Positions 1 to 64,000 of a stretch of DNA of 64,000 bases are shown here, one piece after another. The notes under the pieces are model-generated. The model was not told the DNA's origin and did no database searches. It saw only the letters and a list, made by a program, of their open reading frames with translations. How positions within the stretch are numbered: position 1 is the first letter of the stretch; each line of letters opens with the position of its first letter. The translations under genes and the position numbers were made by a program. Source of the DNA: Fimicolochytrium jonesii (taxonomy: Eukaryota); NCBI RefSeq assembly GCF_025526975.1, contig NW_026515672.1, forward strand, positions 682,001 through 746,000. Reading direction: 5' to 3'.

Positions 1-373
1 CTACGCAGCGGCCTTCTCCTTTCTCGAAGGCTGGGTGATCATCGCCCTTCTCTTCGTATACGACCTCTACTTCGGCCCCCAAACGCCCAAGTTGGAACCA
101 AGATGGAGCACGCGCGAAGTTTTCAGAACCGTTCCATGGTGGGCCTGGTTCGGCGGCGTGATGGGAGCCCTCTACGTCCTGGCCGTCACTGTTCTCATCC
201 CAAGGTTGGGCGCCGCCACGGTGTTGGGGACGGGTGTGTGTGCGCTGGTGATCTCGGCGGTGATTTGCGATCATTTTGCGTGGTTTGGGTTGCCCCGCAC
301 GCCTGCGAGTATCGCCCGGCTGGTGGGAGTGTGCATCTTGGTTGCCGGGGTGGTAATGATTACCATTTTATAG
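1..373 (+). CDS. DMT-superfamily transporter, YdcZ/DUF606-like; 3' part only (5' end lies outside the window)
   Basis: Hydrophobic ORF with PWWAWFGGVMGALYV...LIPRLGAA...DHFAWFG...RLVGVCILVAGV, the typical YdcZ-type pattern. Confidence 0.75.
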   Translation, partial: YAAAFSFLEGWVIIALLFVYDLYFGPQTPKLEPRWSTREVFRTVPWWAWFGGVMGALYVLAVTVLIPRLGAATVLGTGVCALVISAVICDHFAWFGLPRTPASIARLVGVCILVAGVVMITIL

Positions 374-859
374 AATTGGCGATGGGTACTAGACTGTATA
401 GATTCTATTTCTGATACTAGCGGAATATCACATAATTTAAGCCGATGTCACGGAAGTGGAGTACAGGCGCCGTCCCTCGTCACTTGAAGGTCGGCCAAAC
501 TTTCTCTCCAGCAATTTTTATTTTCTCAACTTCCTTTGAGGGGTCTTCTCTTCTGCCGTCCGCCCTGAATCTCATCCATTTGCTGCACTTGGATATCAAA
601 CTTCGTGAAGTGTAGTGTACGTAGCTTGCGGTTCGCTTTCGGCGCGCGTGCAGTTTGGCGTGGCCCAGGCGGCGCGACAAGGTTCGGACGCACCGCAACA
701 AACTCGAAACCTTCTCCCTCGCCCTGCCTGTCGCGGGGATGAAAGCAAGTCAGTCTCTGGCACAGGCACACCCGCACACCACCCTCTCAACTCTCTGGAC
801 TCTCGCAGGACCGTGATATAATCGCTCGCTCCCTCGCTCCCTCCAACTTCACCTTGGAA

Positions 860-2026
860 ATGGGCGGACACGACGATGGTCACCGCCTATGTCCCTTTTG
901 CGGCATCCCCTTCCTCCAGGTCGACCAGCCCCGTCCCGTTCAGGTTGCAAAGACCCTTCTCACTGCCGACGGGAACTGGTTCGCCTTCGCCGTTGCCCTC
1001 TACCGCAACTACCTCACCCCAGAAGGCCTGGTCGTCGAGCCCGTCAACCCGGCCTTTTTGATGGTGCGCAACGAGTATCGCTTCGACCCTTTTCATTTTC
1101 AGAGCACAGGAGGCTGGGTGCCCCAGCGCTGGTCGGAGGACGCCGACCTGGCCCCGACCTGGGCCGAGGCGAACGACAATCAGTCCGACGAAGACGAACC
1201 CCTGCCGAACCGCATTCGCCCCGACAGCGGCGAAGATGACGAGGGATATGTGGAACTATTAGACTTTGACTCGTACCTGTGTTCGGACTCCGGAGACGGA
1301 AACAGGGGGGTGGCCGTCCATCCCGGCTGTCTGCGCCTTGCCACTGCTTGGGCAGGCATTGATGAGGATGCCTGGCCGCAGGAGTTCTTCACCCATCCCA
1401 CCGGCGGCCCCATTCTGGCGTGCGCCTGTCACAGCCAAGATTTCAGGCGTTTCCCCACTTTCGACTACACAGATAGCGCCGAAGACCATTCCGGGTGCGT
1501 GCTTTATGACACCGACACACTGTACTTCAACGAGCGAGTCAAGATTTACGGAGTCGATATGGAACTTCCTTTCGAGACTTCCCGGTGGGACGATTGGTAT
1601 AACACGGAAGACGAGATCGTCGGCAATCCTGGGGCCGAAATGCCACGGCTCGTCCTCAGCGAGGTCGACGAGTGGGTCATGGTCCGCCCAGACAGGTTCC
1701 CAGAATTACCTCACCTTGCCCCGCACACTCACGCTTCAATAACACCCACCGCCCCATCTCAATCATCGACCTACGCTGACAAGAAACGCACCGCCACCCT
1801 GGTCCGCAAAGTCATGGAAGACCGCAAGGTTATACCGGACTGGAGAACCTACTACATCCGCTGCGCGACAAGCCGCAGCATGCGCAACCGTTCTCGCATT
1901 CACCGCATCGTCATGCACGCACGCAGAATCTTTCGCGATGAGGAATGGCGCACCAAGGAGACATTTTGCAACCTGGAGGGTCACTGGCTGAGTCTCGTTT
2001 CGAGGCAAGGTGATCGGTCAGGGTAA
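860..2026 (+). CDS. Hypothetical fungal protein (N-terminal CxxC, VHPGC and C-terminal DWxxYY...SMRNRxRI motifs)
   Basis: Long ORF of about 388 aa from ATG 860 with coding-like composition; the 3' end may be spliced. Confidence 0.6.
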   Translation: MGGHDDGHRLCPFCGIPFLQVDQPRPVQVAKTLLTADGNWFAFAVALYRNYLTPEGLVVEPVNPAFLMVRNEYRFDPFHFQSTGGWVPQRWSEDADLAPTWAEANDNQSDEDEPLPNRIRPDSGEDDEGYVELLDFDSYLCSDSGDGNRGVAVHPGCLRLATAWAGIDEDAWPQEFFTHPTGGPILACACHSQDFRRFPTFDYTDSAEDHSGCVLYDTDTLYFNERVKIYGVDMELPFETSRWDDWYNTEDEIVGNPGAEMPRLVLSEVDEWVMVRPDRFPELPHLAPHTHASITPTAPSQSSTYADKKRTATLVRKVMEDRKVIPDWRTYYIRCATSRSMRNRSRIHRIVMHARRIFRDEEWRTKETFCNLEGHWLSLVSRQGDRSG

Positions 2027-2538
2027 CGCTAATTACGGGCAACGGCCCTGTTGTCGGGAGAGCGGCATATCTTAGCTTAGACGGACGGGTTCTGTGTACT
2101 CGGCTTCAATTAGGAGGAGAGTTGGGACATGCTTAGGGTAGTTAATGGGACTTAAAGCAACGTTGAGAGTGGTCGAGTGAAATCTATTAGGACACCGCAT
2201 TTCGAACTGCATATTGTGTCGTCGATAGATAGACTGTACATAGAATAAGGGGCGAGAGAAGTCCAAGGAAGAAAACCAAAGACATTATGTATTAACTTGG
2301 TAAAATCAGAAATGTCATATATGTCACAGAGAAGAGGGCACGTGGAAGATTCAGGGAATGATATGGGTACTGTGTACACAGCGGGATATGCAAAATCAAG
2401 AGGAGGGCGGTAGTCCTTCGCAAAATGCGGCTTGAGAAGAATGTACAGAAGGAAGGTTGGAAGGGGATGAGGTTGTGGCCGGCGACAGGTTGACCGATGC
2501 TCGGTGATGATGTCGCAGGTTACAAAAGGGTTACGTGT

Positions 2539-4225
2539 TTACTTCGCATAGCTAGCGCGTTTATTCACCCGCTTGTGCGATGTCTCCGCATGAGCTGATC
2601 CCCGAGGTAAGATGTCACTCTCAGCAGCCGGTGCCGTCATCCTCCAACCAAAGATCGAGCTCCTCCAATTTTTGTTCCGGCTTTTCTTCTTCTCCGAGGA
2701 GGAGGTCCTGAGCCCGCTGACAGCGCTGTCTCCGCTTTCCGAACTGAAGGAATGCGAAACGGGTGATGCCTCCACTGGGCGCGCCACGGGTTCGTGGGTG
2801 AGGGTACGCAGGGTTTTCGATTGAGCATAGTCATGAGGGGTGAAGTTCACTAATGGGCCGCCGGCGGTCTCGAAGGTCTGCGGTCCATGATATGGAGAGG
2901 GCCATATCATGGACTGCGGCCGACCACTTGGGGTTGGTGGGTACTGCGGTCCTTGTGCGTATGGTAGCCACTGCTGGCCGTATGGGGACACGTGCCGTGG
3001 GTCCACCATCGAGATGCAACTCATCCGTCTAGTGTCCACAAACGATGGGGTAAATGGGTAGTTCCCTGGTGCCGTGTTTGAGCGCTGGCGCACGTATGGA
3101 GGTTCCTGCTCTCTTGGTGGATACTTATGCCCGTGCGATGGGTGCTTGCCGGCGTTTAAGAGTCCGAGCGGTACATCTTCATCATCTTCATCTACAGCTT
3201 GCAAGGACGCGGTCGGGTGAGATGTATGCATGGGTGGATGCGGGGCGTGATGGTTACAGCAGCAAGTTGGGGCAGGTCCATGGGCGTATGGAGAATGCAC
3301 CATCATTGGGTGCGCATTGACGGTGGATACACCTTGGTATGAGAGGTTTGGTACGGAATGGTACATAGCGCTTGCGCGATGATGATCCAGCGACGGTCGT
3401 CGGTGGTCCACTGAGTACCGATGTGTCATTGGTGGCATTGGTGGCATCCCAGGTACGGAAACCAGCGGTGTTATCGACGGATTTTGACTCTGCACGCTAT
3501 ACCAAGACGCCCTTTTGTCGGGAGTGTTGAATACACCGGAAAGTGGCCGCCTGCCTCCGCTGCCGGACGTTTCCATGTAAGACTGACGCTTGTTGGGGAC
3601 CGTCATTGCCCCAGATCGAGGATCTGCCGCGAGAGACTTTCTCGACTCGCGGGTCGGGACACAGTCATTCTCGAATGAGATCTTCTTCTTTGGGGCTTTT
3701 GGTATGGGGACCGCTACGGGCTTGGCCACTTTAGGCGAAGGCGCCCGTGACGCACCCATCAATCGAACTCGCTTCCATATCGTAGCTTTCGGTGGTGGGG
3801 ATGGGGCTCGCGACCTAAGACGTGAAATGTTTTGATTAGATGTCGCTTCCTCCAGGTTGAGACTAAATGTTACAACTATACCTCTCCGGTTCCGCCTCCG
3901 TGTCCATAGCGCCGAGGGATGAACCGCTCAACGATGGCGACGTCGGGGGAGTGGGTGGCGCCGCCGTCGACAGGACGACAGACTGCCTCCTTGCATACTT
4001 CTCACGCCGCCGATTCTCCCGCTCAAAAGCCTCGTCCTGCTTCCTGCGCAAGTCTTCCGTAGGAGCCTGAGCGACGTTCTCGTTGGTTTTGTCGATTACG
4101 TTGAGCACGTCACCCAGCATAGTTGCGAATGTGTCGTCGCCTTCCGTCCAGACCGTGGACGGTTCCGCCGCGTCGTCCATGAAGCTGAGGTCGAGCTTGA
4201 ATGGTGTTGAGGCATGAGTGTCCAT
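2539..4225 (-). CDS. Hypothetical Pro/Ser/His-rich disordered protein (2 exons, intron about 3880-3814)
   Basis: ORFs 3863-4429 (MDTHAST start at 4225) and 2539-3762 are linked by a GT...CTAAT...TAG intron. Confidence 0.65.
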
Positions 4226-6612
4226 TGCCGCGGGAGAATAGGTGTTGCCGAAGAGGATGCTCTGAATCTTGCTTGACTGGACTCGATGGGTGGGGGGGGG
4301 GAGTGATCTTCCACCTTTCCTGCACCAGAAAAGACTTGCAAAGGGAAGTTGGGGAGTCGGAGGCCTAGTAACGTTGACGTCGCCAGGGCAGGTGCACTCT
4401 TGATGATGGATGAGCTCAGACAAGAACACAGGGACAGATCAAGAATGCCGCACGTTCACCTTCTCGGTGTCGCGAAAGAAGGGCACAGAGACACACCACA
4501 CACACGCGAACGCCGACCACCGGTGCAGACAACGCTTGGGGCTGAGTGATCCGGAATGTGCACCCTCCCTTGCTCAGGTCCGGGTTCCAGGGTCTGAGGC
4601 ACTCGCTCCTTCGGCCGTCCGTCCGTCACCTCTCATTCAACCAGGGGCAGCTGTGTTTGAGCAGCATCATCGCCTTTCTTGTTACACATGTTGGAATCTC
4701 CAGGCGGACAGCAGACCCAAAAATAGGGTCCCCGAGTGACTGCAAGGTCAATCAACGCAATATGATCTCTTGGCTCCGGGGAGCACGCGTCCGCACTGAG
4801 CAGGGTTCACAGTCACTATTGTGGGGACTCACTGCGGATGGATCGCACGCGTGCCTTTCATTAGTCATTTATAAGTAACCGGTCAAATTTGTTTGATTTC
4901 ATTTGGCCGGTAAAACCGCGGCCCTGGTCATGGGGTCCAACTTTCAAGTGCCCAGGCCGCAATGGAACATCCACAGCGGCGAGCCGCGCCTGCATAATGC
5001 CACATTGCCAAGGACGATGCGAGACGGGATGTGGAGGTTGACTCCGGAATCCAGTCCATATCGAGTGGACGATCCAGGCATAGGGGATCTGGACCGGGAA
5101 CTGGACATGTACCGTACAGTCCTGTATACATACATAGATAAGCTACCATCCAGTTGAGGCTCTCAAAGGAACGCGTTCGCGATGTTGATCTCTCACAAAC
5201 TGTCAATTCCAAGCTGGAACTCCCGTAGGATTCTGACTAGCATGTCGGTGTAGACCGCGAGGCTTCATCGACACCGAAGACTTCGAAGCATGACACATCG
5301 TCTGCGCTATAGCTCGCAGTTGGTCGGTTTCCGGATGGTTTCAAAGTGTTAAGTTGGTGCGTCGTAGTGGAGAAATCAACCTGCTCGCCTGCACGACGGT
5401 GGTTTTGGCCTCCCTCAAGTATGTCCAAAATCTCCTCACTCCCATCATCATCAACTCCTCTCCGCGGAAATGGGACTGAGGAACCGACGTACACGGCCTC
5501 ATTGAACAGACAGCCATGCCGACAGATGAAGAAAGGGAACCGGAAACCACGCGTTTTCTTCCATCTCAGCAACGGTTCTCAATGATGCGCTCTGTCATCC
5601 TTTTGAATGGGACATACGGCACGAGCCCGAATGGTGTGCTTGTGTACTGTTTCAGCCACCCAGAGAGACTCAGATGGCTAACATCCCATGCATAGTAGAT
5701 TCGAACGACAGTGCCTTTGCCTTCAACGCGAGGTTTGGCCCTTCGCCACCAGAATAGCTTTGTGAGCCCGCCTTCGAACGTGATCCTCAGACTTGGCGCT
5801 CACGTTTCTCGAGATGACCACGACGGAATCCGGTTGACCCTTTGAGGCGTACGTTCTCGCCATTTATTGCAGCGATCGAAGCTGGCGAGGCTGAAAAAAC
5901 GTTTTGCGTGTAAGGGGTTCAATGTGTCCTGTGAAGAACAAGCCTTTCACTCTGGCTTCCAGTGTCCTAGCGCCTTGTTGGATTTGCCCGGGGCCCAAAG
6001 CGGTCATATGCGCACTCTAAGTGGACGTGGGGTCGATGGGGGCGGTTGCAGGCTACTCGATTTTAGAACGGTGCACTCGCGGATACCATACCATTGGCAA
6101 GCGAAACGAAGTGGCCCCATCTCCGGAGAAAAAACATTCCCTTTTGGTGTTGGCGAGTTGCGATTCCTCCGTGAGACCAGAAATTATTCGTTCGATAGTG
6201 TCCTTTGACGAAAGTCGTCGGTGATTGCGTCTACGTGCTGAACTCCAGTCCGTCCCAGGTACTAGCCCCAGAGGCTCGTATGGAATCTAACCGCTGCCGA
6301 TCCTGGTCTTGCAGACGTTTTTCACTTCAACGACCCAATTCAACGACCCAATCCGACATCCCTCTTCGTCTCGCGTACTTGAACTTCTCAAAACTGAGGG
6401 CGGCCTACGTATCAAAGGAGATTCCCCAGGTTATAGCCCCGTTCTTGAATGTCGTCCTGCCGGAATGGATTCCTCGAATGCAAGAATTGTTGGATGCGAT
6501 TATATTCACAGACACGTGACCCAACCGGCATTTCGCAATTTACATGCGACATCGGAGAATGTAGCTTCGTTCGCATTCCATCCCACTTCAACCCCAATCT
6601 CACACAGCAACA

Positions 6613-7632
6613 ATGGGTACGTATACTCTCAGAGGAGGATGGGTCGCTTCCTGAGGTCGGGGCGACGAAACTCCGCCCGGCAAGATAGCCAATTGCAGGC
6701 ATTTCCAAGCTTGGGAGTGTAGCGGAGTTCACTTTTCCGTCTTCAATTATGGCAGGCGATCTCACAGTGTGTTTCTCTCCGTGATCAGCTCCCATCATCG
6801 GAAAGAAGGCTCCCAACTTCAGCACCCAGGCCCTCGTTGACGGCCAGTTCAAGAAAGTTTCCCTGGACGACTACAAGGGCAAATATGTTGTCCTGTTCTT
6901 CTACCCCATGGACTGTAAGTTCGAAATGACGATCAGACGACCGTCCCTGCGCTATGGATGCGGGAGGACATTGGCAGAGGCGATTGAGGACCGGAGCTGA
7001 TAGTTTTTATGACTTCCCTTTAGTCACCTTCGTGTGCCCCACCGAGATCATCGCTTTCAGCGACCGCGTTGAGGAGTTCCGCAAGCTGAACGCTGAGGTT
7101 ATCGCCGCTTCGACGGGTACGTCCACCCAGTCTGGTTCTGATGTTCTACAATCAGTGGAGGATGCTAAATCACAACTTCCCTACAGACACCGTTTTCTCT
7201 CACTTGGCATGGACCAACCAGCCCAGGAAGGACGGTGGTCTCGGAGAGATGAAGATCCCAATCTTGGCCGATGTGACCAAGAAGGTAGGGGCGAGTGCTT
7301 CGGATTCTCTGAAGATTACTGTGAGCGAAAGACTGACTGGGATGATGTGCACCATTTAGGTCTCCAGCGACTACGGTGTCCTGATCACCGAAGGTGATGA
7401 CGAAGGTGTTGCGCTCCGTGGTACCTTCATCATCGACCCCGAGCAGAACCTCCGCATCGCTCACGTGAACGACCTCCCCATCGGCCGTAACGTCTCCGAA
7501 TACATCCGTCTCGTCGAGGCTCTTCGCTTCCACGCGGAGCACGGTGAGGTCTGCCCCGCCAACTGGCAGAAGGGAGGAGCCACCATCAAGACCGACCCCA
7601 AGGCCAGCAAGGAGTACTTCAACAAGGTCTGA
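6613..7632 (+). CDS. TSA1: Typical 2-Cys peroxiredoxin (AhpC/Prx1), multi-exon
   Basis: Spliced reading gives [20 protein letters not shown]...DLPIGRN...HGEVCPANW; the first exon is ATG+G at 6613-6616. Confidence 0.95.
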
Positions 7633-8304
7633 TTGGATCCACAGCCGTCCCTTACCGTTAGAAACCCCTTGCAATCCTATGTATGAAGTGGAGAGAGCAT
7701 CTTGCATTTTTATCTCGCATCTTTTTATGTATTTACGTGGATCGACCCGCTTACATATGCAAGGGGTTCAGAATCAATCCGCATGCATGAAAGCTTCCAT
7801 AAATGTCATCCATTCTAACCTCTTTCCCTCTCTTCCGACCCTTACCTTTCCCCACACGTATTGGCTGCATCATAGATCGACGGAGTGCAACATCAGGCTA
7901 GTCGCAAGAGGATGGCAGAGGGATCTGCACAGGAACCTGACACGAAGAAGCGAAGGCCATGAGCATTGGTGCAACTCAGCGATGAAGTCTGTTATACCGG
8001 GTCGAAGTTCACAATCGGCGGGGAGAGTATATGTTTTACACACAATTTTCTTGACCAGATCAAATAAAATAAGGGAGGTGGGATGGTAATCTACGGAGGA
8101 TAATGATTGTTGCTGCTGTGTCGGTTGTGCCCCCGTAATGGTGTGCCCTCGATTCTGGAGAGCTCCGGCTATACTAATGTCTACGCCTAGGGTAACCGCA
8201 GGTGTGGCGATGCTGCTGTACATACGCGTGATCTAGATACAGGCAGATGCCGAGATACGAGGGATTCGAGATTGCCTCATACGGCCGAAATCGATGATCC
8301 TGGA

Positions 8305-10336
8305 TCACTGTTGCGGAGGCGCCCCAGGCTGGCCGGGCGGTGCCACCTGTCCCGCTCCATTCCAATAATCCCACAACTTGAGCCCCTTGCTCTTATTCTC
8401 CTCCATCTGCTTCTTGATAAACTCCTCCTGCTGCTTCTGCACCTCGTTCATCTGCTGCTTCATGTTATCCGCGTCCTGCTCCGCTAGGGCACGTTCTTCC
8501 CGTGCGAGACTCTCGATCGTGTCGATGATGTTGACGGGTTTGTGTGTGTTGCCTGTCACTCCGCCTAGCATACGGGAGAGCCATGACCGGGAGGAGTTGG
8601 TAGCTTCGTTAATTTCGGGGATGCGCTGGTTGAAGTCTTCGCGAACTTTTTCTTTGTAGGTTGCCCACGAGGAGGCAACATCGTCCGGGTCGATCGAGTT
8701 GACGATGTTGAGGATGGGACGGATGTCTTCCATGCCGTAAATGGTTGCGAATACGTACAGTTCTAGGAATGGGAACGTCACACGTGAGTGACCCTTCAGC
8801 AAGACATCTCCCTCCTACTCTACCCCTCTCACCTTCGAAGAACGTCTCCAGCTTCTTCAATTCCTGGTCTCCGCGCTCTCCCTTCCAGGGCTTCAGCTTC
8901 AATCCGTTCTCTGGCTGCAGCTTGTACGATTCGGGGTTGATGTCGAGGATGATGGTTTTGCCGATGTCGCGGTTAAGTTGGCTGAGGTCTTTGACGTAGA
9001 CGCCATCGACTAGTTTAGTATGGTCCCGGTAGAGACGATACATTGCGTAGAAGAAGTGAGGGTCTAATGCTTGGCACACTGGTTCGGCAAGCTTGGTATT
9101 GGAGAGAAGGGTGAGCGATTGCCTTCATCGCAAGGAATCGCAAGCACAAAGGACACTTACGTAGCCCGGCGAGTTGGTGAAAATGACGACTTCGTAGTAT
9201 CTGCTCAAGTTGGCCAAAAATTGCTTAACGCCTGGCCTTGTTGCTACCCGCCATCCAACAGATTTCTGATTATGAAATGAATCAGCAAAATGATACATGT
9301 TCCCGGACTGCATCGAAACCGGTTCTGCCAACGTACATCCCACTCCAAATGAACCAGCGCGTCGGTCAACTCCACGCAAAGCGTCAAAGGGCGTTGATAT
9401 GGGGCCGGTAGGGGGTCAGGTAGGAGTTTCGTCGAAACAGGGCTTTCGAGGGTCTATCAGCAGCGAGGCGGTTAAGTATTTCTTCGTGGCAGAATGCTAC
9501 TCGTTCGAAAACTCACAGTGCGAAGGTTTTTTAAGTTATTCCATGCGCGGATGTGGTAATTTGTGAAGTACGATTCTTCTGCATCGGCTCTCTGTTCCTC
9601 AGTGGGGATCCCTGTGCATCCATCGACGTTCCATCAGCATACACGTCCTGAGATATCGCTCGGACACGTCTCACACTCTCGGTGAGAGCGGATTGCTTTA
9701 CTGTCACCTACCCAAATAGACAAATGCGGAAAGCGAAAACATCCCAAGGGTAAACATAAACATCCGTGTGCTCCGCTGCATTTGCCTCTTTTCCTCCTCC
9801 TCTGCCTGCTGCTTCCACTTCTTTATCCTCTCTGCTTCCTTCGGATCCATGTGGTGATGGCCTTCATCGACTTCCGATTCCGCGCCAGCAGCTTTGCCGC
9901 CCCCTTGCGGGCCAGCGGCAGCCGCAGCCTCCCTCCGTCGCTGGTTAGCCGCAGCTTGTGCGAACAGGTCAAGCCCTTGGCTATCTGCGTCCTCCGCCTC
10001 CTGCTGGCTGTTCCGTTCCTTTCGCTCGGCCTCCTTCTCTGCCTCTCCCGGCGCGTTTGGGCTTGCGGCCTGGTCGTTGTTGTTGCCCCTCGGAGAGGAA
10101 GCTTTGTCTGCGTTCGGGTCAGAGGCCTTTATCCGGATGCCGGCTCTTTGTGTGAATTGGGCTAATGGTGTCGCACTCGGCCTGCCGAGTAACATGGGTA
10201 TCCGTGGGCTAACCGTGTTTCTGTATACGACGCTCGCCGATGAACTTTGTGCCCGGAAGGTGTTCAGTAATTGTGCTCCTGTTCCCGCTGGTTGTCGGAG
10301 CAAGCCCTTTGTTAGCGATGTCAATAACACCCGCAT
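8305..10336 (-). CDS. TIM50: Mitochondrial inner-membrane translocase subunit Tim50 (NIF/FCP1-like domain), multi-exon
   Basis: Presequence-like N-terminus, single TM segment, GWRVATRPGV..FL..LSRYYEVVIFT, YVKDLSQLNRD, LQPENG. Confidence 0.92.
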
Positions 10337-10700
10337 CGTTTTGTTGGCCTTGGCTCGGGAAAGCGAACAAGTGCTGGAAACTCGTTTTGCTTATAATTCT
10401 CAAGCGGCAAACAAGGTGAGCTACTAAATGTGAGGTAGGTCCTTCCAGCGAAGTCCTCCGTTCGTGTGGGATTGCTTTGAAGCTGTGATGGGGCGAATCT
10501 GCCGAGAAGAGCAGGTGTTGTTGCCAGCGAAACTCGGCGAATTCCCGCTTAGCTAATGACACCCGCACCCGATGTCACGTGGGCGTCCGCATTATTCAGG
10601 CCAGATTCTATTCAGGCCGGAAGGTGGCAATTGCATGCACGGCGGTCTTCAACCACGGCATCGACAGCCAGAATACCCCCACCGCTTTCTCAAGCAAGTC

Positions 10701-11828
10701 ATGACGGTCTTGCAGTCCATCCGCTCGCGGCTTCCGTCGCGGAACTGGTCCATCTTCTGGGGTGTGACCGGCGGCCTGACCGGCTTGGGCTTTTACGACA
10801 AATATCACCTGAAGCAAGTCCGTGAAGACCTCTCCTCAAGGGCGTCCGTGCTCGCGACCCAGCACATGCCAACTTGGGAAGTGCCAAGGAAAGTAAAGGT
10901 GTTTGTGGCTCCTACCCATTGGGCCAGGTATTGGTTCAAGGAATATGTCAAGCCAGGTGCGTTGAGTTACGTCGGAATTGCAATTTGCGTATGAGCACTT
11001 CTCTAAAGCAAGTCTACGCATATTACTCCAGTCTTTGATGCAGCAGCTCTCGACTACGAAGTGATCGAACCAAAGGATGCGGGTCAAGTGCGGCAGCAGG
11101 TCCGGGATCTGATTTGGAAGGGCAAAGATGAATTTAGGGCACGACCGGCGAATTATGTTTACGAAGCCAACCCGTACAACTCGTTAGCATTAAATGTGTT
11201 ATCAAAACCGACATACGATGCGGCGGAGGGGTTGGTTGCGGTGGGGCCGAACTCATGGAGGGAAGTGCTGAGAGGATTGAATGAGGGAGCTATGTCCGAG
11301 CGAGGAGTGGTGGACGTATTACTCAACGAGAAGGCAGCAGCGGAAGCTACTGCTGAAGCAGCGAAGGAAGTGGCGTCACCACCACCGACAGCGGGTGCTT
11401 CTGATGCAGCGGCGGAGACATCCTCCACATCACCAACGGCAGAAACAGCTACCCCGCCAACTCCACCAGCAACCCCAGCTGTCGCAAAAACCGACCCAGT
11501 CGTCCCTCCATCCCATCTCCTGGCGCAAAACCTTCCGCCATTTGCTCTCCCGTCGCTAGGCTACATAACAGGCCGCAACCAGTCCGGATACTCTGGGTTC
11601 CCAAAACGAATTTGGGGCTATTTCAATGAGCGCTACACGGCGCGCGAGATTGGTGAAGAAGCTTTGAAGATTGCGTTTGATCGTGTGCGCGAGTTCACGC
11701 CTGAGGATGCCAACTTGGGTGCCAAAGATGTGTATGTGCACAAGGACTGGGATGACGAGTTGAAGAAGGTGGTGGGAGAAGTACAGATTGAGGAACCGCT
11801 CTTGAGCAAGCTGTACATTTATGCTTAG
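10701..11828 (+). CDS. TIM54: Mitochondrial TIM22-complex subunit Tim54 (2 exons)
   Basis: RLPSRNWSIFW...YDK...PRKVKVF...WFKEYVKP|VFDAAALDYEV...YFNERY, matching the Tim54 signature. Confidence 0.85.
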
Positions 11829-12356
11829 GTAGATGGTGGATTCAGTTCCCCTGCGGCTCTTACATGCACAACCATCAGGATGCGCGGCCAGAGCCCAAGT
11901 AGTCGTAGTTTGGATAGCACCGCGTACATATGTATTTATTTGTCGCTTTACATCGTGTGTTTACATAGACGTTGATTCCGGGGCACAGAGCCATCTTACG
12001 GCCCTTTCCTCAAGTCCCGCATCGTTCAAAGTTAAACTGACTGCGATATAGTGCGAAGAAAACCGCAGGCATCATAATGTGGAAGCCATTGCAACTCATC
12101 TAGCTAGCTGATCCTTCCATGGCTTTCCACCTTCCATATGAGCAAAGGGGCTCGAAAGCGGAGTCTGGCACTGGGAGATTCGCGAATCCGTGCGCCTCCG
12201 CCACGCCACGCATGCGCCACACATATCTCCCTGGCTTTCCCATCTTTCCCGTCTCAACAAAGAGGCCCGGCAAAATAGCGATTCACAACGACAATCTGCT
12301 CTGGATAGAACACCGCAAACGCTACTCTCTCATATCACAACACACACCAAACGGCA

Positions 12357-13228
12357 ATGAGCGCACCAGTCTTCGGCAACTCAGCCGCCCCGGTCACGTC
12401 ACTTAGCGATATACGAACTTTTTCGCGCGGAGGGACCCGGTCACAGCCGGGACAGTGCCAGAAGTGTCTTGGTGAGTACTGCTATTGTGAACGGAGGGAT
12501 GTTCGAGCTGGGTCGGGGTCGGTGTGGTGCGATTGGGGCTTGGAAGGGTCGAACCTCTTGGTGGATAGGGTCTCGGAGATCACGGCGGCGCGGTGTTCAG
12601 TACGAAACCATTTAACGATGATCGGATTAGAAGTAGCGGCGGATGTGTCATGAGAAGCACATAGCACTATAGTCTGACCCATGTTTCTCCTCTTCCAGGC
12701 ACAGGACACTGGACGTACGAGTGCACCAACGCCAGACCCTACGTGCACCGCCCCTCGCGCACAAAACAGCTCGGCAAAGGCAAAGACGGCAAACTCGCCA
12801 GCGAGCAAGTCCGCGGTTCCTCCTCCGCATCCTCCTTGGGGCTACGAAAATCTGGCTCAACGAAAGGACTGGCGGATCAGATATTGAAGGAGAAGAAACT
12901 GGCACGGAAACGCGCGCGGAAGGGGAGTGATTCGGATTCGGACTCGGATTCTAGTTCGGATTCGGATTCGTCGAGTGATAGCAGCAGCTCAGATTCGGAT
13001 TCGGACTCGGATTCGGATAGTGGGAATGGGAGTAGTAGTGATACTAGTTCGAGCAACACTTCTTCGTCGGATTCAGATTCGGACTCGGATTCAGGTTCGG
13101 GTTCCGGCAGTGACTCGTCGCGGTCGTCGAGGGGAAAGTCGAAACGGAACAGTCGGAAAGAGAGTGGCGGACGTAAAGCTGATGATGGACGGAAGGGTGA
13201 TGACAGGAAACGTAGGAGGCTCTCGTGA
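12357..13228 (+). CDS. ZCCHC10-like zinc-knuckle protein with Ser/Asp-rich tail
   Basis: QCQKCL|GTGHWTYEC...RPYVHRPSRTKQL followed by (SD)n low complexity and a basic C-terminus. Confidence 0.8.
12926..13115 (+). repeat. Coding low-complexity (TCGGAT/TCGGAC)n repeat encoding SDSDSD
   Basis: Hexamer repeats visible directly in the sequence. Confidence 0.85.
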
Positions 13229-13586
13229 TTGCCTACATTAGCAAATATCGAGTGCTGGAAAGTTTGCGAGGGCTCCCAATGTAGTGCACCAATACCCATA
13301 TTCTCTTGTGTCGTTCGGCGTCTCGGGTAGTCGGGAAATCCATAGCACTATCCAAGCTTTCCGTTTTGTAAATAATTGCCATAGTATGCGCCGCTCATAA
13401 GTAAAATTTATGAGAATTTTCATTGTTATATGCAAGCCAAAAACGGAAAGAAAAGATGTTACAAGAAAGCAGCTTGCTCTGTACATCGTCCGCCAGTCGT
13501 ACGTTCGCCATGTCGAACGCACATATCATAAAATGTAACTCGGTATCCTGACGGCAAGCCTCCCGCCTATTTTCAGTGGAACCCAT

Positions 13587-16115
13587 TCACTTGCGAACCT
13601 CCACGTTCACATCCCGCGGGGTTCCGGTCCTAATCTGCCACACCTTCACACCATTGCCCAAAAGACTCACACCGCCAAGAGCAGCGACTCCGTTCCAGAC
13701 AATACCGAGCGGGCCACGCACTTTGATGGCCTTGGGCAAACTGTATGCGAACAGACCGGCAGACGCAAGAGCACCGACATCGTAACCGGTGCGGTCATCG
13801 CCAGTCTGAAGAAGGTATCCAGAGCCGGCGAGAGCAGCAGCAAGACCAGTCAACACGAGAGGCGCACGGGAAGCCACGATCGGGCCCGCTGGGGGGCGGG
13901 ACGCCAAGCTGGTGTAGATACCCGCTCCACCGGTGAGGGCCGCGACGACGTAGTGAGGGAAAGGGTCGACCTTGTTTGCGACGCCGGTGAGGGCTCCTGC
14001 GGCCGTCTCGACTTTGGAGGGGTTGGGGTTGCGGACGTCGACGGTAGGGGCGGATTGAGCGATGGAGGAGGTTTGTGTCTGGATGGCGTGCTTCGCGTCG
14101 CTTACGCGTTGCTGGAGAGCGTGCACGGCTTCTTGGGATTTTTGCTGGGCGGCGTGTGCGGCGTCCTCGGTCTTTTGGCGCAGGGTGGACGTGGCAGAAT
14201 GCGCGGCTTGCGATGCGTCATGCTTGAGATTGGCTGCAGAGTTCTGAATGTCGTGGGCGGTCTTGTCGGCTTGAGAAGATGCGGGCGTTGAGCGGTTAAA
14301 TGGCCACCATCCCGAGGAGGAGGTCTGCGCGTTGGTCTCGGCATCGCGCTTGGCGCTTTCAGCAGCGTGCTTGGTAGACTCCCACGCGTTGTCGGCCTTC
14401 CTCTCGCCTTCCCTAACAGCGTCCTTGACGTCCTTCTTTGCGCCCCACCACGTCTTTTCGGCATCCGCCTTGGCTTTCTCAGCAGTGTGCATGGTGGCGT
14501 CCCAAGCGTGCTCAGCCTTCTTCTCGCCCGCCTTCAATGCATCCTGGGCATCCTTCTTTGCACCCCACCAGGTCTTTTCAGCATCGGCCTTCACATGCTC
14601 AGCGGTGTGCTTAGTAGCATCCCAGGCGTTCTCCGCCTTCTTCTCGCCTTCCTTGATGGCATCCTGGGCGGTCTTCTTGGCTCCCCACCATGTGCGTTCA
14701 GCATCGGCCTTGACAGCTTCGGCGGTCTCGCGGGTCTTCTCGTATGCACGGTCACCAGCAATGTCGGCGCGACGGGAGATATCAGCAGCGCCGTCCTCAG
14801 CCTTCGAGACGGTGCTGTCGATGCTACGCCTGGCGTTGTCGATGCCGTCTTTGGCGACATTGGCGGCGTAGGCAGCGGTGTCTTGAGCCTTGGCAGTGAC
14901 GTCATGAGCGACCTTTTCGGTGGTGGCTTTGGCACCCCACCATGTACGCTCCACCTTTTCTTTCACGGCCTCGGCCTTCTGTGCGGTAGCACCCCATGCC
15001 TTCTCCCCGGCGGCGTCAGCTTGGCGAGACAAGGTCGAAGCGGAATCCTCAGCAGCGCGGACGGTGTTGTCGACGGACCTCTTGGCAGTGTTCAGCTTGT
15101 CCTGTGCCACGGCGGAGGCGTAGTTGGCTGTGTCTTGAGCCTTCTTCTCGACGTCGTGAGCGACTTGCTCGGTCTTGGCTTTAGCGCCCCAGAGGGAGTT
15201 CAGGATGGACGATTTGGTCTCTTCCGCCTTGACTTCAGCGGTATGGACGGTGTTTTCCACGGCGTGCTTGGTATCTGCGGCGAGCTGTTTCGCGCGCTCT
15301 TCTGCGGCATGAGCGGCGTCACCAACGACATGCTTCACGTGCACGTACTCGTCCTGCACGCGGTCGACGGCTTCCTCGGCGGCGTGCTGAGTCTTCTCCT
15401 TTGCGCCCCAAAGCGAGCCAAGAAGGGAGTTTCCAGCCTCGTCGGCTTTGCGAGAGATCTCGGCTGCTTTGTCAGAAGCCTTGTCCGTCGTGACCGCCGC
15501 GGTCCTTTTCACGTCCCTCCAGTCTTCCTTAACGACATCGGCGGCTCCGTTGGTCACTTTGCGCGTCTTGTCCGCAACTTCCTTGCCGACCTCTTCAGCT
15601 TTGCTCTTGGCGCCGAACCATGCGGATGTCCATCCTTGCTTTACTTCCTCGGCCTTTTCCTTTGCGGCGGCTGCAGCACTTTTCGCCTTCAGCTCGGCGT
15701 CGGATTCGATGACGGGGTTGCTCGTGCGGTCCTTCTCGTACTGGTAGCCTTCTGCAGGCGCGGCAAAGTTGGTACCAGTGTACTGCTGCTTGATGTCGTG
15801 CTTGACGTTTTCGGCGCGTTGTTTTGCGTAGTGGGCAATGTCTTCGCCGCTCTGCTCAGCGGCGTGCAGCACGTTCTTGCCTGATGTGCGTTGATCAGTT
15901 GCTACATGGGAGACTGAAGCAAATAGCGAGGGATTTGAGTTAGCTTTACTGTTCTTTTTCTTTTCAATATCCGTCGCCAGATCTAGATCTAGAAACATGG
16001 TATTGCATTGCTTACCGTCCTCCGCAGCCTGTTTCGTCTCGTGAGCGGCGTTTTCCGCATGCTGCTTTGCGTTGAAAGCAGGATCCTCAGACTTTCCGCC
16101 GAACCAGTTGACCAT
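13587..16115 (-). CDS. LEA-like helical repeat protein with C-terminal TMEM14-like membrane domain (one intron about 16015-15882)
   Basis: Ala/Lys/Glu/Asp-rich repeats with recurrent WWGAK motifs; hydrophobic C-terminal ~110 aa. Confidence 0.8.
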   Translation of the reverse strand: MVNWFGGKSEDPAFNAKQHAENAAHETKQAAEDGKQCNTMFLDLDLATDIEKKKNSKANSNPSLFASVSHVATDQRTSGKNVLHAAEQSGEDIAHYAKQRAENVKHDIKQQYTGTNFAAPAEGYQYEKDRTSNPVIESDAELKAKSAAAAAKEKAEEVKQGWTSAWFGAKSKAEEVGKEVADKTRKVTNGAADVVKEDWRDVKRTAAVTTDKASDKAAEISRKADEAGNSLLGSLWGAKEKTQHAAEEAVDRVQDEYVHVKHVVGDAAHAAEERAKQLAADTKHAVENTVHTAEVKAEETKSSILNSLWGAKAKTEQVAHDVEKKAQDTANYASAVAQDKLNTAKRSVDNTVRAAEDSASTLSRQADAAGEKAWGATAQKAEAVKEKVERTWWGAKATTEKVAHDVTAKAQDTAAYAANVAKDGIDNARRSIDSTVSKAEDGAADISRRADIAGDRAYEKTRETAEAVKADAERTWWGAKKTAQDAIKEGEKKAENAWDATKHTAEHVKADAEKTWWGAKKDAQDALKAGEKKAEHAWDATMHTAEKAKADAEKTWWGAKKDVKDAVREGERKADNAWESTKHAAESAKRDAETNAQTSSSGWWPFNRSTPASSQADKTAHDIQNSAANLKHDASQAAHSATSTLRQKTEDAAHAAQQKSQEAVHALQQRVSDAKHAIQTQTSSIAQSAPTVDVRNPNPSKVETAAGALTGVANKVDPFPHYVVAALTGGAGIYTSLASRPPAGPIVASRAPLVLTGLAAALAGSGYLLQTGDDRTGYDVGALASAGLFAYSLPKAIKVRGPLGIVWNGVAALGGVSLLGNGVKVWQIRTGTPRDVNVEVRK

Positions 16116-16822
16116 TGTGGTATAGGGTGATTTTGCAGTGTTGTCGAGGTGTGTGGGATGGAATTTGATGGGGTCCTCCGGAGGGTATCAAAAATTGGAG
16201 AACGCTGGTGGATAGCTGGATTCGAGGATGAGGATTGGTATTCTTTTTCTGGACAGGCTGGACATGGGAGGGGCGTTGGACGAAGGCCTCTGAATAAATA
16301 GCCTCGTCCAGGAGGCGTTGGGGGTCGGTCATCCGTCTGATTCCGCCATACGTCACACCCAGCAATAACGGCACAACGCGTCATTTGCCCCACCAGCCGT
16401 GCCAATGCTGGCCGGCCTGCGCGGAGGAATCATGCATGACCTGCCAGTAGTAAGTACTGTGTGCATTGCAAGGAGCCCCACGGACAAGGGCTGGGTGTGG
16501 GTCCATCTGGCAGTGAACGCCCGTGCAATGCGAGTGTGTGCAAAGCGAGAAGCGAGAAAGCGAGGGCCAAGCCACGTCATGACATCATGCCTCTGTCCAA
16601 GGGATGCTACTATCATAGGGCTGCGCACTTGGGGGCTTGGCACTGGGCACTCCCACCAGGAACTCATTAGATACAGCACTTCGCTCTCACCTAGTAACCA
16701 GATATATATAGGAACCCTATTCGCACGTCCGGTCTCTCATCCCGCCTCGATAGCGCTGCTTTCACTAGTTGATACGAATACACTACTATCGAACGAATCC
16801 CTCAGGATCGTCTACCACCGAT

Positions 16823-18041
16823 ATGCCGCCAATCACAAAAAGCACACCTGCCCACTTCTCGGCACTCCCGCAGGAAATCTCTGTACAAGTCGCGAAATAC
16901 CTCAACACGCGCGAAATAGGTCGGCTTGCCCAGGTATTGCGGCTCCGTCTAATGTGAACCAGCTTCGCTCAACCTCACACCGTAAGATTCATTTCATCAG
17001 ACTTCGAAACACTTTGCTGCTGTATGCACAGATGATTACCTGTGGAATCTCATTGCCGTACGTCGGTTTGGCGAGAGTGGGACCTCGGTTGGCGGGACTG
17101 GACACTTGGAGCTGTACAAACGGCTTGTATCACAACGTACGCATCAATCGGGGCATCGGCTTGTTCTCAACCTCATAAACTGACCCCTCCCTTGCTTCAG
17201 ACTCACTCAACGTTCCAGCCGAAAAGCTCAATATCGTATGGAACAACGGGCAATGGTGGAAAATCATTGAGTCGCCCGAATCCCATTCCGGAAAAGTAGC
17301 GTTCCTCAACGCGGTGTGGTGGTTTGAGTGAGTGGTTATGTGGTCAATTATTGAGGGCACAGAAACACCGCTCACGCGTTACGTGGTGTATTTTGTAGCA
17401 TTCGATACCAAATCAAAGGCGTTCCTCGCGGCCTATATATCCCAACATGGCGCGTCCTGTTTCCGGAGCGGACGGGGGGTCTGGAAGGCGTCCAGTTTCG
17501 CATCAGCGTCAAGAACGGTGGTGATGGCGTCGAGCATGCCAACCTGGTTTCTGAGAAGCGCATGTCGGAGATTCTCCCGGAGAGTGCGAGCACCGCTGCT
17601 ACAATCGGATTCCAGCACTTCATCAATCTTGAGCGCCATTTGCCGGACAACCTTAGCCCTGTCCCCCAATGGGTCGAGTTGAGTATGCCAGCTCTGAATG
17701 TAGGAGACTGGCCTGGCGCTGCCCCCTATTGGGACGTGGACATCGAAGCGACCGACCACACGAGCACCTACAAATACGGGATGGTGATCGACTGGTTCCA
17801 ACTCGTTCCTCAGAGACCAGTCTCTACGTCAGGCGAGATTGAAACACCTGCACCAACACCCACCGCGAACGAGAATAAAGAAGACTTGCCACCCCCCTTT
17901 CCCGTCGGCGCGCCACAAGGTCCTCCTGGGGAAGAGCCAAACACTGTTCATCCAGAGATCCAGGATGTCATCGGGGGTCTAACAGGTCGAATTCGGACGG
18001 GTGGGGGTGCCATCAGAGCTGTCGCGAGCCAGATGCGTTGA
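16823..18041 (+). CDS. F-box protein with PP2/Nictaba-like lectin domain, multi-exon
   Basis: FSALPQEISVQVAKYL (F-box); LNIVWNNGQWW...VAFLNAVWWFDI...YKYGMVIDWFQLVP (PP2-like). Confidence 0.65.
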
Positions 18042-19231
18042 ACCTCCCGACCGGCAGCTCTTGTAAATACATTGTAAATACCACATAGGTCCAGGTCACC
18101 GTAGTCCGTATACGATCAATGCCACCCAGTTTTCAGCTCTACGTAGCCATCCTCATCCGTGCATGTAGCAATCTGTTTCGCTGTTCTCTAATCCTCCACT
18201 GCCCGTTGTGGGGAAACCGACAGTCTGACAAAGTTCCGAATGCTGGATCTCGGAGCGGGTGGGTCATCGCGGACAGAAAAGGGCCGTTTTCTTTTCCTTT
18301 TTCCTTTCAAACTCAGCTTCAACTTCTACGTTCTTCGTACATTGTCAGCTGGACGACGGGTCCTGTCATCCTTCGCGACATTGCGAAGGATGGCCTTGCG
18401 CCGTGAGCCGCACAAGTCGCGTCTCGACTCTAAATTCTGACGGAGAGGCGCAGACTTCTGGCCACTGAGTGTGTCATTGTGCATGAGCTCACGCGCCCCC
18501 TTTGATGCAAATTTGAGGTCTCGGATGATGTGAGAGAGGGCCTGCCGGTTGGTGCGTTCGCCGGTTTGGGTCTTCACTTCACAACCTTTGGGACAGACAG
18601 CATGCCCGCCAGCGGGGGTATTGATGATGAGAGGAGTGCTGCCGATTGCCCGGTTCACCTTAAAATTAAGCCGGGGTGATTGATCAAGCCGGCCGAGTGT
18701 TCCGTTCAGGCCTGACAGTCTTATCCGAAGAGTGCGCGTGTGCCTGTGTTGCGCCCGTCAGTCGGTCACAGGTGAGTCACAGTCCGTCCGTCCGTCACGA
18801 CTCCGGCTGGATGACACTCTCCCATAAATATCTGCTGCCCGGCCACTCGCACGCTGTCTGTCGCCACGTTCTTCGAAAACGTTGCCCACCATTCCCCCCT
18901 CTGCATACATACGCTGTACAGCTTCCCTCAGATAAAAGCATACTTGCCAACTGCAGCGTATAAACTCCGTCGTTGCCGCGCCCGCCCTTCATCCTGTCTA
19001 CACCAGTCCGCAGCTCGTATTCTCCATCGGCGACAAGAATTCTCCGACGAGCTTGACTTGACTGTCACACGTACGGCCATTTCGGGGCAACAAAGCCGCT
19101 TCACCGTCGGATAAGGCACATCGCTATTCCACCATAGCGGACTATCCACTCCCACATTTTCCTCACTGGCAGCCTCCAGAACCTCGCGGTTGGCACCCAT
19201 CTACCCATTCCGCTTTGACAGTCCTCGCAAA

Positions 19232-20112
19232 ATGTCCGTGACACCCGGCACACCACCACCGTACGATGTTGCTTCAGTGAAAACCCGGCACCTGACGCTT
19301 TCCCCCTGCGACCTGTTCTTCACGCCAACCCGGTCGAATGTCGGGGTCATTGCAAAGATTACGCTGCATAATACCCATCATAGCGGCAACGCTGTTGGGT
19401 ACAAAATAAAGACGAACGCGCCGGCGAGGTATTCGGTGAAGAATGTGATTGGCGTGTTGCCGCAGGGGGGGATGTGTGATGTTCTTGGTGAGTTGGAGAA
19501 TGGGCAGTGATGATGGAAACGCGGGTGTTTTGGTGAAGTTGACGCTGACCTTTCTTTTTCCATCTAGTACGGAGTGAAAGCACGATTCAGCCGGACGACA
19601 GGTTTTTGTTGCAAACGATCCGTTTATCGGAAGAAGAGGCGAAACGACTCGATTCCACCAAGGTACGCCTTTCAGTCCTTTTATATTCATTTTCAGGAAC
19701 TCTGCCATTGACATCTCCCAATCAGTGGCGAACCCTGGATCGCGCGCGCATGACAGACACCTTCATCGACTGCAAAGTCTCCCCCACCCGCCCTCGCGGC
19801 TTCTCCAACTGCTCCTTCTCCTCCACCTCCACCACCTCCGCCGCCCTAGCCCTCTCCTCCTCCCCACAGCAATACCGCCGACTCTCATCATCCACAAGCA
19901 CCCCGCCATCATCACGACCCCAGTCGGGGTCACCATCATCATTACTATCACAGTCGCAGCAGAAACAAATACAACAGCCGTTCAGCTCGGCGGCAGCGAT
20001 GCGGTTCACGAAAGTGGATTTGATCATGTTTTCGGTGTTGTGCTTACTGCTGGGGGTGGCGATGCCGTACACGAAATCGCTGTTTCAGCTGATCAAGTTC
20101 GTGTCGGTCTGA
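19232..20112 (+). CDS. MSP-domain (VAP/Scs2-like) tail-anchored protein, multi-exon
   Basis: LTLSP.DLFF...GYKIKTNAPARYSVK...GVL; C-terminal TM helix. Confidence 0.8.
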
Positions 20113-20543
20113 GATCGGTTGACTTGGATTGCTGTTGCGATAGCAGGCTTTGGCAACAAGGACAGGGGTCTTCCTCCTTGTTCGTAATTATTTTTTGGTA
20201 TTCCCCCCTGCGACTGACGTTGGAGACGAGACTTAAATGTAGAGACTGTTACTCCCCTGCTTCCTTTTCTAACCGCTTACTGTTACTGGTTATCTTCGAG
20301 TGCGGGACTTGATGTCTGCTCTGTTGCGGTGAATGTGCTGGCTCACTCCGTACTGATGAGGCTTTTAATTGACGAGTTCCGAGTTGGATGCAACTCAAGG
20401 CGTCATGCCCAACATGGTGTACTCAATGCATTTGTGGTATCTGAAGAATATGAAACAATGTGTAGACGAACACACGTCCGTTCGCTCTCCCATCTAAGTT
20501 TTCTTGCGGGGCTCGCTCCTCGATCCGTCTGGGCCAGTCCCTT

Positions 20544-23500
20544 TTACTTGATGACCCCATACTCCTTCATCGTCAACAGATAACTCGCATACCCCTTCAC
20601 GGCAATGGCAATCGCCCCAGTCCCAAACACCAGCACCACCAAGTCGACAACAACCGCCGTCACAGCCGTGAAAAAGAACTTTGGTCCAAACACCCTCCAC
20701 ACCATCAAATGCCTCCTAAAATGCCCCGCCATACACGTCGCAGCGACAGCGGTAGCACCCACCATCGCAAGCTGCATCAACACCGCCATCCCCACATCCC
20801 TCACGAATTTGCCTTCGTTCCCTCGTAACAGCGGGCGCTTCCACATGGCGTACAGCGGCGCGGCGAGTGCGAAGAGGAGTGGCCCGGCGAAGGTGTTGAG
20901 GACGACGAGGAGCGGGGAGATGGACCAGGTGAGTTGTTTGACGCCGACGTAGCCAATGTCCCATTGGATGCTCGAGAGCGTGTTTTGGTGGCCGGTGGCG
21001 AAATAATAGCGCCAGCCGAGGAGGTAGTTGGCGACGAGGAAGAAGAAGATCCAGGGGGTTGTTGGGACTTCCTTTTTTGTTGATGGGGCGGGTTCGGTTG
21101 GCGTTGTGGGTGGGTCCGGGCTCCTCGGCGGTTGGATGCCCGTGGCTTGCGAGATCAACGCACCCATCCTGCTTTGCTTCGGCCCTGTGGATTTGACTGG
21201 TTTACTCGAGCCGGAAGCCTTGTCCCTCCAAAGATGCAGCATTTCCAACAAACACAAGATCTGCAAGAACGCAACTCCAAGCATCACCCCGCCCATCGGT
21301 TTCTGAAAGAAACTCAGAACGGTGTACGCCACGGCCAAAAAGACCAGATACGACCCTCCAACCGCGTTCGGGATCCCCAAGAAACACACAGCGCGTTTGC
21401 TCTGGTCCATCTCCGATGTCTGGATCAGCTCGATTCCCACACAGCGTGAGGCGGAGGTCCATGCAAACAGGCTCGCTAGGCCGGTGGAACACATGCCCAG
21501 GCGAGCGACCCAGAATTTCACTTCGGGGAGGTTCATCGGGTCATAGGCTGCGATGTGCTGGTTGTCTAGAGTGTCCAGTGCCCAGTACAATGCCGAGACG
21601 AAGAGCGTAAGCGGTAACAGGGCTTTGGGGACGGTTTTTCCCATGGCTTGATCGTTATCCGAGGATCGTAGTGATTTTAAAAGGGCTAATGAGACCACTG
21701 GTATGATGAGCATCAACAGGACCACCATGTACGGGGCGGCGATCGACGAGTGCGGTGAAGAGTAAAACGTCGGGATACACCACGGATGCTGCTCCTCACG
21801 ACAGATCTTTGAGAACTGGCTGATGCGCGTCAGGACCATGAACCCAGCGGAGAGCAAGATCAGATTATCCCGCACAGCGTCGATTTCGACGGCAATGGCC
21901 CATATCAGGTTGACGAGTCCAAAAGCTTGCAGCAAGTAGACCGTGATGGCATCTTCCCAGTCCGTGAAGCTGTCCGAGGCGGGGATGATCGTGTGGAGGA
22001 GAATTAACACGATACCGACACAGGTCGTTACCCGGGCTGATGTCGGTCTTTTCGACAGCGAGGGCGCGCACTGAACGAGGGTGCCGATAAGATACGCGAC
22101 CATGAGTCCAAATGTTGTCGAAAATAGATACTCATGCGTTGGCTGCAGAGCGCTGTCCCCGACATTCTCGAACGAGATCAACAGTTTGTGGAACGTTTGA
22201 CTCCAAGCCAGCCCAGCCCCTAGCGCCGCTCCAGATCCAGCGACGATCCATGGCACCGGTCGTTCGGAAGCCCAGTGAACGGCCGCATACGTGATAAGCG
22301 ACACAATCGTAAGCAGAAGCTCCACGCATCCCATGGCAATCAACGGAACATCGAAGCGCACCCACAACTTCCGAGCCGCCACGAGGGCCTTCCTGGCAAA
22401 GAAAACATATTGCAGATAGACCTCCTGGACCTGCTCAAAGCTCGCGCTTTCTGGGAGCGCTTCGAAACCATCTTCCGCCGCTTGGAAGACATCCTCCAGC
22501 TCGTGGATGGCCATTTTAGCGGCGAGGCGCTGCTGGCTGTATTCGCGGATGTAGGTATATATCTGCCGCGCGTTGATGCGCGCAGCTGCCAGCAGGTTCT
22601 GTGAGGGCGATCTTCCGTCTTGTTCGACAAAGAAACATTCGGCAATCACGTTTCCGAGGTTGCCGAACGGTATGGGGACGCCAAGTAACATTGATATTGT
22701 GGGCACGAAATCGATTTGTGGAGTTGTGCGCGCACCGTCGAGGTAAACAAAGGGATCGCTTGTCCCAAAATCCAGATTCTTTTCCGCTTCCAAAAGTGAG
22801 TACAACTCCTCCGCATGTTTGTTTCGGGTTTCGATCAAGGGCTTCTTGCTGTAGATGAAAAGGCCGGCGTTGACCTCTTTCTCGCTATCACCTCCATGGT
22901 CTCCCTTGTCATCCATCCCGTGATCCCCAATGATGAAGAGAACCGTTTCTTCATCTATCTTGCTAATCAGGTTTTTGATGATTCCGTTCATCTGGGTCAA
23001 CTTATCGCCCATTGCGGGATGGTCAGGGCCGTATCTATGCCCCGCATGATCCACTCCGAGGAAGTGTGCAATCAGCAAATCCCAGTCTTTCGGCGTCCGA
23101 TCCAATACGGGATCAAGATGTTCCAAAATGCCATTATCAACGCTATGGAGATCCCAGACCTCCAGAGACGGGAAGGGGTAGCTTTCGTTCAAAGCACCTG
23201 GGTACATGTTCTCCCACGTATCGTCGCCCATGAAGGTTATCCGCTTGTTGTTTCGACTGAACTGGTCGACAATGCTATCTTCGCCGATGACCTGTCCGAA
23301 AAAGTTGCTGCCAGCGTCTACGAACGTGGGTAGCGTTCCTGTGGTCAAAGCTTTCAATCGCTGCAATGTGGTGGTCGGAGGGTCTGCACGCACTCGGAAT
23401 CGAAGAGCATTCTGAGGGTGCCCTCGCAGTGTTTCATGCAAGATGGGCAGCCTATTCGCATAGAACGGTACTGTGCTGTTGTCCGCCCCAGATGCCAGAG

Positions 23501-23897
23501 CTTCCGCAAGGGTCTCATTGTATAGAGTAAAGTCATATCTCAGGGCATCAAGCACCATGAACACCGCTCGCTTGTATCGAGGTGGATGGTTGCACCAGGA
23601 GCCGACTTCAGCTGTAACCGAGTCGGGTCTGATGCATTCGCTTCGCGTAGACAGTTCCAAGCGGGTCAACAAGAACCCGCTGCTGAATAGATACAGGCCG
23701 ATAATCTGTAATATCGTCACGGCAAAGGTGATGATCGCAAGGGGTGCCCAGTCGCGGGAGACCAGGGATACCGGTGCAAGGTTCACGGATACAAGAGACG
23801 GAGACGATTGCTGCAGGCTCTTCTTCGAGGAGGATGCTGCAGTCGACTGGTGTCCCGCTCCAGCGAGTGCCTGCCTTCCTTTGCGGCGTTGCGACAT
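20544..23897 (-). CDS. GPI13: GPI ethanolamine phosphate transferase 3 (PIG-O)
   Basis: 1117-aa ORF with DALRYDF, ADPPTTTLQRLKALTTG, HFLGVDHAGHRYGP, GDHGMD, FATGHQ and RRHLMVWRVFGPKF. Confidence 0.95.
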   Translation of the reverse strand: MSQRRKGRQALAGAGHQSTAASSSKKSLQQSSPSLVSVNLAPVSLVSRDWAPLAIITFAVTILQIIGLYLFSSGFLLTRLELSTRSECIRPDSVTAEVGSWCNHPPRYKRAVFMVLDALRYDFTLYNETLAEALASGADNSTVPFYANRLPILHETLRGHPQNALRFRVRADPPTTTLQRLKALTTGTLPTFVDAGSNFFGQVIGEDSIVDQFSRNNKRITFMGDDTWENMYPGALNESYPFPSLEVWDLHSVDNGILEHLDPVLDRTPKDWDLLIAHFLGVDHAGHRYGPDHPAMGDKLTQMNGIIKNLISKIDEETVLFIIGDHGMDDKGDHGGDSEKEVNAGLFIYSKKPLIETRNKHAEELYSLLEAEKNLDFGTSDPFVYLDGARTTPQIDFVPTISMLLGVPIPFGNLGNVIAECFFVEQDGRSPSQNLLAAARINARQIYTYIREYSQQRLAAKMAIHELEDVFQAAEDGFEALPESASFEQVQEVYLQYVFFARKALVAARKLWVRFDVPLIAMGCVELLLTIVSLITYAAVHWASERPVPWIVAGSGAALGAGLAWSQTFHKLLISFENVGDSALQPTHEYLFSTTFGLMVAYLIGTLVQCAPSLSKRPTSARVTTCVGIVLILLHTIIPASDSFTDWEDAITVYLLQAFGLVNLIWAIAVEIDAVRDNLILLSAGFMVLTRISQFSKICREEQHPWCIPTFYSSPHSSIAAPYMVVLLMLIIPVVSLALLKSLRSSDNDQAMGKTVPKALLPLTLFVSALYWALDTLDNQHIAAYDPMNLPEVKFWVARLGMCSTGLASLFAWTSASRCVGIELIQTSEMDQSKRAVCFLGIPNAVGGSYLVFLAVAYTVLSFFQKPMGGVMLGVAFLQILCLLEMLHLWRDKASGSSKPVKSTGPKQSRMGALISQATGIQPPRSPDPPTTPTEPAPSTKKEVPTTPWIFFFLVANYLLGWRYYFATGHQNTLSSIQWDIGYVGVKQLTWSISPLLVVLNTFAGPLLFALAAPLYAMWKRPLLRGNEGKFVRDVGMAVLMQLAMVGATAVAATCMAGHFRRHLMVWRVFGPKFFFTAVTAVVVDLVVLVFGTGAIAIAVKGYASYLLTMKEYGVIK

Positions 23898-24603
23898 CTT
23901 TTCCTGGTCGTCGTGGTAAGCCGGGAACTAAAAGTGCAACTGCTGTAGAAAGGCTGGGCGATCGCCCCACGCCGTTGTGCCCGTGTTGTAGCTTGCTATC
24001 GAGCGGCGGGGTACGGCCCTACATAGACGGCCTCTCTTATCGACCACCCCTCACTGTCTTCTTCCTCGCGAGGCTGGCTGGTGGGTGCTTTTGATGCGAC
24101 TTGCATCTCTCGCATCTCAGCGAGTCTCACGCAGGTGGTGGGGAAGAGTTCTGGCTTGTGCTGGGACTGCGCGGGTGGCTGTGCAGAAGCAGCCTGCCGC
24201 GTGCGTCTGTGCTGCTGCGGTCGCTCTCCCTCCCTTTTCCTGCAGATCACAATCACACATTCCACACACACAGCACTCGTTCCCCAAAGCGTCCCAAAAA
24301 CACACTCACGGAAGGCGACGCAATACCCACTCAGCAGTCAGCGCTGCCACAAGAGAACGATACGTACTGCACCTGGGGAAAGACCCTTCTTATTTGACGT
24401 TGGAGCGAATCTCCGCCAAGTTCTAACGACCGTTTGGAAAGGAACGAAAGCGCTAGTCATTCCACATCCCCAACTTGGGAAACTTGGGAAAGCGCGCACT
24501 CCCATACGGCTTCGAGAAGGAGAGAGACCACAGCTAGCGGTCTAATTTCGAGCTCAGTATACCTCATAACCTACCTCTGCACTAGCCGCAGACCTTCGTC
24601 GAC

Positions 24604-26130
24604 ATGCCGCCCAAAATTTCGAAACACGACATTTCACCACCAACTCCGCTCTTGTCTCTGGCGCAAGCTCAGGCAGCGGCTGGAATGGCAGACGTGTACA
24701 AGCAGCCTGTCAGCCCCTCTGTTGGACAGAGGAGAAAGGATGGGGACTCGGGAGTACATATGGACAAAGCGAACAGTCCTGCGGGCTCCAAAGGTGCTGC
24801 ACCACCGCTTTCTATGGCGGCCATACCGCCGTTTTCTGCTGGGCGCTTCGACAGCTCTGCTTCTGTAGCAGGCGGACCGAACGATCCTCGCATCATTCGT
24901 GCGAGGTTACCTCCGCCTCAGTTGACATTCCGGCAGTATCAATCCTTTGTGCAGGCGCTGGCGGTCTATCGGCGGCAGGTGCAGGCGTTGGCGGCCGCTG
25001 GGGAAACATTCGTGAGAGCACTGGAAGAAATGGCCGATTACGTTCCAGCTGGTGAGTCCCCTGGCACGCCCTTCGATGTTTCTACAACCTATCGGATTCT
25101 AAAAACCTAGGCCCATTCCCAGCACAACTTCCTCGTCCGCACGTAGTTGGAGATCTGGACTTCTTGATCGATAGCTCGCATCTGATATCGAACGCGCATC
25201 AAATATATGTACGTATGATGACACGAAGCACAACCCTTTGCATACAAATGAATCATACTGACTCGATGAGTAGGCGGAGAATCTGGAGCGGGATTTTGAG
25301 GAACCTCTTACCAAGAACATCAATGACATTCTGCAACGAACTGCCACAACTCAGAAGGAGAACAAGGTCCACTTAGCTCGCCTGGTGGAACAGCTACATC
25401 TGGAAGAGAAAAATCACAAGTTAGGGAAGAAGAAACGTGGCGATCTAAGAAACATTCAATCCGTGAGTATCGACATACCCTGCCATAAGCCATGCGGTGA
25501 TGCTGACAAACTTCTTTGGTCCTGCAGAATCTCAACGTTCGCATGACGATTGCAGAAGAGATTAAACGCCTTACGGTTGAGAGCCAAACGATACAGGACT
25601 CTCTATCCCATCAATCGATGCCCTACATTCTCGACCACGCAGCGGCCGGAGTTCGGGCTGAATTACAAAATTACGAAACGATACATGAAGGATTGAAGAA
25701 GCTAGGAGCGTTTTCGGAGCCGGCATCATCCGATTTTTATCCTATCCCGCAAAACTACCAAACACACCGTGAGAGCCGGTACAGCGTTGTACAACCGAAC
25801 GGCCCAACAATACCCTACGGTGCGGATCCCGGCGGTTACGCAAGTCAGCGGTTCCCAGGAACACCGACGCAGCAGCAACAAAAGGACGCGACATTACAAC
25901 GGCTCCCAGGTCCCATCAACACATCTCTGGGCGCGCCGCAGTTATCACGGCCAGAGTTCCGCGCGTTCAGTCCCGCCTTACCACATTCAGCGCCTGCCGC
26001 CGCCGCGCCAGCAGCGGAGCGGTTGAAGGGCGTGCCGGAGGATGGCGAGGAGGGGATTTGGGATGCCGAGGCGGACAACCAGGAGTTGGAGTATGTGAGA
26101 AAGGCGTTGAGGAGTCTGTGTGGAGAATAG
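24604..26130 (+). CDS. Hypothetical coiled-coil protein, possibly I-BAR/Ivy1-like, multi-exon
   Basis: Helical segment YRRQVQALAAAGETFVRALEEMA across spliced exons; the family assignment is tentative. Confidence 0.55.
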
Positions 26131-39000: not shown

Positions 39001-41951
39001 TCAATCTATTTTGACTTGATGAAGAAGAAATAGGAAAGGAATTAGCGATTGTCCCCGGAGTGCCGTCGAGATGCCAGCATGCCACTTACCATTGCGATAG
39101 ATGCGCGAGACAAACTTGTCAGCGGCCCAATGGCCTACCGTACCCAGCAGCAGGAACAGCCCGACGCATAGTAACCCGATGTACCCAAAGTACCACGTCG
39201 TCTGGAAGAAGCCGTGCATTCTAGAAGGGACCCGACTTAGCATTTGTCGCCGAGAAGGAGTAGCGACAGTTTTAATCCCGGTGCACTCACTTTGTCTTGG
39301 TTACGAAGTAGTATATCGAGTACCCAAACACATACAGCGCTGTTGATCCGCTCGACAGGAATGATATCCAGTGCCACCGATGGTCTTCGTTGTTCAGGAG
39401 GAGGTCTGCAATAGACAAGGATATGACTTAAGCTCATACTCTAGCGCATGTGTACGCAGCGGCGAGCAACGCCACCAAGTAGACTTACATGTCGAGACGA
39501 TGGCGACGCAGGCCGTCACAAGCACTAGCATTACGAAAACAAGCTGGGTCCAAGAGTCAATCTTCGCTTTCCATCCGAATGTCTCTTCTAAACGCGATAG
39601 AACTTACGAAAAGGAACCCATACTACAAAATGGAATCGTTTCTCAGCCGGGGCGGGTTTCAATGAGAAAACATTCAATGCCGCTACTTACGACATAGTAT
39701 ATACGCAATGTCCAGAAAGACTGGAGATGGGAAGTATTCGAGGTCAGCCTTGACGTTCCGCCAGCGGAATCGGAAAACGGAAGGACGTACTTGGAAGACA
39801 AAGTAGAGCTCAATGAAAATAGACGCAAATGGGAACAAGCCTGCCAGCCCAATGATGGCGGCGGGTTGTGTATACCTAGGATCCAATGTCAGTCTCGATC
39901 CGTTCCCCGTCCTACATGGCCACAACATGACTCACCATATCTTGTCCGGGATCGGCCTTGGGATCGGGTTAACCCGACAGGGAAAGTTTGGCAGCTTTGT
40001 GAAGTTCTTGCCAACGACGTATCCGATAAAGGTCAACGGGAACACAACCAGAAGCCAGATGGCGATAATAGCAACCTGGTCGTCGAGAATGGTCAATGAG
40101 ACCCTCCAAGTACGCCACACCCTGTCTTCGGCCCTCACCATAGATCCGAACGGGATAGCCCTCGTCGATTGAATCGAGATCGCGGCAAAATTGACGATAT
40201 TTGCCACAATCGCAACGGTTGCTGGCCAAAACGCCGCCGTGAGGAACATCGTTCGGACCCAGTTGCGGCCACTGTAGCTGCTGAACGTGGCGGCACTCAC
40301 GTAGCCGCTCAGGAAGGACGTGAATGCATACAGGAATATGGTTGCCGTCAAGATGGTGGCCCGCCTAAAGTGTTGATCAGCAGGTACGCCTCATGGATGG
40401 AAAGACTGACGTGTTGTACGTACTCGAGGTACATGTCCCCTGCCATGGCCGAAACGATGATGGAGATTGCAAGGACGACCAACTGCACCCCTGTCCCTAT
40501 GAATGCCGATAGAACCGACAGTCTCGATGGAGCGCGGAACACATCGCCGTGCACTTGTTTCCACCCATATTCGTCCGCGAGGTCTCGATCCTGCAGCAAT
40601 TGTTAATGTCCCTAATAAAGCCAGAACGGCGTTGGACTCGAAACTCACCAGGTCCAAAAGACCTTGCTCGGAGTCATATCGCGCGTAGTCCCGTTTGAGG
40701 GTGCGAATCATAATGAGCGCAACCAAGCCAAAGAGGAACAGAACCATCATGAAGGAATTTGCGATTGAAAACCAATGAATCTGCGGGTGCGAGACGGTGA
40801 TCAGGAACACTAGCTCATGATTTGAGGTGGCGAGACCCTGGCAGTGTACCTTGTGCTCGAAGAAGTCCCTATCCAGGTACTTATTGAATCTGTTCTCGAA
40901 GGGCTCGTCCGTTTCCGTAAACGTGACGGAGTAGGTGAATGGCACTCGGAACACAGGATCCGCTGTCCCCTTTTCCGGCAGAGCCAAAGTGTCCCCCGTG
41001 GTAATCTACAATGATGCCGCATGAGGCTTCCGCAGCGCCAGCACTCCACAATGATGTCGTGCGTCCCGTTTACCTTTACATGAATGATCTGCATGTAGAA
41101 ATCTCAAGTTCAGTCTTGAATGCATCCGAGCACGCGACCACGCTCGGTTACGTACCCTATCATCGCGATAACTGATGTTGAAATGTCTATGTGTAAAGAA
41201 AGAGATGTTGTCTCCTTCCGCTTCGCCGACGTATGCTGATGTATCAATGCTCGCTGTCAGTACTGTGACATCAGGTGGCATGGAGTCAACCATTTACAGT
41301 TACCTCCTAGCGGCAGATCATCGACGAACATTTGATAGAAGTATTTGTTTTGAACTGCCTCCCGCAAGTCGTTAACATCGGCTCGCGACATCTCCTTTGT
41401 ACAGAACTCCGTCTTCAAGACATCCTCTGTCCAAATATGTTTCAATGTATGTCCAACGACCCGAACGTCCTTCGCGCACACGAACCTTTGAACTTTATAT
41501 CCACCCCGGCGTTCACCAGCTGCACGCCCAGAAGAGCTTCGCCTGCAAATCGTGCGTAAGCTTCCTGCGAAGTGTAGGTGAGTGTTTGTCGACGTTGCTT
41601 ACCCAGCGACTCATGTCTATGATGGACCTCCTTCGTCCCCACACAAAATGGGAGTGACAAGAAGTCATAACTTTCTTGCAGATTGTCATAAGGCCTGGCA
41701 CACAGTTCCACAGAGCGTTAGAGGGTATGACGACCCGGTGGCTCCCGTTCGAACGTTGCGCTGCTCACCCTACTGTCGAGAACCATAGGACCACTTCCTC
41801 GCCGTCGGTGTACTGTGGATAGTGCTATTAGCGGAATGCGGATGGCTCCAGCAGGCATACTGAACCACCAAGTTACCTTGTGCGAGTGTTCGTCCGCCCT
41901 TGCTGTGCATACCAATGCGCCCAGAAGAGCTAGTGCCGGCAACCACCGCAT
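39001..41951 (-). CDS. Transmembrane 9 superfamily / endomembrane protein 70, many exons
   Basis: Signal peptide, [50 protein letters not shown]-terminal VKID. Confidence 0.93.
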
Positions 41952-42172
41952 GCCGACCCGTTCTCAATGCTAATGACTGCAAGTGATCTCTTGAGGGGAT
42001 TGCGGAAAGCGCGTCGACCTGTCCTCCTCCCAATTGTGGATTTGCAGCTTTGCCCAAAGTTCGACTGCAAGACAGTGTGTTTCTTTTTGGATTGCTGCAG
42101 AGCCTTAGTATTCTCAGTATCGATGCAGGCGTTGGCAGCAGTGGCAACCTCAGGCAGAATTCCGCTCTAGCA

Positions 42173-45100
42173 ATGATTTCCACCACCGTTCTGGTTTCCT
42201 ACCTCCTAGTTCTTTCGGTCGGAGTTTTCTTGGTTGATATCGCTCGAAGAAGGTCAGTCATGAATGCGTTCCGCCAAACGTACGGTAGAGGGCCATGCCT
42301 CACATTGTTCCGTCCCTGGATGCAGCTGGATTGCGTTCGGTCATTACATGCAAGACCGGTGGGGCCGAATTATTCACCTGGAATGTTTTTATTGCAACGA
42401 AACCTCGGCCCTGCCTGGACCAACTGCTAGGATAAACTCGTCCAATATTTACGGTGGCGGCCCTAGAGAGGGGGCGGCAGTTGATGCGGAGAAGCTTAGA
42501 CCCACTTTTGATGCCACGGGGAGGGTGGAGAAGTGGTTCTGTCGTTTGTGTGAGTCCTGGAATATTTATGACGAGGTAGGTCACTGACGAACACTGAGAT
42601 AATTTTTGTCAAATACGATGGAGACCTCATATCAATCCTCTATTGCAGGATGGCAGTATCTCGTCATATATCCCAGAAATGCGTACGGGGAACTCCCATA
42701 ACCCTCGGACATCCGTAGCGCCGTCCATGCCGGACAAACATTCGAAGGCAACAGATCACGTATTTTGTCAGGATTGCGTGAGGCACCAGTCGCTGCTTCT
42801 GGAAGCAGTGTCACGGTATCTCCCAGACGATGACGATCCAAACTTCGATGATCGACTTGCGGAATACGCGGACCACAAGCGATATTTAGAAAAACGATAC
42901 CCACCTGTGTGCGACGTATGCGCGAGGAGAGTAGAGGTGGAATTGAAAAAGCAGGAAAGCAGGCTGAAAGGGATTCTGAGATCGCCCAGCGGTTCTCCGC
43001 AGAAACCAAAGGATGTGGATGACGATGAACGAGTGGGGAAACCTACTCTTCATAGATCCCAAGCCCACCCGCCATCGTTGGGTCTTCTCTCTCGCTTCGG
43101 CGGTGGCGCGACATTGATAGGCGCCAGCCTCCTTGGGGTGACATGCTTGGCCTATTGGACGCGCGTTTTCTACGAAGGGCTTTGGCGAGGTAGAGTACAG
43201 TCTCAGCTCGGCATCGGCCTTTGGAATGTAACTGAACTGCGATTCATCTACATAGATATGGACGGTCTACATTCGACGTTGGACGGAAGAAATCTACAAG
43301 CATGGGTGCGGTGGCCGTCGACTGGCATGGCGGACATGTTCTCAAACATGCTCTCCGGCGCACTTTCCAGTTGCGCGACATCGATACCATACAATGACAG
43401 CTGTGATGAGGTCTTCCTCAGTCACTCTACGCAAATGATCCTCCAAACAGCTGTCGTTGCATTTGTCTTTGCGGAAACGGATGCGTTTCTTCAAGAACAG
43501 CGACGAACCATATTGAAATCGAGGCGGAGGTACTTCGGAACGAAAGGCAGTCCTGGTGCTATCCTGGTCTTGATAATGGACCGGCTTCTGGGTTTCATCA
43601 CCATGGCGGGCAAAGACAGGCCGCATCTGTCGCGAATTACTGCAGCTGTGTATCTGTGCGTCACCGTCATGATGTTCCGCCGAGCGGTCGGTGTACTGCA
43701 GGAGTTCCTGGTTCCGCGTAAGCATGAACACCGGCGGCGGAGAGCGGGCTACGTGCGTGATGCTGGTCGGTCTGAACCCCTGCTTTCGAAACCTGTCTCG
43801 CAGGAGTCAGCGCGCCCGTCATCAGGGTCACCAAGCTTCGATCGTGCCGATTCGGCAGTTGAACTCTTCGCCGAAGAAAGCGAATCTTCCGGCTGGAGCC
43901 CGACTTCGCAAAGAAGCCAGCATGCCCCCATGCGCCCAGGGAATATAGGAAGATCGTCAACCCCCTTCAACGCCAGGAAAAGCTCGCTCTTCGACCTTTC
44001 GGAGCTCAGTTTAAGCATGGGGACACCTTCAATAACACAGCGCGTCAAGGAAGAACGCGAAAATATCCCGAGCCCGGTTGCTTTCGGTTCTAGCCGGTCG
44101 TTCGGCGCCTTCAGTCTCGACACCGCAAATAAACCTCGCCAACCATCCCATCAGTCACCACGGTTGCAGCGAAACCCATTCGAATCAGTCCGGGGGAATT
44201 CGTTGACCACACCTGCGCCATTCGTGAATCAACGAACCTGGCCAATCAAGCGGGAAGTCTCCCCAGACGCGTCACAACATGTGCTGCAACCGTGGTCGAG
44301 CTGGCGGACCCAACAGCAGCAGCCTGCGAACGCTTTTACGCAACCGAAAAGTTGGAAAAATGCATCGCAATCCAACTTCCAGCAAAATTCTGGAGTGTTT
44401 GGAAGCTCATCGACGCGGGGGCTAGAGCAGCGCCGATCACCGTTTGCTCAGTCAACGTTCCAGCAGTCTCAGTCATTTGCAGCCGCACCCAGCACTCCTG
44501 CCAAGCGACCTCTGCGGTTCGGAGAGCGGCTTCCCGCTTCGTATGCGCCCAACAAGAAAACGGACGACGAGCTCTCACAAATTTCGCTTTCCCCTCAGAC
44601 GTTCTTCCCAAAGGATGAAGACACGGGATTGGAAGATTTGTTTACAACCACTTTTCGCCTGAAGGAGGACAACATCATCACCCATTCGCTGAACGCATCC
44701 TTCAATACCAACTTGAATGGTCGTCAACGAGTGGCACAGAGATTCCTAGTGATTGCATCGCCTATTGGCCTTCTTGCTTCGTGGCTGGTAGGTTTGAGAC
44801 GCGAACGAGGGCGCTTTGATACGTTTTCACAGGGGGAAGATTCACTCACTTCGCCAAACTTACACTCTCTGTTGATCAGGTTTGGTCCAACGTGGCGTAC
44901 GTACCCTTGCTTGTAACGGCAGCATATCACCTTATTGCCTTCGAACGCCTGTGCTCGACGAACAAACGCCAACGCGCGCCGCGCAACCACTTCACAGCCC
45001 CGGCCCGGCTAGCACAAAGTGCAGTGGATACTCAGGGATCCTCCCTTTTTACGACTAATGTGAGTTTTGGGGTGTCGGTCACCGCTTTATGTTCACCCTC

Positions 45101-45425
45101 ATACTGAGACATTTTTCAATCCTTTAAGCGCATCTTGGTCGGCATGATCGTCTTCCGCATTTTGTTGGCCTTCCTTTGCCAGCTCTATCCTCTACTCCTG
45201 CATCTCACACATCAGCACCCGCAGAATGATACGTACGAGCCCCTGATCTTCAACGCCCACTCGACGTTCACTCCGTCGCCACTCCTAGATGGAGGTCCTG
45301 AACCAGGCTGCAACATTGCGTTGGTCAGTGTTCCGAACCCCTTCCTGCTCAGTTTGGATCTGTTGATCGCATCACTAGCAGTGATGTGGGAGCCAGCGCC
45401 GTCCCGTCCTTTTGAGCATATCTGA
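42173..45425 (+). CDS. IMA1: Inner nuclear membrane protein Ima1 (Ima1_N Cys-rich domain), multi-exon
   Basis: CFYCN...WFCRLCE...FCQDC.RHQ...YLP...LEKRYPPVCDVC; FFPKDEDTGLEDLF; TM segments. Confidence 0.8.
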
Positions 45426-45629
45426 TCAACATCCTTTGGAATTGAATTCGATGGGAAAGGAGGCGCCTCGCAGAAATATACCGGCCTTCTACACATCATT
45501 GTAAACAGATACCCCTCCTTCGGAGAACAATTTTGATATCATCCTTCAAATATGGCGCATTCGTTCGTGATACACATCGGCATACTCAAAGCATGTTCCA
45601 TCGCATTTCATTCATATAATATATGCTCA

Positions 45630-47445
45630 CTACTGATCCTTCTTCACAAACTCCTCTCGTCGCTCAAAAGCGATGTAGCTGGGCTTCTTCGGCATAACAA
45701 TCAAGCACGTGAAATCCATCGGTGGGAAGATGTTTTTCCCCTCGGCATCCTTCATCAGCTGATGCCTGAATTCCCTCACAAACAGCGCAATGATAGTCTT
45801 GATCTGCACATACGCAAACGCTTCGCCAATACACCTGTGCCTTCCTGCACCGAAGGGTAAGAAGTTGGACCGCGCCGATTTTTGCGCAATGTCCACGCCG
45901 TTGATCGTCCACTCTGCTGATCCTTCATCCGCAGACGCGGTGAACCTCGTTGGGTCGAACTTCTCGGGGTCAGGGAAGCGAGCGGGGTCCATTTGCGAGA
46001 CGGCAGGGGAACCGGCGATGAAGTGACCGGCGGGGATGGTGTAGCCTTTGTACTTCACGTCCCGCATGACGAGGCGCATGATGGTGTGGATTGGCGGGTG
46101 CAGTCGCAGGGATTCCTTCATCACGCCGTCGAGGTAGGTGAACTTGCGGAGCTCCTCGTAGGTGAAGTCGGGGAGTTCGTGTGGTGGGGTGTCGGGTTTT
46201 CCAGTCAGGACTTCCGATTGCTCCTTGAGAATCTCATCACTGAAAAAAGTAAGAGTCAATACTCCGACTCAGCTCCATAGCAACCTACATTCATCTACAG
46301 ATGGAGCGGAACTCACATGACATGCGGGTTGTTGGCAAGTTCGAAGATGATCCACGACACAGTGGTAGAACTAGTGTGTTGACCAGCCATCAACGCAGCA
46401 ATCAGCATGTGTGCAATGGCCTTGTCCGACATTTTGGTTCCATCACGGTAGACACCCTCCATCAAAGACTGCAAAATGTCCTTGTTCTCAAAGTCCTCTC
46501 TCTTTCGGCGCTCCTGCAGGATCTTCAAGAACGTCTCGGTCATGATCTTGTTGGCACGATCACGGGCAAAGTACGCCGGCAGAGGCAACCATTTGAAGAA
46601 CACGTTGATCGGCTGGAAGCCTTGGTCGAGGTCGTGGTATAGTTTCGCGACGTTCGAATGCAGCTGCTGTCGGATCTCCTTTCCGAGGAGACAGTGTGAT
46701 GCTGTTCGGATGGTCAGCTCAGCCATATCCGGGAAGAGCTCGTGTTGCGCAGACTTGTTGGGCCACTCCTTGAAGAAGGCGCGGGTCTCCTCCATGATAA
46801 TGGGGACATATGATTTGAAGGCGTCGGTGGTCAGAGCGTCCTTGATGAACCTGAGACATGGAGAACAGTGATTGGTGAGTACGGAAATTCCACATGTAGC
46901 TACTTAGAACCACCACGCTCATACTTTTTCTGCTGCATGAATACCGCGTTATCGACATCGTAAACCACTTCGTCGCCAAAGACCGGGACGGTAAGCTTGT
47001 CATATGCGCCTTCCGCAGTGGCGTCCGCCAATTTGACGTTGAACAGGAAGTGGTTTCCGTCCGGATTCAACACCGCTGTGATCTTACGGCCCATCATCGT
47101 GAAAGTGAAACAGTCTCCATGCTATTGTGAAAGGGCGTCAATAACAGTCGATGCACGTCAAAGTGAAAATTCCCATATTACCTGCTGCTCCTGCTTTTGT
47201 AAAAACTTGACGGGCTGAACGCCAAACGCTACTGCCTGGCCCAAAATCGGCACAGTGTGCGATACGACGGGTGGGAGGACGCGGTCCTTCTCCTGGCTGT
47301 TGTTCTCACGGCCCGACGACATGACGATGACGAGGAACATGAGAGCAAAGAGTCCGCCATACATGTACAGCTTGTCGTTCGGCATGCTGATCAGCCTCGA
47401 GGTCAGGTCAGACATTGTCTGGTTTAGCGTTATGGCGAAGTCCAT
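45630..47445 (-). CDS. CYP51: Sterol 14-alpha demethylase, multi-exon
   Basis: AYDKLTVPVFG, LYHDLDQGF.PIN, LMAGQHTS, KESLRLHPP, LPFGAGRHRCIGE. Confidence 0.96.
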
Positions 47446-48258
47446 TTTGCCGAGTGGAATGCTTGGGAAACAGCAGGGTGCCAAAGAATGGGACACACGC
47501 ACTATCGGTGGGTGTCGTTGCCGATTGATTCCTACTCTACTCTGAGCTGAGACCACAGCTTTTCACCAAGGGCGAGGGTTGGCAGCCTCCTGCTCGATAT
47601 TTGTAGGGTTTTCATGGCGGTCCAGATACTCCACCTCGTTACTTCATCACACTTTGGGAAAAGTGAGGCCACTCGATAACAGGACCACTGCGCTGAATCA
47701 TCCTACCCTTCCATCACACTCATCCATGTGCGACCTAGTATGCGGTAGATACCAGCCCAAGTCCGGGAAGTCGTGGGAGCTATCTGTTGCAAGTCCGTCT
47801 CACAACTGTGGGTCCTAGTGGCGCCACTTTGCTCTCATCACGCCAGTCCAACTGCTCCGCGCGCAACGCGTTCAAATGCAGGCTGCGCACTCCGTATTCG
47901 CGTATATATATAACGGGAATCAACAGGCTTTCTCCCAAGACTGTACAGTACAGCTATAATAACGTTGGGTTGGAGATTTCTGCTGCGTTGTGGTGAATTT
48001 GAAGATTGCCGGACCTCAGCTCCGTTCCCGTCCCCGACCCCGTCCCCGACCCCGCCCCATCCGCATGCCCGTGTTCGTCCTTGTGCTCGTCCTTGTTCCC
48101 GCTTGGGCTTCGGCTCACCTACCTCGCTCTTCAAGTGGCATCGGTGTAATAAGAGTGTATTGTGGTAAGAGGGCAGGCTGCCATCTAGTAGATATCTAGA
48201 TGCATGTAGCCCTCATTTTTCATTCAACCGCATTACAACCCAACTGCATTACAACCAC

Positions 48259-49064
48259 CTTTACCATTCTCCATTCCAAGTTATGAGTGACCAGTAAAGC
48301 ATGCATAACCTGCATGCGGAAGCTAGCCAGACAGACTCGGAGATGAAAGAACGGTAAGAGCGTCGTACCTGGGAAAAGTGGGGCATCGGCCAAATTCCTT
48401 TTACTGTTCTCCATTCCAAGTTACGTGTGGCTACGCTGGTTGCAGGAATCCCTGCGGTGCATCAGCCAGACGGACTCGGATATGGAAGGACAGTAAAAAC
48501 ATCGGCGGCATAGCAAAGGATGAGCTTTACAATTCTCCATTCCAAGTTATGCGTGGTTGACGATGGCAGAGATATCTGCGCGCGTTGACAGCCAGACGGA
48601 CTCGGATATGAAAGAACTGTAAAGAGACATCCATTGTTGGGCTGCAGTGGCCGCCCTGAGCCTTTACAATTCTCCATTCCAAGTTATGCGTGGCTATGGT
48701 AGTGGCAGGAGAGCCTGCACGCGTATCTATAGCCAGACTGACTCGGATATGAAAGAACTGTAAAAGACCGCGGACGGCAGCTCTTCTTCCCACGAGTGCC
48801 TTTACAGTTCTCCATTCCAAGTTATGTGTAGCTATGCGGACGGCAGAAAAACCTGCGCATGTATCGATAGCCAGACAGACTCGGATATGAAAGAACTGTA
48901 AGATTCGTGGGAAAATTGGGCCTGGGAAAATCGCGTCCCAAGTTGACTATCGGGACGCTTTACCATTCTCCGCTCCAAGTTATGCGTTGTGCCTGGGCTC
49001 CGAGCGTATTCCCAGGAGCGTTGAGGCTGCAAGGCAGAACCCGGATGCGAGAAAACAGTAAAGC
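48259..49064. repeat. Array of six ~100-nt imperfect hairpin units with unique spacers (candidate structured ncRNA cluster)
   Basis: Each unit is TTTAC-NN-TTCTCCATTCCAAGTTA...AGCCAGACNGACTCGGATATGAAAGAAC-N-GTAA; units at about 48261-48357, 48399-48498, 48525-48624, 48663-48764, 48802-48901 and 48957-49064 (degenerate). Confidence 0.9.
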
Positions 49065-49261
49065 CGGCGCACGTCAACGATATCCGATTTTACCATCGCG
49101 AGATGCCCGGCTCGGTTCCAAGAGATGAGCTGAGACTGGACGCTACTGCAAAGCTTTGACGTCCATCCAGCACCACCACAAGCCTTGGGACGACCGAATG
49201 GTACTCGAGTGGTGGGGGCGGGCGAGGTTTGGAGTTTACAGATGAGGCAGGATGGGCGACT

Positions 49262-49271
49262 CCTTTTATAA
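49262..49271 (-). promoter_or_regulatory. Putative TATA box (TATAAAAG) pointing toward the hairpin array
   Basis: ccttttataa reads TTATAAAAGG on the minus strand, in an otherwise GC-rich context. Confidence 0.4.
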
Positions 49272-49826
49272 CCGCAGAGCGAGCTGGCGGGCCAGCTGGG
49301 GGTATGGACGTCCCCCAAGCGACACAGCCGGGCCTGGCACGACGTTGGAAGGCCGAAGAAGAAAGGACCTTGGCAAAGGGCGCGCGCAAAGTGATTGCGA
49401 GCGGAAAGGGGGCGAGAAAAGCACCCCCCCATCCGCTCGCTCTTTCCCCCTTTTCTCCCAGGGCCATATTGCACAGCAGCACAGGCCCGAATTTCAAGTC
49501 TCAAAGAGGCCTAACGCGTTTGTGCTCGGTGACGTGTTCCGGTGGAAGGTCACGTGGACGACACGCTGTCGAATTCTGGTCAGTTTATTTTGGGAGGAAG
49601 TTCCGCCTTGTCGAAGCCCTGCCAACCCATTTATAGCTTGTCCAAATACACAGTCGAAATCTTTGATGTTCGGACATTCATACGTATGAGGCGGAAAGCT
49701 TAGTTGAGATTCTCCATAAAAGTCTGCGTCTCCCCAGGCGCGCCCGCTTCATTATACGAAAAATCCACAACGAATACCTCTGGCATCCTCCTAATCTTCG
49801 TTCAATCAGATTCATATTCCCTCAGC

Positions 49827-50443
49827 ATGTCTCAAAACTGCGGCAAGTGTGAAAAGGCGGTGTACCCCACCGAGAAAATTGAAGCAGCGTCTAAGTGGTA
49901 CCACAAGGTGGCGTAGACTTGCGACGCCTTCCTTAGCCTTCACCAAATGCTGACCGTATTCTCTCGGACACTCTAGGGGTGCTTTAAATGCAGTGACCCA
50001 AATTGCAACATCCAGCTGAATCTGAAGACCTTCAAAGCAGTGAACGATCAAATTTGGTGTCAGAAACACACTCCGCAGCCCAAAGCGACGTCAGTCGCGG
50101 ACTCGGTGTCGGTCCTGCACGCCATGCATGCCCCGAAAAAGACCGCGGAAGGCTTGCACAAGACAACTGTGGGAACTGGTGAAACTCCACAGTACGGGTT
50201 GGACACGCTGCAGACGCAGCATGCCTTGTTGACTCCCGTAAGTTCAAAAGATGATTCACTCCTGTACGAAATCTTACTGACCGTCCTATCACTCGCCAAC
50301 AGAAAAAGTCAATCGAGAATTTGGGAAACATTCAGAAGGGTGATGCCACGACTCCTCGGTCCGCACAAGCCCAACCGAAATCTGCTGATGCTCAGGGCCA
50401 AAATCAGGGCCAGCAGGTTGAGCATGAGGAGATCCAAGTATAG
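49827..50443 (+). CDS. Single LIM-domain protein (LASP/LimE-like), 3 exons
   Basis: CGKCEKAVYPTEKI...WYHK|GCFKC..C...L.LKTF...WCQKHTPQPK. Confidence 0.85.
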
Positions 50444-50792
50444 AGTACCGGTGCAACTAGTCCAGTTCTTTCTATAAACCGCCATAGCTATAGGAGCCTT
50501 TCTTATCAATCGCCCTCATGTCTGTTGCTGTAATACAAATACCCGATTTTTTCGATAGCCGTTTACAATTCTTCCATATCTGGTGTGCACATGAGTTTGG
50601 GAGCGTGGGGGACGTGCCGCGAAGATGTTTGTGGAAAAACGTGCATCGGAAAGATTGCAGATATTGAATGGCACTAAGGGGGATACTTCAAGTGTATGTA
50701 CAAGTAAGAAATGAACAAAACTGATGAATGAAACTATGCGATGCTACTCTGCGGAATATATTTCATCTCTGGGCGATCAGGTAGTCAATCGC

Positions 50793-53781
50793 CTACTTGG
50801 CCTTGGAGGGAATCTCCTTCAATTCCTTGGGATCCTCGCCAAATTGCACGATATATTTGTCATGAGCATGCAAGCGGCTCTGATAATCAGAAACGAGAAG
50901 GTGAAGGTCGGTTCCGCGATCGGCCAAATCCTTGTGGTTGCCGTTGGCCTTGCTGCTGTCACGGTATCGCTGGAACGAGCGCAGAGCGTTGATTGCGAGG
51001 TCGAATCGGGAGCATCCGTTGGCTGTGAGCATCTTGAAGGGGGTGGTGGTGGTGCCTTCTTGGTTGTAACCGTGCTATAGTTCAAACCAGCGCGAGTCAG
51101 TCAATTTACTTCCGAGGGGTCGACATGGAGAGCAACGAACGCACCACAGCGAGACGGCCGGCGATGAGAGGCCGGTCGAAAACAAGCCCACGAACAACGC
51201 CGGGGGTACCGTGGAAATTAAAGATGACCGGCTTGTCGGTGGTGAAGAGAGCGTTGAACTCTTCGTCAGAAAGGGCGTGAGGGTGTCTGCCGGTGGCGCT
51301 GAGGATCATGAGATCTGGCGAATGGGAATCCGAAGATCAGTAGGCGTTCTCGGGTAAGTGTCAAGGCGCTGATGTTCTCCCACTCACCGGTGACGTTGAC
51401 CACACGGACACGCAAGTTGGGAGCGTCAATCTTGAGCATCTCCGCCGCCGCAATAACCTCAAACGTGGTCTCGTTCCCGCATCCAACCAACACAACATCA
51501 GGGTCATTGCCATCATGGCTGCTGTATCGGCGCCAGATAGAAGCACCAGCCTTGCAGTGCGCAATCGCTTCCTAGATGAAAGAAACCGGCTGCATCAGAT
51601 CATATTCGCTCCGCCACCGTATGGCTAGCGAGCCACCCATCATACCTCAGGCTCAAGCCAGAGCGGCATAGGCTGTTTCGAACTGATGATCAGGTTGACG
51701 TAGTTGCGAGACGCAAGGCAGTGGTCGATAGTAGTCAGCAATGTGTTAGAGTCGGGAGGCAGGTAGATGCGGACCATGTTGGTCTTCAAGCCTACGAGCG
51801 CGTCGATGAAGCTCGGGTTTTGGTGGGAGTAGCCTGTTGCATTGACAAATCAGTACGAAGCTAGTGGAAATGCCCTTCTCCCAGCCAGAGCAGTTGCGAG
51901 CACCCACCATTGTGCTCTTGCCTCCACAATGTGGAAGATTCGATGTAGTTCAGAGATCCGATATCTTTCCTCCAGTTGGTTTCACGAGCGACCTTTTGAA
52001 ACTTCGAGTATTGGATCACCATGGTTGTGATGATGGGCAAGAATGCCTCGTAACTTGGAAAGAGCGCCACCCGTCCCGTCAAGGTGTATCCTTGCATCCA
52101 TCCTTGGCACTGATGCTCAGACAGCACTTCAATAACACGCCCGCCCTTGTTGCTGCAGAAAGGGTCCCATTGGAAGTTGCGCGTCGTAGATTTGAAGACG
52201 CCGGAGAGCTTGTTGCTGTCGAGTTCATCAGGAGAGAAGATGCGGAAGGACTTCGGGTTCTTCTCAATGACTTGGGCAAGGTACTCCCCACATGCGTTCA
52301 TGCACGCCTGCCATTCATCCATCTTGACCGTTTGAGGTTTGGTGAGGGGACGGAAGTCGGGCAGATCGAGAGGTTTGTAGCCGGCGTAGGTCTTCTCGTT
52401 GAGTCCCATCATTCTCTCCTTCCTCGGGAACGTCTTCAGGACGTCCTCCACCGGCACGCCATCCTTGAATAGCTCATCAAACTTGTAGCTCTTCAACCAC
52501 GCGTCCAATGCTTTGAACTCCTCGTCATCCGATTTGACTTTGGGCAAAGGCACTTGGTGCGAACGCCAGGTTCCTTCGATTTGATGGCCGTGCACCTCCT
52601 TCGGACCTGTCCAACCCTTGGGAGTACGCAAAATGATCATAGGCCAGCGCGGCTTGACAATGGGGTTGCCTGAGCGTGCGGCTTGCTGTATGCGGCGGAT
52701 TTCTTTGTGTGCCCTTGAATTTTTATTGATGAAGATTAGAATCATCGCTGCTTTGGCAGTCTGCATTGAGTGGATGCACTCACCAGTCCATGGACGCAGC
52801 CATGTCGGCATCAATCACGTCCATGTTCTCAACAATCCGGACTTGGTAGCCATAGCCTGAGAACAATGCGGACAGCTCTTCATCGCTGTTCGAAGAGTCA
52901 GGGTGTCAGTGATACAAACCGGCCACTTGAAGCCTTTCATGTGAGTGAACTTACGACATGGATCCGAAAACTGTGGGCTCGGCGATCTTGTACCCATTAG
53001 CGTTCAAGATGGGAATGACAGCTCCACTTTCCTTAGGGTCGAGGTACTTGTACGAGTGCCACGCGGTCGAGGTTGGTCCGGTCTCGGCCTCACCATCTCC
53101 AACGATGCAGGTCACGATCAAATCCGGGTTGTCGAAAACAGCTCCGAAACTGACTGCGAGTGCGTATCCGAGCTCACCACCTTCGTGGATGGCGCCAGGA
53201 ACCTCCGCGTTGACGTGACTCGGGAAACCTCCCGGCCACGAGAAGCCACGCAGGAGCTCGTAGAGACCCTTGCTAGACGTCGCATACCTCTGGTCAAACT
53301 TTCCCAATGTCCCCTCCAGGTACAAGTTTGCCAAGACGGCAGGTGCGCCGTGACCAGGTCCAGTTACGAGGAACATGTCAAGATCATGTTTGCGGATGAG
53401 ACGGTTGCAGTGCGAGTAGATGAAGGTGATGGCCGGACATGTGCCCCAGTGCCCCAGCAGCCTGTCTTTGATGTGATCTTTCGACAGAGGCTCCTTCAGA
53501 TCTACGTTGTCCTTCAAGAAGATCATGGACGCCGCAAGGTAGTTTGCAGCTCGGCGAGCTTTGCGCATGTTTTCGAAATCCTTCTCATCTTCGGCAGTGA
53601 TCAGCTTTTGGATATCGAGTTGGACAAGCAAATTTTCGGTGTTGAGTGGTGGGGACGTTTTGTTGAAGATCCCTGGCGGGAGAGGGCCAGGGTGGTCGGC
53701 GTCGGTTGATGGTTTGCCCTTACGGGTGGCGTCCTGCGTCTGGTCGTTGGAGCGCGGGGCTTCGGCCGTTGGTGGTGACAT
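50793..53781 (-). CDS. xfp: Xylulose-5-phosphate/fructose-6-phosphate phosphoketolase, multi-exon
   Basis: RLLGHWGTCP, GPGHGAPA, HEGGELGY, GDGEAETGP, LRTPKGWTGP, FSPDELDSN, WRQEHNG. Confidence 0.95.
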
Positions 53782-54655
53782 GTTGAATGTGTATGTTTCG
53801 TGCGTTGACTTTCTCGATCTTATGAACGGCTCCAGAGAAATATGGATGCTATTATATTGTTTGTGCTGCTGTGAGAGGGGCTGGACTGGCGATGCGATGC
53901 TTTCTGTGTAGGAGACCCTTTGGCTACCCCACCATTCATATATCCTATAGATCTGGACCTCATTCCTCCGCACCGAAGTTGCATGACAAGGCACCGCAAA
54001 ACATGAACACCCCATCACGTCACATCCGGGCGTTACATGTTCAAGCCTGCGGCCCGCGTGAAAAATCGAACATCCGTCCCCGTTCACAGAATCACAGACG
54101 CTCCGTCTCGCAGCCAGTGAGGAGAAAGGATTGGTGCATTTGTGACGAGCACTTTGCGTCCCCGACTCCGAAGCGCTCCATACGGAGCAGAGTTCACCAA
54201 CAGAACGTGGCTTTCCCGATGGCTGAATTGTGAATGCGGGCTGCGCACATCCCACACGCGCGAGAATGACATCAGTCCCTCTCTGACTGACAGCGATCGC
54301 CTTATCGGTGCTGCGCCACGACGCTGTCAATCCTCATCGCGCTGTCGATTTTCGCAACGCAGCAGGACCGCTCTCCACCTCGTTAACGACCTCCACTCCC
54401 GTTGACGACCTCTCCCGCCCAATACGATCGCAAGACGCCGTCAAAAGCGTGTCCACAGTTCTTCGAACGTACAGCTTTAACCGGCTGTTTCACGCTATTC
54501 CTTATCTTTCGGACTGTCTCAGCGGGCGGCTGCTGGGAGGAAACCTAGGCAAGCCCATTACCAGCCTGAGCCCAGACTCAACAAAAATATCGAAGTGTAG
54601 TTGCTGTTTTAGTGCAAAAAGCAGAGACCTTCATTTCTGACTTGCACAGCGCAAA

Positions 54656-55571
54656 ATGGTAAGGCCTGCGGGGCTCTCTTGACGCTTGGAGAACTGAATG
54701 ACTCAATTGCACTGACGACCGAAACTCCAAGGTGAAACCAAATTCCAACAAAGCGGGCAACGGCCGCTTCAGCCCCGATGCCGAGGATAGCCACCAGCTC
54801 CCAGCACCAAAAAAACGCAGATACCACCAATCTGATCCGGCCCTCGACAGCGAAAATGAAAACCATGATCTGCGCTCGCCTGCGACCAAGAAACCACCCT
54901 CATTCATTGTACCTCCCTCGCCCACCCTCAGAAACGAACCACCCTCAAAGACCAAAAATGAACAAGTAGCATTCCAACCCAACTCCGCAGGAGCCGCAGA
55001 ACCTGCCAAGTCCGCCGACCCCACAGAAACCCCCACCAAAGCAAACGACAAAAACGACATCTGGACCAGGCCGCGATTCAGGACCCTTGTTGATACTCAA
55101 GAGCGCCGCCGCCGACCGGACCCGGACGGTACAGACCTGGAATACCCGCCCAGCCCTGACCTGCGCGGGTTTGATGAGTACAAGAAGCGGTGGGATAAGT
55201 GTGCTGGTCAAGATGGTGATGATGAGGTAGGTTGATCAAGCAGACCGTCCCCAATTTCAACCATGCGAGTACCATTCCTCACTTCCACCCCTCCCCATAT
55301 CCCACCACAGGACTCCTCAACCTGGCCCACAACCACCCTTTCTACCACTCTCGACACTGACGACCTCGACACCTGGACCGCAACCCTCTCCACCCTCTCC
55401 CTCTCCGCACCTGTCGACACGACCTCGCGCGACGACCCGCGGTTCTTTCCCGACACATTCCTGATCGCGCCGGTCGGGACGCATGGGAGGGTGGATAAAG
55501 CGAGGGAGAGGAGTTTGAGTCCTAGGGAGAGGAAGAGGGGTGCGGGGGAATGGAGGGCGGCGTGGAGGTGA
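54656..55571 (+). CDS. Hypothetical protein (3 exons; ATG|intron start)
   Basis: ATG|gtaagg...aag|GTGAAACC exon, then GAG|gtaggt...cag|GACTCC exon running to TGA 55571. Confidence 0.5.
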
Positions 55572-56359
55572 GTTGGTGGGGGTTGAATCTGGATCGAGGC
55601 GGGCGTGGTTCGGTTGTGACGAATGTCAGATTATCTCTCGCTTATGCGCTTCGCTCTCCAACATCTCTCTTTCGAACGCAGGTATGAGGACTGATAGGTC
55701 CGTCGGGAAGAAAGCAGGAGATGACAGTTCGGCGCAAGGAGCTCTGCACATCATAGCTTATCGTGTGGGGTTTCCATTCGGGGTTGAATGCAGCCTCCGA
55801 GCGAATTGAGTGAGCTAAGCGTGACTTCCGAGACGGCTCTGAGCGGTGATCCCACGCGAATAACGAGTTGTTGTTTCGCTGAGTTGTTGAAAGGCGAGTT
55901 GCGGGTCCGAGGGTTCCGTCCCTGTTCTGCTCACTGCCAACTGCTGGTTGGGTAATTAGCCCGCGACAACCAACATGACGTAAGCGATGCGGTTTGAAAT
56001 GTTTAAAGTCGGGGGCTCCACGTTTGTCACCGCTTCACATTTCCTCCACATTTCCGCTCCCCCCACATTTCTCCCGGCCTTTCCTACCATATACCTTACA
56101 AACCCCTACTCCGAACCCTCAGTTCCAGTACTGCAAACCTCGCTGTAGTCTACATTCACATGCCAGTAATAGCTAGCAAATACTCAATCGGATTCAACAG
56201 AAAGTGCAAGAAGTTCAAGTCTCTCTCCAGTCGAGCCAAAGAATATCCGAAGGACCCTCTTCTTGACCGCTGGCGCTCTGCGCTCGAGTTTCGCTCGGAA
56301 AGAGTACCCGTACGAAAGAAAAATCAACGCTGGTCCCTGGGACTGCGACAACAGAAGAT

Positions 56360-59300
56360 ATGCCAGACCCGGCAGCAAACCCGGCAGACCGGGCGAACGC
56401 TGAGGAAGCCGACGAAGTTCAGGTCGAAGACTGTGGTGAGTACCGCGAGAGAGGCGAGTTGCTTGAGATTCCCAGCGATAGCGAGGAGAGTGCTTGAGGT
56501 TGATTCGCGCAAGGGAGCCGCTCGAAGACCTGGAGCGAATGCGGACGGCGACGACCGAAGCGAGGCGCAGGGGTGCTTGAGGCGGGCGGGCCCTGGTTCG
56601 GTCTGGGAGACCAAGCGTTATCGAAGTCGCTCAGAGCGAACGCCTCTCGAGCCATGCGAGCAGCGGGTGACAGTGAATCGCGAGCGGAGCGAGCCACATT
56701 ACGTCAGAACCGCAATCCTCCCCCTCGCATTTCTTAGCGAGCCTCAGCGAGCGTCAGATCTTTTGCGAGCGAAGGGAGCACCACATTGCGCCAAAGGCGC
56801 AATAATAAGTGGTTGATGGTTGATGGTTGATGGTTGATAGTTGATGGTTGCTGAATTGATGGTTGATCATGCTTTGACGTGCGATGATCGAGTTGTTGAT
56901 GGTTGATGACGGTTGATGGATGAGTGCACTTTGCTAATAGCTTCACCTTTGTGGTCATCAGCAATTTGTCTGAGCAGCTTGGAGAGCGACCCGCAAGTGG
57001 AGCTCGGGCAGCTTGACTGCCCACATGCCGCTCACACTTACCATCTGCACTGTATCTCTCCCTGGAGCGACACGACGAACACTTGTCCCGTAGACAGGGC
57101 GTTATTTACCGTAATCAACGTCGTCGAGAAACCGCGCGGCAGGATCATTCGGACCGTACCAGTCGAGGATAGGACACAAAGAGTTGCGAACGACGACGAC
57201 GATGCGGAATATGAAGTTACCGAATGCGAGATTTGTGGATCCGCAGAGCATGAGGTTAGCATTGCACTTTCCCCGTTGGAATGATGTAGAATCAGTCTCT
57301 CATTCACAATCCTCACCTCCCTGCAGGAGACAATGTTGCTCTGCGACCACTGTGACAGTGGCTGGCACCTGGAATGCCTGGGAATGGCGGAAGTTCCAGA
57401 CGGCGAATGGGCATGCGACAACTGCGAAATTTTATTCACTGGTCCTTCGCCTCGCCCTCCCGGTCTATACAATCAGAACATTGCGCGTCCACCTCGCACT
57501 CGGCCACTCAATGATGCAAACATCGTATACGCTCTTCCGGACGATAATGAATCGCCGAGACGATCCCGAAGACGAAGGCCGCGTCCAGTTCCAGTCGTAC
57601 CCCTCCTTACGACAATCAGACGCGAAGCTGAACGAGCACGAGCCGAACGATCCCGCCAGAATCGGCAGAACCGGCCTCCGCCATCCCCTCCTCACCCAGC
57701 TCCGGCGAGCTGGCAGTCGAGACCGACAGCACCCGTCATGCAGTCTGCCGTCTCGAGCGAGAACTCGTCGTACCTAGCTGCGGCCCGGTGGAATCAAACT
57801 GCATACATATCTTATTCAGATGACCCTCGCGATGTGCCCGACTGGCTAAGAAACGAGGTGGTTGTGAACCGCACGCCGCAACAACCGCCCGTGCGCTACA
57901 TCCATGGAGTCAACCCACCTCCTCCGCGACGACGCACTTCGCAGCCCATCCCCGAGCCCGAGCGTCCGGCGGTTGAGTCCGATATCTGGGAGACATTTAA
58001 CGTCGCGAAGCGAACAAGAGAAGCGGTCGAGGCTGAAGCAAGTGGCTCTTCTTCAAAACGTCGACGGATTGATCTTGATCAGGGCGAGCTGAACAGGACG
58101 CCGTCCCAGCGGGGATCAGCGTCGGCTCCCGCGTCGGCTTCCCCTTCAATTCAGGCCACCCGAGTATTCCGACCACCGAGCATCAGGGCAACCCCACCCG
58201 TGAATGCAAGCTCGGCCTCAGCTTCGCCAGTAACTCAGTCACCTCGCATATACCGACCGCCAAGCATTAGGTCAGCGTCAGCTTCGGCGTCAGCCTCCCC
58301 CATGACGCAGATCTCTCGCATCTTCCGACCCCCTAGTATCAGGGCACCCCCACCCGTGACTACCAACATCATCGGAAATTCGAACCGAAGCGCCAACGGA
58401 AGCACGAGCCCAGTGAACGGAAGCGCTAGCGGAAATCTGAACGCAGCTGTCAACGGAACCCTTAACGGAACCCTGAACACACGGGCACAGAGCACGTCGC
58501 AAATACAGTCCGTCCTCGCCGGTGCACAAGACCACACCCACTCTCCACCCTCCCGTATACCCCTCCCCTCCCGCCTAGAAAGCAGTACCGCGAACACAAG
58601 CGCGAGCGGAACGAACGGCGGCTTGAACACATGGGCACAGGTACCCTCACTCCTCGTCGCAGCCCAGGACGAACCGGATCCTCTCCCTGGAAGCGGAGGC
58701 AGTAGTAGTGCGACTTGGCTCATGGACTCTATACCTATACCACAAGATTTATCCTTCCTGAGACGACCGGAAAAGTTACCCTCGTTCCGGCGAGCTGACC
58801 ATTCAACGATCGGGGCGGGTTCAGCGGTAGAAGACGAAAAAGAGGGCTTCGCTTCCAGCGGAAGCAGCAGGAGTGGCACTCGTCTCACGGACTCGATACC
58901 TATATCGGAAAACCTGTCCTTCTTAAGACGACAAGAAAAGTTACCCTCGTTCCGGAAATCTGACCATGCAAGTTCTGCGATTGGACCGGGTCCGAGCGCG
59001 AGCAGGACCATGGGTGCTCCGACTCTCAACGAAAGCCGCGATAACGACCCAAAACCACCAAAAGTCACCAGTCGTCAGGGCACTGGGACGAGAGTCGGAC
59101 CAAGCGCGAGTCGAACAATGGGTGCTCCCACACTCAACGAAACCCGAGACAACGACCTAAAGCCACCAATAGTGAATGGTCGTGGGAAGCGCCCTGCCGC
59201 TTCAACCGATGATCCTACAGAGGGTCGAGCGTCCAAGCGGACTCCTGGCTCCGCATGGGATCGGGATGAGCCATATACGCCCGATTTGCAAACGTCACAT

Positions 59301-59849
59301 CGCCAGCGCGAGTCCACAGAGAATAGCGTTAGAGATCCACCAATACCGGATCGAGGGGCGAGACGTGTGCACTCAGGAGCCGCGTCGACACGAACTCACC
59401 TTTCCGAGTCCGCGTCGATGCGGGCTAGGCCGCCAGCGCCCGATGCAACAATCCGCAACATCAAAGATCCACCCGGGGCAGACGACAAGCACCGGCATAA
59501 CGGCACAAACCATTCGCACGAATCCAACAACGGCCACGTCCGAACCAAACAGCCACATAAGTCCAACCAAGAGCCATCACCCCGCCGCCCACACATAAGC
59601 AAGGCCGAAATCGCGTCCACGGTCAAAGCGCAGCTCGACAAATACCTCCAGCTGAACCGCAAAGACGGCAAGACAACCAGCCGCACTTCACCGGCGCTCA
59701 CAAAAGATGAATACAAAAGCACATGCAGAGAAGTAACGCACGAAATATACAAGCTTTTCGCGACGACCTCTGAATATCCGCGCGGTGCCACACTACCCTT
59801 GGAGACCCTCGCTGCGGCCAAGATTAGCGATAGTCTGAAGAAACGATGA
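56360..59849 (+). CDS. RING-PHD finger protein (PHRF1/Asr1-like) with C-terminal SRI-like domain
   Basis: Exon 1 (56360-56435) splices to 56962 giving EDCAIC...HTYHLHCI.PW..TNTCP.DR; PHD CEIC...LLCDHCDSGWHLECL...W.C.NC; LTKDEYKSTCREVTH. Confidence 0.85.
56810..56920. repeat. (GGTTGAT)n heptamer microsatellite, degenerate, intronic
   Basis: ggttgatggttgatggttgatggttgatagttgatggttg... visible directly. Confidence 0.85.
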
Positions 59850-60238
59850 CCTACCTAAGTCGCAAGTTTAGCACATCATATACATGTGAACAGAACCGTA
59901 ATCGTAAGGTGTGTTCCTTTACCCCCGGCATCTTACTTGCCTCACGAGTTCGAAAGCGGTCATTTGCCTTGTACATTTTAGTTTGTAATACATTGATGCT
60001 CATAAGGCAATTCCGGGGGAGACGCCTTGCAAGCATGCATACCTACGTATCGATTGTCAAGTCCTTTTCCACTTGACAATTGACGGCTCTGGCCAGCCAA
60101 GGAAAGAACGGTGGTTGCGGAGAGACGCGACGCGCGAGACCCTGACGTCACCAGTGACCACGTCCACCAACGTTGTCCCAAGCCTCATCTCTCACAGCCA
60201 AGCACTTCTATCATAAAGTACTGTATCTCAAACCGAAC

Positions 60239-60642
60239 ATGGCATTGCAACTGCTTCTGAACCTACTTCCTGGCACAATCGCAACTCCCTACACCACAGC
60301 ATTCGCCATGAGCAACCCTACTCACAACCAAGGTATGTATGAGAGTACGCTCCTCCATCTCGTGCATGTCGCTGACCTCCGCGTTCTCTTCTCTCTCCCT
60401 CGCCAGCCCCAGCGGCCTACGCCCAAGCCATCGCAACCAACGAAGACAAAAAGGAACCCGCCGTCGACTCCAAAACCACAAGCACCCACACCGAAAGCGG
60501 CGCAAAGCATACCGCTGCGACCAAGGAGCCCCAGCCTGCTGCTCCGGGAACCGAGGAGCCTGGTCCGAAGATCCCGAAGGCGGGGGAGAATGAGGCGGAT
60601 TTGACGGCTGGCGGGTTGCTTACGTTTGGGCTAGGGCCTTGA
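60239..60642 (+). CDS. Small hypothetical hydrophilic protein (2 exons)
   Basis: ATG 60239, intron gtatgt...cag (about 60333-60405), open frame to TGA 60642. Confidence 0.5.
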
Positions 60643-60861
60643 AGTGGTTCCATAACTAGCTATGCAGTGGGGATGCCAATTATCTGTAACATTCGTTTTT
60701 CTTTTTGAGATCCTGGTTTGAATTCTTTTTGGAAGCTGCCAAAAGCCTGTCTTGATGTACATAAGTGAATTGCAATAGCAATCACAATCAGTAATGAACT
60801 TGTTTTCGAATTACTATATAAAAGTGCAGCGGAATGTGCATTTATCTATTGTTGCTCAAGG

Positions 60862-62404
60862 CTATTTATCGACGAAGGTGTCCCCGGCCGAGATACACGC
60901 GCAGGTCCTCGACCTGGTCTCAAAGGCCGGGCGAACGTCTTGCGCACCGAGTCTGGCGTACTTGCCGCAGTCTCTTGCTCGTCTTTCAGTTCGGCTTCGG
61001 TCACTTCATCAATGGAGCTCACTTCGAACTATATGCGGCAGGATAAGTATATCGAACGTTGGCTCATCAAATGATGTCGTTCTCGTACGCACCTTCTTCG
61101 AGACGGTGAAACCTTGCTCTTCAGCGGCCAACAGGACACTTGCCCGTGACGATGAATAGAGCATGCGTTCCTTCACTTTCGACGAAGGCGGGCAGATGTA
61201 GATGAATGCTGAAACGTTTGTGAGCACATAGCACCGCGTACTCCCAAATGCAGCAGCATAGTTGATACCTGAATTCCCTGCGTCCGGCTTGTAGAACAAG
61301 AACCGCGGAGTGTTCGCCTCAACCAACCGAGTCAGGTCGCCGAAACTTCCGGTACTGGCATTGGACAGATCTACCCTCTCTTCCGCTACATTCACCGCCT
61401 ACGTGTGTCTAAGTACTTCCGTCGTGTCGAACTTCCATGTCGTACGATAGCGCAAAAGACATACCAGGACGACGATGTTAACCGATCCACTCGCCAAGTC
61501 AGAAAGGGACTTCCTTGCTTCATCCGCGAACGCAAATGAGACTCCCTGCGCATGAGACCGTCTCGTGGTCGTTCCGATTTCGGCGCTATACTATAAACGA
61601 GGGTCAGATCCCGTCGTTGTCCGTCTCCGAAAGAATCGCGCAATCTACCTCAGCTGCCTTTACGGCCTGCATCTCTATCTCGCGCTCCGTCAAAGGTGCT
61701 TCCGCGTCTTTATGCAGCACATGCTTGCGATACCCTTCCAGTGACAGTTCAGCGGGCAATGTGCCATATAGCGAGTCGACGAAATTGGCGTCCCCGAGCT
61801 CCTTCAATAATGTGGCTTTCGTCGAAGCGTACAGCATCTTATCCCGAACCTGGTATATGCATCATCAAGACATTGTCCGCTTGGTTATATATTTTGGCCT
61901 CTGCCAATCCGGACCTTTGCATGGTCTGGCACGTATTGCAGCAAAATCCATTCATATGATCCAGCAGGGGTTTTGGAGTCCAGCCGGAAGAGGACGAAAG
62001 CGGGTTCGGCGGGTTCGAACCAGGCGTTCACTTTACTCAGATCTGAGAGGTCAAGCGTAGGTCAGCGGATGCCCGGTCTTTAATGGCAACCAAGTCAGAA
62101 ACCAACCATCCTCCCACGAGCCCTGTGTAGGCAGCTCCTCTGCAACAGTGGCGTTCTCTGAGTGCATATGCTGTAGTTTGAGTCCCAGTTCAGACTGTTC
62201 GACTGCCACCGTCCACACGTCAGAGTCTGCCCATACCGCGATCTATGATGACTTTCAGGGCCCTTTGGTCTGCCGACTGCAGCGCCTTTCCGAAAGCCGA
62301 GAGCAGTTCGTCACCGCCTGAAATTGGAAGTTAGTTGGGCAGCTCTTGCAGATGCGGATACAATCGAGGGTGTACTTGCAAGTGATGCCGCTCTGGTGGG
62401 ACAT
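60862..62404 (-). CDS. TWF1: Twinfilin (two ADF-H domains), multi-exon
   Basis: MSHQSGI, RDKMLYASTKATL, PLTEREIE, FIYICP..SKVKERMLYSSSR, RPRPGR tail. Confidence 0.92.
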
Positions 62405-62681
62405 GTTTGTATGCGTATGTTCTTTGCGCCCAGAGAATAAGGGGAAGTTTACTGCGAGCTGTCCAACTCTCGTGTGTGTGTGTCTGTGCCGCCGACGGGC
62501 GTGTCGGACATCATCGCGGCACTTTCGGACTTTCGAACATCGCAAAGTTCCCACGCTCTCAGGGCTTCAACTTCAGGATTCAGGTCGGGCAACGAAACGC
62601 CACAGAGAGAGGACAGTAACCGGCACAAACTCTTCAAGCGTCCAGGCAGCAGTTCGAGGTCAGCGGGAACGTATAGCAAAG

Positions 62682-64000
62682 ATGGTTCAAGTGACGCCAG
62701 CGAAGCGGAAGGAAGAAGAGGCGGGATTGGTCATAGATAGGCATGAGAGTTTGCCAACGACGTTATCACGACCCAACCCTGCGCTCAAGGTGAGCGGATA
62801 CCGCTATATTCTTACGGTCAAAGCGCTGTATTCACTTCGTACCCTCACTGCAGAAAAGGAAAAGTTATGTCACCGATCTTCTGGACGCGACCCCCTCCTT
62901 CGAAGCAGAGCTTGAGAAACTTTCCCACAACGCACCAAAGATCGCCGACTATAAAAGCACGTGGAACAGACCGGAATTGGCTGGATTCGACCCACAGGCA
63001 TCGCCTATAGGTAAATTCTTTGACCCGCAAGCTTTTCAATGCTGTGGGGTATAATGCTGACAAACTAATTTATTGGCTTCTCAGTATTTCAGCAGATCGA
63101 CATTGATGACATTGTACAAACATATGCGCCACGGTTACCAAATCCGTACGGGTTGCATGAAGCATCAACGTTGCGCATGTTTGGATGCACGATGGTATGA
63201 TGACTTCCAGCTTTTCAGCCCATCATATATCGGCCACCATCTAATCTTGCGCATAGGAAGGGCATAGTGTCACCTGCCACGTGCATGGCTTCCTCCCATA
63301 CTTCTACGTAGCTGCGCCAATGAACTACCGCCCCGAGCACAAAGATGCTATGCTCAAAGCCTTGAATGTTGGTTCAAGATTCCTTGCTCCATTACCGCGG
63401 ACCTTATCACTAACTGGCTGTACAGGAGGGATTGAAGATAAATCGTAATAGTCCCGGGCAGGCCGCTCTCGATCTGGAAATGGTGCAAAGGTCGAGCATA
63501 TACGGCTACCATGGGCCGCGGAAAGCTCTATTTCTACGAGTCATATTGCGGCTCGCTTCCTTTATACCAGCGGCAAAGCGAATGTTCACAACGGGATTCA
63601 CGGTGAATGGGTTGGGAAGGATGGTCAGCAACCCAACCTATGAGAGCAACATCCCATATCCGCTTCGCTTCATGATTGACGCGCAGGTACGACCCTTTCG
63701 AAGAATTGAGCTTCTGATCCTCTGTTAAACAGCTTCCGTCAGATCCAAGGAGCTAGTTGGGTCGAGCTGCCGGCCAGGACATATGTGGTGCGAAACCCAT
63801 CCAGCGCCCTGACCACTTCACAGATAGAAATCGACATATTGTAAGTGAGCGAAGCAATCAAAGCTTCGAGATCTTCTACTCACCTTCTCAACAGTTGCGA
63901 AGACATAGTAGCGCATCAACCAGAAGGCGAATGGCAAAAGATAGCACCTCTACGGATATTGAGCTTCGATATTGAATGCGCTGGCAGGAAAGGCGTGTTT
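62682..64000 (+). CDS. POL3: DNA polymerase delta catalytic subunit, 5' part, multi-exon
   Basis: [64 protein letters not shown]. Confidence 0.95.

Follow-up and report, generated by a model that had tools for sequence, protein, structure and literature searches.

The window analysed here is a 64,000-nucleotide stretch of a contig of Fimicolochytrium jonesii, a fungus of the Chytridiomycota (order Spizellomycetales, family Powellomycetaceae), and positions are counted from its first letter. At 48259..49064, in intergenic DNA between two ordinary genes, the window carries six related hairpin units in tandem. The protein-coding genes in the vicinity of this array are the following.

45630..47445, minus strand: sterol 14-alpha-demethylase (CYP51), downstream of the array, its last exon being 100% identical to an F. 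jonesii protein
49827..50443, plus strand: gene for a small LIM-domain protein (LIM profile match), divergent from the array's candidate promoter
50793-54333, minus strand: phosphoketolase (XFP) gene, convergent with the LIM-domain gene

In the LIM-domain gene, profile positions 1-24 and 26-53 fall on consecutive exons, each match lying below the Pfam cut-off and the exon joins having been made by eye. Between the array and CYP51 there is a palindromic TATATATA at 47903-47912 that could serve either strand, and it is followed on the plus strand by a donor-like G/GTAAGA at 48165. Other repeats in the window include a perfect 87-nt tandem duplication (27109-27282) and a 120-nt three-copy repeat within a long reading frame (14359-14712).

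A tandem array of six hairpins

A preliminary description of this DNA, made from its letters, had reported two conserved blocks, A and B, that recur six times and fold each unit into one long stem. Follow-up analysis bears this out: a repeat finder recovered six copies of block A with start-to-start spacings of 140, 126, 137, 138 and 158 nt, identical to the periods reported earlier, as well as five copies of block B, the sixth of which (in unit 6) was recovered by alignment, and every one of the six units folds into a long hairpin whichever strand is taken. Among 200 dinucleotide shuffles per fold, none folded at least as well as the real unit in any of the 12 folds. All six extended units have stems of 46-54 bp and an MFEI between -0.73 and -0.91; outside the array, just 2 of 4184 windows of 135 nt reach both a stem length of 40 bp or more and an MFEI of -0.72 or lower. 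The six-hairpin array is real and lies far beyond what chance would produce. Comparably long and stable hairpins are predicted in only two other windows, 2821-2955 on the plus strand (46 bp) and 11366-11500 on the minus strand (41 bp), and neither a mismatch scan nor a covariance model found a seventh copy of the array unit within the 64-kb window.

The six paralogues are packed into 0.84 kb. When the whole array is folded, the hairpins stand nearly back to back, with unit 2 abutting unit 3 without any free spacer between them. Listed in minus-strand order, the units are as follows.

48941..49080, minus strand: hairpin unit 6, the first on this strand, most divergent in sequence with structure intact (-64.6 kcal/mol, 51 bp, AU>GC and UA>CG compensatory pairs)
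48783..48920, minus strand: hairpin unit 5, basal stem of 13 bp in the fold
48645..48782, minus strand: hairpin unit 4, basal stem of 13 bp in the fold
48508..48641, minus strand: hairpin unit 3, basal stem of 9 bp in the fold
48382..48515, minus strand: hairpin unit 2, basal stem of 10 bp in the fold
48242..48376, minus strand: hairpin unit 1, the last on this strand, basal stem of 9 bp in the fold

Unit 6 had been regarded as degenerate, and it is indeed the most divergent in sequence, yet its minus-strand folding energy is the lowest of all and its changes include compensatory ones. The array has no match to a known RNA family in Rfam, and no tRNA-like or coding signal was found in it.

Hairpin anatomy, conservation and covariation

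Each unit of ~135 nt is predicted to comprise a basal stem of 9-13 bp, a duplex of ~24 nt, an upper stem of 15-20 bp and a short loop, which is, as modelled, the anatomy of a pri-miRNA. The distance between the two arms is near-constant across units (51-57 nt), and in the candidate guide/star duplex, whose register was set from conservation, 21-23 of 24 guide bases are paired, with two 1-nt bulges. The units differ most in their flanks, where mean identity is 24% (5') and 25% (3'); it rises to 44% at the apex and is highest in the arms, with 81% for the 5' and 92% for the 3' arm. The 3' arm also has fewer variable columns (4/24 vs 12/27 in the 5' arm; Fisher p=0.04), and the 24 nt of this arm begin with UAACUUGG, which is invariant in 6/6 units, as would be expected of a 5'-U start and a seed. 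The candidate guide arms, as delimited by conservation, are listed below.

48959..48982, minus strand: 3' arm of unit 6, 24 nt, candidate guide, variant at positions 10-11
48801..48824, minus strand: 3' arm of unit 5, 24 nt, candidate guide
48663..48686, minus strand: 3' arm of unit 4, 24 nt, candidate guide
48526..48549, minus strand: 3' arm of unit 3, 24 nt, candidate guide
48400..48423, minus strand: 3' arm of unit 2, 24 nt, candidate guide
48260..48283, minus strand: 3' arm of unit 1, 24 nt, candidate guide

Conservation is not confined to the two arms, as units 1-5 share an unchanged upper 5' segment, GUCUGGCU. A model with one duplex does not need this segment to be invariant, so that the guide register may differ from the one adopted here; the segment may represent a processing signal, a second product or the sign of such a different register.

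Judged from the aligned copies, the array is structurally selected and maintained by compensatory change. On the consensus structure, 93.1% of 216 cells are paired (37-48% in slid controls), and one paired column holds as many as four pair types (AU, CG, UA and UG). Two-sided changes affect 7/36 pairs, two of the compensatory columns being due to unit 6 alone, and the covariation score was reached by 0/500 shuffles, a result to be taken as supportive and not as a probability, because the six copies are related, which the shuffle control ignores, and the structure was derived from the same sequences.

The variation in the guide has no wobble-position periodicity by eye, and the loops have no consensus of the Rnt1-type NGNN tetraloop kind, likewise by eye. 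Clusters of C/D or H/ACA snoRNAs and SECIS elements are classes marked by conserved box motifs and variable guide pockets. These were considered and rejected: there is no Rfam match, no such boxes occur in the invariant columns (by eye), and it is the paired parts that are conserved, not the loops.

Linkers and cognate basal stems

The linkers had been described as unique and essentially unrelated to one another, and as regards their sequence this stands: they are 28-56 nt long, with a mutual identity of 24-28%. They are, however, not free, for each linker is divided between two neighbouring hairpins, supplying the 3' strand of one basal stem and the 5' strand of the following one; the predicted basal stems measure 9, 10, 9, 13, 13 and 10 bp in units 1-6. 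When every unit's 5' flank was joined with every unit's 3' flank on a common core stem, pairing of flanks with their own partners reached -89.8 (mean -62.9), the second-best of 720 permutations on the minus strand. Flanks at random identity thus still pair with their own partner, which indicates that selection has kept a basal helix without regard to its sequence. These cognate basal stems, as read from the flanking sequences, are the strongest new evidence for a precursor that would be recognised by its shape.

Transcript strand and flanking signals

The array had been read on the plus strand, but the minus strand is better supported; block A, in reverse complement, would then correspond to the likely guide arm. 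We consider it probable that the transcript has this orientation. Many positions that are A-C mismatches in the plus-strand fold can pair as G-U on the minus strand; slightly different alignments gave a consensus energy of -34.8 for the minus and -20.0 for the plus strand; the z-score with flanks is better on the minus strand in 6/6 extended units (40 shuffles each); and the cognate-flank test, which ranked 2/720 on the minus strand, gave 12/720 on the plus strand. Raw folding energy, flanks included, is lower on the minus strand in 4/6 units and on the plus strand in 2/6. With the minus strand favoured, unit 6 becomes the probable first hairpin and not a decayed last one. Two motifs on this strand, both chosen post hoc, could delimit a transcript.

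49263..49270, minus strand: TATAAAAG, candidate Pol II TATA box, ~190 nt upstream of unit 6, one of three exact copies in 64 kb on both strands; function putative
48219..48224, minus strand: AATGAA, weak candidate poly(A) signal just after unit 1, one of 15 on the minus strand in 64 kb; function putative

In the accessible part of a study of Aspergillus oryzae, AAUGAA is the commonest A-rich hexamer before poly(A) sites, yet it occurs in 6% of transcripts (PMC3111234), and a motif that marks so few sites there lends weak support here. A 16-nt tandem duplication at 48225-48256 lies just after the last hairpin and directly before AATGAA; each of its copies holds UGUA on the minus strand, and the duplication may be part of a 3'-end signal.

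Two further structures lie on the promoter side. Between the candidate start and unit 6 there is a weaker, unrelated stem at 49060-49140 (z -1.2), and upstream of the TATA box there is a separate GC-rich hairpin at 49385-49450 (z -3.7 on the minus strand) that is unrelated to the array. A search of Rfam yielded three weak miRNA hits (E 3-7), all on this separate hairpin (49394-49463) and none on the array.

A matching site in the neighbouring 3' UTR region and searches for relatives

No convincing target of the proposed guide was found in the window, the best candidate reaching -19.9 vs -32.9 for a perfect match. For the opposite arm there is one counterpart, which is the best arm match in the window outside the array.

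50562..50583, no strand assigned: 17/19 match to the 5' (star) arm of units 3-5

This site lies where the convergent LIM-domain and phosphoketolase genes face each other, between their stops, i.e. in a 3' UTR region. It is located 210-230 nt past the phosphoketolase stop on the minus strand, where 19 consecutive bases pair with the 5' arm of units 3-5; in plus-strand orientation it comes ~120 nt after the stop of the LIM-domain gene. The match, the length of which was picked after it was seen, beat 100/100 column-shuffled arms nearby and 30/30 window-wide, and an empirical background of 1.2 Mb contained no site of at least 16/19, with an extrapolated tail of ~0.1 expected per window. The site was also tried as a seventh hairpin and rejected, as it is unfolded (z -0.5 to 0.3) and has no hit by the covariance model. 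The site may be targeted by either arm, may have been the source from which an inverted duplication arose, or may match by chance, and it is a candidate link to the array.

Searches for homologues in other sequence collections returned no further array. Metagenome contigs contained 0 matches to a 22-base pattern; viral contigs contained 0 matches to a 19-mer of block B and 17 lone matches to a 17-mer of block A, none of them with a partner arm, which were treated as chance; and prokaryote genomes contained two lone matches without support from the covariance model. In 618 kb of sequence from 97 loci, just two of them chytrid-like, the same model had 0 hits. With respect to synteny, 80 of 427 confirmed CYP51 loci were compared, two of which (L018 and L019) look chytrid, and no array is present near CYP51 at L018, the sole chytrid-like locus with upstream DNA among those 80. 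Because so few of the compared loci look chytrid, these blanks say little about relatives.

Alternative explanations

The main alternative, which we hold to be possible though doubtful, is a structured non-coding RNA array that acts through intact hairpins of ~100-135 nt, for instance as protein-binding modules or decoys, possibly released from the intron of a non-coding host gene and possibly on the plus strand, without small RNAs. Such modules would account for conservation that reaches past one duplex into the upper 5' segment and for the fixed bulges, and the plus strand folds too (z -1.7 to -7.0 for the extended units), with the TATATATA at 47903 and the donor-like site at 48165 available to it. 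A guide, however, is the better fit for a constraint that is strand-asymmetric, spans a block of Dicer size and starts from an invariant 5' end, and the absence of a matching Rfam family likewise counts against intact modules; as for an intron on the minus strand, its splice signals would be poor, with weak donor-like sites before the array and no acceptor with a preceding branch-point motif just past it. The hairpins also lie on the CYP51 strand, ~800 nt upstream of its start codon, and might be imagined as a cis-acting structured leader of the CYP51 mRNA or as altering CYP51 expression via read-through, but AATGAA follows the last hairpin, CYP51 is preceded by a separate TATATATA at 47912, and 2.5 kb upstream of CYP51 on the likely chytrid contig L018, from a distant relative, contain no array; this explanation is very unlikely. 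An element acting at the DNA level is similarly improbable. A tandem MITE cluster and ssDNA hairpin recombination sites (comparable to attC) had both been raised in the preliminary description, and either would fit conserved imperfect inverted ends around a variable middle and folding on both strands. Nevertheless, the flanks beside the conserved ends are complementary and not duplicated (by eye), so that no target-site duplications are seen, no further copy exists in 64 kb, identity within the unit drops from 92% to 25% while pairing persists, which points to a structure selected in the divergent parts as well, no recombinase or transposase family appears among 56 frames scanned, and neither of the single matches found in prokaryote genomes is a copy of the hairpin.

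The two remaining possibilities are weaker still. The mutually unrelated linkers of 28-56 nt would suit a CRISPR-like repeat-spacer array, with hairpins as scaffolds and linkers as guides; this proposal is largely refuted, since the supposed spacers are taken up as unit-specific basal stems, composed of cognate strands (rank 2/720), and the hairpins stand almost back to back. Least credible is a gene for a repeat protein, whose linkers might or might not hold small introns. There is an open frame of 139 aa over units 3-5, and 3/5 linkers read GT...AG on the minus strand (by eye); this frame is the longest from stop to stop inside the array, in agreement with the earlier statement that no ORF spans it. 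The coding explanation is disfavoured by periods that break the frame (2, 0, 2, 0 and 2 modulo 3), by the absence of the AG from units 1, 2 and 6, in which the corresponding base changes together with the one it pairs with, and by the lack of a homologue among 87 candidates and of a Pfam match. One unrelated repeat-rich hit (E=2.5e-5 in 1.84 billion proteins) owes its score to summed repeats.

A candidate miRNA-like cluster

Among the options put forward earlier, a paralogous pre-miRNA cluster is the best supported by the present models, with the minus strand and the reverse order of units favoured over the plus-strand orientation given for it. This interpretation has been strengthened by covariation, by the cognate basal stems, by strand-asymmetric conservation and by flanking motifs of the Pol II type. 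We assign a probability of roughly 0.6 to a polycistronic Pol II precursor from which Dicer would release a single miRNA-like family. The gene, non-coding and located on the minus strand, would be transcribed by Pol II from the candidate TATA box at 49270 as far as position ~48200, giving a transcript of ~1 kb with six back-to-back hairpins of ~135 nt, and Dicer (RNase III) would cut each of them. It is known that Drosha measures its cut from the basal stem, while plant DCL1 cuts long precursors downward from the loop. In the proposed pathway, the first cut may accordingly be set either by the basal stem of 9-13 bp or by the upper segment of ~24 nt down from the loop. The product would be a miRNA-like RNA of ~22-24 nt from the conserved 3' arm, all copies belonging to one family, and this 5'-U guide, beginning at UAACUUGG, would load into Argonaute and silence complementary RNAs. 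Six copies would raise the dose, with unit 6 yielding a variant of the same seed.

Several features expected of a miRNA or milRNA gene are present: i) the predicted hairpin is stable and unbranched; ii) it contains a predicted duplex of 20-24 nt whose mismatches are few and whose bulges are small; iii) the guide arm is its most conserved part; iv) the locus is neither a known structural RNA nor a coding region nor, within the window, a transposon. As for the enzymes that would be required, Geranomyces variabilis is presumably a member of the same family as F. jonesii. In the accessible part of a survey of 19 chytrid proteomes, Dicer was detected in 14/19 and in none of the other five, which include G. 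variabilis, with three Dicers each in Powellomyces hirtus and in both Spizellomyces proteomes; F. jonesii is not among the proteomes in the 12 supplementary files searched (PMC12663654). Microprocessor components (Drosha/Pasha) have no strong candidates in fungi according to the available text of one study (PMC6206976), and that of another mentions a few divergent Drosha-like candidates (PMC12663654).

A more far-reaching proposal combines several of these elements into a miRNA system of the chytrids' own: a same-seed polycistronic cluster in which one of several Dicers, unaided by Drosha/Pasha, would measure each hairpin from a basal stem of the animal kind. The cluster would have been born by inverted duplication of the 3' UTR site at 50562 and would still regulate the neighbouring LIM-domain or phosphoketolase mRNA. 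Taken as a whole, this proposal is speculative and rather unlikely to be correct in every part.

Comparison with known systems

Same-seed polycistronic clusters of animals, such as miR-430 and miR-302, are processed by Drosha-Pasha, and the basal stem used by the animal Microprocessor measures about 11-13 bp below the duplex. The array resembles these clusters in its one (predicted) transcript, its tandem paralogous hairpins, its invariant seed and a sequence-free basal stem of about one helical turn, predicted here at 9-13 bp. Unlike animal pre-miRNAs, the units have a much longer stem above the duplex, and they are found in a kingdom without strong Microprocessor candidates (see above). In plants, miR159 and miR319 have long-stem precursors that DCL1 cuts from loop to base, young MIRNA genes are born by inverted duplication of their target, and precursors are seldom six-fold tandem. 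The array shares with these long-stem precursors a processing proposed to be by Dicer alone, an upper stem of about one further duplex length and an arm resembling a nearby transcribed sequence; it differs in having no sequence relation to them and in its six-fold tandem arrangement, and its target link is a lead.

Outside these groups, the miRNAs of ichthyosporeans, which are likewise unicellular opisthokonts, offer a parallel to the candidate miRNA genes described here, but the accessible account has them co-occurring with Drosha and Pasha and supported by reads (PMC6206976). The closest fungal precedent, as far as the text available to us covers it, is a cluster in Rhizophagus irregularis, where scaffold 28 carries seven miRNA-like loci on one strand within 8.3 kb, with hairpins of 102-226 nt and products of 19-24 nt, 6/7 of which start with U (PMC6399891). 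Both cases concern an early-diverging fungus with several hairpins of ~100-230 nt on one strand, the products in Rhizophagus being mostly 5' U; on the other hand, the Rhizophagus loci are spread out, differ in their mature sequences and are supported by reads, whereas the present array has one shared arm and products that are predicted from sequence.

Fungal mi/milRNAs were re-assessed by Johnson et al. (2022), who, in the part of the article available, covered 41 species of Ascomycota, Basidiomycota, Glomeromycota and Microsporidia, with no chytrid, and found that less than half of 1727 loci passed basic standards; the words 'chytrid', 'cluster', 'tandem' and 'polycistron' do not occur in the main text (PMC9757828). 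As in the loci of that re-assessment, the hairpins described here are intergenic, without an Rfam match, subject to compensatory change and possibly lineage-restricted, but the inter-duplex distance, usually <20 nt there, is 51-57 nt here. A search of the literature on miRNAs of chytrids and zoosporic fungi, on the genus and on polycistronic milRNAs (including the accessible parts of PMC12030539 and PMC13533422) revealed no such locus; subscription journals lay mostly outside this search, and absence from print is unproven.

Significance

The existence of true, precisely processed miRNA families in fungi is unsettled, and a six-copy paralogous cluster with selection on both the guide arm and the basal stems is an unusually clean candidate. 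In conclusion, the six-hairpin array is probably built like a polycistronic same-seed miRNA cluster, as a candidate based on predicted structure. If this is true, it would be the first such cluster found reported for the Chytridiomycota within the literature searched. Since these flagellated fungi stand near the base of their kingdom, the array would bear on how often miRNAs arose among opisthokonts and on whether measuring from a basal stem needs Drosha.

Follow-up and report, generated by a model that had tools for sequence, protein, structure and literature searches.

In Fimicolochytrium jonesii, a 2.4-kb gap separates a divergent pair of genes, CYP51 on the minus strand and a LIM-like gene on the plus strand. 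This gap, located in a 64-kb stretch of DNA that was analyzed as a whole (here, the window), harbors an array of six tandem hairpin units, each 98 to 104 nt long, spanning positions 48260 to 49062 (803 nt). The preliminary description counted five units and overlooked a more divergent one at 48959 to 49062, here unit 6, which comes first in a minus-strand transcript and whose arms differ from those of the other units at 15 to 20 of 67 arm positions. On the same minus strand follow unit 5 (48801 to 48902), unit 4 (48663 to 48764), unit 3 (48526 to 48623), with arms that differ from those of unit 4 at 2 of 67 positions, unit 2 (48400 to 48497) and, as the last in the transcript, unit 1 (48260 to 48358). 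The flanks lengthen the base of units 5 and 4, by a 9-bp helix of -15.9 kcal/mol in the former and with -18.8 kcal/mol in the latter. The linkers measure 28 to 56 nt, and the related hairpins all lie on the same strand and less than 1 kb apart. A 17-nt arm motif has six matches in the window against 0.13 expected. A covariance model of the six units, which match it by construction, identified no further copies of the array in the 64-kb window, and a coarse hairpin scan of the whole window (step 40) gave seven hits, of which just three were array windows.

The downstream neighbor on the minus strand, at 45630 to 47445, encodes a lanosterol 14-alpha-demethylase-like P450 and contains three introns; its last exon shows 100% identity to a F. 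jonesii protein, and its closest relatives, annotated as lanosterol 14-alpha-demethylase, are from Powellomyces hirtus (78%) and Spizellomyces (73%). On the other side, the LIM-like gene starts at 49828 to 50237 (plus strand), with a split zinc-finger motif that matches Pfam LIM at an E value of 0.032, below the curated cut-off. Pairs of splice signals suggest that each neighbor has an intron in its upstream untranslated region, at 48122 to 47983 (minus) for CYP51 and at 49579 to 49809 (plus) for the LIM-like gene. We also observed a GC-rich 16-bp hairpin at 49394 to 49443, between the array and the LIM-like gene, with three weak Rfam miRNA hits (E values of 2.8 to 6.8) at 49394 to 49463. Within the array, the linker between units 5 and 6 carries at 48933 to 48958 a 7-bp hairpin with a seed match at 48938; its center resembles both core arm motifs fused, the apical part being absent, like a collapsed seventh unit. 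A 15-mer containing TGGGAAAA is found in two linkers (48370 to 48384 and 48908 to 48922) and again in the CYP51 promoter region (47655 to 47669), and may represent a factor binding site or the trace of an older duplication linking units 1 and 5. Elsewhere in the window are an intron-containing phosphoketolase (XFP) gene at 51861 to 54330 (minus), a gene with a poly(ADP-ribose) glycohydrolase catalytic domain at 28316 to 29722 (plus), an open frame of 866 codons at 13587 to 16187 (minus) with an internal 120-nt repeat and no Pfam match, and, at 27109 to 27282, two tandem copies of an 87-nt unit that are 100% identical, possibly an assembly duplication.

Read on the minus strand from the base upward, each unit forms an 11-bp helix, a 1-base bulge, 4 bp, a second 1-base bulge and 7 bp. 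A small asymmetric loop separates this part from 3 further bp, above which an invariant C×C mismatch leads into a helix of 5 to 7 bp. The apical region above is variable (31 to 36 nt) and includes a stem-loop of 5 to 7 bp. The lower duplex comprises 22 pairs, and 129 of the 132 cells of the six units pair on the minus strand, 18 of them as G·U; the remaining three cells are A·C. The two bulge positions, the C×C mismatch and one G·U pair are kept in all six units. Mean identity is 84% in the 5' arm and 92% in the 3' arm, against 24% and 30% in the flanks, and this contrast between conserved arms and diverged flanks is a stronger signal than the pairing changes stressed in the preliminary description. 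The upper helix (GUCUGGCU) is 83% identical, which is more conservation than a basal guide would need; the units may therefore be cut in a different register or serve to bind a protein. Each unit folds stably into one hairpin whose duplex is unbranched and has few unpaired bases, as is asked of miRNA or fungal milRNA precursors, with folding z-scores of -3.7 to -6.7 for all units on either strand (-5.1 to -6.7 on the minus strand alone) and MFEI values of -0.75 to -0.98.

The proposal that selection acts on the structure, made from compensatory changes in the stems, is supported by the derived pair states and by the flanks. In a named structure of 35 pairs, seven pairs had changed on both sides among the six units, and the two clearest compensatory pairs, A-U to G-C and U-A to C-G, are held by unit 6. 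Distinct derived pair states still paired on the minus strand numbered 16 of 23, against 4.2 to 8.9 expected from random single changes, the 23 states being non-independent events. The covariation score was 0.225, compared with 0.141 ± 0.018 after shuffling (0 of 500 as high) and 0.03 to 0.082 with slid partners, on a comparison of only six paralogues in which related sequences can exceed the null without structure. As for the individual stems, all five basal strings quoted in support of covariation are present in the sequence. The five apical strings are likewise present, although covariation there is weaker than claimed, with one of five pairs in a MAFFT alignment; the quoted middle-stem strings occur in units 2, 3 and 4 and not in units 1 (TGACC) and 5 (TAGCT), where this stem is mismatched on the plus strand and paired through G·U on the minus strand.

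The linkers have no clear homology to one another, and the pairing of each 5' flank with its own 3' flank was compared with its pairing with those of other units over 720 permutations. The unrelated flanks pair with their own partner: judged by duplex energy, the true arrangement ranked 5 to 7 of 720 on the minus strand and 7 to 23 of 720 on the plus strand, and judged in context it ranked 3 and 11 of 720, respectively, with the signal coming mostly from units 4 and 5. The apical halves, permuted in the same manner, ranked 13 of 720 on the minus strand and 3 of 720 on the plus strand. Overall, we regard the array as a real, selected RNA hairpin array without a known family.

Several observations bear on which strand is transcribed. 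The consensus fold reached -34.8 kcal/mol with 37 pairs and a structure conservation index (SCI) of 0.71 on the minus strand, compared with -20.0 to -20.7 kcal/mol, 29 pairs and 0.47 on the plus strand. The z-score is better on the minus strand in all six units; the raw minimum free energy is better on the plus strand in units 2 and 3. On the minus strand, G·U is the majority state in three columns and A·C in none. A TATA-box consensus, TATAAAAG, lies on the minus strand at 49263 to 49270, 208 nt upstream of unit 6, and is a candidate promoter of the cluster; TATAWAWR has 12 matches in the whole window, this one included. Upstream of the array on the plus strand there is a (TA)n TATA-like site at 47903, and ApT density gave no usable start-site signal. 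The plus strand also carries a possible intron of approximately 1.0 kb (48165 to 49170) that would enclose the six units; its candidate 5' splice site (TG/GTAAGA at 48165) precedes unit 1 by 95 nt, and its candidate branch point and 3' splice site (TTGAC...CAG at 49156 to 49170) lie 108 nt past unit 6. Given background densities of comparable sites of approximately 1.5 (5') and 1.7 (3') per kb, the chance of such a bracket is estimated at about 0.04 to 0.05, and we estimate a similar chance for the minus-strand TATA box. The stronger fold is on the strand opposite to this possible intron. Taken together, the array is quite probably transcribed from the minus strand. The earlier view that the wobbles leave the strand unsettled was thus too cautious overall, since the G·U pairs and the consensus fold favor the minus strand; it holds for the variable pair states alone, which barely separate the strands (16 of 23 paired on the minus strand and 14 of 23 on the plus strand).

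Searches for known families and homologues were negative within their scope. Rfam gave nothing on the array and no match at gathering score across the 64-kb window, and ARAGORN detected no tRNA. Among the 12 unit-strand combinations, box C and box H were each found in 0 of 12, and ACA in 2 of 12 tails; a cluster of box C/D or H/ACA snoRNAs was rejected on the absence of the boxes and of any Rfam match. SECIS, IRE, Sm snRNA and tRNA-like elements were rejected as well, since no core motif is present in all six units on either strand and ARAGORN returned none. Pattern scans found no match in metagenomes, using a strict pattern that would itself miss unit 6, or in prokaryotes, and the scans of viral sequences gave 0 and 5 hits, the five scoring at most 10.8 bits. 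The array model had no match in 80 CYP51 loci, of which only L001 (53%) and L002 (65%, 35 nt upstream) exceed 50% identity. No orthologous array was found in these collections, which hold almost no close chytrid DNA, and the evidence is therefore that of six paralogues.

The explanation we favor, at roughly even confidence, is that the six hairpins are microRNA-like precursors of a single family arranged in one polycistronic cluster, probably on the minus strand, predicted to be cut by Dicer into one U-starting RNA of approximately 22 nt per 3' arm. The candidate mature small RNA of unit 2 is a 22-nt segment of the 3' arm at 48402 to 48423 (minus strand) with a 5' U, in a register predicted from conservation; its equivalents on the minus strand of the other units lie at 48262 to 48283, 48528 to 48549, 48665 to 48686, 48803 to 48824 and 48961 to 48982. 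This window, starting with UAACUUGGA, has a 5' U in all six units and is invariant at positions 1 to 9, among paralogues only. It has four variable columns (10, 11, 18 and 19), compared with 9 to 11 in every 5'-arm window, and on the sequence this difference between the arms is a putative guide-versus-star asymmetry. Three more 3'-arm windows are equally conserved, with four variable columns each, but begin with A; the chosen register therefore rests partly on the preference of Argonautes for a 5' U. Each candidate guide has one to three unpaired bases, and the gap between the arms of the predicted duplex is approximately 50 nt.

In the proposed pathway, RNA polymerase II would transcribe the cluster from the TATA box at 49270. 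Dicing would then proceed from base to loop, measured from the lower stem of 13 to 18 nt that the flanks of each unit form, and the 3' arm (5'-UAACUUGGA...) would be loaded on Argonaute. Tandem duplication may have served to raise the dose of a single guide. Counted by eye on the folds, the lower stem under the predicted duplex measures 13, 13, 13, 18 and 16 nt in units 1 to 5, near the value of about 15 nt given for plant base-to-loop precursors (PMC3787264). Candidate components of the machinery have been listed for the organism: the best BLAST hits in F. jonesii in Dataset S3 of PMC9926174 include the Dicer-like proteins Fimjon1_183480 and Fimjon1_603683, the Argonaute Fimjon1_159796 and two RdRPs. 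According to PMC12663654, P. hirtus has a canonical Dicer and none was detected in Geranomyces variabilis.

The closest known systems are the homologous polycistronic miRNA clusters of plants, such as rice MIR395 (PMC2812943), where short same-strand clusters of a single miRNA family hold up to eight hairpins. As in those clusters, several hairpins lie on one strand within 1 kb between protein-coding genes, one hairpin appears to have been successively duplicated, one arm window is conserved, loops and linkers have diverged, and the predicted lower stem is near the 15 nt of plant precursors. Unlike rice MIR395, the array belongs to a chytrid, bears no sequence relation to it, is known from sequence alone, has no near-perfect exonic target in the window and possesses an extra conserved upper helix and apical stem-loop. 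With fungal milRNAs (PMC9757828) it shares an intergenic hairpin that matches no Rfam family, in a fungus for which Dicer and Argonaute matches are listed; it differs in its arm gap of approximately 50 nt, since well-supported fungal milRNAs usually have less than 20 nt between the duplex arms, and in its six-copy tandem arrangement. The words "chytrid," "tandem" and "cluster" have no occurrence in the main text of PMC9757828. According to the same source, under half of the reported fungal milRNA loci pass basic tests on re-analysis, so hairpin shape alone is weak evidence, and by its scheme the locus would be placed in tier 3 (needs more evidence). In the literature searched, which excluded most subscription journals, we found no miRNA gene or cluster described in a chytrid and, for fungi at large, no homologous polycistronic milRNA cluster. 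On every feature that a sequence can put to the test, the array behaves as a miRNA cluster, and it is a candidate member of that class.

An alternative, animal-type register can be drawn, with an 11-bp basal stem and a duplex of approximately 22 nt within a stem of approximately 32 to 35 bp, and in this respect the units resemble the Drosha/Pasha pri-miRNAs of animals and ichthyosporeans (PMC6206976). They differ from those in that the 3' product read in this register would vary at three of its first seven positions, and the fungal survey given in PMC6206976 reports no strong Microprocessor (Drosha/Pasha) candidates in fungi.

A ungapped target of the plant type for the candidate guide was absent from the 64-kb window (best penalty, 8). 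With bulges allowed, the best predicted partner in the window is the minus-strand segment at 46848 to 46869, comprising the polypyrimidine tract and 3' splice site of CYP51 intron 2 plus three exon bases. Window-wide, this site ranks first for the guides of unit 2 and units 3/4, tied first for unit 5, third for unit 1 and 57th for unit 6 (five distinct guides). The unit 2 guide pairs with it at -26.0 kcal/mol through bases 2 to 21, with two target bulges and two G·U pairs, and the guide of units 3/4 at -19.9 kcal/mol. On the sense strands of the two neighboring genes, 0 of 758 shuffled guides did as well for unit 2 and 18 of 729 for units 3/4; one of 715 composition-matched natural 22-mers reached -26 kcal/mol, and by energy ratio the unit 2 pairing tops 311 hairpin 22-mers. 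These figures are to be read with the match having been noticed post hoc, starting from a 12-nt match, with a purine-rich guide that favors pyrimidine tracts and with the best variant being present in one unit only. CYP51 pre-mRNA is the only local target candidate predicted, and an intronic site would need nuclear action.

If CYP51 intron 2 were retained, an in-frame stop would follow within nine codons. In the full scenario, which we judge very improbable, the chytrid has evolved a plant-style miRNA cluster, and the guide, by pairing with the 3' splice site of intron 2 in the pre-mRNA of neighboring CYP51, tunes sterol synthesis via splicing or nuclear silencing. An origin of the array by inverted duplication of CYP51 was not supported: the top 60 sites of the 5' arms lack the CYP51 site, and the similarity stops at approximately 22 nt. 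When the array was compared with the window by BLAST, its two best hits (E value of 0.55 each, individually nonsignificant) lay in the two neighboring genes, at 46120 to 46092 (minus; CYP51 ExxR codons, 24 of 29) and 50137 to 50153 (plus; LIM-like gene, 16 of 17). Both are antisense to a minus-strand transcript, an outcome also seen in 2 of 300 shuffles and, among 65 other windows, in one, the same bit score being reached somewhere by 138 of 300 shuffles. Arm-like stretches also occur near the array at 47951 to 47985 (minus) and 50562 to 50580 (plus), as weak guide targets of -11 to -20 kcal/mol. The target-site and antisense matches are leads and not evidence of function.

Turning to explanations other than the microRNA-like cluster, the units may be structured RNA modules that are not diced, serving as a protein-binding scaffold or as stable RNAs of approximately 100 nt, within either a minus-strand long noncoding RNA or the plus-strand intron at 48165 to 49170 of a noncoding or LIM-leader transcript. 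We regard this as possible but rather unlikely. Consistent with it, every unit conserves the upper helix as well as the bulges and the C×C mismatch, and on the plus strand a strong 5' splice site and a branch point with 3' splice site bracket the six units; the intronic version, however, is at odds with the much weaker plus-strand fold, in which three majority G·U pairs become A·C. Against undiced modules in general are the want of a box motif common to the units and the unequal conservation of the arms, as in guide/star duplexes.

An unlikely alternative is that the array is a cis element of a long CYP51 isoform, in which transcription from 49270 through the array and the CYP51 promoter would repress the gene, whether through interference, through poor translation or through a 3' arm that pairs with intron 2. 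The array lies on the same strand as CYP51 and directly upstream of it, the possible minus-strand intron at 48122 to 47983 falls between the two, and the arm is complementary to the intron-2 3' splice site. However, CYP51 is preceded by a TATA-like site of its own at 47912, the arms are locked in hairpins of -34 to -47 kcal/mol compared with -20 to -26 kcal/mol for the target duplex, and interference requires no conserved arm sequence. Long bulged hairpins near a gene are known as fungal cis-regulatory elements in hexA and SDC (PMC5640933), and one shoulder of the hexA hairpin resembles a 3' splice site, as does the pyrimidine-rich arm of the array; those are described as single elements, whereas the array has six copies, lies at least 0.8 kb from the start codon and has no Rfam match.

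Equally doubtful is a repeat at the DNA level, that is, tandem MITE-like or palindromic units kept self-complementary via template switching or conversion without a function in RNA. The unit ends are inverted repeats, and units 3 to 5 end in TA-CAG...(T/C)TG-TA, which we take to be reminiscent of Tc1/mariner ends. Conversion within the palindrome, which the preliminary description had named as a refuting explanation, could have produced both adjacent double changes of unit 6 in a single event. It does not fit the remainder: G·U pairs and bulges, which conversion would erase, persist in all six units alongside the C×C mismatch, and a DNA palindrome is therefore disfavored. For the same reason the terminal inverted repeats are not the near-perfect ones of a MITE, and no dispersed copies of MITE type with a target-site duplication, or other copies of any kind, were found in the 64-kb window. 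Moreover, of the 16 derived states that keep a pair, 9 are one-sided swaps between wobble and Watson-Crick pairs, the linkers pair with their own unit despite their divergence, and folding z-scores are weaker with DNA than with RNA parameters (-2.3 to -5.6 in four of the six units tested). Finally, a repetitive protein- or peptide-coding region is highly improbable: although a stop-free minus-strand frame of 139 codons runs through units 5 and 4 into part of unit 3, and units 4 and 5 each carry a short ATG-to-TAA frame on the plus strand, the frames are interrupted in other units, the variable arm positions have no third-codon bias, and none of four overlapping or adjacent open reading frames has a Pfam match.

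The microRNA-like cluster remains the reading we favor, and its six-copy locus offers a predicted guide, strand, promoter and cut register for direct test. If the array is not diced, it would still represent an unnamed structured RNA family of early-diverging fungi. The locus bears on whether fungi possess true miRNA genes under selection, and on whether miRNAs arose once or repeatedly.
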